A stretch of DNA of 63,751 nt, filler included, from an uncultured bacterium (GTDB taxonomy: Bacteria; DYJV01): NCBI GenBank assembly GCA_964543655.1. It is 4 parts of 4 records of this genome, joined end to end, with 100 filler letters (N's around TTAATTAATTAA, not from the genome) between each part and the next. Parts side by side here need not be neighbours in the genome. Positions count along the whole stretch, not along the records: positions 47,747 to 60,598 come from CAZIZE010000049.1; 3 more parts are not named here. The stretch is one strand, 5' to 3'. The notes beneath the pieces are model-generated. The model saw only the letters and a list, made by a program, of their open reading frames with translations. It was not told the DNA's origin and searched no databases. Made by a program: the position numbers and the translations under genes. Shown in pieces: positions 1 through 63,751 of this stretch. The number at the start of each line of letters is the position of its first letter. The first letter of the stretch is position 1.

Positions 1-69
1 GTTATACAAAAACAAATTTTAAAACCCAACAACATTTTTTATGAGTGCTTCTATTTACTGCAAAAAAAC

Positions 70-112
70 TGTTATTTTGAGGGGATTGGTCTGAAAAATC
101 TCTTGATTCAAG
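70..112 (+). repeat. Decayed dispersed repeat (TGTTATTTTG...GAAAAATC), copy 1
   Basis: GTTATTTTGAGGGGATTGGTCTGAAAAATCTCTTGATTCAAG aligns by eye with 23498-23538 and with the reverse complement of 60699-60732. Confidence 0.55.
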
Positions 113-177
113 TTTGTCTTTGTATTAATTTTCAAATTGATAATAGCTATCATAAATATAGCAAATGAAATATAATG

Positions 178-206
178 TTGACAAAAACTTTTTTATAAAG
201 TAGGAT
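178..206 (+). promoter_or_regulatory. Putative sigma-70 promoter
   Basis: TTGACA (178-183), 17-nt spacer, TAGGAT (201-206) upstream of the 305 ORF. Confidence 0.5.
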
Positions 207-304
207 AAATAAAACAATGTCTGCTCTTCTTATTTTTACCAATTTGTTTTTATATTGTTCATATATAATACCCTTAATATATAAAAACTTTAAAAGGAGG
301 AACC

Positions 305-1822
305 ATGAAATTAAAAAATTTTTTTATTACTATCTTAATGATGTTTATTTTTTCATCTTATTTAATGGCAGAAGTTGATTATTCCACAGATTTTAACTCA
401 ATTGATAAAGATTTTTTCCTTGTGTATGATCATGGTGGTTATCATCAAACTCCAACAACTGAAAATTATTCTCTTGTTTCAGTGGATAATGGTATTTTAA
501 AAATGCCAGTAAATGAAACTGATCATGGTCCTGAGTTAATTACAAAAGGTTTGAAAATTGACAAGAACTCTATAGTAACAGTTTCATGGCGGGCAAAAGT
601 ACACTATGCAAATAAATATTTTGCTGGTGGAGTGTATTTCTGGTTTGTTGATTATTCTTCATTTTATAACCCAATTATGGGTGATTCAATTAGACCTTTT
701 GCAAATTATGACAATACCACAGGTAAGGAAAGTTTGATAGGCCCACTGGCAGTGTACTACAGATATTACTATTATGGTGACTATTCTCCTCCTGTAGGTG
801 GAGATTCTTTTGGTATATGCGGTTACAAAAAATGCCTTACTGTTGACCCTGTGTGGGATGATTGGTTTACAAATAAAGTAGAAATTAATTTTCAGGAAAA
901 AACAATTAAATATTGGCAAAATGATACTTTTGTTGGAGAAGTGCCTCTTAGCCCAGATTTAGATATTGATAAATATCCATATTTGAAAATCCATTTTTCT
1001 CCTTATGGTTGGTATACTGGTCATGAAATGGATCTTGATTGGATGAAAATTAATATTTCTGAGGCTAATGAAAATAGTGGTTCTTCCACAACAACGCCAA
1101 CAGGAGAATGTGCAAAACCAGCTACTTTTGATTTTTTTACTATGACTTTAAATGTTCCCTGTATGAAGCTTGACAATAGTTATTATTCATTAAAATTGAA
1201 AATTACAAGTAGCCAGCCATCAATTATTATGCAGCTAACAGGAGCAGACCAATTAAATATTAGCTGTGATTCAATGGATTACTGCGCTACGTTTGATTTT
1301 AATACCTTGATTTTAAATGTGCCTCATTTTACTTTTGATGGTAAAGATTATTCATTAAAACTAAAAATAATTCAAACTCAGCCAAATATTATCTTTCAAC
1401 TGATTGATATAAAAGAGGCTGAAAATAATTCCCAGCCAAATAATACAAATTCTACAAAAAAAACAGTAACTCTTTCAACTTTAAAAGATTTTCAAATAAT
1501 TTTTGCAAATGATAAATTAAGTGACGTTTTCTCCAATGATTATGATCTATCCCTTGAGCCATGGTGTACTGATAAACCAGGGCTTTGTGGTAATTTTATT
1601 GATATTGGAGATGTAGCTGTTGATAGCAACATTACTTTTCCAGATTCAGGATATCTTTCTGATAAAGCAGGATTTGATGATTGTGTAGAGGTTGACCCAA
1701 ATCATACCTTTATAAATAAAAATAGAGATGGCACACATACAGTATTTAAAATTATTAAGCATGAGAAACCCTCTGAATGTGAACATACTATAACAATAGA
1801 GTATATAACTTATCCAGAATAG
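305..1822 (+). CDS. Secreted multidomain hypothetical protein with a possible beta-sandwich/lectin-like N-domain and two internal ~50-aa repeats
   Basis: AGGAGG RBS; N-terminal signal peptide; S/T/N-rich linkers; duplicated ATFDFxTxxLNVP...YSLKLKI...QPxII motif. Confidence 0.75.
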   Translation: MKLKNFFITILMMFIFSSYLMAEVDYSTDFNSIDKDFFLVYDHGGYHQTPTTENYSLVSVDNGILKMPVNETDHGPELITKGLKIDKNSIVTVSWRAKVHYANKYFAGGVYFWFVDYSSFYNPIMGDSIRPFANYDNTTGKESLIGPLAVYYRYYYYGDYSPPVGGDSFGICGYKKCLTVDPVWDDWFTNKVEINFQEKTIKYWQNDTFVGEVPLSPDLDIDKYPYLKIHFSPYGWYTGHEMDLDWMKINISEANENSGSSTTTPTGECAKPATFDFFTMTLNVPCMKLDNSYYSLKLKITSSQPSIIMQLTGADQLNISCDSMDYCATFDFNTLILNVPHFTFDGKDYSLKLKIIQTQPNIIFQLIDIKEAENNSQPNNTNSTKKTVTLSTLKDFQIIFANDKLSDVFSNDYDLSLEPWCTDKPGLCGNFIDIGDVAVDSNITFPDSGYLSDKAGFDDCVEVDPNHTFINKNRDGTHTVFKIIKHEKPSECEHTITIEYITYPE

Positions 1823-1844
1823 AAAAGGGCTTCTGCCCTTTTTT
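1823..1844 (+). terminator. Rho-independent terminator
   Basis: AAAAGGGC-TTCT-GCCCTTTTTT directly after the stop codon. Confidence 0.8.
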
Positions 1845-1900
1845 ATTCATTAAGTTCAATTTGTACAATCTTAAATAACCCAGCCAATTTATTGATGAGT

Positions 1901-2018
1901 TGTATAACCATTGATACATGTTAAATTGTTGTATAAAAAGATAAACAATCCCTTGAGTGCAGGATTTTTTATAACATGATAAAATTTTTAATTTTATCTG
2001 TTTGGTATTTTTATTGCA
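1901..2018 (+). promoter_or_regulatory. Sigma-54 promoter with two upstream TGT-N12-ACA enhancer boxes
   Basis: TGGTAT-N5-TTGCA (GG 2004-2005, GC 2016-2017); TGT-N12-ACA at 1901-1918 and 1930-1947. Confidence 0.7.
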
Positions 2019-2051
2019 TTTGAAATAAAAATTTTTAAAAAGGAGTTTACA

Positions 2052-2522
2052 GTGAAGAAGATCATTAATGTAACAATTAATGGAGATGAGTATGAGATAG
2101 CTGTTGAGCCATGGAAAACTTTAAATGAAGTTTTAAGAGAGCAACTGAATCTTACAGGTACCAAATTAGGTTGTGGTACTGGTGACTGTGGTGCATGTAC
2201 TGTATTAATTGATGGAAAATCTGTTAGCTCATGCCTTACTCTTGCTGTTGAGGTAGATGGCAGGTCTGTGGAAACTATTGAAGGCCTTGCAGAGTCGGAG
2301 GATAAGCTGCATCCAATTCAAGAAGCTTTTATAGAAAAAGGAGCTGTACAATGTGGATTTTGTACACCAGGTATGATTATGAGCACCAAATTTTTATTAT
2401 CAAAGACTCCTGATCCTGATGAAAACACTATAAAAAAGGCACTTGATGGAAATTTATGCAGATGCACTGGATACTATAAAATTATTGATGCAATAAAGTA
2501 TGCTGCTGAAAAAATGAAATAA
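2052..2522 (+). CDS. Xanthine dehydrogenase-family small [2Fe-2S] subunit (CoxS/HcrC-like)
   Basis: GCGTGDCGACTV, QCGFCTPG and NLCRCTGY motifs. Confidence 0.95.
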   Translation: MKKIINVTINGDEYEIAVEPWKTLNEVLREQLNLTGTKLGCGTGDCGACTVLIDGKSVSSCLTLAVEVDGRSVETIEGLAESEDKLHPIQEAFIEKGAVQCGFCTPGMIMSTKFLLSKTPDPDENTIKKALDGNLCRCTGYYKIIDAIKYAAEKMK

Positions 2523-2541
2523 AAAAGAAAGGAGAAATAAA

Positions 2542-3414
2542 TTGTCACTTCCAAAATTTGATTACATTGCACCAAAAACATTAAATGAATTATTTGAATT
2601 ACTTGATAAATATGGAGAAAGGGCAAAAATTAAAGCAGGTGGCACAGATCTATTGATAAAAATGAACAATAAAGTGTTAAGGCCTGAAGTAATTATAGGT
2701 TTAAAAGATATCCAGGAGTTAAAATTTATAAAATTTGATGAAAAAGAAGGGTTGAGGATTGGTGCCCTTGCAACATTAAGTGAGGTTGCAAATAACTCTG
2801 TTGTGAAGGAGAGATACCCATCAGTTGCATATGCTGCAAGTGTTACTGCCACAAATCAGGTTAGAAATATGGGTACTGTTATTGGTAACCTGTGTAATGC
2901 AGCACCATCAGCTGATAATGCACCAGCTCTACTTGCACTTGGTGCAAAAGCCATTATTGCAAGTAGAAATGGAGAGAAAAGTATTCCACTTGACGAATTT
3001 TTCAAAGGACCAGGCCTTACTGTTTTAAATAGCAATGAAATTTTAAAAGAGGTTATTGCACCTATACAATCTCCTAACAGTTTTACAGTTTATAAAAAGC
3101 TCTCTCCAAGGTCAGCAGTTGACATTGCAATTGTTAATGTAGGTGTTTCAGTTGAAGTAAAGGATAACAGGTTCACCAATGCAAATATTTTTCTTGGAGC
3201 AGTTGCACCAATACCACTAAGAGCTAAGAAAACAGAGGAATATTTAAAAGGAAAAGAAGTGTCAGAAAATACAATTTATGAAGCAGGTAAAGTTGCTTCA
3301 TCTGAAGCAAGCCCCATTACTGATGTTAGGTCATCTCAAGAATATAGGAAACTTATGGTAGAGATAATTACAAGAAGGGCTATTTTAGAAGCTGTTGATA
3401 ATATTAAAAATTAA
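2542..3414 (+). CDS. Xanthine dehydrogenase-family FAD-binding medium subunit (CoxM-like)
   Basis: AGGTDL, RNMGTVIGNLCNAAPSAD motifs; TTG start after AGGAG. Confidence 0.93.
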   Translation: MSLPKFDYIAPKTLNELFELLDKYGERAKIKAGGTDLLIKMNNKVLRPEVIIGLKDIQELKFIKFDEKEGLRIGALATLSEVANNSVVKERYPSVAYAASVTATNQVRNMGTVIGNLCNAAPSADNAPALLALGAKAIIASRNGEKSIPLDEFFKGPGLTVLNSNEILKEVIAPIQSPNSFTVYKKLSPRSAVDIAIVNVGVSVEVKDNRFTNANIFLGAVAPIPLRAKKTEEYLKGKEVSENTIYEAGKVASSEASPITDVRSSQEYRKLMVEIITRRAILEAVDNIKN

Positions 3415-3427
3415 TGGAGGAAATATA

Positions 3428-5710
3428 ATGAGTCATAATTTTTCAATTATTGGTAAAAATATTCCAAGGCAGGATGGTAAAGCCAAGGTTATGGGTGCTG
3501 CACAATTTGCAGATGATTTAAAATTGCCAGGGATGTTGTATGGAAAAATTTTAAGAAGCCCTGTTCCTCATGCGAGGATTAAAAATATAGATACAAGCAA
3601 AGCTGAAAAACTCTTAGGAGTTAAACTTGTAATTACAGGTGAGGATACACCAAAGATTAATTTTGGAAACTGGAGATTGGTACCAGAATCAATGGATGAG
3701 TATCCACTTGCAATAGATAAAGTGAGATTCATAGGTGATGAGGTTGCAGCTGTTGCTGCTATTGACAAAGATATAGCAGAGGAAGCTATTTCATTAATTG
3801 AGGTTGAATATGAAGAGCTACCTGCAATTTACTCAGTTGATGATGCAAGGGCAGAAGGAGCAATTAAAATTCATGATAATGTTGAGAACAACACAAGTCT
3901 TTCCAGAACAATACATTATGGTGATGTTGACAAAGCATTTGCTGAAGCTGATCTTGTTTTAGAAGATACATTTGAGGTTCATGCTGTTAGTCATGCTTAT
4001 ATGGAGCCTTGCTCATGTTTAGCTAAAACAGACCTTGATGGTCGTATTACAATATGGACATCCACTCAAACTCCTTACTATGTGCAGGTTTTGCTTGCTC
4101 AAACTCTTGGTATGAGAGAGAATGATATTAGAGTTATAAAGCCATTTGTAGGTGGTGGTTTTGGTGGTAAAATGGAGCTTAGAAAGTGGGAATTCTGTGC
4201 TGCATTTATGTCAAAACTTACTGGTAAACCTGTTAAATTTACTTTAACAAGAGATGAAGAGTTAATGGCAGGAAGAAGACGTCATGCAATGAAAATGCAT
4301 TCAAAGATTGCTTTTAGAAAAGATGGGACAATTTTAGGAAAAGAGTTTACATCTTTTCTTGATGGTGGTGCATACAACAGTATGGGACCAACAGCAGCTT
4401 TTCTGTGTGGTAATTTTGGTGGATTTTTGTACAGGTTTCCAAGTTATAAGTACAATGGATTTCATGTTTACACAAATAAGCCACCAGCTGGAGCAATGAG
4501 AGGCTTTGGTGCTCCTCAAGCTCTCTTTGTTACAGAGACTCAGATGAATATGGCTGCTGAGCAACTTGGAATAGATCCAATTGATTTAAGGCTAAAAAAT
4601 GCTATGGAAGCTGGAGATGAAATTCCAGGAGTTACTAAAATACACAGTTGCGGTTTTAAAGAATGCCTTGAAAAAGTAAGGGAAGCAACAGAGTGGGATA
4701 AAAAGAGGAAACAATATTCAGAGGAAAAATCTAATAAAGGGATAGGAATAGGTTGTTATAGTTTTATTTCTGGTGGAGCATTTAACTGGTTTAATACTCA
4801 ATATCCTTTTACTGCAGTTGAAGTTAGAGTATTTGATGATGGCACAGCACATCTTCTTACAATGGCTTCTGATATAGGCCAGGGATGTGATACAGTTTTA
4901 AGACAGATACTTGCTGAAGAGCTTGGTATAAAGGTTGAAGATATTAGACTTACAGCAGCTGATACTGCTGTTACACCTCAGGCTGATCTTGGTACATGGG
5001 GTAGCCGTGTAACATTTATGGCAGGTAATGCAATTATTAATGCATGTAGTAAGATTAAAGAGCAGTTATTTAAAGTACTTTCTTTGAAATTAAATGCAAA
5101 TGTTATTCATGATATGGAATGTAAAAATGGTAGAGTCTATTTAAAAAATAGACCAGATAAAGGTGTTGAGTTTAAAGAGGCTGTTAGACTTGCGCAGAAA
5201 TACAACAGAGGTGAGCCTTTAGTTGCTTATGGTTCCTATACTCCAAGAGGACATGGTCTTGTAACACCTGCATACAGTTTTGGGGCTCAGGTTGCTGAAG
5301 TTACAATAGATAAAGAGACAGGTATTGTTAAAGTTGATAAGGTTATTACTGCTCATGATTGTGGAACACCTATTAATCCAATAGCTGTGGAAGGACAACT
5401 TGAAGGTTCTATACAGATGGGTCTTGGTTATGCAACAAGTGAGCAATTTGTTATGAAAGATGGTAAAACATTAAACACTACATTTCTTGATTACAAAGTA
5501 CCTACAGCACTTGATATGCCTGAAAATGAGCATTATACAGTAGAAGTTTATGACCCATATGGTCCATATGGTGCCAAAGAGGCTGGAGAGGGGCTTGTAT
5601 CACCAACAGCACCTGCAATAGCAGATGCCATTTCATGTGCTGCAAATGTTAGGTTCAAAGATTTGCCAATTACAGCAGAAAAAGTTTTGAAAGCATTGAA
5701 AAAATTATAA
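3428..5710 (+). CDS. Xanthine dehydrogenase-family molybdopterin-binding large subunit (HcrA-like)
   Basis: HAYMEP, GGGFGGK, AMRGFGAPQ, EGQLEG, GAKEAGEG motifs; start moved to ATG 3428 behind GGAGG. Confidence 0.92.
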   Translation: MSHNFSIIGKNIPRQDGKAKVMGAAQFADDLKLPGMLYGKILRSPVPHARIKNIDTSKAEKLLGVKLVITGEDTPKINFGNWRLVPESMDEYPLAIDKVRFIGDEVAAVAAIDKDIAEEAISLIEVEYEELPAIYSVDDARAEGAIKIHDNVENNTSLSRTIHYGDVDKAFAEADLVLEDTFEVHAVSHAYMEPCSCLAKTDLDGRITIWTSTQTPYYVQVLLAQTLGMRENDIRVIKPFVGGGFGGKMELRKWEFCAAFMSKLTGKPVKFTLTRDEELMAGRRRHAMKMHSKIAFRKDGTILGKEFTSFLDGGAYNSMGPTAAFLCGNFGGFLYRFPSYKYNGFHVYTNKPPAGAMRGFGAPQALFVTETQMNMAAEQLGIDPIDLRLKNAMEAGDEIPGVTKIHSCGFKECLEKVREATEWDKKRKQYSEEKSNKGIGIGCYSFISGGAFNWFNTQYPFTAVEVRVFDDGTAHLLTMASDIGQGCDTVLRQILAEELGIKVEDIRLTAADTAVTPQADLGTWGSRVTFMAGNAIINACSKIKEQLFKVLSLKLNANVIHDMECKNGRVYLKNRPDKGVEFKEAVRLAQKYNRGEPLVAYGSYTPRGHGLVTPAYSFGAQVAEVTIDKETGIVKVDKVITAHDCGTPINPIAVEGQLEGSIQMGLGYATSEQFVMKDGKTLNTTFLDYKVPTALDMPENEHYTVEVYDPYGPYGAKEAGEGLVSPTAPAIADAISCAANVRFKDLPITAEKVLKALKKL

Positions 5711-5713
5711 TAT

Positions 5714-5737
5714 AAGCCCTGCTAATGCAGGGTTTTT
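5714..5737. terminator. Bidirectional terminator between convergent genes
   Basis: AAGCCCTGC-TAAT-GCAGGGTTTTT. Confidence 0.7.
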
Positions 5738-7583
5738 ATTTTTTATATTCAAAGTATAATTCAAGTTCAAAAATATTCATATCGGAAATATCTGTTACTT
5801 TTAATTGGTAACCTGCTTTGTGAAAAACATTTAACATAGCGTTGTTTTGCCTTAAAACATAAGATTTAAATCCTCTTAAACCTCTTTCTTTTGCAATTTG
5901 CATAAGATAATTATTTAAAAAAGTGGCAATGCCTTCACCTTGAAACTCTTTTTTAACCATAAAAGCAATTTCTCCAATATGCTCTGAACTATCGTAGAAA
6001 TAGCCAGCAGTTGCAATTAGCTCATCTTCAAAAAAACAGCCTAATGCCATGTCGTAATCATAATTGATATTTACCATGCACTGAGTTCTCTCATGGGTAA
6101 AATCTTTAATAAAACAGAAAAATCTCTGATAAATTTTTTCCAGTGAATAAGAATATAACAGCCGCCTTAGTTGATCCTCATCTTCTGATTTTAATGGTCT
6201 GACAAAAATTTTAATACCAGTTTTGGTTGTAAAATATGTTTCATATTTTTTTGGATAATTTGTGCCCATTAAAGGCATTACCTGATTGGATGGAATTATT
6301 CCTTTCTTTTTAGCAAATTCAAATAATTCTTCTCTGAAATCTGGATGAGCTATACTTATGAGACTAAGAGCCCTTTCTCTCAAAGTTTTTCCAAATAGAT
6401 AAGCAAGGCCAAATTCAGTAACTATGTAATGAATATTTGCTTTTGAAATGGTAACACCAAAACCTTCTTTTATTTCAGGAACAATTCTTGATTTTTTACC
6501 ATCTTTTGTAACAGAAGGGATTACTATAATTGATTTGCCTCCTTTAGAAAAAGTTGCACCAAAGTTAAATTCAACAAATCCACCAATGCCACTTTCAATT
6601 TTGTAACCTATTGCTTCTGAGTTAACCTGGCCTGAAAGGTCTACTTCAAAAGCTGAATTAATTGCAATAAAATTTTTATTTTGAGAAATTATGTATGGAT
6701 TATTTGTATAATCAACAGGATGAAATTCAACAAATGGATTGTTGTCAATAAATTCATAACTTTTTTTTGTCCCATGTACAAAACTGACTATAACTTTATC
6801 AGGGTTAAGAGTTTTTCTTTTACAGGTAATGGTGCCTGTTCTGATTAAATCAACAAAATCATCGTAGAAAATTTCAGAATGTATTCCAAGTCCTTTATGC
6901 TCTGATAACATTTTTATTACCAACTTTGTTGTATGACCAAAGCCAATCTGGATGGTGCTGAAATTATCCACAATTGTTGCAGCATTTTCTGCTGCTTGAA
7001 GTGCTCTTTCATAATCCTCATCAAATTCTTCTGCTTCAATTAATTCACTATCGTGCTCAATGATGTAGTCTATATCTTTAAGATGAATAAATGAGTCTCC
7101 AAGGGTTCTGGGCATGTTAAAATTTACCTGTGCAATAACTTTCATAGCATTTTTGACAGCTGCTTTTGAAATGTCTATATTTGTGCCAAGACTGAAAAAG
7201 CCATTGTTATCTGGTTTTGATACCTGAATTAAAGCAAAATCAAGGTGCACTCTGTGTTGTTCAAAAAGTTGAGGAACATGTGAGAGATTAATAGGCACAT
7301 AATCAACAATACCTTTATGAGTAGCAGATTTAGACTCTTCACTGATAAAAAAATTCCTGTAATTATGCTTTTTAAAAAGCTTTTCTTTAGAAAATTTCTG
7401 ATTTTTTATTGAATAGAGTTGATAAAAATCAAGATCAATTAAATTTGAATCAGATAATATTTTAAGAAGAGTGTAGGGCTCAGCTGCACCACTATGAATA
7501 AAAACAGAATCACCATTTTTAAAAAGATTGAGGAATTTTTCAAAAGTGATTAATTTTTTTCTATACTGGTCAATATTAAACAT
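5736..7583 (-). CDS. Acetyl-CoA hydrolase/CoA-transferase fused to a C-terminal GNAT acetyltransferase
   Basis: TIQIGFG, LGIHSE, EVDLSGQV, VTEFG.A.L.GKTLRERA..LISIAHPDFR; C-terminal EIAFMV...FQGEGIA...N.AML GNAT motifs. Confidence 0.9.
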   Translation of the reverse strand: MFNIDQYRKKLITFEKFLNLFKNGDSVFIHSGAAEPYTLLKILSDSNLIDLDFYQLYSIKNQKFSKEKLFKKHNYRNFFISEESKSATHKGIVDYVPINLSHVPQLFEQHRVHLDFALIQVSKPDNNGFFSLGTNIDISKAAVKNAMKVIAQVNFNMPRTLGDSFIHLKDIDYIIEHDSELIEAEEFDEDYERALQAAENAATIVDNFSTIQIGFGHTTKLVIKMLSEHKGLGIHSEIFYDDFVDLIRTGTITCKRKTLNPDKVIVSFVHGTKKSYEFIDNNPFVEFHPVDYTNNPYIISQNKNFIAINSAFEVDLSGQVNSEAIGYKIESGIGGFVEFNFGATFSKGGKSIIVIPSVTKDGKKSRIVPEIKEGFGVTISKANIHYIVTEFGLAYLFGKTLRERALSLISIAHPDFREELFEFAKKKGIIPSNQVMPLMGTNYPKKYETYFTTKTGIKIFVRPLKSEDEDQLRRLLYSYSLEKIYQRFFCFIKDFTHERTQCMVNINYDYDMALGCFFEDELIATAGYFYDSSEHIGEIAFMVKKEFQGEGIATFLNNYLMQIAKERGLRGFKSYVLRQNNAMLNVFHKAGYQLKVTDISDMNIFELELYFEYKK

Positions 7584-7726
7584 AAATAATGTTACTCCTC
7601 AAATAATATAATTGTCAAGTTAAATTTAATTTGATTTTTTACCAAAATAGTAATAAAATAAATATGCCTTGAATGGTTTACCAATTTATGATAATGATTT
7701 TCAATACTAAATAAAGGAGGTATGTT

Positions 7727-9016
7727 ATGGATTATCCTTTGTGGATTATACCAGGGGTTAGTGGTGCAATGGTTATTGCAATGAATGCTGTATTCCATGT
7801 GTGTATTTCACACTTTGCAGTTGGAATGGGGCTGTTTGTTGCAGTTGCCGAGTTAAAAGCTATTAAAAGTGGTGATCAAGATTATATTAATTTTGTTAAG
7901 TCAAGTAGCAAATTGATTTTAATTATCTCTGCTATTATTGGAGCTCTTACAGGGGTTGGAATCTGGTTTACAATAGCCCTGGTTTCGCCATCAGGTACAA
8001 GTTCGCTTATTCACAATTTTGTTTGGGGATGGGCAATTGAGTGGGTATTTTTTGTTCTTGAAATAGTAGCTATTCTTATCTATTATTATAGCTGGGATAA
8101 AGTTTCTGAAAAATTTCATAATTTTGTTGCCTGGTTATATTTTGTTGGTGCATATTTAAGTCTTGTAATTATCAATGGTATTATTACATTTCAGCTTACT
8201 CCAGGTAAATGGATTAAAACACATGCTTTCTGGGATGGTTTTTTCAATCCAACATATTTTCCATCACTTGTAGGAAGAACAGGAATTTGTCTCTTTCTTG
8301 CAGGTATTTTTGCAACACTTGTTTTATCATTTGTTAAAAATCAAGAAACAAAGGTTAAAGCAGGAAGGCTTACAGGGATTTTTCTCATAGTAGGTATTAT
8401 TTTAACCTATATTGGTTTTTATTGGTGGGCTAATTCAATTCCTGCAGATGTTAGAGAGCAATTCCTTGGTGGAAATACAGTACTTTCTAATTTTTACAAA
8501 GCAGGTATATGGCTTGGAATAATAACATTTGCAATAGGTTTTGTATTTACAATTTTAATACCAAAAAAGATGAACATAGTTGTTGCTTTAATCCTTTTAA
8601 TTCTTTCACAGCTTGCTTTTGGTTACTATGAATTCACAAGAGAAAGAGCAAGAAAGCCTTACGTTATAAGAGATTATATGTACTCCAATGGAATTTTAAA
8701 AAGTGATGTTCCTATGTTGGATAAAAAAGGGGTTTTATCAAAGGCCAAATGGGCTAATCCAACAAACTCAAAAGATCCTCTGGTGATTGGTAAAGCAGTT
8801 TTTGATGTTGAATGTCTTATATGCCATGACCCTTACCATTTTAATTCTAAGCCTTTAATGGAAAATATTCAGGGTAGTAGTGCGGAAGATATAGCATCTG
8901 ATATCCTTGATTCTCTTGATGATAATCCTCTAATGCCACCATTTATTGGTACTGATGCAGAGAAAATGGCTCTTGCGAAATACCTTGAAAAATTAGGAAA
9001 TACCAAAAAATATTAA
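7727..9016 (+). CDS. Cytochrome bd subunit I-like membrane protein with C-terminal c-type cytochrome domain
   Basis: FHVCISHFAVG, WAIEWVFFVLE, EFTRERARKPY CydA-like motifs; CLICH heme-c motif and distal MPPF. Confidence 0.8.
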   Translation: MDYPLWIIPGVSGAMVIAMNAVFHVCISHFAVGMGLFVAVAELKAIKSGDQDYINFVKSSSKLILIISAIIGALTGVGIWFTIALVSPSGTSSLIHNFVWGWAIEWVFFVLEIVAILIYYYSWDKVSEKFHNFVAWLYFVGAYLSLVIINGIITFQLTPGKWIKTHAFWDGFFNPTYFPSLVGRTGICLFLAGIFATLVLSFVKNQETKVKAGRLTGIFLIVGIILTYIGFYWWANSIPADVREQFLGGNTVLSNFYKAGIWLGIITFAIGFVFTILIPKKMNIVVALILLILSQLAFGYYEFTRERARKPYVIRDYMYSNGILKSDVPMLDKKGVLSKAKWANPTNSKDPLVIGKAVFDVECLICHDPYHFNSKPLMENIQGSSAEDIASDILDSLDDNPLMPPFIGTDAEKMALAKYLEKLGNTKKY

Positions 9017-9030
9017 TAAGGAGGTCTGTT

Positions 9031-10125
9031 ATGTATAATTTTATGAATTTAATACCATCACCAGATGTTTCTCCAATACCAAGCCCTCCAGAGTTATTCA
9101 TATTTTTTATAGTTTTTACATTTTTTGTTCATATATTATTTATGAATTTAACTCTTGGTGGGAGTATTTTATTTGTAATTGCTAAATTTTTTTCTAAAAA
9201 AGAGGAAACCAAAGCAATAGCAAAGGAGATAGGTTCTGTTAATACCTTTAATATATCTCTTACAATAACCACAGGGATAGCCCCTCTTCTCTTTTATCAG
9301 GTGGTTTATGGACAATTTTTCTATTCTTCTTCTATCCTCCTTGGGTGGAAATGGTTGTTTGTTCTTGTAGCAATTACAGTTGCCTATTATTTCTATTACC
9401 TTTATAAAATGAAGCCAGGTTATTTAAAAGATGGTAATGACAGAGGTGCTGGTTTTGTTGTGGTTTCTGCTATACTTTTTATATATGTTGCATTAATGCT
9501 CACTACAAATACAGTTTTATCAATGTCTCCTGATAAATGGCTTGATATATATTTAAAGAAATCATCTGCATTTGCAATAACTACGGTTATTCCAAGGGTA
9601 TTGCATTTCATCTTTGCTGCTATTGCTTTTAGTGGTGTTTTTTTAATGGCATATCCAAAGTTTAAGAAAAGCCTTGATGAAAACGTGAAAAAAGAGATGT
9701 ACAATTTTGGAAAAAATTCTTTTGTTTATGCTACTATGATTCAGATTCCAGTTGGAATCTTATTCTTGTTTACGCTTAAATCAAGGGCAATGGGAATGGT
9801 GCTTGGTGGTAACATGATAGCATTAATATGCTGGGTTGTAGGAATTTTAGCTGCTTTTTATGGTGTGTCAAAAGTTTTTTCAAAAAAAGAGACAGTTACA
9901 GGATTATCAATATTACTTTTAATATCTGTTGCATGTATGGTAATTGTTAGAAGAGTTGTTGAATATGGATATTGGAGCAAATATTTTGATTATTCAAGTT
10001 TAAAAGTTGCTCCACAGTGGGATGTGTTTATCCTATTTGCATTGTTATTTGTTGCTCTTCTTGTGGTGCTTTTTTATACACTTAAAAGAAATGCAAAGGA
10101 ACTTTCAGAGTTTAAAAGTAATTAG
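9031..10125 (+). CDS. Second CydA-like polytopic membrane subunit
   Basis: FFVHILFMN and PRVLHFIFAA His-bearing helices resemble CydA heme-ligand helices; about nine TM segments; 14 nt after the previous gene. Confidence 0.6.
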   Translation: MYNFMNLIPSPDVSPIPSPPELFIFFIVFTFFVHILFMNLTLGGSILFVIAKFFSKKEETKAIAKEIGSVNTFNISLTITTGIAPLLFYQVVYGQFFYSSSILLGWKWLFVLVAITVAYYFYYLYKMKPGYLKDGNDRGAGFVVVSAILFIYVALMLTTNTVLSMSPDKWLDIYLKKSSAFAITTVIPRVLHFIFAAIAFSGVFLMAYPKFKKSLDENVKKEMYNFGKNSFVYATMIQIPVGILFLFTLKSRAMGMVLGGNMIALICWVVGILAAFYGVSKVFSKKETVTGLSILLLISVACMVIVRRVVEYGYWSKYFDYSSLKVAPQWDVFILFALLFVALLVVLFYTLKRNAKELSEFKSN

Positions 10126-10136
10126 ATGGAGGATGG

Positions 10137-11507
10137 ATGTTTTTTCAACAATTTAAAGTGGAAGGTTTAGGATGTCTATCTTATCTAATTGGATGTCCTG
10201 CAAATGGAACAGCAGTAGTTGTTGACCCAAAAAGAGATTATGAAGATTATATTGAAGTAGCTGAGAAAAATGGAATGAAAATTACAGCAATTATAGATAC
10301 TCATGTTCATGCTGACCATGTTTCAGGAGCTCTTGAATTGTCAAAAAGAACAGGTGCGACAATTTATACAGGTGCTGACCCAGAAATAGAGTATGAACAT
10401 TCTGTGTTAAAAGAGGGCGATAAATTGCAATTTGGGAATGCTCTTATTGAAGTTATTGAGACACCAGGACACACACCTTATTCTATATCTCTTCTAATAA
10501 AAGATATTGCAAGGGGAGAGGCTCCTGCAATGGTTTTAACAGGCGACCTGTTATTTGTTGGCAGTATTGGGCGACCTGATCTTGCAGGGAAAGAGTTAAT
10601 TGATGAGCAGATTGAAAATTTATACAATAGTCTTTACAATAAAATTTTAAAACTTCCAGATTTTTTAGAAGTTTATCCATCTCATGGAGAAGGTTCTTTG
10701 TGTGGAGCTGCTATAAGCTCCAAACCTTCTTCTACAATTGGGTATGAAAAAGCATCAAATAATATATTAAATCTTTCATTTGAGGATTTTAAAAGAGAGG
10801 TAATTAAAAATTTTCCCCATAGACCTAAAAATTTTTCGTATATTATTATGTCAAATAAAAAGGGAGTCGCTTATATTAGTGATTTACCAAAACTTAAGCA
10901 TTTTTATATTTCTGAAATTAAAGATTTTTTAAAAGAAAAAGGGGTGATTGTTGATTTAAGAGATGCAATAAGTTTTGGTGCTGCACATATAAAAGGAAGT
11001 TACAGCATAGGCCTTTCTCCCTATTCAGCAACCATGCTTGGAACAGTTCTTGACCCAGAGAATAAGATTTTATTATTAGGAAATAGTTTAGATGATGTGG
11101 AATATGCAGTTACAAGTTTTAGAAGAGTAGGGTATGATAATATTGTTGGATATATCATAGGAATTAACTCATGGATATTAAGTGGTGAAGATACAGGATT
11201 TTTACCACAAATATCTATTCATTCTTTAAAGCATGTACTTGAAAAATATGAGAACCATAATGTTATAGATGTAAGAACTTTATCAGAATGGGAATCAGGT
11301 CATATAGATGGAGCAGTTCATATTCCATTACAAAAGTTTTTTGAGGAAGATATTAATTTTTCGCAGAATGAGCATATTAGTTTAATATGTGGTACAGGAT
11401 ACAGATCTAATATAGCAGGTTCTATTCTGAAATCAAAAGGTTACAAAAATGTATACAGTGTTATAGGAGGAATGACTGCCTGGTCAAAAAGGTTTTCAGT
11501 TAGGTAG
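10137..11507 (+). CDS. MBL-fold persulfide dioxygenase-like hydrolase with tandem rhodanese domains
   Basis: THVHADH, TPGHT, TGDLLFVG.IGRPDL, YPSHG; C-terminal rhodanese with CGTGYRS. Confidence 0.88.
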   Translation: MFFQQFKVEGLGCLSYLIGCPANGTAVVVDPKRDYEDYIEVAEKNGMKITAIIDTHVHADHVSGALELSKRTGATIYTGADPEIEYEHSVLKEGDKLQFGNALIEVIETPGHTPYSISLLIKDIARGEAPAMVLTGDLLFVGSIGRPDLAGKELIDEQIENLYNSLYNKILKLPDFLEVYPSHGEGSLCGAAISSKPSSTIGYEKASNNILNLSFEDFKREVIKNFPHRPKNFSYIIMSNKKGVAYISDLPKLKHFYISEIKDFLKEKGVIVDLRDAISFGAAHIKGSYSIGLSPYSATMLGTVLDPENKILLLGNSLDDVEYAVTSFRRVGYDNIVGYIIGINSWILSGEDTGFLPQISIHSLKHVLEKYENHNVIDVRTLSEWESGHIDGAVHIPLQKFFEEDINFSQNEHISLICGTGYRSNIAGSILKSKGYKNVYSVIGGMTAWSKRFSVR

Positions 11508-11682
11508 AATAAATAAAAACTTTACTATATACTCCCATAATCAATATTTAATCTAAGTAAAAATGTTGTTTCTTCTGATTAATGTTGTTTCAGTAGAGAG
11601 TTATATTTAAAATCCCACCTAATATTTCTAAAATTTTTCATTATAACCTTGACTTTTAAGCATTTAAAATTTAAAAAAGAAT

Positions 11683-14349
11683 ATGAGAAAAATTATTAAT
11701 TTTTCTTTATTTTTAATAATTTTAATAGCTAATACTATTTTGCCCACACACATTTTTGCAGAAAGTAAAAATATTCTTATTTTAAACTCCTATCATCAAA
11801 CTCTTGCATGGACAGATTCTTTGGTGGATAATATAATTAGAAAGTTGCATGATGTAAATTATTTTATTGAATATATGGATACTAAAAGATTCCAAAGAGA
11901 TAAAATGTTTAAAATTTTTAAGAATTACATAAAATATAAATATTGTAATTTAAAATTAGACCTTATTATTGTTACAGATAATAATGCTTTAATGTTTGTT
12001 GTTTCAAATAAAAATGAGCTTTTTAAAAATATTCCTGTACTATTTTGTGGAATAAATAATTTTTCAAAAAGATTATTAAAAGGCCATAATGATATTACAG
12101 GAGTTGTTGAGGATGTTGATATAAAGGGGACAATTAATGCAATTTTAAAAATAGAACCAGAAGTAAAAAATATCATAGCATTGATGGGTGCTAATTTTAC
12201 ATCTCAAATCTATTTTTATAAAGTTGTAAGGTTGCAATATGAATACAGAGATAAGGTCAATATTATTATTTTTAATGGATTGTTTTTTTCAAAAGATGAT
12301 TATACCAATGAATTGAGAAACATTCCTCCAAATAGTGTTATTTTATATCTAAATCTCTTTAAGCTCAGGGATGGAACAATTTTTAGTATTAAAGATAGTA
12401 TTAATTACATTTTTAAAAATAGTAGAAAGCCTATTTATGTGATGTGGGATGTTATGATGAATTTTCCTGGTGTTATAGGTGGAAAAATTACATCCAGTAG
12501 GTTGCAGGCACTTTATGTTGTAAATTATGCAAAAAAAATTTTATATGAAAATATACCTGTGGAAAGTTTACCAGTAATTACAAAATCTCCTTCAGAATAT
12601 ATTTTTGACTATAACGAGCTAAAAAAATTTAATATTAATTTTGCAAATCTTCCAAAGCCATACAAGTTGATAAATAAACCACCAAAAATTTTACAAAAAT
12701 TAGAAAAGAAGGAGAAGGTATTATTTTACCTTGAGATTTTTCTATTAATATTAGGTGTTTTAATTTTAGTATTGATTTATAATATCAGGAAAAGAAAAAT
12801 AGTAGAAGAAGAGCTGGAAAGTGATAATTTACAATTTTTAACATTATTAAATGGTACCAATGATTTAATCATATTAATGTCTCCAGAAGGTAAATGGGTC
12901 TATGCCAATAAAAAAGCTGTGGAATTTTTTAATATTCAAAATTTTGATTACAAAGGGAAAACAGCAGAAGAAATTCTTAAATTTACACCATTTAAAAATG
13001 ATATTTTAGCAAAGTATGTTAAAGATGAAGTGGTCTGGGAAAAAGGAAAGCCTAAGAGATATGAATTGAAGTTAAATAAAAATGCTGGAGAAGTAATATA
13101 TATTGACGTTATTAAAATACCTGTATTTAACAAAGATGGTTCAAGACGTTGTATTATTGTAAGTGGTAGAGATATTACTGATTTTAAAAAAATGCAGGAA
13201 AATCTCATTATTTCTCAAAAGATGGATATTGTAGGGAAGTTAGCAGGTGGGATTGCTCATGACTTTAATAATATTTTAACTGTGATTACAACTAATGCAG
13301 AGTTATGCTCTCTACTAATTAAAGAATCAAGATTGAAAAAATATATAAAAAATATTGTTTCAGCATCTGAAAAAGCTTCAAATCTCATTAGACATCTTCT
13401 TGCTCTTGGAAAGCAGGACATGGGAAGTAAAGATATTATAGAGGTAAATAATTCAATTGAATCAATAATTAAAATTTTAAAACCATCAATTCCTGAAAAT
13501 ATTAAATTTATTTATGAGCCTTATTATGAATCTATTAATATCAATGCTGATATTGTCCAGATTGAGCAGATAATTACAAATCTTGTGTTCAATGCAAAGG
13601 ATAGTGTGATAGAGAAAGATGGGAAAGAAAAAATTATCAGAGTATCAATAGAAAAAGTCTTTATTGACAATAATTTTTTAAAAAATGAAAAAAAAGATTT
13701 AGAGGAGGGAGAATATGCTCTTATTTCTGTGGAAGATAGTGGCACAGGTATTGACCAAAAAATAATTGATAAAATTTTTGATCCATTTTTTACAACTAAA
13801 AAGGGAAATAAAGGTACAGGTATTGGATTAACAACAGTTTTTAATCTCGTTGAGAGTAATAATGGTTTTTTAAAAGTGGAATCTCAAAAGAATAAAGGTT
13901 CAATTTTTAAAATTTATTTTCCCTCTGTAATTAGAAAAGATTTTCCGAAGCTTGAGATGGAAGAGTCGCACTCTATAAAAGTTGAAAAGATGAATTACAA
14001 TGTATTATTTGTAGAAGACAATATTGATATTTTAAATGCATTAGATAAAAGTTTTATAAATATTTTTAGAAAATTTATAATAGCAACAAATGGCGAGGAT
14101 GCTTTAAAAAAGGTAAAGGGTATAGAGGAAACAATTGATATTTTAATTACAGATATTGTAATGCCAGAAATGGATGGCATTGAGCTTGCAAAAAGGTTAA
14201 AAAGCATAAATAAAGAGCTATTTGTTATATTTGTTTCAGGTTATGATAGTGGAAAATTAAAAGGAAATATCGGATTTTCTTATAAGTTTCTTTATAAACC
14301 TTATAAGTTCGAAACTTTACTTAATATTATTACAAAACAGTTTAAATAA
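11683..14349 (+). CDS. Hybrid sensor histidine kinase (periplasmic binding-like domain, PAS, HisKA, HATPase, receiver)
   Basis: ILNSYH N-domain; AGGIAHDFNNIL H-box; FDPFFTTK...GTGIGL; LITDIVMP receiver. Confidence 0.92.
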   Translation: MRKIINFSLFLIILIANTILPTHIFAESKNILILNSYHQTLAWTDSLVDNIIRKLHDVNYFIEYMDTKRFQRDKMFKIFKNYIKYKYCNLKLDLIIVTDNNALMFVVSNKNELFKNIPVLFCGINNFSKRLLKGHNDITGVVEDVDIKGTINAILKIEPEVKNIIALMGANFTSQIYFYKVVRLQYEYRDKVNIIIFNGLFFSKDDYTNELRNIPPNSVILYLNLFKLRDGTIFSIKDSINYIFKNSRKPIYVMWDVMMNFPGVIGGKITSSRLQALYVVNYAKKILYENIPVESLPVITKSPSEYIFDYNELKKFNINFANLPKPYKLINKPPKILQKLEKKEKVLFYLEIFLLILGVLILVLIYNIRKRKIVEEELESDNLQFLTLLNGTNDLIILMSPEGKWVYANKKAVEFFNIQNFDYKGKTAEEILKFTPFKNDILAKYVKDEVVWEKGKPKRYELKLNKNAGEVIYIDVIKIPVFNKDGSRRCIIVSGRDITDFKKMQENLIISQKMDIVGKLAGGIAHDFNNILTVITTNAELCSLLIKESRLKKYIKNIVSASEKASNLIRHLLALGKQDMGSKDIIEVNNSIESIIKILKPSIPENIKFIYEPYYESININADIVQIEQIITNLVFNAKDSVIEKDGKEKIIRVSIEKVFIDNNFLKNEKKDLEEGEYALISVEDSGTGIDQKIIDKIFDPFFTTKKGNKGTGIGLTTVFNLVESNNGFLKVESQKNKGSIFKIYFPSVIRKDFPKLEMEESHSIKVEKMNYNVLFVEDNIDILNALDKSFINIFRKFIIATNGEDALKKVKGIEETIDILITDIVMPEMDGIELAKRLKSINKELFVIFVSGYDSGKLKGNIGFSYKFLYKPYKFETLLNIITKQFK

Positions 14350-14462
14350 CCAATTGAACATCACCAATGTTTTTCATGATTCCTCTGCAAATAAGAAGAA
14401 TTGACAAAAATTTAAGTGTGATTAATTTATAAAAAGAAATAAAAAACAATATAGAGAGTGGA

Positions 14463-15365
14463 GTGAAAATGGCAAAGAGAGATTATTATGAGGTATTAGG
14501 AATAGATAAAAACGCAACTCAAGATGAAATTAAAAAAGCATACAGGAAACTTGCAAGAAAGTATCATCCTGATGTTAATCCAGGAGATAAAGTAGCAGAA
14601 GAAAAATTCAAAGAGATTTCTGAAGCTTATGAGGTTTTGAGTGATCCTGAGAAAAGAAAGCAGTATGACCAGTTTGGAACATTTGATTTTGGTGAAGGTG
14701 GTTTTGGCGGTTTTGGTGGCTTTGATTTTAATGGTGGTTCTGGTGGAGGAAAATATTATAAAACCTATACCTATAGTGGTGGTGATTTTTCAAAAATTTT
14801 TGAAGACCTTTTTGGAAAATCTTATTCAAAATCTTCATCTTATGATTTTGATTTTGGAGGAGGTTTTGCTCAAAAAGGTGATGATATAGAGGCAGAGATA
14901 GAAGTTTCTTTTGATGAAGCTGTTAAAGGTGGAGAAAAATATATTAATGTTGGTGGTAAAACTTTAAAAGTGAAAATTCCTGCTGGTGTTGACAATGGCT
15001 CAAAAATCAGGTTGGCAGGTAAAGGTTATCCTGGGATGGGGAATGCTCCAAATGGTGACCTAATATTAAAAATCAAAGTAAGAGAGCATCCTGATTATAT
15101 TAGGAAAGGAGATGATCTATATAAAAAGGTTCCAATTACTCTTAAACAGGCTATACTTGGTGGAGAAATTGAGACAGATACACCAAATGGTAAAATAAAA
15201 ATTAAAATACCACCAAAAACAAGTAGTGGAAAAAAATTTAGAGTTAAAGGTAAAGGAGTTAAAAATTTAAAAAATAGCAAAGTAGGTGATTTGTATATAG
15301 AAACATATATAACTTTACCAGAGTATATACCAGCAGAGCTTAAAGAAGCTGTTAAAAAACTTTAA
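14463..15365 (+). CDS. cbpA: DnaJ-class chaperone CbpA
   Basis: J-domain HPD, G/F-rich region, no zinc finger, followed by cbpM-like gene. Confidence 0.85.
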
Positions 15366-15385
15366 AAAAGTTTAGGGGTAGATAA

Positions 15386-15727
15386 ATGGCAAAAAAGGTA
15401 TATTATTTAAAGCAGGTTCTTGAAAAGATTCCATTTTCTGAAAATGAGATAAATTTATTTCATGAAGAGGGACTTGTTGAAATAGTTGAAGAGGATAATG
15501 AGAAGTTTATACAGGAAGATGATATTGAGCGACTTGAAGTAATCAGACGGTTACGAGATGAGTTAGGGGTAAACCTTGAAGGTATAGATGTTATTTTGCA
15601 TATGAGAAATAGAATAATTTCCATGCAGAAAGATTTTTATGAATTTGTTGAGCAGATTAAAAAAGAAATTGAGCAGATAAAGGCACCTCTGAAAATAAAA
15701 GACAAAGATGATATAATGCCAATGTAA
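15386..15727 (+). CDS. cbpM: Chaperone modulator CbpM (MerR-like HTH)
   Basis: RL..IRRLRDELGVNLEGIDVILHM motif; downstream of cbpA. Confidence 0.8.
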   Translation: MAKKVYYLKQVLEKIPFSENEINLFHEEGLVEIVEEDNEKFIQEDDIERLEVIRRLRDELGVNLEGIDVILHMRNRIISMQKDFYEFVEQIKKEIEQIKAPLKIKDKDDIMPM

Positions 15728-17874
15728 TGTTTTTTCTATATTTCACAATTGCTTTTATTTCAGGTGTCCTGTTCTGGGACAACCTGTTATACTCCTTCCT
15801 TTTAATTATCCCTTTAATAAAAATCAAGAAGAAATATGTTGTAATTTTTCTATTTTTAGCTGGATTTTTACAGGGATTATATTTTTACTATCCATATATT
15901 AAGCTTGGAAGGTTCATTAATAAAAAGAGAGTTTTAATTTATGGAAAAATAGTTGAGGTAAAAGGTAGTAGTATAATATTGGATGCAGAGAGAGTAGAGA
16001 CAGTTTCACGGAAAGTTGTTTTAAATAAGAGGGTTAAAGTAAAGGTTTTTTTCTTTAAAAAAAGTTTGAGAAAAATTTTAAAAAAAGGAGAAATAGTTAA
16101 AATTTGTACAAAGATAGAAATTCCAAGGCATTTAAATCCTGGAACTTTTAATTTTGCAAATTATTACAAAAGTAAAGGTATTAAATTTTTAGCTTTTCTC
16201 CATAATAAAAAAGATATTTTCTACATAAAAAAGGGGAAAATTAGAATAAACTTTGTTCAAAAGTATAGAAAAATGGTTGAGCATTTTATTTTAAAGGCTC
16301 ATATTAACAATAACATAAAATCAATGATTATAGCCCTAACCACAGGAAATAAATCTTATATGGAGGAAAAAACAAAAAGACTCTTAATTTATAATGGAAT
16401 TTCCCATCTTTTTTCAATATCAGGTCTTCATGTAGGTATATTTTTTCTCTGCTTCATAATTTTATTCAGGATTATTTTTTTTAAAATAAATAATTATTAT
16501 CTGCCGTTTCTTTTATCAATGCCATTTATAGTTTTTTATATACTTTTTACAGGAGCCCATTATCCAGCAATAAGAGCGGGGCTGATAATTGTGGCATTAG
16601 TTTTAACTATTTTTATAAAGAGATATAAAGAACCTTACAGAATTTTATTTTTCATACTATTTTTAATAGTAGCTTTTTCTCCTTTTTCTTTTTACAATCT
16701 ATCATTGCAATTTTCATTTATTGTTGTTTTTGCATTAATTTTTTATATGCAAAATAAAACATATGATAATAGGTTGTTAGAGTTTTTTTCAGTGATAATT
16801 ATAGCGTTTTTCTCTGGCATTCCTCTTTCAATTTACCATTTTTCTGCTATATATCCAAAAGCTTTAATTGCCAATATTTTTGCAGTTCCATTTTTTACTA
16901 TTTTGATAATTCCAATAAGTGTATTTTTAATATTTTTTTGTATGGTTCCAATGTTAAACAAATTACTATTAACAATTCTATCTTATTTTTTAATATTTTT
17001 TGAAAAAATATTAATTTGCCTACCTGAAATAAGCAGAATTTTTATTCATAGCCCAGATTTTTTTGAGTTAATTTGTTGGTATATGATTATATTTTTAATT
17101 ATTTTCATAATAGCCCGGGGAAAAGAGCTGGATTTTAAAAAATTTCTTAAAATAGCAATTTTGATTTTAATTATCTCTTTGCTTTCCTTTCTTGAAAGAT
17201 ATAAAACCATAAATAGTAGAATTGCAGGAGTAATTGACAATAGAGGTCATTATACTGTTTTCATTAAAGATAAATTTAATTACTTATTATATTCCAATCC
17301 TAAAATTAACAATTTTAGATATAAAGTTTTGCCTGTGTTGTTAAAATTTGGAATAGATAAAATAGATTATATGGTTATCCCTGCAAATATTAGAGGTGAG
17401 TTGATAAAAATTGATAATTTAAGTAGATTATTGGCAATTAAAAATATTATAGCTAATGATAGCAGAGTTTGCAAATATTTATTAAATGGTCAGAAATGTT
17501 ATGGTGTGAAAGAAAGGGATAAAGTTGGTAATATGGATGTGTTATTTCCTCCTAATGATAGGTATTATTTGTTAAGTTTTAAAAATTCTTCTCTGATGTT
17601 GAGATTAAGAAAAATTTCTTTTTGCTATTATTTAACAAAAGATATATATGAGTATCTACATTATAAAAAAATTTCTTTTGGAAATATGCTTATTACTTAC
17701 AGAAGCAATGTTAATAAGATTATGGTGAAGCAGGTAAATATTTTTAAAAAGAGGAGAGGTTTTTTTAAAGTTTCTTTACAAAATTTAAGTTTGGAAAATT
17801 TTGTTGAATCAGAAAATAAATATTCACTAATACATTTAATTATAAAACATTATGAAAATAATTCATCTTATTAG
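15727..17874 (+). CDS. comEC: ComEC/Rec2 family competence protein
   Basis: NPGTFNF.NY, GISHLFSISGLHVG, AIRAG, SLQFSF motifs. Confidence 0.85.
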   Translation: MFFLYFTIAFISGVLFWDNLLYSFLLIIPLIKIKKKYVVIFLFLAGFLQGLYFYYPYIKLGRFINKKRVLIYGKIVEVKGSSIILDAERVETVSRKVVLNKRVKVKVFFFKKSLRKILKKGEIVKICTKIEIPRHLNPGTFNFANYYKSKGIKFLAFLHNKKDIFYIKKGKIRINFVQKYRKMVEHFILKAHINNNIKSMIIALTTGNKSYMEEKTKRLLIYNGISHLFSISGLHVGIFFLCFIILFRIIFFKINNYYLPFLLSMPFIVFYILFTGAHYPAIRAGLIIVALVLTIFIKRYKEPYRILFFILFLIVAFSPFSFYNLSLQFSFIVVFALIFYMQNKTYDNRLLEFFSVIIIAFFSGIPLSIYHFSAIYPKALIANIFAVPFFTILIIPISVFLIFFCMVPMLNKLLLTILSYFLIFFEKILICLPEISRIFIHSPDFFELICWYMIIFLIIFIIARGKELDFKKFLKIAILILIISLLSFLERYKTINSRIAGVIDNRGHYTVFIKDKFNYLLYSNPKINNFRYKVLPVLLKFGIDKIDYMVIPANIRGELIKIDNLSRLLAIKNIIANDSRVCKYLLNGQKCYGVKERDKVGNMDVLFPPNDRYYLLSFKNSSLMLRLRKISFCYYLTKDIYEYLHYKKISFGNMLITYRSNVNKIMVKQVNIFKKRRGFFKVSLQNLSLENFVESENKYSLIHLIIKHYENNSSY

Positions 17875-18979
17875 TTTACATCAATGGACAGGACCTGCTG
17901 AATATGTTGTAAAAGTAGCAAAGTTTTTAAAATCTAAAAAAGAGCAGGTTATTATTGGTTTTAGAAATTTTTACAAAGGTGAATTTAAAAATAGGTTGAT
18001 CAAGCAAGGTATTGATTTTACAGAGTGTTTGAGCTTTCCAAGAGGTTTTAAACCAACAATGATGATTAAAGATTTTACTAATCTTACCAAAATAATTGAG
18101 ACTTTTTCTCCAGATATAGTGCATTGTCATAATTCCATTGAAAATATCTATTCTTCATTAATAAAAATAAGAAGGAAAAATTTTATACTTGTTAGGAGTA
18201 TTCATAATAGCAAATATTTAACGAAAAAGCCTTTTGCTAAAATACTTTTCAATAGCAATGATTATTTATTAACCAATTGTAATTATTTTAAAAGAGAAAT
18301 GATTGAAAAATTTAATTTACCTGAAAACAAAATTGATGTAATAAAAGGATTTGTTGATTTAAAAAAGTTTAAACCAGAAGGGAATAAAGATTTTCTTGAA
18401 AAAAATTACAAAATCAAAAATAGTGTAAATATTGGAATGGTTGCAAGATTTCAACCTCATAGAGGGCACAAATATTTAATAGATGCTTTTATTAAACTTG
18501 CTAAAAAATTTGAAAATATAAGATTGATTTTAACAGGTAGAGGAGAAAGCCTTATTCCATTAAAAGAGTATGTTAAAAATTTAAATTTATCAGATAGAAT
18601 AATTTTTACAGGCTATATTGGTGAAGATTTGCCTGAGCTTTTAAGAAGTCTTGATATTTTTGTGTTGTTGCAGGAAGGGAGTGATGGTACCTGTAGAGCT
18701 GTTCTTGAAGCAATGGCAACAGGGCTACCAATTATCACAGTAAAAAGAGGTGCATTAAAAGAGACCATTGTTGAAGAGGAAAATGGTTTTTTTATATCAG
18801 ATAAAAGAGATGTACAGCAACTTGTTCATAAATTACAGTTACTAATTGAAAGTCACGAAATTAGAGAGCGTATGGGAAGATTGAGCAGGATTTTTGCTGA
18901 AAATGATTTTTCCGAAGATAAGCAATTAGAAAAATATTACAAATTTTACAGGCGTATTTTAAATGAAAGAGATTTTTAA
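17852..18979 (+). CDS. Glycosyltransferase family 4
   Basis: PDIVHCH, VARF..HRGH, VLEAMATGLPII GT-B motifs. Confidence 0.88.
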   Translation: MKIIHLISLHQWTGPAEYVVKVAKFLKSKKEQVIIGFRNFYKGEFKNRLIKQGIDFTECLSFPRGFKPTMMIKDFTNLTKIIETFSPDIVHCHNSIENIYSSLIKIRRKNFILVRSIHNSKYLTKKPFAKILFNSNDYLLTNCNYFKREMIEKFNLPENKIDVIKGFVDLKKFKPEGNKDFLEKNYKIKNSVNIGMVARFQPHRGHKYLIDAFIKLAKKFENIRLILTGRGESLIPLKEYVKNLNLSDRIIFTGYIGEDLPELLRSLDIFVLLQEGSDGTCRAVLEAMATGLPIITVKRGALKETIVEEENGFFISDKRDVQQLVHKLQLLIESHEIRERMGRLSRIFAENDFSEDKQLEKYYKFYRRILNERDF

Positions 18980-20279
18980 AAAAATTTCACCAGAGCTGAT
19001 TCTTTTATTTAGTTTTTTATTAGCGATTTTTATTGGAGCAATTTTACTAAAGTTACCTTTTGCCACACCTCATGGCATCAAATTTATTGATGCACTTTTT
19101 ACATCAACATCAGCTGTTTGTGTTACAGGACTTATTGTTGTTGACACAGGTAAAGATTTTACTTTTTGGGGCCAATTGATTATTCTTTTTCTAATACAGA
19201 TTGGTGGACTTGGAATAATGACTTTTTCAGTATTTTTCTTAATTTTTTTAAAAGAGAAAATACCTCTTAATGCAAAAGTTGCAATTGCGTCTACATTGTC
19301 AAAAGATTTTTTTGACTTAAAAAAGTTGATTTTAAATATATTTGTTGTTACATTAATAGTGGAGCTTTCAGGTGCTCTAATGCTTTTTGTTTATTTTTAC
19401 AATAACCAATTTGATTTTTTAAAATCGTTGTTTTACGCATTATTTCATTCTATTTCTGCATTTTGTAATGCAGGCTTTGCTCTTTTTTCAAATAATCTTG
19501 TTGATTATCAGAGTAGCTGGTACGTTAATTTAATTATTATGTTTCTAATAGTAGCTGGTGGAATAGGTTTTACTGTATACCTTGACATTAAGAATAAAAG
19601 ATTATCTTTGCATTCAAAAATAGTTTTATCTGTTACAGGGTGTCTGATATTTATTGGTGCTTTACTAATATTTTTACTGGAATATCAGAATGCACTTAAA
19701 GGATTGCCATTTAATATTAAAGTGCTTGCGTCTCTTTTTCAATCAGTTACTCCAAGAACAGCAGGTTTTAACACATTAGACTTGACAAAGTTTAAAGATG
19801 TAACAATAGTAATAATAATGTTGTTAATGTTTATAGGAGCCTCTCCAGGTTCATGTGGTGGAGGTGTTAAAACTACGACTTTTATTATTTTTATTATGAC
19901 AATTTTTTCTACAGCAAAAGGAAAAGATTATATTACAATTTTTAAAAGGACAATTTCAAAAGAAGTTATTTTTAAAAGTTTTGCAATTATTTTAATTGCA
20001 ATAACTTTCTTATTATTGGGAATAATAGGCTTGAGCCTCTGTGATAATACCCCAATGGATAGAGGTGATTTCTTATCCTACACATTTGAGGCATTTTCAG
20101 CAATAGGTACTGTTGGGCTATCATTGGGATACACACAAAAGCTAACAGTTGTTGGAAAAGTGATAATAATCCTTTTAATGTTTCTTGGAAGAGTTGGACC
20201 ATTGACATTGGTGCTTGCTCTTAGAGGTAAGAAGAGAGTTAATTTAAAATTTGCAGAAGAAAATATTATGATAGGATAA
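18963..20279 (+). CDS. ktrB: Trk/Ktr potassium uptake membrane subunit (KtrB/TrkH)
   Basis: SAVCVTGL, SAFCNAGF, PRTAGF, SAIGTVGLS pore-loop motifs. Confidence 0.9.
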   Translation: MKEIFKKISPELILLFSFLLAIFIGAILLKLPFATPHGIKFIDALFTSTSAVCVTGLIVVDTGKDFTFWGQLIILFLIQIGGLGIMTFSVFFLIFLKEKIPLNAKVAIASTLSKDFFDLKKLILNIFVVTLIVELSGALMLFVYFYNNQFDFLKSLFYALFHSISAFCNAGFALFSNNLVDYQSSWYVNLIIMFLIVAGGIGFTVYLDIKNKRLSLHSKIVLSVTGCLIFIGALLIFLLEYQNALKGLPFNIKVLASLFQSVTPRTAGFNTLDLTKFKDVTIVIIMLLMFIGASPGSCGGGVKTTTFIIFIMTIFSTAKGKDYITIFKRTISKEVIFKSFAIILIAITFLLLGIIGLSLCDNTPMDRGDFLSYTFEAFSAIGTVGLSLGYTQKLTVVGKVIIILLMFLGRVGPLTLVLALRGKKRVNLKFAEENIMIG

Positions 20280-20283
20280 TAAA

Positions 20284-20949
20284 ATGAAACAATTTGCAGT
20301 AATTGGATTGGGAAATTTTGGTTTTTTTCTTGCAAAAAAATTACATGAACTTGACAAAGAGGTAATTGCTATTGATATTGATAAAGATAAAATTCAAGCA
20401 GTTAAGGATTTTTCATCTCAAGCAGTAATTGCAGATGCAACAGATAAAGAGGTGTTAGAAGCTATAGGGTTAAATGATGTTGATGTTGTTTTTGTTTCAA
20501 TGGGTGGAAGAATGGATAGGAGTATATTGACAACATTTTATTTAAAAGAGCTTGGTGTTGAAAAAGTTATTGTTAAAGCAATTTCTGCTGAGCATGCAGT
20601 TATTTTAGATAAGGTGGGAGCTGATAAAGTAATTTTTCCTGAGCGAGATATGGCTTATAATTTAGCAACATCCGTTACCCAGACAAATGTAGTAGAATCT
20701 TTTTTTCTTGGAGAAGATTTTAGTATAGTAGAAATTGAAACTCCTGATATATTTGTAGGTAAAGAATTGAGGGAATTGGATTTAATTAATAAATATAAGA
20801 TTCAGATAATTGCAATAAAGGATAAAGTTACAGGGAAAACTAACTTAGTTCCAGGAGCAACATATAAAATTTGTAAAACAGATTTACTTATAATAGTTGG
20901 TAAAAATGATAATTTAAATAGTTTTGAAAAAAATATTCAAAAAGGGTAA
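20284..20949 (+). CDS. ktrA: Trk/Ktr potassium uptake RCK subunit (KtrA/TrkA)
   Basis: FAVIGLGNFG Rossmann motif, GADKVIFPERDMA, TrkA_C domain. Confidence 0.9.
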   Translation: MKQFAVIGLGNFGFFLAKKLHELDKEVIAIDIDKDKIQAVKDFSSQAVIADATDKEVLEAIGLNDVDVVFVSMGGRMDRSILTTFYLKELGVEKVIVKAISAEHAVILDKVGADKVIFPERDMAYNLATSVTQTNVVESFFLGEDFSIVEIETPDIFVGKELRELDLINKYKIQIIAIKDKVTGKTNLVPGATYKICKTDLLIIVGKNDNLNSFEKNIQKG

Positions 20950-20957
20950 AAAAAGTA

Positions 20958-21019
20958 TTGACAAGAGTGTAAAAAGGTGATAATCGTCGTCTCCCGTTAA
21001 GGAGAGGGTTCATTGAAAA
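20958..21019 (+). promoter_or_regulatory. rRNA operon promoter and boxA-like antiterminator
   Basis: TTGACA at 20958-20963, GATAAT at 20979-20984, GC-rich discriminator, GTTCATTGAAAA boxA-like motif at 21008-21019. Confidence 0.65.
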
Positions 21020-21063
21020 GAGATAGGTGGTGCAGCTAAAAGAGATAAAGTTAAAAGATAAAA

Positions 21064-21079
21064 AGATGGAGAGTTTGAT
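21064..21079 (+). rRNA. rrs: 16S rRNA 5' end fragment, truncated by contig end
   Basis: GGAGAGTTTGAT matches the conserved AGAGTTTGAT start of 16S, preceded by promoter and boxA. Confidence 0.75.
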
Positions 21080-21179
21080 NNNNNNNNNNNNNNNNNNNNN
21101 NNNNNNNNNNNNNNNNNNNNNNNTTAATTAATTAANNNNNNNNNNNNNNNNNNNNNNNNNNNNNNNNNNNNNNNNNNNN
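21080..21179. other. Artificial contig linker
   Basis: N-run, TTAATTAATTAA (stops in six frames), N-run. Confidence 0.98.
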
Positions 21180-21180
21180 T

Positions 21181-21231
21181 TCAGCTGGATTTGATGAACT
21201 TAAATTAATGGAAATAGATGTGGAGATATAA
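21181..21231 (+). CDS. hypA: 3' end of hydrogenase nickel chaperone HypA (partial)
   Basis: SAGFDELKLMEIDVEI* resembles the HypA C-terminal G.EL.l..IEVE; abuts hypC. Confidence 0.6.
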   Translation, partial: SAGFDELKLMEIDVEI

Positions 21232-21232
21232 A

Positions 21233-21466
21233 ATGTGTGTTGCTTTTCCCGGGAAAGTGGTTGAAATTAAAGAAAATAGTATGGCAATAGTCGAAATATC
21301 AGGGGTTAGAAGAGAAGTCAATCTTGGGCTTCTTGATAATGTAAATGTTGGAGATTATGTAATATCGCATGTTGGTTTTGCAATTCATAAGGTTGATAAA
21401 AAAGAAGCAGAAGAATCATTAAAAATTCTTGATGAGCTTTTAAAAGAGGAAAATGATTTAAGTTAA
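21233..21466 (+). CDS. hypC: Hydrogenase maturation chaperone HypC
   Basis: MCVAFPGKV N-terminus (true start ATG 21233), VGDYVISHVGFAI. Confidence 0.95.
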   Translation: MCVAFPGKVVEIKENSMAIVEISGVRREVNLGLLDNVNVGDYVISHVGFAIHKVDKKEAEESLKILDELLKEENDLS

Positions 21467-21565
21467 AAGTTCAACATTAAATCAACATCTGGGATTCAAG
21501 GATTAGGATTTAGTTGGTATTAATGGTAATTTACAGTGGATAGCAAATATCATTTTTAATTTAAA

Positions 21566-22636
21566 ATGTATAATTTAGAAGATATAAAACCTGTTGTTAA
21601 TAAAATTCATAATATTGCGCAACACTTTGAAAATATTCAAATAATGGAAGTTTGTGGCACTCATACCAATGCAATAGCGAAATATGGGATTAAATCACTG
21701 CTTCCTGAGAATATTACCCTTGTATCAGGCCCAGGGTGTCCTGTATGTGTAACATCTCAAAGAGATATTGACATTTCTCTATATCTTGCAAGTATGAAAA
21801 ATACCATATTTTGCACTTTTGGAGATATGCTAAAAGTTCCTGGAACCAACTATAATTGTCTTGAAAAGATTAAAGCCAATGGTGGTGATATTAGAATAGT
21901 TACTTCACCTTTAACCTGTATTAAAATTGCTGAAGAAAACAGAGAGAAAAATGTTGTTTTTATGGCAATAGGATTTGAAACCACATCTCCTGCCAATGCT
22001 TATACTGTTAAATTAGCAAAAGATAAAGGATTGTCTAATTTTACAATTTTTTCATTACACAAGCTAATAACTCCAGCTATGAAATTATTGTTAACTGATC
22101 CAGATATTAGAATAGATGGTTTTTTACTACCAGGACATGTTTGCACAATTCTCGGGAAAGAGGATTTTGAATTTTTATCAGATTTTGAAAAAGTAGGAGT
22201 TATATCAGGGTTTGAAGCAATGGATATTCTTTTGGCAATATTAATGATTTTGATGAAGCTAAAAAATAAAGATTTTAAAGTGGAAATAGAATATAAAAGA
22301 GCAGTTAAACCAGAAGGTAATATAAAAGCAAAAGAGATTTTATCTGAAGTTTTTAATGTTGTTGATGCTGAGTGGAGAGGTCTTGGATTAATTGAGAAAA
22401 GCGGGCTTGGGTTAAATGAAAAATTTGAAAAATTTGATGCTACAAAAGTTTATAATATACCTGAAATAAAATCAGAAGAAAATAGAAGCTGTATTTGTGG
22501 AGAAATATTGAAAGGTAAACTTTTGCCAACAAATTGCAATTTATTTAAAAAACTTTGCACACCTTTTAATCCAGCTGGTCCGTGCATGGTATCATCAGAG
22601 GGCACATGTGCTGCTTATTATAAATTTTATGGTTAA
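21566..22636 (+). CDS. hypD: Hydrogenase maturation protein HypD
   Basis: MEVCGTHT, SGPGCPVCV, GFETT, PGHV, GPCMVSSEGTCAAYY. Confidence 0.97.
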   Translation: MYNLEDIKPVVNKIHNIAQHFENIQIMEVCGTHTNAIAKYGIKSLLPENITLVSGPGCPVCVTSQRDIDISLYLASMKNTIFCTFGDMLKVPGTNYNCLEKIKANGGDIRIVTSPLTCIKIAEENREKNVVFMAIGFETTSPANAYTVKLAKDKGLSNFTIFSLHKLITPAMKLLLTDPDIRIDGFLLPGHVCTILGKEDFEFLSDFEKVGVISGFEAMDILLAILMILMKLKNKDFKVEIEYKRAVKPEGNIKAKEILSEVFNVVDAEWRGLGLIEKSGLGLNEKFEKFDATKVYNIPEIKSEENRSCICGEILKGKLLPTNCNLFKKLCTPFNPAGPCMVSSEGTCAAYYKFYG

Positions 22637-22706
22637 TTTGATTTTTTTAATAATTTGTAGGAGTAAAATTAAATTTTAAAATAAATAATAAAATAGAGGT
22701 AAAATT

Positions 22707-23351
22707 ATGGAAATTAAAGTAGTAAAAAATATTCTTGATGCAAACAATAGAATTGCTGAGGAAAATAGAAAATTATTCAAAGAAAAGAATATTTTTGTAA
22801 TTAATTTAATGAGTTCTCCTGGTGCTGGCAAAACAAGTTTTCTTGAAAAAATTATACCTTCGCTTTCAGAGAATTTCAGAGTCGCAGTTATAGAGGGAGA
22901 TATTCAGGACACTTATGATGCTGAAAAAATTGCAAAATTAAATATTCCTGTAGTTCAGATAAATACAGGAGGAGCGTGTCATATTGATGGTAATATGGTT
23001 AAAGAAGCATTACCAGGACTCAATCTTGATGAAATAGATATTCTTATCCTTGAAAATGTTGGCAACCTTGTATGCCCGGCGGAGTTTAATATTGGAGAAG
23101 ATTTAAAAATAATGATGTTATCAGTAACAGAGGGTGATGATAAGCCAATGAAATATCCATTAATGTTTAAAGTTTCTCAGGCAATGGTTATAAATAAAAT
23201 TGACCTAATTGATTATGTAGATTTTAATGTGGAAAAAGCAGTAAAAGATGCTCTAAAAATTAATCCATCTCTTGAAATTTTTCAAATATCTTGTAAAACA
23301 GGAAAAGGTGTGGAAGATTTTTTAACCTGGTTAAAAAAATTCAAAGATTAG
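22707..23351 (+). CDS. hypB: Hydrogenase nickel incorporation GTPase HypB
   Basis: SSPGAGKTS, CHID, ENVGNLVCPA, EGDDKP.KYP, NKID. Confidence 0.96.
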   Translation: MEIKVVKNILDANNRIAEENRKLFKEKNIFVINLMSSPGAGKTSFLEKIIPSLSENFRVAVIEGDIQDTYDAEKIAKLNIPVVQINTGGACHIDGNMVKEALPGLNLDEIDILILENVGNLVCPAEFNIGEDLKIMMLSVTEGDDKPMKYPLMFKVSQAMVINKIDLIDYVDFNVEKAVKDALKINPSLEIFQISCKTGKGVEDFLTWLKKFKD

Positions 23352-23497
23352 AAATTATTTTTGTTATTTATAAAAATGGGCTGAGGAAACTGCTTTAGGG
23401 TTATTTGATTCATTGGAGAAGGATACTTAATATACAAAACTTAATGTAAAGTACAACTGCAAGTTTTTTACGGTTGTGTGTGTTCAGCACAAAAGCA

Positions 23498-23538
23498 GTT
23501 ATTTTGAGGTCCTGAGTCAAAAAATCTGTTTATTCAAG
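23498..23538 (+). repeat. Decayed dispersed repeat, copy 2
   Basis: GTTATTTTGAGGTCCTGAGTCAAAAAATCTGTTTATTCAAG similar to 71-112. Confidence 0.55.
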
Positions 23539-23570
23539 ATCAGCTATTGTATTAAAAAATAATTAATTTA

Positions 23571-23598
23571 AAAATATGGAATTTCTTTCCATATTTTT
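23571..23598. terminator. Hairpin/bidirectional terminator between hypB and STAS gene
   Basis: AAAATATGGAA-TTTCT-TTCCATATTTTT. Confidence 0.55.
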
Positions 23599-23624
23599 CT
23601 CTGCTGAATATAAGGAAATTTTTA

Positions 23625-23975
23625 TTAATCTTTTAAATATTGAGTGGCACTTTCTAAATTATCAAATAGTGGCAATATTTGATTAAAACCTGAAACATTA
23701 AAAATATTTCTTACTTGTTCGTTTAAACCGTATAAAATAAACTTTTTCCCTTTTTTATCAAGCTCTTTTGCCACCACTAAAACTCCTCTTAATCCAGCGC
23801 TGCTTATATATCTGAGCTCTGACATATCTAAAAGAATATCTTTTGGTTCTTTAACTTTTGCAAGCAAGCTATTGGTAAATTTTTTGTATGTCTCTGCGTC
23901 TAAATTTCCTGACACTGTTACTATGATGTAATTATTTTTATTTAAAGAATTTAAAAACATAGCACTAATAATCAT
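23625..23975 (-). CDS. STAS-domain anti-sigma factor antagonist
   Basis: SGNLDA, LDMSELRYISSAGLR, VRNIFNVSGF. Confidence 0.9.
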   Translation of the reverse strand: MIISAMFLNSLNKNNYIIVTVSGNLDAETYKKFTNSLLAKVKEPKDILLDMSELRYISSAGLRGVLVVAKELDKKGKKFILYGLNEQVRNIFNVSGFNQILPLFDNLESATQYLKD

Positions 23976-24023
23976 ATTTTGAGATTAAATTCAATAAATA
24001 TTTTTTTTAAACAGCATATTATA

Positions 24024-24052
24024 TTGACAAAACTTAAATTTTTAGCTAAAAT
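24024..24052 (+). promoter_or_regulatory. Sigma-70 promoter of exporter operon
   Basis: TTGACA, 17-nt spacer, TAAAAT. Confidence 0.65.
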
Positions 24053-24064
24053 TTATAAAAATTA

Positions 24065-25552
24065 TTGAGAAAATTTATGCAATTTATTAAAAAATTCTTT
24101 TTTTTATTATTTTTCATTGTTTTTAGTTTTCAAACAGTTTATCCATCAAAAATAGAAAATATTAAAAATTTAACTATTAGTGAAGCTGTTTCATTAGCAA
24201 TTAAACATAATAGAGATATTATTTTATCAACACTTTCAAGAGTCTCTGATAAACTGGGACTAATTGAAGCAAAGGACAACTTCAATATTCACTCAAACTT
24301 ATCTATTTCAAGTGAGTATCGAAGAGAATATTTAAAACATAGCAATTCTAATGATGAAAGGGAATATTCAGCAAAAATTGAAGCAAACAAGATTTATAAA
24401 ACTGGTGGTTCTATAACTACATCTTACAGTTTAATAAGAGTTAGTGGAAATTTTGATTCTAATTATAATTCTGCTGCTACAATTAGTTTTTCTCAACCAT
24501 TGTTAAAAGGCTTTGGAAGAAGAATTGCTACAGCTTCTTTAATATCAGCAAAAATTAGTGATAATGTAAGTATAAGAAATTATGAAAATTCCATATCATA
24601 TATTATTTTACAGACAATAAATGCTTTTAGAAATTTAGTTGTTGCACAGAAACAGTTTGAAATAGTAAAGAGATCATTGAGGTTATCTGAGAAATTAATA
24701 AAAATAAATAAAGAACTTGTTAGCGCTGGGAAATTAGCTGAAATAGACCTGGTGGAGACAAAAGCTGACCTTATTTCCAACAAAATACAGCTATTATCTG
24801 CAAAGAATATGCTTGAAAATGCCCAGCTTGAGCTAATTAAACTGTTGGGATTAAATCCAAAAATAAAAATTAAAGTGGTACCTGAAAAATTAAAAATCTT
24901 AAAAATTTCAAAAAAGAGAGTAGTATCAACAACTTTTACTAATAGGCAAGATTACTTAAATGCACTTGACTCTTTAAAACTATCAGAAATTTCGTATGAT
25001 GTTGCTAAAAATAATCTATTATGGGATCTCAGATTAAATGCTTCTCTTTCATCAACTGGAGAGGATAAAACAAAGGTTAACGAGGCATTTACAGAGCCTT
25101 TTACTGGCAAAAATTGGGATTTCAAAGCAGGTGTTGTTTTAAATATACCTCTTTCAAAAGTTGTATTAAAAACCAGCCTTATTAGAGCTAAAAATGAGCT
25201 TTTAAGTAGAAAAATCTGGATAAAACAATTAAAAGATAATATAATGTCTGACATTAGAAATATCCTTTTTCAAATTAATACAGCAAAGCTTCAGATTGAA
25301 CAGGCAAAAGCACTTTATGAAGTCTCCAAAAAAAAAGTAGACGCAGAAATTGAAAAATATAAGGTTGGAAAAACAAATAATTTTCAATTATTGTCATATA
25401 AAAATCAGCTTGTCCAGTCAGAGATAGACCTTCTTTCATCTAAAATTAAATATATGAACTTAATAACACTTCTTGAAAATAAGGAAGGTATACTTTACAA
25501 AAAATGGCAAAATTTTATGCCTCAAAAAATTAAATCTTTAATGGAGAATTAA
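24065..25552 (+). CDS. TolC-family outer membrane efflux protein
   Basis: Signal peptide, LTISEAVSLA, FSQPLLKGFG, two OEP-like helical repeats. Confidence 0.88.
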   Translation: MRKFMQFIKKFFFLLFFIVFSFQTVYPSKIENIKNLTISEAVSLAIKHNRDIILSTLSRVSDKLGLIEAKDNFNIHSNLSISSEYRREYLKHSNSNDEREYSAKIEANKIYKTGGSITTSYSLIRVSGNFDSNYNSAATISFSQPLLKGFGRRIATASLISAKISDNVSIRNYENSISYIILQTINAFRNLVVAQKQFEIVKRSLRLSEKLIKINKELVSAGKLAEIDLVETKADLISNKIQLLSAKNMLENAQLELIKLLGLNPKIKIKVVPEKLKILKISKKRVVSTTFTNRQDYLNALDSLKLSEISYDVAKNNLLWDLRLNASLSSTGEDKTKVNEAFTEPFTGKNWDFKAGVVLNIPLSKVVLKTSLIRAKNELLSRKIWIKQLKDNIMSDIRNILFQINTAKLQIEQAKALYEVSKKKVDAEIEKYKVGKTNNFQLLSYKNQLVQSEIDLLSSKIKYMNLITLLENKEGILYKKWQNFMPQKIKSLMEN

Positions 25553-27303
25553 TGAATTTTGACAATATTTATAGAAAAATTCTTGAATACATGGAGGAAG
25601 GTGTATTAACAATTTCCCTTGATGGCACGGTAACAACATTTAATCCTGCTGCTGAAACTATACTCTCATTAAAAGTTGACAATGTTCTTGGAAAAAAATT
25701 TGCTGAAGCTTTTATACCTATAGAACATGCTGATGAATTTAGCCAGATGATTCTTGATTCTATAGTTTCATCAAAAAAAATCAATAATAAAATAATTAGT
25801 ATCACAGTTAATAATATAAAAAAAATAATCGATGTTACTACATCTTTTCTGTTTGACAATAATGGTAATAAAATTGGAATAATAGTAGTTTTTTCTGATG
25901 TAACAGAGATAGAATCTCTGAGAATTACTGAAAAGAAACTTTTAAAAGAGCTTGAAGAGGAACATAAAAAATTACAAAAGTCTTATCTTGAGCTTGAGGA
26001 AAAAACAGAAACTCTTAAACAATTATCAGGTAAATTTAATAAATTAAAATTTATTGGTGTAATACTTATATTTTCTATTTTTTTTGGGTTAATGTATATG
26101 ATGGAAAAAGATTACTTGGTCACAGAAAAGTATTTTAATTTTACAAGAAAGGTAGAAAATTCTAAAATAAAAGAGAATTATGCTGTTGCAAAAGTTCAAC
26201 CAATAGTCAAAACAATTGGTTTTTTAGGTACTATTTCTCCTATTACGAATATTAATATTGTATCTCCTTACAGTGGTCAGATAGAGAAATTATATTTTAA
26301 TTTTGGGCATTCTGTTCATAAAGGAGAGATATTATGCAAAATTGATCCTTCTGAAATTATGGTAAAATTGAGAGAAGCTGAAATAAATTTTATAAAGCAG
26401 AGAAATCAGTACGAAAAGTTAAAAAATTGGATGAAGAGTCCAAATGTTTCTGCTGCAAAAAGGCAGTTATATATTGCTGAAAAAAGTTTTGAAAATTCAA
26501 AAAATGAACTAAGCATTACCAAAGAATTATATAAAAAAGGAATAGTTTCAAAAGAGGAGCTTAATACAGCGGTCAAAAACCTTGAGATTTCTAAAAATTC
26601 TTATGAATCAGCAAAAGAAAATTTACAAAATGTTATAAATGTAGCAAGTTCAGACAATTTAAAAATAGCAAAAATTCAGCTTGAAATTATGAGAAATAAT
26701 CTTGAGAATTTAAGAAAAAATTTGAGAGAAGGTGTAATAATATCTCCAATTAATGGAGTAATTTTACCTGTTAACAACTCTGATGGGAAGAAACAGTTAT
26801 TAACAATTGGCACTCACGTTTCAGAAGGTGAAAGTTTATTTAGTATTGGTGATTTAGCTGGATTTTCAATAAGAATAAATATTAGTGAATCAGATATATC
26901 AAAATTAAAGGTTGGAATGAATGTAAATGTTGTTCTGGATGCTTTTAAAAATTATAATTTGAGTGGTAAAGTTTCCAGTTTATCTCTTGTACCATCAAAT
27001 CAAGATGATAAAACATCCATTCCAACATATAGTGCTGTGATTGTAATAAGGCATATTCCTAAGGGTTTGCATAATAAAATTTTAATTGGTATGAGTGCAA
27101 AAGCAGATATTATTATTTACAAAAATGAATCAGCTGTTATTGTTCCTGTAGCTTGTGTTGGAGAGGAGAATGGCAGGTTTTACGTGATAAAGAAAGCAGG
27201 GAAAAGAGTAGTGAAAACTTTTGTTACAATTGGCAATGTAGGAGAAGAAGGGGTTGAAATTAAAAAAGGTGTTAAAGTAGGAGATAGAGTTAAAATATTA
27301 TGA
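25552..27303 (+). CDS. PAS domain fused to MacA/HlyD-type periplasmic adaptor
   Basis: N-terminal PAS (EGVLTISLDG.VTTFNPAAE.IL), coiled coil, one TM, then SPYSGQI..V.KGE.L, SPINGVI, ISESDISKLKVGM adaptor motifs. Confidence 0.85.
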   Translation: MNFDNIYRKILEYMEEGVLTISLDGTVTTFNPAAETILSLKVDNVLGKKFAEAFIPIEHADEFSQMILDSIVSSKKINNKIISITVNNIKKIIDVTTSFLFDNNGNKIGIIVVFSDVTEIESLRITEKKLLKELEEEHKKLQKSYLELEEKTETLKQLSGKFNKLKFIGVILIFSIFFGLMYMMEKDYLVTEKYFNFTRKVENSKIKENYAVAKVQPIVKTIGFLGTISPITNINIVSPYSGQIEKLYFNFGHSVHKGEILCKIDPSEIMVKLREAEINFIKQRNQYEKLKNWMKSPNVSAAKRQLYIAEKSFENSKNELSITKELYKKGIVSKEELNTAVKNLEISKNSYESAKENLQNVINVASSDNLKIAKIQLEIMRNNLENLRKNLREGVIISPINGVILPVNNSDGKKQLLTIGTHVSEGESLFSIGDLAGFSIRINISESDISKLKVGMNVNVVLDAFKNYNLSGKVSSLSLVPSNQDDKTSIPTYSAVIVIRHIPKGLHNKILIGMSAKADIIIYKNESAVIVPVACVGEENGRFYVIKKAGKRVVKTFVTIGNVGEEGVEIKKGVKVGDRVKIL

Positions 27304-27974
27304 TACCTTTAATAAAAATGGAAAATATTTCTAAAACTTACACAATTGGGCCTAATAAATTAAATATTTTGAAATCAATCAACATTAAAATTAACAAAGG
27401 AGAATTAATAGGAATAATTGGCCAATCTGGTAGTGGGAAATCTACTTTAATGAACATTATAGGCCTACTTGATAAACCAACAAATGGTAATTATTTAATG
27501 GAAGGTGTAGCTGTTGATTATTCAGATGATAATAGATTGTCAGAATTGAGAAATAGAAAAATTGGTTTTATTTTTCAACAATATAATCTAATATCAACTT
27601 TAACTGCTGTGGAAAATGTTAAATTGCCACTTTTTTATAGAAGAGAATCACCAAGTATTAGCTTTAAAAAGGCAATAAAAGCCCTTGAAAAAGTTGAAAT
27701 GAGTAATCGGTATAATCATAAACCTTCAGAAATGTCAGGAGGGCAGCAACAGAGAGTAGCAATAGCAAGAGCACTTGTTGGTTCTCCTGATATTATACTC
27801 GCTGATGAGCCTACTGGAGCGCTTGATGCAGATACAAGCAATAAGATTATGGAGCTTCTCATTGATTTAAATGAAAAAGAAAGAAAAACAATAATAATTA
27901 TTACTCATGATCCTGAAATAGCAAATAGATGTAAAATAGTTTACAAGATGAAAGATGGGGCTTTAATTTTATGA
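27300..27974 (+). CDS. ABC transporter ATP-binding protein (MacB/LolD type)
   Basis: GQSGSGKST, IGFIFQQYNL, MSGGQQQRVAIARAL, ADEPTGALD. Confidence 0.95.
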   Translation: MIPLIKMENISKTYTIGPNKLNILKSINIKINKGELIGIIGQSGSGKSTLMNIIGLLDKPTNGNYLMEGVAVDYSDDNRLSELRNRKIGFIFQQYNLISTLTAVENVKLPLFYRRESPSISFKKAIKALEKVEMSNRYNHKPSEMSGGQQQRVAIARALVGSPDIILADEPTGALDADTSNKIMELLIDLNEKERKTIIIITHDPEIANRCKIVYKMKDGALIL

Positions 27975-29152
27975 TAAAAACAATATTTCCTCTGGTTAAA
28001 GAAGCTGTAAGAAGTATGTTGCTAAAGAAACAGAGAACATTTTTAGCATTACTTGGAATAATTATAGGGATAGGGTCTGTAATTGCAATGATTTCAGTTG
28101 GAGAAATTGTTAAACATGAAGCAGTTAAACAGTTTGAAGAACTGGGGACAAATATTATTAGTATAAAAAAAGGTTTCAGTTATAATGATGCAACCATGTT
28201 AAAACAAAGAAAAAATATAACAATTGAAGTAGTTAATGATTTAAAAAATTTGAGCAGTGTTGAAAATTTTTCTGCTCATATAGATCTTAACCCTGATATT
28301 ATAATTGGTAGTAAAATTGTTGAGCATTTTTCTGTTATGGGGGTTACACCTTCTTTTTTTCGAATAAACAAATTGAAAATAGAATCAGGGAGATTTTTAG
28401 CACCTGTTGACAAAATATCCAATAATTGTGTTGTTGGTGATGATGTTGAAAGTATGGTAAAAAAGGAAAAAAGTAATGTTTTAGTTTTAAATCAATCTGT
28501 TTTTAAAATTATTGGAGTAGCATCCAGTGATGCAAATGTAGGAATAAGGTCGTTTGATGTTGGTAGCACTATTTTTATAGATATATATAGAGCTGCTTCA
28601 TTCCTTAAAAATCCAGCTATCTCTCAGATAGTAGTAAAAGTAAAAAAAGGTATCACAAATTTTCAAGCTAAAAAGGATTTGAGAAATTTTTTTAATTTAA
28701 GAAAAATAAATGTTGAAATACATAGCCCAGATGAGTTGGTTGCTCAAATGGAAAAACAGCTTAGAATGTTCACTCTTTTACTTGGAGCTATTGGTAGCAT
28801 CTCATTACTTGTTGGTGGAATTGGGATTATGAATGTTTTACTTGTATCAGTTTCTGAAAGGAGAAAAGAGATTGGTATAAGAAGAGCAATTGGTGCAAAA
28901 CAGATAGATATTCAGTTGCAATTTTTAATAGAATCTTTTATACTTACAACTGTTGGTGGCATTTTAGGTATTGTTGTTGGTATTGCCACATCTTTTGCAA
29001 TTTCAAAATTTAGTGATTGGGAGTTTATTTTCTCATATATTTCTATAATTGCAGGTATAACCATGTCTTTTCTTGTTGGTGGATTCTTTGGCTTCTATCC
29101 AGCAAGGCAAGCTGCTAAAATGGATCCTATAAATGCTTTAAGAGCTGAATAG
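27971..29152 (+). CDS. MacB/FtsX-type ABC permease
   Basis: LGIIIGIGSVI, VGGIGIMNV..VSV.ERRKEIGIRRAIGA, YPARQAAKMDPI.ALR. Confidence 0.93.
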   Translation: MIKTIFPLVKEAVRSMLLKKQRTFLALLGIIIGIGSVIAMISVGEIVKHEAVKQFEELGTNIISIKKGFSYNDATMLKQRKNITIEVVNDLKNLSSVENFSAHIDLNPDIIIGSKIVEHFSVMGVTPSFFRINKLKIESGRFLAPVDKISNNCVVGDDVESMVKKEKSNVLVLNQSVFKIIGVASSDANVGIRSFDVGSTIFIDIYRAASFLKNPAISQIVVKVKKGITNFQAKKDLRNFFNLRKINVEIHSPDELVAQMEKQLRMFTLLLGAIGSISLLVGGIGIMNVLLVSVSERRKEIGIRRAIGAKQIDIQLQFLIESFILTTVGGILGIVVGIATSFAISKFSDWEFIFSYISIIAGITMSFLVGGFFGFYPARQAAKMDPINALRAE

Positions 29153-29168
29153 CATAAAAAAATAACCA

Positions 29169-29184
29169 TGGTATAGATATTGCA
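29169..29184 (+). promoter_or_regulatory. Sigma-54 promoter
   Basis: TGGTAT-AGATA-TTGCA (GG-N10-GC). Confidence 0.65.
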
Positions 29185-29214
29185 ATTTAACAAAAAATTT
29201 TACGAGATGATAAT

Positions 29215-29560
29215 ATGAAAAAACTTAATTTTATTCTTTCTATTCTGTTCTTATTTTATTTTATCGGTACTTTATATCCAATCTGTATTAACAATATTAG
29301 GAATAATTGCCCAATTCATGTATGGTAATCTTCTGGTGTAAAAGTGGCTGATACAGATTTGTTAAAATTTTATAATAGCTGAAATGCAAGGTTTACTGAA
29401 AAATTATAGTTTCAATACAGGTGAAGAATGTATAGTGAAAATAACATAGATTAGAAGATATTGGTTGTATTGTTTAAGATGTTGCTGGTTTAATTTTTAT
29501 ATTATTGGAAGTGGTAATCCTGTAGTTAGCAAAAATGATTACTATAAATGTAAGGTGATT
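29215..29560 (+). pseudogene. Decayed small secreted Cys-containing protein gene, probable paralogue of 30949-31329
   Basis: ATG 29215 gives signal peptide MKKLNFILSILFLFYFIGTLYP then ICINN, stop at 29326-29328; later fragment FYIIGSG...NDYYKC resembles LIVKGKKGNYWC. Confidence 0.5.
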
Positions 29561-29591
29561 ATAATTATTAACTTTAAAGGCAAAGTTGGTT

Positions 29592-30812
29592 ATGAATAAG
29601 AAGAAAATATTTGAATACCTTATTACTCTTGCTGAAAATGTTGCTTCAGGTGTTTATGAAGCACCAGATGAACTGTTTGAGCTTACAAAAGATGATAAAT
29701 TTCCTATAGAAGTTGGAAGGCTTGCAGAAGCCTTTGGAATGATGCTTGTAAAAGTTGAAGCAAGAGAATTTCTCCTTGAAAAAACCATTAGAGAATTAAG
29801 AAAATCAAAAAATGAGCTTGAATTAATGAAAAATTTAATTGAAGAGCAAAATATTCATTTAAAGGATTCACTAAGAAAAAACTTTGCACCACCAACAATT
29901 CTTGGAATTAGTAAGGCTATTAAAAATTTACAGGAAACTATTAAAAGAATTTCAGATACTCCTGTAAATGTTTTAATTTCTGGAGAAAGTGGCACTGGTA
30001 AAGAGCTTGTTGCAAAGTCTCTTCATTATTCAGGGATAAGGGCAAGTGAACCTTTTATTGCTATTAACTGTGGGGCATTGCCAGAAACGCTTCTTGAAAG
30101 TGAATTGTTTGGAATAGAAAAAGGTGTAGCTACTGGTGTTGATAAAAGAGTGGGTAAAATAGAGATAGCTGGAAGTGGTACAATTTTTCTTGATGAAATA
30201 GGAGAAATGAGCTTGAGCGCCCAGATAAAACTGCTGAGAGCTTTACAGGAAAGAGTTATTGAAAAAATAGGTAGCACAAAACCTGTAAAAGTTAATGCAA
30301 GGTTTGTTGCTGCTACTAATAAAAATCTTCTACAAGAAATAAAAAAGGGTAATTTTAGAGAAGACCTCTACTATAGACTAAAGGTTATCCATATAAACAT
30401 TCCTCCTTTAAGAGAAAGAGTAGAGGACATACCTCTCTTGTTTAGAACCTTTCTTGATATGTACTCTAAACGCTATGGAAGAATGGTTCCTTTTTCTATT
30501 AGAAAAGATACAATGAATATACTTCAAAAATATCCATGGCCCGGGAATATAAGGGAACTTGAAAATGAAGCTGAAAGGATAGCCGTTTTAGCTTATGATT
30601 CTATAATAACTCCTGATGTCCTTTCAGATGAAATTCTTAATTTTTACAGAAAACCCAGGTTAGAAGATAAATATAATCAGGAAATAAGAGAAATAGAGGA
30701 TGCCCTAAAATTAACAAAAGGGAATAAAACAGCTGCTGCTAAGCTTCTTGGTATTTCCCGTGAGGGATTAAGAAAAAAGATGATAAGATTGGGAATGAGT
30801 GATAAAAAGTAG
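29592..30812 (+). CDS. Sigma-54 enhancer-binding protein (Fis HTH) with HAMP-like/coiled-coil N-terminus and no receiver
   Basis: GESGTGKE, ESELFG.EKGVATGV, FLDEIGE, FREDLYYRL, WPGNIRELEN, GNKTAAAKLLGISR. Confidence 0.9.
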   Translation: MNKKKIFEYLITLAENVASGVYEAPDELFELTKDDKFPIEVGRLAEAFGMMLVKVEAREFLLEKTIRELRKSKNELELMKNLIEEQNIHLKDSLRKNFAPPTILGISKAIKNLQETIKRISDTPVNVLISGESGTGKELVAKSLHYSGIRASEPFIAINCGALPETLLESELFGIEKGVATGVDKRVGKIEIAGSGTIFLDEIGEMSLSAQIKLLRALQERVIEKIGSTKPVKVNARFVAATNKNLLQEIKKGNFREDLYYRLKVIHINIPPLRERVEDIPLLFRTFLDMYSKRYGRMVPFSIRKDTMNILQKYPWPGNIRELENEAERIAVLAYDSIITPDVLSDEILNFYRKPRLEDKYNQEIREIEDALKLTKGNKTAAAKLLGISREGLRKKMIRLGMSDKK

Positions 30813-30823
30813 GCAAGGGTATA

Positions 30824-30907
30824 TTGGCATGTTGGCAGTTATCTGTTGGCAGTTAGTATATTAGCCTAAAGAAAATATACAATTTATGTAGTGGCACTTT
30901 CTTTGCA
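30824..30907 (+). promoter_or_regulatory. Consensus sigma-54 promoter with upstream direct repeats
   Basis: TGGCAC-TTTCT-TTGCA at 30892-30907; GTTGGCAGTTA at 30831-30841 and 30845-30855, TTGGCA at 30824. Confidence 0.8.
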
Positions 30908-30948
30908 AGTATCAATTAAGGAATTAAAAAAATTTTAAAGGAGGCGTT

Positions 30949-31329
30949 ATGATGAAAAGATGTATTAGTATTTTAAGTTTTTTAGTAATTTTTTTGATTG
31001 GAGGAGTTATTAATTCATTTGCTTTTTGTGTGTATAACTATAGTGATGTTGTGGTTTCAGCAACTCAATGCTCAGGATATAAGAATTATTTTGTTGGCTT
31101 TAAAGAGACAATTGATCCTGGAAAGAAAAAATGTTGTAACTGGAAAAATAAAGAGTGCAACAAATCTGGTAAAAAAGATCAAATAATAAGTTTTGAAGCA
31201 AGTTATGAATATGTAACACCTGACCATAATGCAGTTATAGAAAGAAAAATTTGTGTAGTTCAATTTAAAGCAGGAGGAAGGCTTATAGTGAAAGGGAAAA
31301 AAGGTAATTATTGGTGTGAAACTAAATAA
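30949..31329 (+). CDS. Small secreted Cys-rich, Lys-rich protein
   Basis: AGGAGG RBS, signal peptide ending SFA, seven Cys in mature part incl. FCVYN and CCNWKNKECN. Confidence 0.85.
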   Translation: MMKRCISILSFLVIFLIGGVINSFAFCVYNYSDVVVSATQCSGYKNYFVGFKETIDPGKKKCCNWKNKECNKSGKKDQIISFEASYEYVTPDHNAVIERKICVVQFKAGGRLIVKGKKGNYWCETK

Positions 31330-31435
31330 TTACCATATTGTAAAAATAATATTAAAACAAGATTTTTACCTGAAATCTTTAAAGTAATAACATTTATGTC
31401 AAATGTAAATTTTTAAAAAAGTTTATATTCTATTG

Positions 31436-31466
31436 GGGGCAAATTTAAATTTTTGCCCCATTTTTT
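31436..31466 (+). terminator. Rho-independent terminator
   Basis: GGGGCAAA...TTTGCCCC followed by a T-run. Confidence 0.6.
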
Positions 31467-31477
31467 AAAAAAAGGAG

Positions 31478-31524
31478 TTGACATCTTTTTTTTATTATTG
31501 TATATACCCTATTAATTATATAGG
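31478..31524 (+). promoter_or_regulatory. Promoter with inverted-repeat operator, probable Rrf2 autoregulatory site
   Basis: TTGACA at 31478; CCTAT-N7-ATAGG palindrome at 31508-31524 just before the Rrf2 gene. Confidence 0.5.
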
Positions 31525-31535
31525 AAAGGTTGGTT

Positions 31536-31964
31536 ATGAAGCTTTCAACAAAAGGTAGGTATGGAACAAGATTAATGCTTGAATTAGCTAAAAGATATAA
31601 TGAAAAACAGCCTATACTTTTAAGGCAGATAGCAGACAAACAAGATATTTCACTTAAATATTTAGAGCAGATTATAATATTGTTGAAAAATGCAAAATTG
31701 GTGAGATCTATTCGTGGTTCTAAAGGAGGATATATGCTATCAAAACCTCCAAAAGATGTTAATATATTGGAAATTATAGAAGCTCTTGAAGGAGATATTG
31801 ATATAGTAGATTGTATTGGTCATCCTGAAATGTGTAACAAAGTTGAAAGTTGTGTAACAAGAGAGGTCTGGGAAACAATATCTTTAAGAATAAAGGATAG
31901 TTTAAGAAATATATCTCTTAAAGATTTAATTAACAAATTACAAGGAGAGTTGAATGAAATTTGA
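31536..31964 (+). CDS. Rrf2-family transcriptional regulator (CymR/IscR-like)
   Basis: MKLSTKGRYG, ISLKYLEQI, SIRGSKGGY, three Cys in C-terminal half. Confidence 0.92.
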   Translation: MKLSTKGRYGTRLMLELAKRYNEKQPILLRQIADKQDISLKYLEQIIILLKNAKLVRSIRGSKGGYMLSKPPKDVNILEIIEALEGDIDIVDCIGHPEMCNKVESCVTREVWETISLRIKDSLRNISLKDLINKLQGELNEI

Positions 31965-32304
31965 AGAATTTGTTACAAAATTCAAAGCTAATTTAGATTA
32001 TTCAAAAACAGGTATGATACTTTTTCATAATGGGATTGTAAGAGGGGTTTCAAGAGATGGAGAAAAAGTCAACAAGTTATTAATTAGAAAAAACAATGAA
32101 AAAATACTTGAAATTATTAAAGAATTTTCTTTGAAAAAGGGTATTTCAAAAGTGGATGTTGAGGTTTTTGAAGGAGAGTTTAGCATAGGAGAAAACTTAA
32201 TGTATGCAGGTGTGGCAGGTGATATTAGAGATAATGTTTTTCCTGCACTGGAAGGACTTGTTAATAAAATAAAAAAGGAAGCTGTTTTTAAGGAAGAGTT
32301 GTGA
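31954..32304 (+). CDS. MoaE-like (molybdopterin synthase large subunit-like) protein
   Basis: GMILFHNGIVRG, VAGDIR..VF, C-terminal K...VFKEE. Confidence 0.75.
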   Translation: MKFEEFVTKFKANLDYSKTGMILFHNGIVRGVSRDGEKVNKLLIRKNNEKILEIIKEFSLKKGISKVDVEVFEGEFSIGENLMYAGVAGDIRDNVFPALEGLVNKIKKEAVFKEEL

Positions 32305-33233
32305 GAATATATAGTAATTTATTAGAGCTTATAGGTAATACTCCATTAGTCAGACTTGAGAAAATCAGTAAAGACTTGCCTGGTAATATTATTGCAAAAC
32401 TTGAATCTTTCAATCCCCTTCATAGTGTAAAAGATAGAATCGGTTTTTCAATGATTGAAAAAGCTGAAAATGATGGAAAATTAAAGCAAGGAATGACTAT
32501 AATTGAACCTACAAGTGGAAATACAGGGATAGCACTTGCATATATTGCTGCAATTAAAAATTATCAATGCACAATTGTTATGCCTGATTCAATGAGCATT
32601 GAAAGGAGAAAAATAATAAAATTTTATGGAGCAGATTTAATTTTAACACCAGCTTCAGAAGGTATGAAAGGTGCAGTAAGGAAGGTAGAAGAAATTATTA
32701 AAAATGAACCAGATAAATTTTTTTCACCACAACAATTTAAAAATATTGCTAATTTAGAGGTTCATTATAAAACAACAGCAAAAGAAATTTGGAATGATTC
32801 TGGCGGAAATATTGATATTTTTGTGGCAGGTGCAGGAACTGGTGGCACAATAAGTGGAGTTGGAAAATTTTTAAAAAAAATGAAAGAAGATATTAAAATA
32901 GTTGCTGTTGAGCCTGCTGAATCTCCTGTTCTTTCAGGTAGAAAAGCAGGTAAACATCAAATCCAAGGTATAGGTGCTGGTTTTATACCAGAAATAATGG
33001 AGTTAAAAGTTTTTGAAGAGATAATTTTAGTAAAAAATATTGATGCTAAACTAAACTCTATTAAGCTTGCACAACATGAGGGGATACTATCTGGACTCTC
33101 TTCTGGTGCTGCATTATATGCAGCAATTGAAATAGCAAAAAGAGAGGAAAGTAGGGATAAAAATATTATTACTATTTTTCCAGATACTGGTGAGAGATAT
33201 TTATCCACTTTCCTGTTTGATGATTTTAAATAA
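32301..33233 (+). CDS. cysK: Cysteine synthase A
   Basis: IGNTPLVRL, NPLHSVKDR, EPTSGNTG, GTGGT, HQIQGIGAGF, PDTGERYLST. Confidence 0.95.
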   Translation: MRIYSNLLELIGNTPLVRLEKISKDLPGNIIAKLESFNPLHSVKDRIGFSMIEKAENDGKLKQGMTIIEPTSGNTGIALAYIAAIKNYQCTIVMPDSMSIERRKIIKFYGADLILTPASEGMKGAVRKVEEIIKNEPDKFFSPQQFKNIANLEVHYKTTAKEIWNDSGGNIDIFVAGAGTGGTISGVGKFLKKMKEDIKIVAVEPAESPVLSGRKAGKHQIQGIGAGFIPEIMELKVFEEIILVKNIDAKLNSIKLAQHEGILSGLSSGAALYAAIEIAKREESRDKNIITIFPDTGERYLSTFLFDDFK

Positions 33234-33285
33234 AAATTTTTTAAAAAATATACTATTAAAAAGATATATTTAATAAGGAAAGATT

Positions 33286-34545
33286 ATGAAAAAAGAAACA
33301 ATTTTATTACATGGTGGATATTCTGAAAAATCAAATTTTTTGCCTACTGTTACTCCAATTTATCAAACAGTTTCCTATGATTTTCAGTCCTGTGAACATG
33401 CAGCCAATCTATTTAATTTAAAAGATGAAGGTTTTATTTACACCAGAATTGGAAATCCCACTCTGGACATTTTAGAAAAAAGATTAGCGCTATTACACAA
33501 TGCTGCATCAGCAATTGTTTTATCATCAGGTCAAGCAGCTAATACATTTGCTATTTTAAATCTTGCAAAATATAGAGATAATATTCTTTGCTCAAAATTT
33601 ATCTATGGAGGTACTTATAATGTTTTTCACCATACTTTGAAAAAGTTTGGAATAGATGTTATTTTTGTTGATTCTACTAATCCAGATAATTTTAAAAAAT
33701 ATTTAAATTCTTCAACCAAAGCAATTTTTATAGAATCTATTGGTAACCCTGTAAATAATGTTGATGATTTTGAAAAAATATCTAATATTGCACATGAAAA
33801 TGAAATCCCACTTATTGTTGACAATACTGTTTCTCCATACATTTTCAATCCATTTGATTTTGGTGCTGATATAGTAACATATTCATTGACAAAATTTATT
33901 ACTGGTAATGGCACTTCAATTGGTGGAGCAATTGTAGAAAAAGGTAATTTTAATTGGGCAAATGGGAAATTTCCAGATTTTGTGGAAGAAGATATTTCAT
34001 ACCATGGGATTTCATATTTTAATGATTTTAGAGAAAAAGCATTTACGTATAAAGTGAGATTGCAACTAATTAGAGATATTGGAGCCTGTCTTTCACCTTT
34101 TAATGGATTTCTTACTTTACTTGGGCTTGAGACTTTAAGTTTACGAATTACAAAACAATGTGAAAATGCCCTACAAATTGCAAAATTTTTAAATAATCAT
34201 CCAAAAGTAAAATGGGTAAATTATCCAGGGTTACCTGAAAATAGATTTTATAAAAATGCAAAAAAATATTTAAATAAAAACTTTGGAGCAATTATAAGCT
34301 TTGGTGTTAAAGAGGGGTATGAAAAAGCTGTGAAGGTTATTAATTCTGTAAAAGTAATTCGCCATCTTGCAAATATTGGAGATTCGAAAACTTTAATTAT
34401 TCATCCAGCAAGCACAACTCATCAACAATTAAAAAAAGAGGAGAGAGAAGAAGCATTAATTGGTGATGAGCTAATAAGATTATCTGTTGGATTAGAAAAT
34501 ATTGATGATTTGTTAGATGATATTGATAGTGCATTGAGGAGTTAA
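33286..34545 (+). CDS. metY: O-acetylhomoserine aminocarboxypropyltransferase
   Basis: PIYQT, IYTRIGNPT, SLTKFI.GNG, HLANIGD.KTLIIHPASTTH.QL. Confidence 0.92.
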   Translation: MKKETILLHGGYSEKSNFLPTVTPIYQTVSYDFQSCEHAANLFNLKDEGFIYTRIGNPTLDILEKRLALLHNAASAIVLSSGQAANTFAILNLAKYRDNILCSKFIYGGTYNVFHHTLKKFGIDVIFVDSTNPDNFKKYLNSSTKAIFIESIGNPVNNVDDFEKISNIAHENEIPLIVDNTVSPYIFNPFDFGADIVTYSLTKFITGNGTSIGGAIVEKGNFNWANGKFPDFVEEDISYHGISYFNDFREKAFTYKVRLQLIRDIGACLSPFNGFLTLLGLETLSLRITKQCENALQIAKFLNNHPKVKWVNYPGLPENRFYKNAKKYLNKNFGAIISFGVKEGYEKAVKVINSVKVIRHLANIGDSKTLIIHPASTTHQQLKKEEREEALIGDELIRLSVGLENIDDLLDDIDSALRS

Positions 34546-34549
34546 ATAT

Positions 34550-35638
34550 TTGAAAAATACGGAGACAAAATATTTTAAATTTTTAAAACCATTACACCTT
34601 GATAGTGGAAAAATTTTACCACCACCGGTTATTATAGCTTATGAAACTTATGGCAAACTGAATAAAGATAGAGATAATGCAATTCTTATTTGCCATGCTC
34701 TATCTGGCAGTGCAAATGCAGCTTTTTATAATAATAGCAATAAACCTGGTTGGTGGGATTTTATGATTGGTAGAAAAAAACCTATTGATACAGAAAAATA
34801 TTTTGTTATTTGTTCAAATGTTTTAGGTAGTTGTTATGGTTCTACTGGGCCTACATCTGTAAATCCAGAAACAGGAGATCTTTACAGATTGGAATTTCCA
34901 GTTGTTACAATAAATGACATGGTAAATGCACAAAAATTATTAATAGATTTTTTAGGAATTGAAAAGCTGCTATCAATTATTGGTGGGTCAATGGGTGGAA
35001 TGCAGGTGCTTCAATGGTGTATTAATTTCCCTGAAAAGATTCATTCTGCTGTTATTATTGCAGCTACCTATAAGCATAACGCTTATCAGATTGCTTTTAA
35101 TGAAGTTGGCAGATTTGCTATAATGAATGACCCAAGATGGTTAAAGGGGAATTATCCTATAGATAAATGTCCTGAAGTTGGATTGTCAATTGCAAGAATG
35201 ATAGGTCATATTACCTATTTAAGTGAAGAGGTAATGGAGCAAAAGTTTGCAAGAGGTTTAAAGAAATTTGATTTTTCAACAGAATTTGAAGTTGGCAGCT
35301 ATTTACATTATCAAGGATTAACATTTAGCAAAAGATTTGATGCAAATTCTTATCTATATCTAACAAAGGCACTTGATTATTTTGACATTACTGAGTCAAA
35401 TAATTTAATGGATTGTTTCTGCAATTCCAAAGAAATTAATTATTTAATTGTATCATTCAGTACAGATTGGCTCTATCCTCCTGAGCAATCAAAAGCAATA
35501 GCCCGAGCTCTTTCAAATGCTGGTGCAAATACAAGTTACATAAACTTAAATGAAGAATATGGACATGACTCATTTCTTGTTGAGAAAACTGAGCTAAAGA
35601 GCGTAATCAAAAATTTTTTAAAAGCACAGAAATTATGA
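34550..35638 (+). CDS. metX: Homoserine O-acetyltransferase
   Basis: CHALSG, GGSMGGMQ, RFDANSY, DWLYPP, YGHDSFL. Confidence 0.93.
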   Translation: MKNTETKYFKFLKPLHLDSGKILPPPVIIAYETYGKLNKDRDNAILICHALSGSANAAFYNNSNKPGWWDFMIGRKKPIDTEKYFVICSNVLGSCYGSTGPTSVNPETGDLYRLEFPVVTINDMVNAQKLLIDFLGIEKLLSIIGGSMGGMQVLQWCINFPEKIHSAVIIAATYKHNAYQIAFNEVGRFAIMNDPRWLKGNYPIDKCPEVGLSIARMIGHITYLSEEVMEQKFARGLKKFDFSTEFEVGSYLHYQGLTFSKRFDANSYLYLTKALDYFDITESNNLMDCFCNSKEINYLIVSFSTDWLYPPEQSKAIARALSNAGANTSYINLNEEYGHDSFLVEKTELKSVIKNFLKAQKL

Positions 35639-36219
35639 GAAGAGATATTTTAAATATTGTAAATTTTGTGGAAAAAGGGTCATCTGTTTTAGATTTAGGT
35701 TGTGGAGATGGAGAACTTTTATCCCTGTTAATAACCAAAAAAAACTGCAAAGGTAAGGGGATAGAGATTAATGAAAAGAAAATTTTAAAGTGTATAGAAA
35801 AAGGATTAACTGTTTATCATGGTGATATGGATGAAATTTTATCATGTTATCAAAATAGGTCTTATGATTATATTATTTTAAGCTTAACTCTTCACCAGGT
35901 AAAAAATCCAGAAAAAATCATAGATGAGTCAGTTAGAATAGGAAAAAAAGTTATTATAAGTTTTCCAAATTTTGCAAATTGGAGAATCAGGTTTAATTTA
36001 CTTTTTAAAGGCACTTTACCTACATATGATAGTTGTGCATATGAATGGTATTCTGAGAATTATGTACATTTCATAACCATAAAAGAATTTGAAAGATTTT
36101 GTAAGAAAAAAGGGTTAAAAATTTTAAAAAAGAAATTTTTACCTGAAACTTTTTTTTGGATTAACCCAAACTTTATTGCACACTCAGCAATATATTGCTT
36201 AGAAAGTTATTTGTTTTAA
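35635..36219 (+). CDS. metW: Methionine biosynthesis protein MetW
   Basis: VLDLGCGDG, SFPNFANW; follows metX. Confidence 0.9.
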   Translation: MRRDILNIVNFVEKGSSVLDLGCGDGELLSLLITKKNCKGKGIEINEKKILKCIEKGLTVYHGDMDEILSCYQNRSYDYIILSLTLHQVKNPEKIIDESVRIGKKVIISFPNFANWRIRFNLLFKGTLPTYDSCAYEWYSENYVHFITIKEFERFCKKKGLKILKKKFLPETFFWINPNFIAHSAIYCLESYLF

Positions 36220-36447
36220 TTTACATTCAAATTTTTAATCTGTTTTAAAAATATACCATTTCTCCAAACAAATTCACAATCAGCAGTTTTTTACAATTTT
36301 CTACCTGAAATGACATCTACAATATTCTTAATTTATTGTTATTAAAGTATTTTTTAACGTTGGACCATGAATATTGAACCGTAAACTTGCATTGTATGAC
36401 CTTCTTTTTAGTTTATTTACCTTAATTAATTTTTAAAAACTAAAGAG

Positions 36448-36481
36448 TGGAAAAATTCTTTCCATGATAAAAAATTTTCCA
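36448..36481 (+). promoter_or_regulatory. Tandem 17-bp enhancer-like palindromes
   Basis: TGGAAAAATTCTTTCCA (36448-36464) then TGATAAAAAATTTTCCA (36465-36481), upstream of sigma-54 promoter at 36655. Confidence 0.6.
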
Positions 36482-36486
36482 AAGGT

Positions 36487-36621
36487 TTTATTCTGAAGGG
36501 CAATTTATGAATTGCCCCTACTAAATCCTAATCCCTAAATCCCAAATCCTAATTTAACTTTGAACTGATAACTAATAACTGATAACTGATAACCATAAAC
36601 TATTTTAGGGGTTTATTCTGA
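36487..36621. repeat. REP-like hairpin plus heptamer tandem repeats flanked by 10-bp direct repeats
   Basis: GGGCAATTTATGAATTGCCCCTAC; (CCTAAAT)-like and (AACTGAT)-like arrays; TTTATTCTGA at 36487-36496 and 36612-36621. Confidence 0.75.
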
Positions 36622-36654
36622 GATATCCTTTGTTTTTAGGCTTATTTTTATAAA

Positions 36655-36670
36655 TGGTATATAGTTTGCA
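36655..36670 (+). promoter_or_regulatory. Sigma-54 promoter
   Basis: TGGTAT-ATAGT-TTGCA (GG-N10-GC). Confidence 0.7.
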
Positions 36671-36697
36671 TTATTCTATTGAAAAAAGGAGGGTTGG

Positions 36698-37270
36698 ATG
36701 GAACTTTTTGATGCAATAAAGGGAAGACGTAGTTGTCGAGCTTTCTTAAAGGAACCTGTTGATAAAGAATTAATTATGAAAATTTTAGATGCAGCAATAT
36801 GGGCTCCTTCTCCACTTAATTTACAGCCATGGGAATTTAAGATTATTTTAAACAAAGAGATTATAAATCAAATATATGAAGAAGCTGCAAGATGCAAAGA
36901 GTGGGGAGAAAAAGTTAGTGGTTGGGGCTGGTTAGGGAAGTATAGTGTTGAATTTTTAAAATCAGTTCCTGTGATGATTCTTGTATTAGGTGATTATAAA
37001 AAAACAGGACTTGATGCATTTTTAGAGGAAGGTAATGTTGGTTATCAATATGCATGTGCAGCTGCAATTCAAAACATTCATCTTACTGCATATTCTCTTG
37101 GATTAGCAACTCTCTGGTTTACTCTTTATAATAAAAAAAATATTAGAAAAATTTTAAATATTCCTGATAATAAAAATCCATTATCAATAATATGTTTAGG
37201 AAAACCTGCTGCTGAAATAAAACCACCAAAAAGAAAAAATTTATTAGAAAAAATAGAATGGATTGAATAA
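36698..37270 (+). CDS. Nitroreductase-family protein
   Basis: RRSCRAF, WAPSPLNLQPW, AIQNIHLTAYSLGL. Confidence 0.92.
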   Translation: MELFDAIKGRRSCRAFLKEPVDKELIMKILDAAIWAPSPLNLQPWEFKIILNKEIINQIYEEAARCKEWGEKVSGWGWLGKYSVEFLKSVPVMILVLGDYKKTGLDAFLEEGNVGYQYACAAAIQNIHLTAYSLGLATLWFTLYNKKNIRKILNIPDNKNPLSIICLGKPAAEIKPPKRKNLLEKIEWIE

Positions 37271-37271
37271 A

Positions 37272-37320
37272 TTAGGATTTAGTAGGGTCAATTCATGAAT
37301 TGGCCTTACGGGATTTAGGA
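37272..37320 (+). repeat. GTAG-type REP hairpin with TAGGATT heptamers
   Basis: TTAGGATTTA-GTAGGGTCAATTCATGAATTGGCCTTAC-GGGATTTAGG; inverted copy of 36495-36531. Confidence 0.75.
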
Positions 37321-37439
37321 TATAGTTGTTAGTTAATACTCTTTTTATTTTAATCTTGCACCCAATTTTAGTAAAATGGATTATTTTTTCGTAAAAATGA
37401 GGCAAAAAGAAGTGTTAAATCCCAAAAAAGGAGGTTAAG

Positions 37440-38687
37440 ATGAAAAAATTTTTTGCATGTTTGTTTATTTTTATGTTTTTTTTAGTGTCTCAAAGTTTTG
37501 CAAAAAGTAAACCGATTGTTTTAGGTTGTCCATTATCCACAGGTTTTTTATACGGCTGGGATGCTGAAAGAGGTATTAAATTAGCTGTTGATGAGATTAA
37601 TGCAAAAGGTGGAGTAAAAGTTAATGGAGAATACAGACCTTTTAAAGTTGAAGTTATTGACACAAGAGACTTAGAACCAGGAGTTCCTATTAGTGAAGCA
37701 CTTTTGGCTGTTCAAAAACTGATTTTGCAAAAAAAAGCTGATTTTCTTTTAGGTGGCCCAGTTAGATCAGAAGCAGCTCTTGCAGTAATGGATTTATTAA
37801 GTAAGTATAAAAAAATTTCAATTATTACAACAGGTGTTTTAACTCCTGCATATAACAAGAGAATTGCCAAAAATTATAACAAATATAAATATTGTTTTAG
37901 AGATTCTTCTGAAATTATAAGAATAGGGAAAGATTTAATTAAAGTTTTTAAGATGTTAGAAAAAAAATATAACTTTAAAAATGTTTATATTATGGTGCAG
38001 GATGTTGCACATGCAAGAAAAGCAGGATCTTTTGTTGGTAAATTATTAAAGAAAAGTGGATGGAATGTGCTTGGTGAAGAAATTTATCCTACTGGGACAA
38101 CAGATTTTTCAATGGGCTTATTAAAAGCAAAAAGAAAAAAAGCAGATGTTCTATTTATATGGATGGATATGCCTGAAACTGCAATTTTGTTAAAACAATG
38201 GAAAAAGATGAGAATCAAAGCTCTTCCAATGGGATTTATGAGTGCAGCAGAGCAACCTGGATTTTGGAAAGCATCAAAGGGGAATTGTGAATATTTAATA
38301 GTGGATGTTGTAAATGGTGGCAATGCACCTTCAAATGTTACACCATGGACAATGAAATTTGTTAATGCATATAAGAAAAAATGGGGACTTGAGCCAGAAG
38401 GTTATGGCACATCTTCAAGTTATATGGCAGTTTATATATTAAAAGATGCTATAGAAAGAGCTAATTCTCTTGATACTGATAAAGTTATAAAAGCTCTTGA
38501 GCAAACAGATTTAATGGGAGTTTATGGAAGAATCAGATTTGATAAATCACACATGGTAATACCCTCTGATGATCCTGAAAAAGGAGCTGTAGGTTGTATT
38601 TTTCAATGGCAAAAAGGGAAGAGAGTTGTTGTATTTCCTAAAGCAGGTGCAACAGGTAAAATTATTCTGCCACCATGGGTAAAATAG
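37440..38687 (+). CDS. LivJ/K-type ABC substrate-binding protein
   Basis: Signal peptide, LAVDEINAKGGV, TDFS..LLK, Y.A.YILKDAIERA. Confidence 0.9.
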   Translation: MKKFFACLFIFMFFLVSQSFAKSKPIVLGCPLSTGFLYGWDAERGIKLAVDEINAKGGVKVNGEYRPFKVEVIDTRDLEPGVPISEALLAVQKLILQKKADFLLGGPVRSEAALAVMDLLSKYKKISIITTGVLTPAYNKRIAKNYNKYKYCFRDSSEIIRIGKDLIKVFKMLEKKYNFKNVYIMVQDVAHARKAGSFVGKLLKKSGWNVLGEEIYPTGTTDFSMGLLKAKRKKADVLFIWMDMPETAILLKQWKKMRIKALPMGFMSAAEQPGFWKASKGNCEYLIVDVVNGGNAPSNVTPWTMKFVNAYKKKWGLEPEGYGTSSSYMAVYILKDAIERANSLDTDKVIKALEQTDLMGVYGRIRFDKSHMVIPSDDPEKGAVGCIFQWQKGKRVVVFPKAGATGKIILPPWVK

Positions 38688-38700
38688 ATTTACTTTACAA

Positions 38701-38731
38701 TATAAGCACTGAGTTTCCCTCAGTGCTTATA
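38701..38731. terminator. Intra-operon stem-loop after the binding-protein gene
   Basis: TATAAGCACTGAG-TTTCC-CTCAGTGCTTATA, perfect 13-bp stem. Confidence 0.65.
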
Positions 38732-38765
38732 GTATTTAATCAATGTGATATTCAAGGAGTACAGA

Positions 38766-39632
38766 ATGGATATAGTTATTTATGGTATTATCAATAGTTT
38801 TATATTGATTTTAATTGCTTTTGGTTTTACTCTTGTATATGGAGTTAGTAGATTGCCTAATTTTGCTCATGGAGCAATATATATTTTTACAGGTTATGTT
38901 TGCTGGATTATTGTTAATAAACTTTCCCTGCCTTTTGGAATAGCTGCTTTATTATCAATAATAGCTTCTGCACTTCTTGGAACTTTTATATACATATTCA
39001 TTTTAAAAAGAATACGGGGAATGGCAATGAATGAAATTATTGCCACTTATGCAATTGGTGTAGCAATAATAGAAATTTTCAGATGGTTAGGATTTAAAGG
39101 TTCAACTTATTCAATACCTGAATTAACTGATAAAACAATATTTATTGGAGATGTACCTATTGATATGCAAAGGATTCTAATAGTTTTAATTGGTGGCAGT
39201 GTGTTATTAATAGTATATTTATTTACCAAATACACTAAAATCGGCCTTGCAATGAGAGGAATAGCTCAGGATGAAAGAGCAGCTTTAATGCTTGGTATTA
39301 ATTCAAATTTAATTGGAACTGTTTCAATGGCTATTGGTTCAGCTCTTTGTGGGTTTGCAGCTCTTATGATATTGCCTCTTGGAAATGTTGTTGTTGAAGC
39401 AGGATACAATGCTCTTATTTATGCACTTGCTGTATGTATTATTGGTGGTATTGGAAGCTGGGCTGGCTCTATACTCGCTGCTTTTGTAATAGGGTTTATT
39501 CAAATTTTAACTGTTAGCTATTATGACCCAAAATTTCAGATGGTTTTTACACTTCTTGCAATTATTCTTACTTTAATAATTAAACCTTCAGGTTTTTTTG
39601 GAAAACAGAAAGAATTAGAAGAAAGGGTTTAG
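38766..39632 (+). CDS. LivH-type ABC permease
   Basis: GFTLVYGV...NFAHG, TKIGLAMR.IAQD..AA.MLGIN, IIGGIGS; start ATG 38766 behind AGGAG. Confidence 0.9.
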   Translation: MDIVIYGIINSFILILIAFGFTLVYGVSRLPNFAHGAIYIFTGYVCWIIVNKLSLPFGIAALLSIIASALLGTFIYIFILKRIRGMAMNEIIATYAIGVAIIEIFRWLGFKGSTYSIPELTDKTIFIGDVPIDMQRILIVLIGGSVLLIVYLFTKYTKIGLAMRGIAQDERAALMLGINSNLIGTVSMAIGSALCGFAALMILPLGNVVVEAGYNALIYALAVCIIGGIGSWAGSILAAFVIGFIQILTVSYYDPKFQMVFTLLAIILTLIIKPSGFFGKQKELEERV

Positions 39633-39634
39633 GT

Positions 39635-40642
39635 ATGTCTAAAAGGAAAGAAAGGATTGATAGAGGAATAAAGGTTCGTTCAGACACAATATATCTGTTA
39701 TCAAGCTGGCAGGAGATAATGTATCTACTTTTTCCAAGATTACTTGTTTTTTTCTTTTATTTAATTGTTCCATTAATACTATCTTTTTCACCATACTGGC
39801 AACAGGTTTTTATTATTATATGCATCTATGCTCTTATTTCAATCTCTTTTGATTTTTTAGCAAATTATATTGGGCTTGTATGCCTTGGCGGAGCTTTTTT
39901 TATAGGAGTTGGAGGATATTTTTCTGGAGTTATAAATACTTCATTGCATCTTTCTCCTTATTTATCAATTATTTTAGCTACTATATTAGGTTCTATTTTT
40001 TGCACAATACTATTAATTCCAACTCTACCTTTAAGAGGAGTATATTTTGCAATTATCACATTAATGTATCCACTTTTTATGACAAGATTGATTGAAGCAT
40101 TAAATATATTTGGTGGGACTAATGGAATGATAGGAATAGAAGGTTTTTCAAATACTTTCTTTGAAATTGCATTCCTTGTTACAGTTTCTTTAATTTTTCT
40201 TTTTGCTTTAAGAAGATTAACATTTGAAGATATAGGAGTAGTGATTAAGGCAGTGAAAGATAATGACCAGTCTGTTAAAGCATCAGGAATTAATCCCACT
40301 AAAATAAGAATAATAGCTGTTTTTCTTGCGTCAATAATAGGTTGTTTTGCTGGAGCGTTTTTAACACATCTCTATATGTGGGCTGGGCTTTCTCTTTTTG
40401 CACTTGATTTTTCAATAATTCCAATAACAGCAGTGGTTATTGGTGGAGGCGGTTCCCTGTTTGGTGCTTTGCTTGGGTCTGTGATAATTGTTCCATTATC
40501 AGAGTTTTTAAGAGATTTTGGAGCATTAAGAATAGCAATTTACTCTATTATTTTAACATTAGTAATAGTTTTTAAAAGTGAAGGTTTGCTTAATTATTTA
40601 AATAGAAAATATAATCAATTTGAAAGATGGAAAAAAGTTTAG
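39635..40642 (+). CDS. LivM-type ABC permease
   Basis: LRGVYFAIITL, GGTNG, VIGGGGSLFG. Confidence 0.9.
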   Translation: MSKRKERIDRGIKVRSDTIYLLSSWQEIMYLLFPRLLVFFFYLIVPLILSFSPYWQQVFIIICIYALISISFDFLANYIGLVCLGGAFFIGVGGYFSGVINTSLHLSPYLSIILATILGSIFCTILLIPTLPLRGVYFAIITLMYPLFMTRLIEALNIFGGTNGMIGIEGFSNTFFEIAFLVTVSLIFLFALRRLTFEDIGVVIKAVKDNDQSVKASGINPTKIRIIAVFLASIIGCFAGAFLTHLYMWAGLSLFALDFSIIPITAVVIGGGGSLFGALLGSVIIVPLSEFLRDFGALRIAIYSIILTLVIVFKSEGLLNYLNRKYNQFERWKKV

Positions 40643-40654
40643 TCAGGGGAAGCA

Positions 40655-41425
40655 ATGGATGATATATTGATAATTGAAAATATTACAAAAAGGTTTGGTG
40701 GTGTTGTAGCATTAAACAACATTAGTTTTAAAGTAAAAAAAGGAGAGGTAATGGGGATAATTGGGCCAAATGGTTCAGGTAAAACAACTCTTATTAACTG
40801 CATTACTGGATTCTTAAAACCAAGTAGCGGCAAAATCATTTTTAATGGTAAAAATATTACAGGTATGGCTCCCCATAAAATTGTAAACATAGGTATTGCA
40901 AGGACTTTTCAAATAATGAGACCTTATTATAGTATGCCTGCATATAAAAATCTTATTATACCTCTTATGTCAAAAAGAGTTAAAGAAAAAGGAGGTTGGA
41001 GGGGCATTACAAAACATGGTGACAGAGATACAGTTGCAATAGATGTTCTTGAAGAATTAGGTTTTGAAAGAGATGCAAGAGTTCCTTACAAATTAGCAGG
41101 AACTCTTCCTACAGGTTACTTAAAGAGGTTGGAGCTTGGCAGGGCACTCTGCTTAAATCCTGAAATATTAATATGTGATGAAATATTTTCTGGATTAACA
41201 TCAAGTGAAATTGCATCTATTGTACCAACCATAAGGAAGTTAAATAATGCTGGCATTACAATGATAATGATAGAGCATAGACTAAAAGAACTTTTTGAAG
41301 TTGCTAAAAGAATAATAGCACTTAGTTATGGAGATAAAATTGCAGAAGGCTCTCCAGAAAAAGTAATTGCAAATGAAAAAGTTAAACAAGCTTATCTTGG
41401 GGTTGAAGAGGTGAATAATGATTGA
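40655..41425 (+). CDS. LivG-type ABC ATPase
   Basis: KRFGGVVAL, GPNGSGKTT, GIARTFQ, IEH, AYLG. Confidence 0.92.
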   Translation: MDDILIIENITKRFGGVVALNNISFKVKKGEVMGIIGPNGSGKTTLINCITGFLKPSSGKIIFNGKNITGMAPHKIVNIGIARTFQIMRPYYSMPAYKNLIIPLMSKRVKEKGGWRGITKHGDRDTVAIDVLEELGFERDARVPYKLAGTLPTGYLKRLELGRALCLNPEILICDEIFSGLTSSEIASIVPTIRKLNNAGITMIMIEHRLKELFEVAKRIIALSYGDKIAEGSPEKVIANEKVKQAYLGVEEVNND

Positions 41426-42167
41426 AACTAAAGAATTAATGGTGTTTTATGAAAATATGCTTGCTATTAATAATGTTTCATTAAAATGTATGAAAAATCA
41501 AATAGTTGGTGTTTTTGGAGCTAATAGTGCTGGAAAATCTACATTAATGTATGCATTATCAGGAATAATACTGGATATTGCTTATAAAGAAAAAATGCGT
41601 GGTGGAGAAAGAATAACAGTTTTAGGTGATATTATTTTTGAAGAAAAAAAGATTAATAATATAGAACCTTATGAAAGAGCAAAAATGGGGATTATATTAT
41701 GTCCAGAGAGAAGAAGATTATTTATAGAGTCAAATGTTTTAGAGAATTTTAAAATAGGTGCTTTTCTATCCAATAAAAAGCAGGAAAAGAAAACTCTTGA
41801 TTATATTTTAAAAATTTTTCCAGATTTAAAAAGATTTTTAAAAAGACCTGCTGGTTTTTTAAGTGGTGGAGAGCAGCAGATGGTTGCAATTGGTAGAGCT
41901 TTAATGGCTCAACCAAAACTGCTTTTATTAGATGAGCCTTTACTTGGGTTAAGCCCTGCTTATCAGAAAAAAGTTGTAGAATCAATTGTCACAATTAACC
42001 AAGAAATGAATATAACTGTTATTGTTTCAGAACAATTTGCAAGACCTCTTATACCAATTGTGGATTATGCGTATATTATAGAAAATGGCTCAATAGTTCT
42101 TTCAGGAGAAAAAGAAGAGTTAATTAATAACCCTGACGTAAAATCAGCATATTTTGGAGTTGATTAA
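41418..42167 (+). CDS. LivF-type ABC ATPase
   Basis: GANSAGKST, LSGGEQQMVAIGRALM, LDEPLLGL. Confidence 0.92.
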   Translation: MIETKELMVFYENMLAINNVSLKCMKNQIVGVFGANSAGKSTLMYALSGIILDIAYKEKMRGGERITVLGDIIFEEKKINNIEPYERAKMGIILCPERRRLFIESNVLENFKIGAFLSNKKQEKKTLDYILKIFPDLKRFLKRPAGFLSGGEQQMVAIGRALMAQPKLLLLDEPLLGLSPAYQKKVVESIVTINQEMNITVIVSEQFARPLIPIVDYAYIIENGSIVLSGEKEELINNPDVKSAYFGVD

Positions 42168-42190
42168 TATAATTTTATAGGAGTTTTAAA

Positions 42191-43819
42191 TTGAAATCAG
42201 AATTTACTTTTTCCAGATTTGAAGAAAATGTTGAAAAATATCCAGAAAATATTGCTCTTATATATCTTGGAGAAAAATTTACTTACAAATACTTAAAAGA
42301 CTTAATTGATAGGTTTGCAACAGCACTTTATGAATATGGAGTAAGAAAACAAGATAAAGTAATTATTTATCTTAGCAATTCTCCCCAATGGTTAATTGCA
42401 AATTTTGCAATTCAAAAAATCGGAGCTGTTGTTGTGCCAGTGTCTCCAATTTATACTTCTGAAGAAGTTAAATACATGGTAAAAGATGCTAATGTAAAAA
42501 CTATTATTTGTCATGACACAAATTTTGGCTATATAGATGCTGTTGATAAAGAAGTAAATTTCAAAAATATAATAGTAACCAATCTTGTAGATTTACTTCC
42601 AAAATGGAAAAAAATAATTGGATTTTTATTTGACAGAGTTCCAAAAGGAAATGTTCCTAAGAAAAGTAATATTTTGTTGTTCAATGAATTATTAAATAAA
42701 TTTTCACCATCTCCACCTAATATCTCTATTGATCCATTCAAGGATCTTGCATACATTATGTACACAGGAGGCACAACTGGTTTTCCTAAAGGTGTTCCTG
42801 GGTCTCATATGACTGAAGTATCTTATATCTCAGATATTATGGAACTGTTTAAAGAGCATATTTTTGAAGGAAAAGATAAAATTATTATGATAAATCCTCT
42901 TTTTCATATTATGGCAAAAGGATTTTGCATTATCACAGGTTTTAATTTTGGAAATACAATTATTTTAATGCCAATACCTGTTGTAGATGCAATTATGAAA
43001 GAAATTGAAAGATATAAAATTAGATGGATGCTTGGAGTGCCAGCTTTATATAGAATGATTTTAGAAAATGACAGACTTGAATCTTATAATCTTACCTCAT
43101 TAAAATATTGTTTTTGTGGAGGAGATGTTTTGCCAGATGAAATTTTTAGAAGATGGCAGGAAGTAACAGGTAATCCAATTTATCAGGTTTATGGTTCAAC
43201 AGAGGTGGGTCATTTAACATATAGCCCTCTTAATAAACCTCCTTCTCCTAAAACTGTTGGAGTTGTTTTAAAAAGCAGAAAAATTAAAATTGTTAATCCT
43301 GATACATTAAAAGATGTTCAAAAAGGGGAAGTTGGAGAATTATTAGTTTCTTCTAAATATCTACTTAATTATTACTGGAATAAACCAGATGAAACTCAAT
43401 ATTCTTATGTTGAAATTGATGGAGAAATATTTTACAGAATGGGTGATTTTTGTAAAATTACAGAAAATGAAGAAATTCAGTTTGTTGAAAGAACTGCAGA
43501 TATTATAAAGTATAAGGCATATAGAATAAGCGCTTCTGAAATAGAAGCAGTGCTTCAAGATCATCATGCTGTTATGGGAGCATGTGTTGTGGGAGTTCCT
43601 GATGAGCGTGTTGGAGAAAGGATAAAGGCAATTGTTGTTTTAAAAGAAGATGCTAAAGGAGTAGATGGAAAAGAACTAATTGAATGGTGCAGAAAAAAGC
43701 TTGCGCCTTATAAAATTCCAAAATATATTGAGTTTAGAGATATGTTACCAAAATCTAAAGTTGGAAAATTATTGAGAAGAGAAGTAAGAGATGAAGAAAT
43801 TAGAAAGTTGAAAAAATAA
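42191..43819 (+). CDS. Acyl-CoA synthetase (long-chain fatty acid-CoA ligase family)
   Basis: YTGGTTGFPKG, YGSTE, FYRMGD, LPKSKVGKLLRR. Confidence 0.92.
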   Translation: MKSEFTFSRFEENVEKYPENIALIYLGEKFTYKYLKDLIDRFATALYEYGVRKQDKVIIYLSNSPQWLIANFAIQKIGAVVVPVSPIYTSEEVKYMVKDANVKTIICHDTNFGYIDAVDKEVNFKNIIVTNLVDLLPKWKKIIGFLFDRVPKGNVPKKSNILLFNELLNKFSPSPPNISIDPFKDLAYIMYTGGTTGFPKGVPGSHMTEVSYISDIMELFKEHIFEGKDKIIMINPLFHIMAKGFCIITGFNFGNTIILMPIPVVDAIMKEIERYKIRWMLGVPALYRMILENDRLESYNLTSLKYCFCGGDVLPDEIFRRWQEVTGNPIYQVYGSTEVGHLTYSPLNKPPSPKTVGVVLKSRKIKIVNPDTLKDVQKGEVGELLVSSKYLLNYYWNKPDETQYSYVEIDGEIFYRMGDFCKITENEEIQFVERTADIIKYKAYRISASEIEAVLQDHHAVMGACVVGVPDERVGERIKAIVVLKEDAKGVDGKELIEWCRKKLAPYKIPKYIEFRDMLPKSKVGKLLRREVRDEEIRKLKK

Positions 43820-43825
43820 AATAAC

Positions 43826-45280
43826 ATGTTAAAAGATTTTCTTCTGCAACATAGAGAAAGTATTATTAAGAGATGGATACATCTTTTAAAAACCGAAATC
43901 AGCTCTCGTTATAAAACCCGTCCTATTGAAGAACTACAACAAACTGTTTCTCTTGCATTCCAGGGCAATTATGAAGTAATTGTTAACAATAACTGGCAAC
44001 CTTTTAACGATTTTATTAAATTTATTACAAAACTGAGGTTAGAGAGAGGATTTACTTTGTCAGAAGTTCAAAGAGCATTTGGCTTATTCAGGATAATTAT
44101 GATTGATATGTTGCCAATGGAATTTGAAGGAGAAGAATTAAAGGAAGCACTGAAAAAAGTTAATTTCTCCGTTGATATTACAATAAATGAATTTAGTGAA
44201 TATTTTCAAAAAAAACATGATGAAGACATGTCTGAAATGCTTAAATTTCTTGAAACAAAAGTTAAAGAAAGAACAGAAGAGCTTAAAAATTCAGAACAAA
44301 GATATAAAACTCTTGTAGAAGATATAAATGATGGATATTTTGTAGGGAAAAATGGAAAGATAATTTTTGCTAACAATGCATTATGTAAAATGTTTGAATA
44401 TGAAAAAGAAGAAATTATTAATATGCCTTATTCTGATCTTATAAAAATAGATAAAGAAACCAATGAAACCTTTGAAACCATTGGTATTAAAAAAAGTGGT
44501 GAGCATTTTCCAGTGGAGATTAAATCAACACAGATTATATATGGCAATGAAGTAGCTTCAGCAGGAATTTGCAGAGATATAACAGAAAGGCAAAAAAGTG
44601 AAGAAAATGAAAAACTTGCAATTATTGGTAGATTATCCACTGCTTTTGCACATGAAATTAGAAATTCTTTATCTTCCATTAAGATTAATATGCATGTTTT
44701 AAAAGATAAAATATCATTAAATGAAATTGATAAAAAAAGAGTAAATTTAATTTTCAGAGACATTGAAAAATTAGATAAAATTTTAAAAGATACTTTTTAT
44801 TTTGTAAAACCTATTGAATTAAATCTTGTAAAAATAAACTTAAATACTTTTATTCAAGAATTTATAAAAAATTTTAATTTATTTTTTAATAATTTAAATG
44901 TTAATATTATTATAGAGCTTGATAAAAATATTTTAGAAGTTTATTTAGATAAAGAAAAAATGGAAATGGTTTTTACCAACATATTATACAATTCACTTGA
45001 TGCTTTAAAAAATAAAAAAGAGGATAAATTAATAAAAATAACAACTATATATTTAAAAAAACAAAAGGAGTATTTAATAGAAATATGGGATAATGGCACA
45101 GGTATAGAAGAAAATTGTTTAAATGAAATTTTTAAACCTTTTTTTACAACCAAATCAAATGGAATGGGATTAGGTTTGGCAAATGTTGAAAAAATAATAA
45201 ATTTACATAAAGGAAGAATTGAGATAGATAGTAAAATAAATAGATATACAAAATTCAGGATTTATATTCCATGTCAATAA
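43826..45280 (+). CDS. Cytoplasmic sensor histidine kinase with RsbR-N-like, PAS and HisKA/HATPase domains
   Basis: N-terminal II.RW...RL.RGFTLSEV helical domain; AHEIRNSL; DNGTGI, PFFTTK..GMGLGL. Confidence 0.85.
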   Translation: MLKDFLLQHRESIIKRWIHLLKTEISSRYKTRPIEELQQTVSLAFQGNYEVIVNNNWQPFNDFIKFITKLRLERGFTLSEVQRAFGLFRIIMIDMLPMEFEGEELKEALKKVNFSVDITINEFSEYFQKKHDEDMSEMLKFLETKVKERTEELKNSEQRYKTLVEDINDGYFVGKNGKIIFANNALCKMFEYEKEEIINMPYSDLIKIDKETNETFETIGIKKSGEHFPVEIKSTQIIYGNEVASAGICRDITERQKSEENEKLAIIGRLSTAFAHEIRNSLSSIKINMHVLKDKISLNEIDKKRVNLIFRDIEKLDKILKDTFYFVKPIELNLVKINLNTFIQEFIKNFNLFFNNLNVNIIIELDKNILEVYLDKEKMEMVFTNILYNSLDALKNKKEDKLIKITTIYLKKQKEYLIEIWDNGTGIEENCLNEIFKPFFTTKSNGMGLGLANVEKIINLHKGRIEIDSKINRYTKFRIYIPCQ

Positions 45281-46608
45281 AAAAAAGAGTACTTATAATA
45301 GACGATAATGAAGAACTTTTAGAAAGCCTTGAACTTTATTTTCTTGAAAAAGATTATATTGTTTATAAAGCTCAAAATGGAGAGCAAGGATTAAAAGAAT
45401 TATTCAGTAAAAAACCAGAAGTTGCAATAGTTGATATTAGACTGCCAGACATTGATGGAATTACTATCTTAAAAAAAATAAGAGATAAAAATATTTCTAC
45501 AAAAATCATTATAATTACTGCTTTTCAAGATATGGAAACAACCATTAATGCCATTAAATTAGGAGCTTATGAATATATACATAAACCAATAGATATTGAA
45601 GAATTAGACAGAACAGTAGAGAATGCAATTTATGAAAAAGAAGAAGTCCAATATCTTGAAGTAAAAGATGAATATTTTAGAGAAAACACTATAATTGGCA
45701 AATCAAAGTCAATGAAAGAGATTTTTAAACTTATTGGTCTACTTTCTGAAGTAAAAACTACAGTGCTTATAACAGGTGAAAGTGGCACAGGTAAGGAGCT
45801 AATAGCCAGAGCAATACATTTTCATGGTAAATATGCATCAGAACCTTTTATAGGTATTAATTGCTCTGCAATAGTTGAAAATCTCTGGGAAAGTGAATTA
45901 TTTGGACATGAAAAGGGAAGTTTTTCTGGAGCAATTAAAGAAAAAATAGGCAAATTAGAATTAGCTAAAAATGGCACAATTTTTCTTGATGAAATAGCAG
46001 AGATACCATTAACTTTACAAGCTAAACTACTTAGAGTTATTCAAGAAAAAGAATTTGAAAGAGTGGGAGGCAATAAGAAACTTAGACTTAATGCAAGGAT
46101 TATTGCCGCAACAAATAGGGATATTGAAAAAATGGTTAAAAATAAATTTTTTAGAAAAGATCTATTGTACAGATTAAAAGTTTTTGAAATAAAAGTTCCT
46201 CCTTTAAGAGAGAGGAAAGAAGATATACCTATACTTGTAAATTATCTTGTTAATAAAATAAATAAAGAAATTGGTAAAAAAATTAAAAGAATCCCTATTG
46301 ATATTATTCACATGTTTAAACAATACTCATGGCCAGGCAATATTAGAGAGTTGGAAAATGTTTTAACAAGAGCAATGATTCTTTCAAAAGATGATACACT
46401 TGATATAAATTGTGTTTCTAATTTATTATATTTTGACAAAAAAATTTTCACTAATTGTGCCAATTTTAAAACTCTTGAAGAAGTAGAACGAGAATATATT
46501 GAAAAAATTTTACATAATACAGGTTTTAATATTTCAAAATCTGCTAAAATATTGGGGATTACCAGACCTACTTTAAGAAAAAAAATAAAGCAGTGGAATA
46601 TAATATGA
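45271..46608 (+). CDS. NtrC-family sigma-54 response regulator
   Basis: Receiver DIRLPD; GESGTGKE; ELFGHEKGSFSGA; WPGNIRELEN; Fis HTH. Confidence 0.93.
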   Translation: MSIKKRVLIIDDNEELLESLELYFLEKDYIVYKAQNGEQGLKELFSKKPEVAIVDIRLPDIDGITILKKIRDKNISTKIIIITAFQDMETTINAIKLGAYEYIHKPIDIEELDRTVENAIYEKEEVQYLEVKDEYFRENTIIGKSKSMKEIFKLIGLLSEVKTTVLITGESGTGKELIARAIHFHGKYASEPFIGINCSAIVENLWESELFGHEKGSFSGAIKEKIGKLELAKNGTIFLDEIAEIPLTLQAKLLRVIQEKEFERVGGNKKLRLNARIIAATNRDIEKMVKNKFFRKDLLYRLKVFEIKVPPLRERKEDIPILVNYLVNKINKEIGKKIKRIPIDIIHMFKQYSWPGNIRELENVLTRAMILSKDDTLDINCVSNLLYFDKKIFTNCANFKTLEEVEREYIEKILHNTGFNISKSAKILGITRPTLRKKIKQWNII

Positions 46609-46751
46609 TACAAAACAAATTTAAAATACGATATAAACTTTATTAAAAGGCTTTATATTTGCAATAATATGTTTTTCATTTTTTATTAACTATTTACTTA
46701 TTTTTTTGTTATATATTTTATTTAATTTAGAAAAACAAGGTATAATAAAAA

Positions 46752-47183
46752 ATGCCATCATTAAATCTTTATATGTGCAATAAATGTATGTTTATTATAT
46801 GTCCTCTTGGTTGGGGTGGTTATTTTTATGTGATTGATGATTCAGGTAATAGAATACCTTGCCCTCATCCTGGTGAAGAAAATAAAGTTAAAGAAATTCT
46901 TGGTAGATGGGTTACTAAACGAAAAAGAAAAGAAAGAACAGGATTTAATTCTTATTGTATTTGTCTTGAATGTCTTGAAAAATTTGAACTTGATATTGGT
47001 GATGAAGAAGAAAACAAAAATTCTTGGCGATATCATTATAATGCATTAATAAAAAGAGATGAACGAAAATGTCCTAAATGTGGTTCTTTTAATGTAAAAA
47101 CAGCTTTTGAACTGATTGACAAAACATGTCCAAAATGTAAAGAAGGAATAATAAAAGAACATGATCCTGGATTTATAACTTGA
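46752..47183 (+). CDS. Hypothetical multi-CxxC zinc-ribbon-like protein
   Basis: CNKC, CPHP, CLEC, CPKC twice in 143 aa. Confidence 0.7.
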   Translation: MPSLNLYMCNKCMFIICPLGWGGYFYVIDDSGNRIPCPHPGEENKVKEILGRWVTKRKRKERTGFNSYCICLECLEKFELDIGDEEENKNSWRYHYNALIKRDERKCPKCGSFNVKTAFELIDKTCPKCKEGIIKEHDPGFIT

Positions 47184-47500
47184 GTTATGAAGTCTATAAA
47201 ATAAAAATTGATTTATCTGATAATTATCTGGTAACACTATTTGGCAAAAGAAAAATAGAGTTAAATTGTTGAAATTTGAATAAAATTTTTAATGATATAA
47301 TTTACCTGTCCTTTTTTTCTTTTTTTTATATCTAAATATCATAAAATTCGTATTTTTAACATTCCTATTTTTGGGGGTAGGGGGCATGGGTTTTCTTCTC
47401 ATTCCAGAATAGGAAAAAGAGAGATTTTTATTTTTCCTGCTTTCTTCCTTGTGCTGACGAGTTGGAAGGACATTTTGAAAAATTTTGAAAGAGCCGTCAA

Positions 47501-47644
47501 TTAGCGGAGCCATTTTAAAATCTCTTTAAGTTCAGCTATTCTTTTTTTGTTAAGGTCAGTATCTGTAAAATATATTTCATAAAATTTAGAAACAAATTTT
47601 TCTGCCTGAAATTTAAGCTCACTATCATCTATTCTATCAATTAA
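47501..47644 (-). CDS. 3' end of a CDS truncated by the contig end (DUF4129-like helical C-terminus)
   Basis: Open frame LIDRIDDSELKFQAEKFVSKFYEIYFTDTDLNKKRIAELKEILKWLR* running from the linker. Confidence 0.45.
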   Translation of the reverse strand, partial: LIDRIDDSELKFQAEKFVSKFYEIYFTDTDLNKKRIAELKEILKWLR

Positions 47645-47646
47645 CT

Positions 47647-47746
47647 NNNNNNNNNNNNNNNNNNNNNNNNNNNNNNNNNNNNNNNNNNNNTTAATTAATT
47701 AANNNNNNNNNNNNNNNNNNNNNNNNNNNNNNNNNNNNNNNNNNNN
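47647..47746. other. Artificial contig linker
   Basis: N-run, TTAATTAATTAA, N-run. Confidence 0.98.
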
Positions 47747-47849
47747 AGCATTAACCGGTAAAATCTGTTGCTTTATAAATTTTGATAATTTTTATTGGGA
47801 AAGAGCATAGGGGAAAGAGTTGTACAGACATTAAAACAATTATTTTTAA

Positions 47850-47925
47850 TCGGGGCAGAGGGATTTGAACCCCCGACCCCCTGCTCCCAAGGCAGGTGCG
47901 CTAAACCAGACTGCGCTATGCCCCG
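47850..47925 (-). tRNA. tRNA-Pro(TGG)
   Basis: CGGGGCA acceptor stem pairing with TGCCCCG, anticodon arm CCTGC-CTTGGGA-GCAGG, GGTTCAAATCC T-loop; CCA not encoded; TTGACA promoter at 47960-47965 (- strand). Confidence 0.97.
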
Positions 47926-47989
47926 AATGGAGACGCCTAATAATATTTTTTTCTACAATTGTCAAGGGAAAATTAAAATTTTTTTAATA

Positions 47990-49993
47990 TTAATTATAGA
48001 GATAAATTATTACTTTTGTCCCCTTCCCTTTTTGAGATTCTATTTTTATATCTCCACCTAAATTTTTAACTATAGATAAACTAATAGCAAGCCCTAATCC
48101 AGTTCCATCTTTTTTGGTTGAATAAAAAGGATTAAAAATTTTTCTAAGGTTTTCACTTTCAATACCAATACCTGTATCTGAGAAAATTATCTCAACAATA
48201 TTTTCCTCTTTGTCCAATGATATGGTCAGGGCACCCTCTCCCTTTTCTCTTATTGCATCAATTGCATTAAGTATAATATTTGTAAAAACCTCCCTTAATT
48301 GTGTTTCATAAGATTCAATTACAACTTCCTGTTTAAAATCTAAGTTTATAGGAATATTTAATTTTTTCAACGGTTCAGTAATCTCTTTTATAAGGCAGTT
48401 TATATTTATTTCTTTAAAAGTTGAATCTGTCTTTTTTGAAAACTGTAGTAATCTATCTATTATCTTTTGCATTCTAATAACCTGCTCTTTTATTAACTGC
48501 ATTTCTTTACTTGTAGAAAATCCCTTTTCTTCAAGATATACTTCAAGTAGTTCAATATTTCCTCTAATGATAGCTATCGGAGTATTGATCTCATGGGCAA
48601 CCCCACCTGCAAGAGCACCTATTGCAGCAAGTTTTGAAGTGTGGACAAGCTCACTCTGCAATTCTCTATATTTTGCAATGAGATTCTCTTTTTCTTCAAT
48701 TAATTTGTATAACTCTTGCCTTGCATTTATTAATTCCACATTTTTCTTTTCTAATTCTGCTGTTCTATTTTTAACTTTATTTTCAAGATTACTGTAAAGT
48801 TTATTTATTGCCTCATCTTTATCCTTTAATGCTTTAATCATACTATTAAATTCCATTTGAACACGACCAATTTCATCATCAGTTTCAATTTCAACAAAGT
48901 CTTCATAATTCCCTTTTGCAACTTTTTTAATACTCTCTTCAAGATGTGTAATAGGCGCAACTATCCTTTTGGCAAATATAAGTGAAACTATAAATGTTAA
49001 ACCTGCTCCAAGAAGAAGTAAAGAAATAAAAATTAAGGAAATATTATCTCTTATTTTATTAAAAGGTTCTTCAAGAACTCCAACATATAAAGAACCAATA
49101 ATGTCATTTTTTATATTATAAATAGGTTCATAAGCTGTAATATACCACGCATTTACAACAAAAGCTCTATCTATCCATTTTTCTCCATCAACTATCACTC
49201 TATTGTAAACCTCTTTTGACAATCTTGTACCTACAGCTCTTTTTCCACTTTTTAATCTAACATTAGTAGAAATTCTTAAATCACCCATAAATATTGTAGC
49301 TGTACCAATAGCTTTGTTACCAAAAACTGTTTCCTTTATTTTATCAACAATATAATAATTTTTATTCAACAAAACTCCACCATAAATTGCACCTATAATT
49401 CTATATTTTTCATCATAAATAGGAGCTGATGCTATTAATACCATTCCTGATGTTTCTATCTTTTGCTTTGTAGGTATGGCTTTGGGAGTTGGTATAAGCT
49501 TTGTTTTTGCAATTTCCGCTAATTCCTTACCCTCTGCTTTTAATTTTTCAGAGTTCCATATTTCTGTGGAAACCACAGTTTCACCAATTAAAGCTTTTCT
49601 AATAACTGAGTCATTTCCCATGTAATCACCTTTATTTTCAGGGTTTCTTGACCTGACCATTACATAACCGTTTTTATTCACAATGGAAATAAAATCAAGA
49701 TGCTCCTCTACTCTAATTCTCTGAATTTCAGCAAGTAACATATTTGTATCATGCTTTGTAATGGAATGCTTTATAAGGTAAAGTTTTGATGAAAATTTTA
49801 AAATATTTTTAATTCTGTCAAGTTCATTGTAGTAAATTTCATGTGCTGAATTTAAATCATACTGCACTTTATTTTGAGCTAATTTCCTGATATAATAATC
49901 AATTAGATAAATGGAGATTCCAGAAAATAAAAAAAACATCAATAAAGTTGGAATAAGGAAAAATAAAGGAATTTTCTTTTTAAGAGTTTTCAT
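47990..49993 (-). CDS. Cache/HAMP sensor histidine kinase
   Basis: ATIFMGDLRISTNV...GKRAVGT Cache motif, HAMP DEIG, VAHEINTP, PFYSTKKDGTGLGL. Confidence 0.93.
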   Translation of the reverse strand: MKTLKKKIPLFFLIPTLLMFFLFSGISIYLIDYYIRKLAQNKVQYDLNSAHEIYYNELDRIKNILKFSSKLYLIKHSITKHDTNMLLAEIQRIRVEEHLDFISIVNKNGYVMVRSRNPENKGDYMGNDSVIRKALIGETVVSTEIWNSEKLKAEGKELAEIAKTKLIPTPKAIPTKQKIETSGMVLIASAPIYDEKYRIIGAIYGGVLLNKNYYIVDKIKETVFGNKAIGTATIFMGDLRISTNVRLKSGKRAVGTRLSKEVYNRVIVDGEKWIDRAFVVNAWYITAYEPIYNIKNDIIGSLYVGVLEEPFNKIRDNISLIFISLLLLGAGLTFIVSLIFAKRIVAPITHLEESIKKVAKGNYEDFVEIETDDEIGRVQMEFNSMIKALKDKDEAINKLYSNLENKVKNRTAELEKKNVELINARQELYKLIEEKENLIAKYRELQSELVHTSKLAAIGALAGGVAHEINTPIAIIRGNIELLEVYLEEKGFSTSKEMQLIKEQVIRMQKIIDRLLQFSKKTDSTFKEININCLIKEITEPLKKLNIPINLDFKQEVVIESYETQLREVFTNIILNAIDAIREKGEGALTISLDKEENIVEIIFSDTGIGIESENLRKIFNPFYSTKKDGTGLGLAISLSIVKNLGGDIKIESQKGKGTKVIIYLYN

Positions 49994-50007
49994 CTAACCT
50001 GTTAAAG

Positions 50008-51345
50008 TTACATGCTTTTTAGCTTTCTATCTATTGTTTTCCTTGAAACTTTTAAAAGTTCTGCTGTTTTTAATTTATTCTTTCCAGTTAAAAGGTAAAC
50101 TCTTTTAATATAATTTTTAACCACTTCATCAAGAGGAAGAATGGTATTGATATTATCCTTAGTTACCTCAACTTTGCTGAGAATATCATTAGGTAGACAA
50201 TCTATATTAAAAATATCTTTCTTCATTAATAACACACTTCTCTCTATTATATTTTGTAATTCTCTAATATTACCTGGCCAATTATAATTTTCAAGAATCT
50301 TAAAAACTTCTTCATCTACTCCTCTAACAACTTTTTTAAATTTTATTCCAAAAAGTTTAACAAAATATTTTACCAGAGGTGAAATATCCTCTTTTCTCTC
50401 CCGTAAAGGTGGAATATTTATTGAAATAACATTTAACCTATAATAAAGGTCTTTCCTGAAATTACCATTTTCAACCTCCCTTAAAAGCTCTTTGTTGGTA
50501 GCTGCAATTACTCTTATGTCAACCTTTTCTATCTTTGAAGAACCAACAGGGATAAACTCTTTCTCCTGTATCAGTCTGAGCAACTTTGCCTGAATTTTTG
50601 GTGAAATTTCTGTAATTTCATCTAAAAAAAGAGTGCCACCATCAATTTCTTTTAAAATTCCTTTATGGTTTCTCATTGCTCCAGTAAAAGCTCCTTTAAT
50701 ATGCCCAAATAGGTGACTTTCAAATAGATTTTCTGTTAAAGTAGAACAATTTACTGGAAGGAAAATATTATTATTTCTATCACTAAAGTGGTGAATATAC
50801 TTTGCAATTAATTCCTTACCTGTGCCAGATTCACCCTGAATGAGAACAGTAGAGTTTGTAGTAGCAACACTTTTTGCAAGCTCTAACACTTCGTACATTT
50901 CTTTACTTTTATAGATTATGCAATCTGGTGAAAATCGAGTTTTTAAAATCTCCTTTTTTAATTCTCTGTTTTCACGGTGTAGAGCATATTTTTCACAACA
51001 ATTTTTTATTAACTCTATTATTTTTTCTTTTGGAAATGGTTTTGTAACATAATCATAAGCTCCATTTTTCATAAACTCAACTGCTGATTCTACATCTCCA
51101 TAAGCAGTCATAACAACAACAGGAAGTTCTCTGTTTACTTTTTTTATTTTTTCGAGAATTACACTTCCATCAATATCTGGAAGTTTGACATCTAAAAGAA
51201 CAGCATCTACCTGATTATTTTTTATAAAGTTGTATCCATCTTCTCCTGTTTCAAATGTAAAAACTTCATAACCTTTAATTTGAAACAGTTTTTCAAGAAA
51301 ATGCAGCATTCCTTTCTCATCATCAATTATTGCTATTCTAAACAT
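50008..51345 (-). CDS. NtrC-family sigma-54 response regulator
   Basis: Receiver DVKLPD; GESGTGKE; canonical GAFTGA; WPGNIRELQN; HTH. Confidence 0.94.
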   Translation of the reverse strand: MFRIAIIDDEKGMLHFLEKLFQIKGYEVFTFETGEDGYNFIKNNQVDAVLLDVKLPDIDGSVILEKIKKVNRELPVVVMTAYGDVESAVEFMKNGAYDYVTKPFPKEKIIELIKNCCEKYALHRENRELKKEILKTRFSPDCIIYKSKEMYEVLELAKSVATTNSTVLIQGESGTGKELIAKYIHHFSDRNNNIFLPVNCSTLTENLFESHLFGHIKGAFTGAMRNHKGILKEIDGGTLFLDEITEISPKIQAKLLRLIQEKEFIPVGSSKIEKVDIRVIAATNKELLREVENGNFRKDLYYRLNVISINIPPLRERKEDISPLVKYFVKLFGIKFKKVVRGVDEEVFKILENYNWPGNIRELQNIIERSVLLMKKDIFNIDCLPNDILSKVEVTKDNINTILPLDEVVKNYIKRVYLLTGKNKLKTAELLKVSRKTIDRKLKSM

Positions 51346-51359
51346 TGATTGTATAATGA

Positions 51360-54056
51360 TTAAAATTTTAACCTTTTGTCAATAGAAATTTTAATTTTTC
51401 CAGTTTTCGGATTTCTTTCTATTGTGCCTGGAGGTAAAATTTCCACTTTTAAAGGTGCTGCAAGTCCTTTTTCAACCACTGTTTTTATTTCTTTGCAATG
51501 TTTATAAACTTTTTCTTCCAATTTTTTAGCTATAATAGAATCATTTTCAGAAAAATTTTCCTTTTTTTCAGCTTTAATTATTAATATATCTCTGAATCCA
51601 TCTAAATCTGCTATCATTTGAAAATATTCCGATAGCTCTTCAACTTCATGCACAGCAGAAGCAATTGTTTCCGGTTGAATATTAACACCTCCAATAATTA
51701 ATATTTCATCTGCTCTTCCTAATAATTCAAAAAGGCGAGTATTTCTACCACATACACATTTTCCTTCAATCCATCTTCCAAGATCACCTACATCGTATCT
51801 AATAGTTGGCATGAGAGTTCTCTGAAGATTTGTTACTACAATTTTTCCAATCTCTCCAGGTTTTACTGGTAAACCTGTAGATATATCAAGTATTTCAACA
51901 TAATGAAGATCTTCATGTACATGATGAATTCCACCACAACATTTTTTACATTGATATCCTATAGCTCCTGTATCATTTGTTGTGTAGCCAGTTGAGTAAA
52001 ATTCTTTAATTTCAAGTATCTCTTTTAAATACTCTTTTGCTCCTTCAAAAAGATGCTCTCCTCCTGTGATTGCTTTTTCAATTTTTAAATCATTAATCTG
52101 GTTTTTTTCCACATAGTTGGCTATGCTAATTAAAACAGAAGGTATTGTAATCACAGCATTAGCTTTGAATAGCCTTAAATAATTAACAATTTCAATCCCT
52201 ATATTACCTGCAATTGGAAGTATCTGACAGCCTGTATGTTCAAGTGCCTGATTAAATGAAACAAAAGAAGCCCATAGATTACCTGCAAATAAAAGATTTG
52301 CAACTACATCTCCTTTTTCCAGTGTTGATAAAGCCAAACCTTTGCCTAATTTTAATGCATTATAATGTTGTTCTTCATGAGTTCTGTAAACTAATTTGGG
52401 AGAACCTGTTGTTCCACCACTTGAAAATATATATCCACTTTTAACAGAAGAGGTTAGTAATCCATTTCCATAAGGAGGAAGAAACTTTTTATAATCATCC
52501 CCTGTCATTAGTGGAAATTTTAAAAAATCCTCAAAATTCTTTAATTCAAGACCTTTATACCTTTCAGCAAGTAAAGGAGATTTTTCTCTGCAGTAATTTA
52601 CAATGTATTGTAATCTTGAAAATGTTACTTTATCTCTTTTATCATCAGGTAAAAAATCAAAATAATCTTCTTCTTTATCATATTTTTTCCAATTAATTTT
52701 AAAGGTAGATGCTTCAATGGTATCTCTTGATAGTGATATCCATTTAACAAGTTCTCCCAATCCCCTTGAACCATCATGAGGAGTCCCATGTTTTCTAACA
52801 GACATTTTTCCTGGTTCAACAAATCTATCAGCTCCTATATCTGCAAGTTTCATAGAAATCTTTTTAGCATCCTCATCTGATGTTACAAGTGCAACTGTTT
52901 GAAAAAAATTTCCCATATCTTTAATATAAACTAAAATCTCATCAATATTTTTTACTGGTTTAATTATTATAGTTCTGTGAAGACAAGAGGTTTGAAAGGA
53001 TGGATTTTTATTAAGAATAACTGTCCATTTTAAATCAGATGAAAATCTATAATCTGAAATTTCCATAGCTTTTTCAACTTTTGCAAGCTCTCTTAATTTT
53101 GTTATTTCTGTTGCTGAATCGTCATCTATTCTTCCTTTGGGATAAATATGAGACCAATATTCTAAATCTTCAGATAACTGATATAATAGTTGTTCTGCCA
53201 CATCGTAGCTGTTTATATAAACTACATGAGGAGATGAACATGCAGATTGTTCCCACATTGTTACATCTTTTGCAATTAATCTTGAGACATTTTTTATCCC
53301 TCTTTTCATTAATTCATTGCTGTCAACAATTACAAAACTATACTTTGGTCCATATTCAATTAATTTAGTATGTAATCCAAGACCATCTCTATAACTTTTT
53401 ATAGTTTCAGCTCCACCATAAACTACAATTCCATTACATCTTGTTTTCAAAACACTCTCTATTTCTTCGTCTCCACCTTTCCATGGAATAATTGCTAAAG
53501 ATTTATACAAAATTCCAGTTTCATCAACAGTTTTAAGACTTTCTGCAAATAAAATGGGAAAAATTGGATCATTGGAAGACATTTTCATTATGTTGACATT
53601 TTTTGTAATTATACCCTGAATAAGGCTATCAACGCCTCCAACAAAAACATTTCCTGCAGAAATATGGGCAACAATACCAAGAGGTTGAGCTTTTATATAT
53701 CCTTTAAAATTTTCATCAAGAACCCAATTGTCTAAATATCTGTAATTTCCAAGGTCAGTATTTAATCTTGTAAAAATACTTTCTTTTCTTAATAAATCTA
53801 TCATTACTTCAATTCCAGCTTCAACCATTTCCTTACTAAAACCAATATAATTTGGAACCATTTTTAACGCTTCTTTTCTGTAAAAAAATTCACTATCACT
53901 CCATTTGTTTGCAAGAGTATCCAGAATTTCTATTATTTTTTTTATAGAAATTTTTTTTATCTCTTTTTTCAAATTTTCAGCTTCATTTAAAATATTATTT
54001 ATTATGTTTTTATCTATTTTTTCATCAAGTATGTTTCCAAATATATAATTTTTCAT
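51360..54056 (-). CDS. LuxC-type acyl-CoA reductase fused to a PaaK-like adenylate-forming domain
   Basis: N-half PLG.VAHISAGNV, YGG, YGPKYSF, EQSACSSPH, HDG...L.ELV; C-half FSSGGTTGSPK, GGEH, YTTNDTG, RYDVGD, GRAD, KTGKIK. Confidence 0.88.
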   Translation of the reverse strand: MKNYIFGNILDEKIDKNIINNILNEAENLKKEIKKISIKKIIEILDTLANKWSDSEFFYRKEALKMVPNYIGFSKEMVEAGIEVMIDLLRKESIFTRLNTDLGNYRYLDNWVLDENFKGYIKAQPLGIVAHISAGNVFVGGVDSLIQGIITKNVNIMKMSSNDPIFPILFAESLKTVDETGILYKSLAIIPWKGGDEEIESVLKTRCNGIVVYGGAETIKSYRDGLGLHTKLIEYGPKYSFVIVDSNELMKRGIKNVSRLIAKDVTMWEQSACSSPHVVYINSYDVAEQLLYQLSEDLEYWSHIYPKGRIDDDSATEITKLRELAKVEKAMEISDYRFSSDLKWTVILNKNPSFQTSCLHRTIIIKPVKNIDEILVYIKDMGNFFQTVALVTSDEDAKKISMKLADIGADRFVEPGKMSVRKHGTPHDGSRGLGELVKWISLSRDTIEASTFKINWKKYDKEEDYFDFLPDDKRDKVTFSRLQYIVNYCREKSPLLAERYKGLELKNFEDFLKFPLMTGDDYKKFLPPYGNGLLTSSVKSGYIFSSGGTTGSPKLVYRTHEEQHYNALKLGKGLALSTLEKGDVVANLLFAGNLWASFVSFNQALEHTGCQILPIAGNIGIEIVNYLRLFKANAVITIPSVLISIANYVEKNQINDLKIEKAITGGEHLFEGAKEYLKEILEIKEFYSTGYTTNDTGAIGYQCKKCCGGIHHVHEDLHYVEILDISTGLPVKPGEIGKIVVTNLQRTLMPTIRYDVGDLGRWIEGKCVCGRNTRLFELLGRADEILIIGGVNIQPETIASAVHEVEELSEYFQMIADLDGFRDILIIKAEKKENFSENDSIIAKKLEEKVYKHCKEIKTVVEKGLAAPLKVEILPPGTIERNPKTGKIKISIDKRLKF

Positions 54057-54067
54057 TGAAATCCCCT

Positions 54068-55204
54068 CTATATTTTTTTTACTTTTAATAGTTCAGCTGC
54101 TGTTATAGCACATCCCTGATGTTTTTTAATACCAGCTCTTCCAACAAGGATTATATAATCACTATTTCTTCCACATTTACAATTTTTCTCAATTATACCA
54201 TAATCTGTTGATAATACAGAAATATTAGGTTGGGCTATATTGTAGGGTGAAATCATGTGAAGCATCCCTTTTTCACCATAGGTTAACAGTTTTAAACTAC
54301 CTGGTTTTCTAACAAAAACTTTTGAATATATTGGAACATGAAAATTCCCAAATTCACAGGTAATATATGGCACTCCATGTTCTACAAAACCATAAACATC
54401 TCTTATTTGAGTTCTGCTGATTCCAAGGTATTTTTCTACATAATTGTAGAATTTACTTTTGGGAATTTCCTCATCTGCCATGGCTTTCCAGCCACCAGCA
54501 AATATTATTAAACTATCTTTATTGGAAAAATTAAATTTAATATTTTTTTGATCAAGATATTGTAAAGTCTTCCATGCAAATGCGGGAAATCCTATTATTC
54601 GTAATGGTAAATTGGTTTTAGAAAATTCTTTCAATATTTCAGTACATTCAGCTGGATCAAAAAACTCTTTTCCTTCCCAATCAGAATGAATTGCAAAAAA
54701 TTTTCTATTAGCAGGAGCAAAATTTGTATACATAGTGTGAGCATAAGGAGCACCTCTATCTCCTGCAATATCAGGAGAATATGTAAAGCAAAGATAATTA
54801 ACCTTTGTGCTGGTGATTAGACCATAATTTTCCATAATTTTATTTCTCATTGTTTTCTGTCTTTCAAATGACTCTTTATCCCATGATATATGGCTTTTTT
54901 CTCCAGTGGTTCCACTTGATGTAAAAGTTTTTACAATTTTATCATCTGGAACCGAGGTTAAATGATATTTTTTAAAAACATTAACCATAATCCATGGAAT
55001 TTTTGAAATATCTTCTGGATTATTTAAAGAATCAGGATAAAAGTTTTCTTGATTGCATAATTTTCTATAAACAATGCAATTATTATAATGATGAGTAAAA
55101 ACTTCTTTTAAGGCAAAGAAAAATATTTCTTCTATTTTTGTATCTTTTTCAAGAACATTCTTTTCATTAAAAAGCATTGATAAGTATTTAAATTTATTTT
55201 TCAT
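54068..55204 (-). CDS. luxE: LuxE-type acyl-protein synthetase
   Basis: FTSSGTTG, GGWK, RDVYGFVEH, LSTDYG, GRAG...GCA acylation-site region. Confidence 0.88.
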   Translation of the reverse strand: MKNKFKYLSMLFNEKNVLEKDTKIEEIFFFALKEVFTHHYNNCIVYRKLCNQENFYPDSLNNPEDISKIPWIMVNVFKKYHLTSVPDDKIVKTFTSSGTTGEKSHISWDKESFERQKTMRNKIMENYGLITSTKVNYLCFTYSPDIAGDRGAPYAHTMYTNFAPANRKFFAIHSDWEGKEFFDPAECTEILKEFSKTNLPLRIIGFPAFAWKTLQYLDQKNIKFNFSNKDSLIIFAGGWKAMADEEIPKSKFYNYVEKYLGISRTQIRDVYGFVEHGVPYITCEFGNFHVPIYSKVFVRKPGSLKLLTYGEKGMLHMISPYNIAQPNISVLSTDYGIIEKNCKCGRNSDYIILVGRAGIKKHQGCAITAAELLKVKKI

Positions 55205-56499
55205 TCCTTCACCCTTTCATCTATTAATTTTTTTATTTTACCAGTTATTTTGTTTCTTTCAAGTGTCCCAAGTTTAACAAATTCTATATTAAAAAATTTT
55301 ATATAATCAATTGAAAGTCCTGTTTTAATTTCAGGAATATTTTCTATGATTTCCTTTTTAATTAAATCTAAATATTTCTTAGATTTTTCAGGGTTACCAG
55401 ATTCAATTTTAAGAGATAATGCAATTTTATTTCCTATATCCTCAATTTCAAAGCAATAATTCATGCTTATAGAGTTTTTTCCTGCAAATTTCCCAATAGC
55501 CTTATCAAAAATATTCATTGAGATATATGCTCCACCAAGTTTAAAATCATCTCCAGCTCGTCCGCATAGTGTGTATAGTGGATTGGTATCATTGCATTTA
55601 CATGCCCCCTTTTTCCAATAAGCAACATCTCCTATTTTATACCGTATTATTGGCATTGATAATCTTGCAAGGTTGGTAACAAGTATTTCTCCCTCTTCAT
55701 TATATTCACAAGGTTTATTTTTTTCAAAATCCCAGATTTCAATACATTGAAACTTAACAGGTAGATGATACTCATTAGGTTTACAATATTCACATTGATA
55801 TCCCATTAAACCAGCATCTGCACTTGTGTATGCTAATGCTTTAATATTGTTGACTTTTAAAGTCTTGCTTATATAATCTCTAACCTCTTTACTCATATGC
55901 TCTCCAGCATAGAGAATTGTGTGAAGTCTGGTAAATTTTTTTCCTTTTTCATTTACCTTATCAGCAAGAAACACAAATAAGGTAGGTAAAGATATTATTA
56001 CAGTTGGTTGAAATTCTAAACAATAGTGATAAATTTTTTCTATATCAATATTTGCAGAAATAGGTAAATGAATAGCACCAATTTTTTTTATAACATCATG
56101 TGAAGCAATAAATGAAGGCCATAAACTTCCTGCAACAAAGATATTTGCAATTATATCACTATCTTTAACTCCTAATTTCTTAAAGGCAAATGCCTGCATA
56201 TCAACAAATTTATCCCATTCTTCATAGGTTAATACTGTATATCTTGCAATACCAGTTGAGCCTCCAGTAGATGTAACAATAAAATTTTTTTCAGGAATGG
56301 TGAGCATATTTAAAGTTTTTGGATATGAATTTTCATAAAGTTCCTGTCTGGTCAAAACAGGAAGCTGTTGAAAATCCCCAAGCCTATTAACTATTAAACC
56401 TTTGTATTTATTTTTATAAAATGGAGCTTTCTTTGAATTCTCAAAAACCTTTTTTATTAGAGCAAACTGTTCATTATACATCATTTTAAGATACCTCAA
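55201..56499 (-). CDS. Phenylacetate-CoA ligase (PaaK)-like adenylate-forming enzyme
   Basis: APFYK, TSTGGSTG, YAGEH, YTSADAG, MPIIRYKIGD, GRAGD, ITGKIK. Confidence 0.85.
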   Translation of the reverse strand: MRYLKMMYNEQFALIKKVFENSKKAPFYKNKYKGLIVNRLGDFQQLPVLTRQELYENSYPKTLNMLTIPEKNFIVTSTGGSTGIARYTVLTYEEWDKFVDMQAFAFKKLGVKDSDIIANIFVAGSLWPSFIASHDVIKKIGAIHLPISANIDIEKIYHYCLEFQPTVIISLPTLFVFLADKVNEKGKKFTRLHTILYAGEHMSKEVRDYISKTLKVNNIKALAYTSADAGLMGYQCEYCKPNEYHLPVKFQCIEIWDFEKNKPCEYNEEGEILVTNLARLSMPIIRYKIGDVAYWKKGACKCNDTNPLYTLCGRAGDDFKLGGAYISMNIFDKAIGKFAGKNSISMNYCFEIEDIGNKIALSLKIESGNPEKSKKYLDLIKKEIIENIPEIKTGLSIDYIKFFNIEFVKLGTLERNKITGKIKKLIDERVKE

Positions 56500-57850
56500 C
56501 TATGAATTTATGTTTTAACCGAGCATTGTAACTTTTAATGTCTTTAAGTTTTACCTCAATTAATCTTTCTCCAACAATGGAATAAAGATGATTGTATTTA
56601 AACTTAAACTCATTGCTATCCTCAAATAAAAAATCGAGCAGGGCTGATTTATATTTTTCTTTTAATTGTGTTGATTTGTAGTCTTTGGTTGTGTAAATTA
56701 AAAAAGTAAAAATCTGGATGCCTTCAACATTTTGTGTCTGTACCTGATACAATCCACCATAATTATATGATTTATCAAGACCTAAAAGGAAATTTTGTAT
56801 TTCTCCTATACTTAGGTTAGTCCCATAAAAAATAATGCTATCACTTGTTCTTCCATATACATAGAGCATTTTTTCAGGAAGAGAGTTTAATAAATTTTCA
56901 GGAACAATATTTTTAATTTTATCAGTATACAGCAATCCACCTCTATCTTTTGTGTTATACCTTATTAAAGGAACAATTTGGTCTTTGGTGACAATTATTT
57001 CTTTATTTACAATTTCAATGTAAGGTTTTGGTGATAATTCAAAAATCATTGGAGTATCCTTGGTACCAAATATTTTTTCTGATAGTTCAGGATTTTTAAA
57101 AAAATATTTTCTCAAGTTTATGGTTGCTTCTGTTTCAATACCAATATCACCTGTATCAGCAGAGCCAAATCCTGTCCATATAGAAAATTGATAATCCTTT
57201 TCATGTCCAAAATCTTCAGCTATCTTTATTCTCATTCTTTCACTAAAATACTCACCAACAACAGGAAAAAATATATTTCCATTTTTATAATTTATTCCAT
57301 TTCTATCCATTAATGCCTTAATCAAAGGAATATTTGAAGGATTTGTAATTATTAAGGTTTGGTCAATATGTTTTTCCACTAATTTATAAATTTCAACAGC
57401 TTCAATTAAGTTCAAACCAGGAGTGGAACAGATTATTTTGTACTTATTTGTTACAGAGAGATACCTTATAGTAGATGCAATCTGCATTCCACCAATCCAA
57501 GTTCCAAAAGCAAGACACACAAGAATCAAGGTATTTTTATTATTAATTTGATAAATTTTTATTAAAAAGTTTTCCACATTTTTTAAATAATCTTTTTCAT
57601 CTTCAGGTCTTTTAGGCCAAAAAATTGAGCCAGAACTTCCAAATCCTGATGAAGAACCTATCAGGTGAGCTTTATCAAGTTCACCATTCCAGCAGAGTTC
57701 TTCTAATTTGTATTTTAAAAGATAGTTTTCTTTTGTTGTAAAAGGTATATCTTCCCATTTTGTATTACAATTTATTTTATTTTCAATAGAGAATTTTCTG
57801 TATGCAGGAACTTTTTCTATGACTTTTTTAAGTAGCATATATTTATCCAT
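56486..57850 (-). CDS. PaaK-like adenylate-forming enzyme with divergent P-loop
   Basis: VPAYRKF, GSSSGFG, VGEYFSE, FGSADTG, PLIRYNTKDRG, YGRTSD. Confidence 0.8.
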   Translation of the reverse strand: MDKYMLLKKVIEKVPAYRKFSIENKINCNTKWEDIPFTTKENYLLKYKLEELCWNGELDKAHLIGSSSGFGSSGSIFWPKRPEDEKDYLKNVENFLIKIYQINNKNTLILVCLAFGTWIGGMQIASTIRYLSVTNKYKIICSTPGLNLIEAVEIYKLVEKHIDQTLIITNPSNIPLIKALMDRNGINYKNGNIFFPVVGEYFSERMRIKIAEDFGHEKDYQFSIWTGFGSADTGDIGIETEATINLRKYFFKNPELSEKIFGTKDTPMIFELSPKPYIEIVNKEIIVTKDQIVPLIRYNTKDRGGLLYTDKIKNIVPENLLNSLPEKMLYVYGRTSDSIIFYGTNLSIGEIQNFLLGLDKSYNYGGLYQVQTQNVEGIQIFTFLIYTTKDYKSTQLKEKYKSALLDFLFEDSNEFKFKYNHLYSIVGERLIEVKLKDIKSYNARLKHKFIVEVS

Positions 57851-59048
57851 TTTTTATCTCCCTGTTAGATAAGATTTTTAACTCTTTAATAAAAAAGGTA
57901 AATATTCCTGTTAAAAAAATTATTATTCCACTTATTATCAACATTGTTGAAGATGTTATTTTATCCAAAATAATTCCTGTTACACCATAAGAAAGAGGTT
58001 GCATAGATAGGGCAATTCCTGTAATTATAGCCATAACCTTTCCCCTGTTTGTAAAAGGTATTAATTCTTGAAACATAACTATTAATATTATATTTAAAAC
58101 TGTTAAACATAATCCTGCCATAAATAGAGAAATTAAAGAAACATTAAAATTTAAAAATACTCCCATAATGAAAAATGAACATCCCATAACTAAAAAACTT
58201 ACAATTAATATTAAAAGTTTATTAAATTTTTTAAAAAATGAAAGTAAAATTGTTCCTAACAACATACCTGTTCCAAATGCACTCATCATATAGCCAATAC
58301 CTGCTGCGCCAAGATGAAAAATTCCTTCAGCAACAATTGGCACAATTATTACAACTGATGAAAAGAAAAAATTAACAATAACAATTGGTAGTAATAGTTT
58401 TTTTAAAATAGGTATATTAATAACTTCTAAAAAACTATTTTTAGCATTGATAATAGAAGAACTAACCTTATCAAATAATATTGTTACATTCATTTTAAGT
58501 ACAAAAAACATTGAAAAGAAAAAAGAGAATGAATTAAACAAAAATGCCATTGGCACACCAATTATTGAAATTATAGCACTTCCAAATAACGGTCCAATAA
58601 CAGCACTTGCACTATTACTCATCTGATTAAGTGCATTTGCATTTGTTAAATATTTTGATGGGATTAATTCTGGTAACAATGCTAATGCAGATGGATTAAA
58701 AAAAGCTGATGCAATGGAAAGAAAGATTGATATTACAATAAGAATTTTATAATTGAGAAATCCTTTTAAAGAAATATAAAAAAGGGAAAACACAAGAAAA
58801 CCTCTTATTAAATCAGCAAGAGCCATTATTTTGGATTTATTAAACTTATCTACAACAGAACCAGCATAAGGAGAAATAAGAATTCCAGGTAATGTAGTAG
58901 CAATCATTATTCCTCCAACAGCAGAGGAGGATTGTGACCATTTATATGTAATCCATAATAAAGCAAGAGAATGAATCCTGTCTCCAAGCTGTGAAACAAG
59001 TTGAGCAACAAAAAGATATCTATAATTTTTATATTTTAATATTTTCAA
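57843..59048 (-). CDS. MFS transporter (DHA3/macrolide-efflux-like)
   Basis: AQLVSQLGD, AGSVVDKFNK, FFNPS..A.LPELI, FQELIP...RGKV; about twelve TM helices. Confidence 0.88.
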   Translation of the reverse strand: MKILKYKNYRYLFVAQLVSQLGDRIHSLALLWITYKWSQSSSAVGGIMIATTLPGILISPYAGSVVDKFNKSKIMALADLIRGFLVFSLFYISLKGFLNYKILIVISIFLSIASAFFNPSALALLPELIPSKYLTNANALNQMSNSASAVIGPLFGSAIISIIGVPMAFLFNSFSFFFSMFFVLKMNVTILFDKVSSSIINAKNSFLEVINIPILKKLLLPIVIVNFFFSSVVIIVPIVAEGIFHLGAAGIGYMMSAFGTGMLLGTILLSFFKKFNKLLILIVSFLVMGCSFFIMGVFLNFNVSLISLFMAGLCLTVLNIILIVMFQELIPFTNRGKVMAIITGIALSMQPLSYGVTGIILDKITSSTMLIISGIIIFLTGIFTFFIKELKILSNREIKNG

Positions 59049-60534
59049 AGTTTTGCCAGTTATACTCTTCTTTTATAAAATTAAAAATTTTTTTTGCATC
59101 ATTTCCTTCAATATTAAGTAATTCAATATCTAAATCATTAATTAAAAATTGCATTTTAAATATGTCATTACCATTTAATTCAAATGGAGAAATGCAGCTG
59201 AAAATAAAACCAATATCAAATAATTTATCCATTAAAATATCACATCCTTCCTGTTCAAGAGGGAGATCAATATATATAACTTCTGCAGATGTCTTCATAG
59301 TTAAAAATAAAAAACCTTTTTTTATTAAATTAAAACTGTCTTTTCCAACTTTCTTTACTGTAATTTTTCCAAAATCCCATCCAGGAAAATAGTTTGTTAT
59401 AACTTCTCCATGTTCCTCTACTATTTCATTTGAGTTTAAAATTTCAGGTTCAGGAAATTTTCCATTAGTATAAATAAATTTCACAATATTGGCATATTTT
59501 TCAGATACAAATATTCTTTTTTTATATGGGAATATTAGTGGTTTAAAATAATACATACAAGATTCTCTTTGAGATAATGGTTCTTTTTTTAGTCTTTTAA
59601 AATGCAATGTTTTTGGAACAAGCCCAAGTAAAATTCCAAACGGTTTTGAACCAAACTTTATATTAACTTTTTGACTCATTGTATAACTTGTAACTGGTTG
59701 ACTGTACAAACCTTTTAATCCTATTTGTTTTGCTATTTCTTCAAGTTTATTTCTCATTTTTACCATTAATTTTCTATTTCTATGCTCAGGAACTACAATT
59801 GCCTGGCCAGTTTCTGCTATATCTCCTAAATCATATCTCTCAAGTGCATAATGTCCTACAACATTATCCTTTTCATCAGTGGCAACAACACCAATCAATT
59901 TTCCTGATTGATTTAATTGTTTTATTTTTTCTGGATAATACAAATCTTCATTTGGATAGGAATATCCATATGCTCTATAGATACATTTAGCAACCTGAAG
60001 ATATTCATTGTCTCTAATTCTATGAATATCATATTTTTGCGGTGGTGCTAAATCTATGTTTTTTTCACTTGAAAATAATTTTTCCTGGGAGATATCAATT
60101 AACTCTGTAATATCTTTTACTGGAAGATTAAAAGATATTTTTAGCTCTTTTCCTTTTTTTCCATGGTTTAACCATTCAACTTTATCAGCTATTTTTTCTA
60201 TTAAAAAAATTCTTAAAGAATCGTCCTGTATCTCTTTTTTCAAAGGTTTAAATGGTTTTGTTTCTTCTGGAGCATAGGGTATCCCTTTATCATAGAAACA
60301 AAGGGTTAACTTATAATTTTCAATATAGGTGGTTATAATAATCTCCCCTGTTTCATCTGGTTCATACGAATGATTAATTGTGTGAACTAATGCTTCTTCA
60401 GTAATTAAGATAATTTTATTAGAAAATGTTTTATCAATTTTTAATAATTCAATAAAAGACTCTACAAAATTCTTTGCCAGAGAAATATACAAAGGATTAT
60501 TGTAGATAATAAGAGAAGCTTTTAGATTATCCAT
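59029..60534 (-). CDS. RsbW-like HATPase domain fused to GNAT-fold domain(s)
   Basis: LITEEAL...INHSY, DKGIPY, FLIEKIADKV; then VVGHYAL, ETGQAIVVPEHRNRKL, SQKV. Confidence 0.78.
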   Translation of the reverse strand: MDNLKASLIIYNNPLYISLAKNFVESFIELLKIDKTFSNKIILITEEALVHTINHSYEPDETGEIIITTYIENYKLTLCFYDKGIPYAPEETKPFKPLKKEIQDDSLRIFLIEKIADKVEWLNHGKKGKELKISFNLPVKDITELIDISQEKLFSSEKNIDLAPPQKYDIHRIRDNEYLQVAKCIYRAYGYSYPNEDLYYPEKIKQLNQSGKLIGVVATDEKDNVVGHYALERYDLGDIAETGQAIVVPEHRNRKLMVKMRNKLEEIAKQIGLKGLYSQPVTSYTMSQKVNIKFGSKPFGILLGLVPKTLHFKRLKKEPLSQRESCMYYFKPLIFPYKKRIFVSEKYANIVKFIYTNGKFPEPEILNSNEIVEEHGEVITNYFPGWDFGKITVKKVGKDSFNLIKKGFLFLTMKTSAEVIYIDLPLEQEGCDILMDKLFDIGFIFSCISPFELNGNDIFKMQFLINDLDIELLNIEGNDAKKIFNFIKEEYNWQNFENIKI

Positions 60535-60544
60535 ATTAAAACAC

Positions 60545-60573
60545 TATTTAACAAAAAGAAAATTTATTGTCAA
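60545..60573 (-). promoter_or_regulatory. Putative sigma-70 promoter of the Lux-like operon (very short leader)
   Basis: TTGACA (60573-60568), 17-nt spacer ending TGT, then TAAATA; ATG only 10 nt further, no SD. Confidence 0.4.
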
Positions 60574-60598
60574 ATTAAATATTGTTAATAACTTAGAC

Positions 60599-60698
60599 NN
60601 NNNNNNNNNNNNNNNNNNNNNNNNNNNNNNNNNNNNNNNNNNTTAATTAATTAANNNNNNNNNNNNNNNNNNNNNNNNNNNNNNNNNNNNNNNNNNNN
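60599..60698. other. Artificial contig linker
   Basis: N-run, TTAATTAATTAA, N-run. Confidence 0.98.
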
Positions 60699-60732
60699 GA
60701 TTTTTCGGTCACTACATTTCTACAAAATAACA
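60699..60732 (-). repeat. Dispersed repeat, copy 3, at contig end
   Basis: Reverse complement TGTTATTTTGTAGAAATGTAGTGACCGAAAAATC shares both ends with 70-100. Confidence 0.55.
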
Positions 60733-60816
60733 TTGAGGATAGTGGCTCTTATTAGGTAGCTGAAAAGTTCAGGAAATTATGCAATATGGTAAAAAAATTA
60801 TACTGCAAAGTTCGGA

Positions 60817-61191
60817 TTATTTTTCAAAGTTGTTAAAGTTGAGTAGATAATTTAAAATTTTCTTTTCAAACTCTTTATTTGCAAAATCTTTTATATTCTG
60901 CTGAAATTCTTTGTAAACTATTATGAACTCCTTTGCAAATGGAGTTAGCTGAGAGCCTCCTCGCTGTATACCACCTCGTGTTTTTTCAAGTAATTTTTTC
61001 CCAAATTTCTCTTCTACTCTTGTTAAAATTTTATGTGCTTTACTGTAAGACATTCCAAGGTTTTGTGCTGCTTTCCTGATTGAGCCAGTTTGTTCAATAT
61101 TTTCAAGTAACCAGACTATCCCTATTCCAAAAAAGCCTTTAAAATTTTCATCAGATATACTGATTTTAACTTTTAAGTTAAATTTTGACAT
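60817..61191 (-). CDS. ModE-family N-terminal winged-helix regulator (no molybdate-binding domain)
   Basis: FFG.G...LLE.I..TGSIRKAA..LGMSYSKA, RGG..RGGSQLT. Confidence 0.88.
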   Translation of the reverse strand: MSKFNLKVKISISDENFKGFFGIGIVWLLENIEQTGSIRKAAQNLGMSYSKAHKILTRVEEKFGKKLLEKTRGGIQRGGSQLTPFAKEFIIVYKEFQQNIKDFANKEFEKKILNYLLNFNNFEK

Positions 61192-61720
61192 GCTCTCTTA
61201 GTTTGCAAATTAATTCATTAAAATAATTTTCTTTACCAGTATTGATTTTAATAATTTTATTTTCTGGAAAAATAAGACCCTGAAAATTTTCCTTCTGTTT
61301 TAAATAAATTTCCCATCTACCATCAGAAATGGAATTTTTATGTAATAATCTTTCTTCAAGCCGTTTTTTAACAATATTATCATCAGCAAAGCAATATATG
61401 AAAATATAGTTATTGTTAAAATTGGAAATTATAAGCTGTTGCATAGCTTTGTCAGTAAATGTAGCATCAATAATAACATTGTCATGAAATTTTAAAAGCT
61501 GCTTTGCTTTCTTAATTAATTCATTGTACGTTTTTAAAGTAAATTTTTTGGAATAGAGTCCTTCACCAAAATTTTCAAAAACTTTTTGTGTAAGGGTAAT
61601 ATTTGCAAGCTCTTTTCTAACCTTATCAGAGTTAAGATAAGGAATGTTGAATTTTTTAGATAAATTTCTTGCTGTATATGATTTGCCAGAGCCTGAAAAT
61701 CCACCAAAAACTATAATCAT
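61178..61720 (-). CDS. AAA_33 / gluconate kinase-like P-loop protein
   Basis: GFSGSGKS, SDKVRKEL, VIIDATF, SDG. Confidence 0.85.
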   Translation of the reverse strand: MIIVFGGFSGSGKSYTARNLSKKFNIPYLNSDKVRKELANITLTQKVFENFGEGLYSKKFTLKTYNELIKKAKQLLKFHDNVIIDATFTDKAMQQLIISNFNNNYIFIYCFADDNIVKKRLEERLLHKNSISDGRWEIYLKQKENFQGLIFPENKIIKINTGKENYFNELICKLREHVKI

Positions 61721-62724
61721 TAGTTATCCAGATAATTGTATGCTAATGTAAAATATTTTTTAGCTTTATTGATTATGCTATTTTTTTCATTTTCTTCAAT
61801 ATTTGGATCATCAAGTAAAAAGGAAGTAACTTTGCCTCGTACATATGCTCTATAGATTTTGTAAAAATTAAGCAGTTTTAAAATATCTCTGTCTTTTGAA
61901 AACTCAATATAGTAATCTATGAATTTTTGGCTATAATCTGTATATCCATTAAAATCAAGATCCATTGATAAAAAGGCAATTTCATTGGCAACATCAATAA
62001 TCCTGAATCTGTTATTAAATTCTATACAGTCAAGAAAAAAAGGTTTACCATTTTCAATACCAATATGCTCAAGGTGTAAGTCGCCGTGACACTCTTTTAT
62101 CTTTTGAGTTTTGATTCTATTATAAAAAAGGTCTTTCTCTTTTTTATAAAATTCATTTGTAAATGTTTTAATTCTGTTAAATTGTAATTGGTTTATTGTA
62201 ATGTTAATATATTTTTCAGTTTGAGAAAAATTTTCATCAGTTGTAAATTTAAGCATCTCAATTGAGGAATTTTCAGTAGCATCAGAAAATGTAGCAGGGT
62301 ATTTTTCATGAAACTTGTATAAGTGATCTGCTATAATTTTAAAGTCTTGAATTTGTAAAGAATTGTTTATTAATTTATTTTTTAACAGATTCTCCTCATT
62401 TATCCTTTTCATAACAACAGCATAATCAACAGTTTCACCTTTATAAACAAATTCATTGAAGAAATAATCATTTTTATAAAAAATTACAGGAACCACTTTA
62501 ATATATATTTCAGGAGAAAGCCTTGAGTTTAAAATAATTTCCTGTTCGCAGTAAAATTTACGCTTTTCAAGGGTGGTAAAATCAAGGAATCCAAAATTAA
62601 CAGGCTTTTTTATTTTGTAAACATAATTTTTAGAAATAAAGACATTTGAAATATGAGTTTGGACAAATTTAATATTTTCAGGTTTATCTGGATATTTTGC
62701 TGGATTGAGAAGAGTTTTAATCAA
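61720..62724 (-). CDS. Aminoglycoside phosphotransferase-like kinase domain protein
   Basis: QTHIS, YKIKKPVNFGFLDFT, ECHGDLHLEHI, DCIEFN, YRAYVRGKV. Confidence 0.88.
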   Translation of the reverse strand: MIKTLLNPAKYPDKPENIKFVQTHISNVFISKNYVYKIKKPVNFGFLDFTTLEKRKFYCEQEIILNSRLSPEIYIKVVPVIFYKNDYFFNEFVYKGETVDYAVVMKRINEENLLKNKLINNSLQIQDFKIIADHLYKFHEKYPATFSDATENSSIEMLKFTTDENFSQTEKYINITINQLQFNRIKTFTNEFYKKEKDLFYNRIKTQKIKECHGDLHLEHIGIENGKPFFLDCIEFNNRFRIIDVANEIAFLSMDLDFNGYTDYSQKFIDYYIEFSKDRDILKLLNFYKIYRAYVRGKVTSFLLDDPNIEENEKNSIINKAKKYFTLAYNYLDN

Positions 62725-62726
62725 TT

Positions 62727-62924
62727 TTATACCTTTATGTCTAATAGAGTTCCCAATAATTCATTCTCAACATCCATTACCACAAGATTAGCTTTAAATC
62801 CAGTTTTATTTTCAATCAAATCTACCATATCATTTTCTATGTTATCAATTCCATTAGTAGCAATATCTTCTGCAGCTTTATTAATACCCTGTTCATATTG
62901 ATTGAGATTATTATCGATTCTCAT
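62727..62924 (-). CDS. Small protein resembling the flagellar basal-body rod/hook C-terminal domain
   Basis: DMVDLI....FKAN..V....NELLGTLLDIKV; own TTGACA at 62959-62954. Confidence 0.65.
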   Translation of the reverse strand: MRIDNNLNQYEQGINKAAEDIATNGIDNIENDMVDLIENKTGFKANLVVMDVENELLGTLLDIKV

Positions 62925-62959
62925 ACTATTAATTTAATAGTATAATTAGAATTTGTCAA

Positions 62960-62989
62960 TAAAAAAAAGCGGAGCAAAAGCTCCGCTTT
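62960..62989 (-). terminator. Rho-independent terminator of the porin gene
   Basis: AAAGCGGAGC-TTTT-GCTCCGCTTTTTTTT on - strand. Confidence 0.85.
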
Positions 62990-63013
62990 GAAAATAAATT
63001 ATTTAAAGTGTCA

Positions 63014-63751
63014 TTAGAACTTATATCTAACTCTTGCTGTTGAAACAAAAATATCTTCATCTGCATTGCCATCTTTGTCAACTTCCCAGTAATCCATAGC
63101 ATCGCCAGAGAAGAGATAAGCAGCATTAATAGCAAATTCTAAATTGTTGTAGAGTTTATATTTTAGATATGCATTCCATTCAAAGCCAAGTTTATCATCT
63201 GACTGCATTCTTCCCTTATTATCAACATATTTAATATCTTCTGCTAACATCATATACATAATTGATGAGCCAACTTTTAGCTTGTTAGAAGCTTTATAAT
63301 CAAGAGATAATTGGTTCATAATGAAACCTTTGTCACCAATGTAAGGTGTTTCTACAAAGTAGTCATCATCAGTATAAACACCTTCCATTAAAGTAACACT
63401 ATTACAAATATCAACATCTACAGACATATATGCATTAAAATCACTGTCATCTGGATCATCATCACCTGATGCATACCAGAATGTGTACTTTAATTTAGCA
63501 TTACCAAAATTATATCCTAAGTCTAATCTTCCAAACCATGCATTTAAATCAAAATTATCAGTTTTGCTAACACCTGCATAATCTGTAAATGTAACTTTAT
63601 CAATACTTCCACCTTCATAGATTAAATCAAAGCTACCAAAGATATTACCTGATTTGAAACTACCACTTGCTCCAAGAGCTATTACGCTGATATCAGCATT
63701 TTTCATTCTCTTTAATTCATACCATTCACCTCTGCTTGCTGTAACTGCAAC
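63014..63751 (-). CDS. Outer-membrane beta-barrel porin, 3' part (runs off window)
   Basis: Frame open to window end; YASGDDD, amphipathic strands, C-terminal ARVRYKF barrel signal. Confidence 0.8.
   Translation of the reverse strand, partial: VAVTASRGEWYELKRMKNADISVIALGASGSFKSGNIFGSFDLIYEGGSIDKVTFTDYAGVSKTDNFDLNAWFGRLDLGYNFGNAKLKYTFWYASGDDDPDDSDFNAYMSVDVDICNSVTLMEGVYTDDDYFVETPYIGDKGFIMNQLSLDYKASNKLKVGSSIMYMMLAEDIKYVDNKGRMQSDDKLGFEWNAYLKYKLYNNLEFAINAAYLFSGDAMDYWEVDKDGNADEDIFVSTARVRYKF

Follow-up and report, generated by a model that had tools for sequence, protein, structure and literature searches.

The stretch of DNA analysed here (the window) is 63,751 nucleotides long and consists of four contigs joined by artificial linkers of the form N44-TTAATTAATTAA-N44 at positions 21080–21179, 47647–47746, and 60599–60698; the original prediction had read it as a single contig, which these linkers contradict. 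Six minus-strand genes form a cassette in the order RsbW-like/GNAT, MFS, PaaK1, PaaK2, LuxE, and LuxC–PaaK3 fusion. Their predicted tight coupling was reproduced by an ORF listing, in coordinates as well as junction lengths: successive genes overlap by 20, 8, 14, and 4 nt, and an 11-nt gap precedes the fusion gene. The MFS and PaaK2 starts are TTG codons picked mechanically by the ORF lister. Together with a downstream two-component system, the cassette fills one 12,852-base contig (47747–60598). Upstream of the first gene the contig runs on for 64 nt to its true end at 60598, and genes from 60817 on are therefore not neighbors of the cassette. At the other end, the first 141 nt are identical to the last 141 nt of contig C85 (assembly comparison), the end of which carries housekeeping genes. 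The source genome comprises 2,261,978 bases in 102 contigs and is 94.29% complete.

The first gene (59029–60534, minus strand) encodes a 501-aa protein with Pfam matches to HATPase_c_2 (E = 1.7e-10) and Acetyltransf_1 (E = 1.3e-4). In its predicted model (pLDDT 88.1), residues 1–140 (60115–60534) have the SpoIIAB/RsbW anti-sigma-kinase fold (VIA, residues 2–140 against 1l0o_A, Z 17.6; further matches to 6m36, Z 16.2, and SiaB 6kko, Z 13.6), residues 166–338 (59521–60039) form a GNAT acyltransferase (residues 166–335 against GNAT 9cr5_B, Z 13.7), and residues 339–501 (59032–59520) make up a conserved C-terminal part without an assigned fold. The domain labeled "HATPase" in the original prediction is of the RsbW/SpoIIAB partner-switching type rather than a generic ATPase, and points to regulation, not catalysis. 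The ATP-binding motifs of the domain are degenerate in this branch, in which the Asn of the N-box and the glycines of the G2 motif are missing. Motif A of the GNAT part is HRNRKL here and RGRxL in most homologs.

Four components of the leupeptin operon have sequence homologs in the cassette: LeupA in LuxE, LeupB in the fusion, LeupC in PaaK2, and LeupD in the GNAT part of the first protein. This operon, leupABCD with an adjacent MFS gene, is said to have been described by Li et al. in Angew Chem in 2020 from Klebsiella michiganensis/oxytoca, and reportedly occurs also in Photorhabdus and Xenorhabdus. A preprint names the identical five components. The Klebsiella leup locus was recognized by the published leupA_f/leupB_r primers, which are present in 8 of 8 contigs. 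Salmonella LeupD, in two pieces, matches the GNAT-family profile (E = 5.1e-13 and 1.5e-8), and the GNAT and C-terminal parts of the first protein correspond to LeupD.

The second gene (57843–59048, minus strand) encodes an EntS/Mef-like MFS transporter of 401 aa (MFS_1, E = 7.1e-36; MFS_3, E = 5.2e-33; TIGR00900, E = 1e-52), which is presumed to be an exporter. It matches the leup transporter at the level of class only, the value against the Klebsiella MFS protein (E = 0.023) being not significant. PaaK1 (454 aa; 56486–57850, minus strand) is a very divergent PaaK-fold adenylate-forming ligase. Neither this protein nor any other of the 24 family members has a Pfam family, its NCBIfam match to PaaK is weak (E = 6.9e-5), and BLAST gave no match to Salmonella LeupB or LeupC. 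The label "PaaK-like 1" nonetheless stands by fold, because the predicted model (pLDDT 88.3) matches PaaK structures in Foldseek (PaaK1 2y27, E = 7.8e-19). In a tree of the ligase domains PaaK1 forms a separate long-branch clade. Its family is large (903 representative clusters) and includes proteins fused to ThiF or Glu/Leu/Phe/Val dehydrogenase domains; since most of the family lies outside such cassettes, the role of PaaK1 could differ. PaaK2 (432 aa; 55201–56499, minus strand) is a stand-alone AMP-binding/PaaK ligase of the LeupC type, with NCBIfam matches to the PaaK and DVU_1553 families and 22.8% identity to Salmonella LeupC over 425 aa (BLAST, E = 3e-30). Its hinge RYxxGD and C-terminal [ST]GK are present in all 44 of 44 homologs. 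The ligase-domain tree does not resolve which ligase of the cassette corresponds to LeupC and which to the ligase domain of LeupB.

The LuxE-family acyl-protein synthetase (378 aa; 54068–55204, minus strand; Pfam LuxE, E = 1.1e-47) carries the P-loop FTSSGTTG at residues 94–101, GGWK at 237–240, and GCA at 364–366 with the C-terminal Cys365; GGWK and the C-terminal GC are kept in 58 of 58 homologs. Against Klebsiella LeupA it reaches 35% identity across 358 aa (E = 1e-80, 240 bits), against true LuxE 24% (93 bits), and its sequence is thus far closer to LeupA. The last gene (51360–54056, minus strand) encodes the 898-aa LeupB-type fusion (LuxC, E = 4.9e-90, followed by AMP-binding and AMP-binding_C_2), in which a LuxC reductase domain (residues 34–439; 52740–53957) precedes a PaaK ligase domain (residues 472–898; 51363–52643); matches in the PDB are LuxC 7xc6 (E = 1.1e-46) and PaaK 4r1l (E = 2.9e-42). 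QSACSSP lies at residues 270–276, and its Cys273 is invariant across 19 fusions. All three motifs named in the original prediction, QSACSSP, FTSSGTTG, and GCA, are thus found in the sequences; the roles of the conserved LuxE and LuxC residues are taken from PMC9157457. Over 778 aa the fusion is 22.9% identical (E = 3e-55) to the LeupB ortholog of a Salmonella plasmid, itself 62% identical to Klebsiella LeupB. Taken alone, the LuxC domain resembles true LuxC (28%, 152 bits) slightly more than it does the N-terminal part of LeupB (24%, 81 bits). Both proteins score far below the NCBIfam equivalog cut-offs (203.9 against 750 for LuxC, 112.5 against 550 for LuxE). Profile searches of the 94.29%-complete genome returned a single LuxC match and no match to Bac_luciferase or Acyl_transf_2 (LuxD), which extends the predicted absence of luxA, luxB, and luxD from the contig to the genome. 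None of the eight proteins examined with Pfam contains a carrier, condensation, or thioesterase domain.

Conservation of the gene set was assessed in 80 related loci from many phyla, which were fetched with the LuxC–PaaK fusion as the query. All six genes occur together in 32 of the 80, in permuted orders, and individually LuxE is present in 70, the GNAT protein in 56, PaaK1 in 50, PaaK2 in 47, and MFS in 44. The cassette is a genuine, widely shared unit, and the synteny expected from the original prediction is conserved. Genes for STAS proteins, RsbW-type kinases, and Cache–HAMP–PP2C proteins form a partner-switching set that adjoins the cassette in related loci: within 3 kb (305 kb of flank in total) there are 29 STAS, 29 PP2C, and 17 RsbW genes, against 3, 0, and 2, respectively, in the 320 kb farther away, and STAS genes lie a median of 12 bp from it. 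In this genome the cassette has no STAS or PP2C gene beside it.

The fusion gene is followed on the same strand, with gaps of 14 nt each, by genes for a sigma-54-dependent response regulator (445 aa; 50008–51345, minus strand; Response_reg, Sigma54_activat, HTH_8) and its partner, a Cache/HAMP sensor histidine kinase (667 aa; 47990–49993, minus strand; sCache_3_3, HAMP, HisKA, HATPase_c). No close relative of the regulator adjoins the cassette in any of the 80 related loci, and the cassette contig contains no sigma-54 promoter consensus. The regulator is locally linked and lies outside the conserved cassette.

In carrier-free pathways of the leupeptin type, stand-alone ATP-dependent ligases replace a non-ribosomal peptide synthetase. 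Judged by homology, the cassette is distantly related to the leupeptin operon and larger than it, and as such most likely serves to make a small acylated peptide aldehyde, without giant synthetases, and to export it; that the six genes constitute an enlarged pathway of this kind, with an exported N-acyl peptide aldehyde as its product, is in our view fairly probable. From the computed homologies we infer all of the chemistry and the order of the steps. The LeupD-like GNAT part would N-acylate a first, putative, amino acid, after which the three PaaK-fold ligases, PaaK1, PaaK2, and the PaaK3 domain of the fusion, would each activate a carboxylate as its adenylate and couple it to the next amine. 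A fourth activating enzyme would leave room for one more building block, or another cap, than in leupeptin. The LeupA-like LuxE would then adenylate the final carboxylate and load it onto its own Cys365, the acyl group would pass to Cys273 of the LuxC domain for NAD(P)H-dependent reduction to the aldehyde, and MFS would export the product. The RsbW/SpoIIAB-like domain most likely serves as the site where a STAS protein docks, which would place the first step under partner-switching control. The logic of activation, reduction, GNAT acylation, and MFS export in the original prediction thus gains support from the leupeptin-operon homology, its overall interpretation being supported in part.

The same enzyme logic might instead serve a non-peptide product, an amide-linked aldehyde or amine-derived metabolite made from non-amino-acid carboxylates and amines, with aryl or hydroxy acids or polyamines as substrates and a siderophore-like or signaling compound as the outcome. 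The PaaK-fold enzymes matched in the PDB use phenylacetate, 2-hydroxyisobutyrate, or 3-amino-4-hydroxybenzoate (ClxA), the transporter is EntS/MFS_3-like, and the divergence of PaaK1 and the domain fusions of its relatives fit as well; we nevertheless regard this reading as rather unlikely, given that the sole characterized relative of the whole set makes acyl tripeptide aldehydes and that four of its five components are homologous, MFS matching by class. A second proposal, that the product or a derived pyrazinone is a cell–cell signal sensed by the Cache kinase and sigma-54 regulator in an autoinducer circuit, is suggested by the adjacent two-component genes and by the leupeptin-derived pyrazinone described in PMC11480411 as a Klebsiella autoinducer; it is improbable in view of the lack of a sigma-54 promoter consensus on the contig and of a related two-component system in the 80 loci, where kinase-core matches are scattered (21–28% identity). 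This proposal concerns the role of the product and is compatible with the peptide-aldehyde explanation. A Lux-type fatty-acid reductase that provides lipid or wax synthesis with fatty aldehydes or alcohols, with the extra ligases as acyl-CoA synthetases, would account for the LuxC and LuxE Pfam domains, their catalytic cysteines, and the 28% identity to true LuxC, but is very improbable with such sub-cut-off scores, a LuxE nearer to LeupA, no LuxD or luciferase match in the genome, and a conserved GNAT, exporter, and three PaaK-type ligases that would have no role in it.

Of the features of the LuxC–LuxE reductase of luminous bacteria (PDB 7XC6), the six-gene cassette keeps the lysine loop GGWK, the GC at the LuxE C-terminus, and the LuxC cysteine. 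As described in PMC9157457, the C-terminal cysteine of LuxE is loaded with the acid at the expense of ATP, and the acyl group is passed to the LuxC cysteine and reduced with NADPH to the aldehyde. The cassette differs in that LuxD and LuxAB are absent, LuxC is fused to a ligase, and equivalog scores are far below the cut-offs; the substrate of its LuxE/LuxC pair is likely an acyl-peptide, not myristate.

The N-terminal 140 residues of the first protein share the SpoIIAB/RsbW fold with the modules RsbU–RsbV–RsbW, SpoIIE–SpoIIAA–SpoIIAB, and SiaABC. The output of SiaABC in Pseudomonas aeruginosa is an enzyme. Here, in contrast to those modules, the domain forms one protein with a biosynthetic acyltransferase rather than acting on a sigma factor, its ATP-binding motifs are degenerate, and the partner genes are not adjacent.

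Like leupABCD with its MFS gene, the cassette combines a LuxE-family protein, a LuxC–PaaK fusion, a stand-alone PaaK, a GNAT with a C-terminal extension, and an MFS transporter, and neither has carrier or condensation domains. The leup operon has five genes against six here, PaaK1 being the component that leup-type cassettes lack, and enterobacterial LeupD has no RsbW-like domain ahead of the GNAT; gene order, regulation, and MFS subfamily also differ, and sequence identity with the leup proteins is low (23–35%). In another genome of this genus (G001:C49, locus L120) lies a five-gene leup-type cassette with LuxE-like, LuxC–PaaK fusion, PaaK, RsbW-like/GNAT, and MFS genes, but without PaaK1. 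Its GNAT protein has the same N-terminal extension (26% identity to the protein here over 470 aa), and its MFS is 26% identical to the one here. The distant match to the characterized operon and this intermediate count against the proposal that the system is "undescribed". The literature searched contained no characterization of the six-gene form itself. The L120 proteins are 49%, 39%, and 39% identical to enterobacterial LeupA, LeupB, and LeupC, and 36%, 28%, and 29% to their counterparts in the cassette here. L120 bridges the leup operon and the six-gene cassette. Because its enzymes are nearer to the enterobacterial Leup proteins and it lacks PaaK1, two different types of cassette occur in the genus, with one type in each genome.

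The six minus-strand open reading frames predicted at 51360–60534 are present, and their junctions are as the original prediction described (four overlaps of 20, 8, 14, and 4 nt, followed by a gap of 11 nt). Pfam and NCBIfam models identify the first gene product (59029–60534; 501 residues) as an HATPase_c_2 and GNAT protein, the second (57843–59048) as an MFS transporter (MFS_1, MFS_3), and the last three as a PaaK-like ligase (PaaK2; 55201–56499), a LuxE-family protein (54068–55204), and an 898-residue fusion of LuxC with a further PaaK-like domain, PaaK3 (51360–54056). The third gene (56486–57850) encodes the 454-residue PaaK1, which has no Pfam match. The motifs claimed for these proteins are also found, with QSACSSP at residues 270–276 of the fusion, and FTSSGTTG and GCA at residues 94–101 and 364–366 of LuxE, respectively. 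Downstream of the cassette and on the same strand are genes for a sigma-54-dependent response regulator (50008–51345) and then a Cache/HAMP histidine kinase (47990–49993), with 14-nt gaps.

The genome of the window consists of 2.26 Mb in 102 contigs and is 94.29% complete. Four of its contigs (C38, C39, C49, and C60) are joined in the window by N44-TTAATTAATTAA-N44 linkers at 21080–21179, 47647–47746, and 60599–60698, and gene neighborhoods across the three joints are therefore artificial. On the cassette contig (12,852 bases; 47747–60598), 64 nt precede the first cassette gene, so genes past 60598 are not neighbors of the cassette; this upstream end does not overlap the end of another contig of the genome. 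At the other end, the first 141 nt of the contig (47747–47887) recur unchanged as the final 141 nt (61802–61942) of the 61.9-kb contig C85, the end of which carries housekeeping genes such as those for CoaE, an amidohydrolase, and RodZ. Because of these shared ends, the two contigs are probably neighbors in the genome, in which case housekeeping genes (CoaE, amidohydrolase) would come after the histidine kinase gene. The G+C content of the cassette (0.283) is near that of the genome (0.297). In DNA this rich in AT, a scan for promoters and terminators gave no informative signal (74 promoter-like sites vs. 75.4 expected), and no sigma-54 promoter consensus is present on the cassette contig. The sole exact match to this consensus in the window (TGGCAC-N5-TTGCA; 30892–30907, plus strand) is located on a non-cassette contig, about 40 nt upstream of an open reading frame at 30949–31329. 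The end of contig C39 (42191–46608, plus strand) contains genes for an AMP-binding protein of the acyl-CoA synthetase type, a PAS histidine kinase with RsbRD_N, and a second sigma-54 response regulator.

Of 8000 candidates scored against the LuxC–PaaK fusion, 230 are related to it at E ≤ 0.001. The 120 top-ranked ones are 43–72% identical to it, nearly all at almost full length, and are annotated just as 'acyl-CoA reductase', 'AMP-binding protein', or similar. When one genome per species was scanned, 104 pattern matches were obtained, 97 of which were confirmed, and 80 loci were kept. The sources of these loci include MAGs labeled as Bacteroidales, Muribaculaceae, Prevotella, Rikenellaceae, Geobacteraceae, Desulfurellales, Acidobacteria, and Campylobacterales, among others, as well as isolates of Marichromatium gracile and Rhodopseudomonas palustris. 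LuxE is encoded at 70 of the 80 loci, the GNAT protein at 56, PaaK1 at 50, PaaK2 at 47, the MFS transporter at 44, and the complete six-gene set at 32, many of the loci counted being short contigs. Gene order varies among several arrangements, and the association of the genes is beyond chance. No two-component system like that of the window travels with the cassette in the 80 loci. Within the window's own small phylum, PaaK1 is present in one of six species genomes, that of the window alone.

PaaK1 is a PaaK-fold enzyme by structure only. Its predicted model (pLDDT 88.3) matches Burkholderia PaaK1 with a Foldseek E value of 7.8e-19; a profile search against PDB sequences gave E 0.087, which is below significance, and Pfam models matched none of 24 members of the PaaK1 family. 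The family comprises 903 representative clusters at E ≤ 0.001, and 129 of these reach 1e-30. Six of eight members scanned are without a Pfam family. Fusions also occur, with ThiF alone in one member and with both ThiF and a Glu/Leu/Phe/Val dehydrogenase domain in a second.

The GNAT protein, modeled with a pLDDT of 88.1, has distinct N-terminal and central folds. Residues 2–140 have a GHKL fold of the SpoIIAB/RsbW type (Z 17.6 to 1l0o_A, with an rmsd of 3.0 over 137 aligned residues; Z 16.2 to RsbW 6m36), and this N-terminal domain matches HATPase_c_2 in Pfam at E 1.7e-10. Residues 166–338 have a GNAT fold (Z 13.7), and the last 160 residues are without an assigned fold. The RsbW-like domain of the window reads EEALVH and DSLRIFL at sites where other branch members keep N and GxG. 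These residues, the Asn of the N-box and the glycines of G2, belong to the ATP-binding motifs and are missing in the window's branch. A role of this domain in binding is therefore more likely than one in phosphorylation.

At related loci, genes for a STAS protein, which retains the YISSAGL serine motif, an RsbW-type kinase, and a Cache–HAMP–PP2C phosphatase flank the cassette. STAS, PP2C, and RsbW genes are found within 6 kb of the cassette at 34, 31, and 22 of the 80 loci, respectively. In the 305 kb of flank that lies up to 3 kb away they number 29, 29, and 17, and in the 320 kb beyond 3 kb they number 3, 0, and 2; the queries for this comparison were cassette-linked examples, which favors that subfamily. 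The median distance from the STAS gene to the cassette is 12 bp. In the 31 phosphatase-bearing loci, a separate kinase is encoded at 18, a kinase fused to the phosphatase at 11, and neither at two. As a kinase is present besides the GNAT-fused RsbW-like domain, a full partner-switching set exists, and the domain on the GNAT is likely to be the output end of a putative partner switch. An expected correlation failed, in that the N-box Asn is missing from the gut Bacteroidales forms as well, although their kinase is fused to the phosphatase.

On the cassette contig of the window's genome, no STAS or PP2C gene is adjacent to the cassette. An orphan STAS gene (23625–23975, minus strand; 116 residues) has a CobW/HypB-type GTPase gene on one side and an outer-membrane efflux gene on the other. 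All four cassette-linked STAS proteins that were tested have it as their best match within this genome, which makes its product a candidate partner of the RsbW-like domain. Contig C86 (9,999 bases) opens with genes (137–2459) for a STAS protein (137–472), a HAMP–PP2C protein of the SpoIIE family, and an RsbW-type kinase, followed by unrelated genes (aminotransferase, molybdenum hydroxylase). This trio is the best own-genome match of the cassette-linked PP2C and RsbW proteins, and its products are further candidate partners of the cassette.

A conventional lux system is unlikely to account for the LuxC and LuxE homologs. The absence of luciferase and LuxD from the neighborhood, as originally predicted, extends to the 94.29%-complete genome, in which neither PF00296 (LuxA/LuxB) nor PF02273 (LuxD) has a match and LuxC has one. 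Both homologs score below the NCBIfam equivalog cut-offs (LuxC, 203.9 bits vs. 750; LuxE, 112.5 bits vs. 550). Carrier-protein, condensation, and ketosynthase domains of NRPS or PKS type are absent from the Pfam matches of the contig's eight proteins.

The closest known system is the leupeptin operon (leup), in which LeupA belongs to the LuxE family, LeupB is a LuxC–PaaK fusion, LeupC is a PaaK ligase, and LeupD is a GNAT. PMC8283571 names the four genes of the leup operon and the primers leupA_f and leupB_r, gives the size of the operon, and places a transporter next to it. A 2026 preprint gives five leup components, the same as the set on the Salmonella plasmid, and an operational definition of at least 90% identity to a reference. 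The leupA_f primer matches eight metagenome contigs, all of which also contain leupB_r, at a spacing of 1,235 bp in six and of 1,280 and 1,209 bp in the other two. These Klebsiella leup loci span 2 kb on either side of the primer site. At one of them (L094), leupA_f is at the start of a 378-residue LuxE-family frame (LeupA), and the order is the MFS gene, LeupA, and a LuxC-family frame (LeupB) that runs past the end of the locus. A search for LeupA-like proteins in 401 sampled genomes of the class of Marichromatium gave three matches at E ≤ 1e-20 and no close one.

As a stand-in reference for the full Klebsiella operon, an orthologous cassette of the leup type on a conjugative IncF plasmid of Salmonella enterica (CP053580.1, 5158–12693) was used. 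Its LuxE-like protein shares 73% identity with Klebsiella LeupA, and its 802-residue LuxC–PaaK fusion shares 62% with the N-terminal part of LeupB; a 433-residue PaaK ligase is also encoded. Its GNAT gene is split into two open reading frames, with IS transposase genes directly after, and its MFS gene is a truncated remnant; the cassette looks like a decaying copy. A further leup-type cassette, of five genes, is present in a genome of the window's own genus (L120; G001, contig C49, 6837–14539) and encodes a LeupA-like protein, a LuxC–PaaK fusion, a PaaK ligase, an RsbW-like/GNAT protein, and an MFS transporter. Enterobacterial LeupA shares 49% identity with the first of these, and LeupB and LeupC share 39% each with the second and third. 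The GNAT protein aligns over 470 residues with that of the window cassette. The five-gene cassette is without PaaK1 and is nearer to enterobacterial leup (39–49%) than to the window cassette. By sequence, it bridges the window cassette and leup.

The window cassette itself matches leup in most of its parts. LuxE is 35% identical to Klebsiella LeupA of the primer-defined locus (358 residues, E 1e-80, 240 bits) vs. 24% (93 bits) to true LuxE. The fusion is 22.9% identical over 778 residues to the Salmonella LeupB ortholog (E 3e-55), with a like two-domain architecture. The PaaK3 domain matches Salmonella LeupC at E 1.3e-41, PaaK2 matches it at E 3e-30 (22.8% over 425 residues), and PaaK1 has no match to Salmonella LeupB or LeupC. 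A profile of the family of the window's GNAT protein matches the two Salmonella LeupD pieces at positions 165–242 (E 5.1e-13) and 261–325/403–450 (E 1.5e-8); as the matches begin at position 165, LeupD is the counterpart of the GNAT domain plus the C-terminal part and lacks the N-terminal domain. Taken alone, the LuxC domain resembles true LuxC (28%, 152 bits) slightly more than it resembles the N-terminal part of LeupB (24%, 81 bits). The MFS transporter matches that of Klebsiella leup at E 0.023, below significance, and is 26% identical to that of the same-genus five-gene cassette. A tree of ligase domains places PaaK1 on a long separate branch and does not resolve how PaaK2, PaaK3, LeupC, and the ligase domain of LeupB are related to one another. 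The LuxC-domain scores, the dissimilarity of the MFS transporters, and this tree weaken the link to leup. The chemistry originally predicted for the cassette, i.e., activation of carboxylic acids, reduction of one to an aldehyde, and export, is supported by the homology to leup; the accompanying view that it matches no characterized pathway does not stand, because a distant relative, leupABCD, is known.

A mechanism modeled on these homologies can be proposed. The GNAT would N-acylate a first amino acid, after which the PaaK-fold ligases would form amide bonds one after another. The LuxE homolog would then activate the last carboxylate and load it onto its own Cys365. From there, the acyl group would move to Cys273 of the LuxC domain and be reduced to an aldehyde, as in the LuxC–LuxE transfer and reduction mechanism and the roles of the catalytic cysteines described in PMC9157457. 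The product would be exported by the MFS transporter. These steps are proposed; what is demonstrated is the domain set, the retention of catalytic residues, the conserved association of the genes, and the homology of the proteins to those of leup. Given four activating enzymes vs. the three of leup, the product should gain one unit or differ in its cap. We tentatively raise the possibility, itself doubtful, that partner switching (Cache–PP2C, STAS, and RsbW kinase) gates the assembly line via the RsbW-like receiver on the starter acyltransferase and that the four-ligase cassette makes novel, longer or differently capped, NRPS-free peptide aldehydes (protease inhibitors or pyrazinone-type signals).

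In leupeptin-type pathways, a few free-standing ligases suffice for bioactive peptide aldehydes, and genome mining based on NRPS domains tends to miss such pathways. The cassette is spread among many anaerobes, including gut Bacteroidales. As it occurs across many MAG taxa and isolates, its product could be a protease inhibitor or signal that is common in sediments and guts but has so far gone unseen. The six-gene form bears on two questions, namely whether the number of ligases sets product length, and whether the RsbW-like fusion places a biosynthetic enzyme under post-translational partner-switching control. This link between partner switching and a biosynthetic enzyme is the point of greatest interest.

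The cassette shares with the lux system the retained catalytic cysteines, which are Cys273 of LuxC in QSACSSP and Cys365 of LuxE in the C-terminal GCA. No paper on the six-gene form was found in the literature searched, the coverage of which mostly excludes subscription journals; this form is itself uncharacterized, and the cassette is a variant of the known leupeptin type. In comparison with leup, it has six genes, an additional ligase (PaaK1), an additional RsbW-like domain, and another gene order, and its proteins are 23–35% identical; it is therefore a relative of leup, and not the leup operon.
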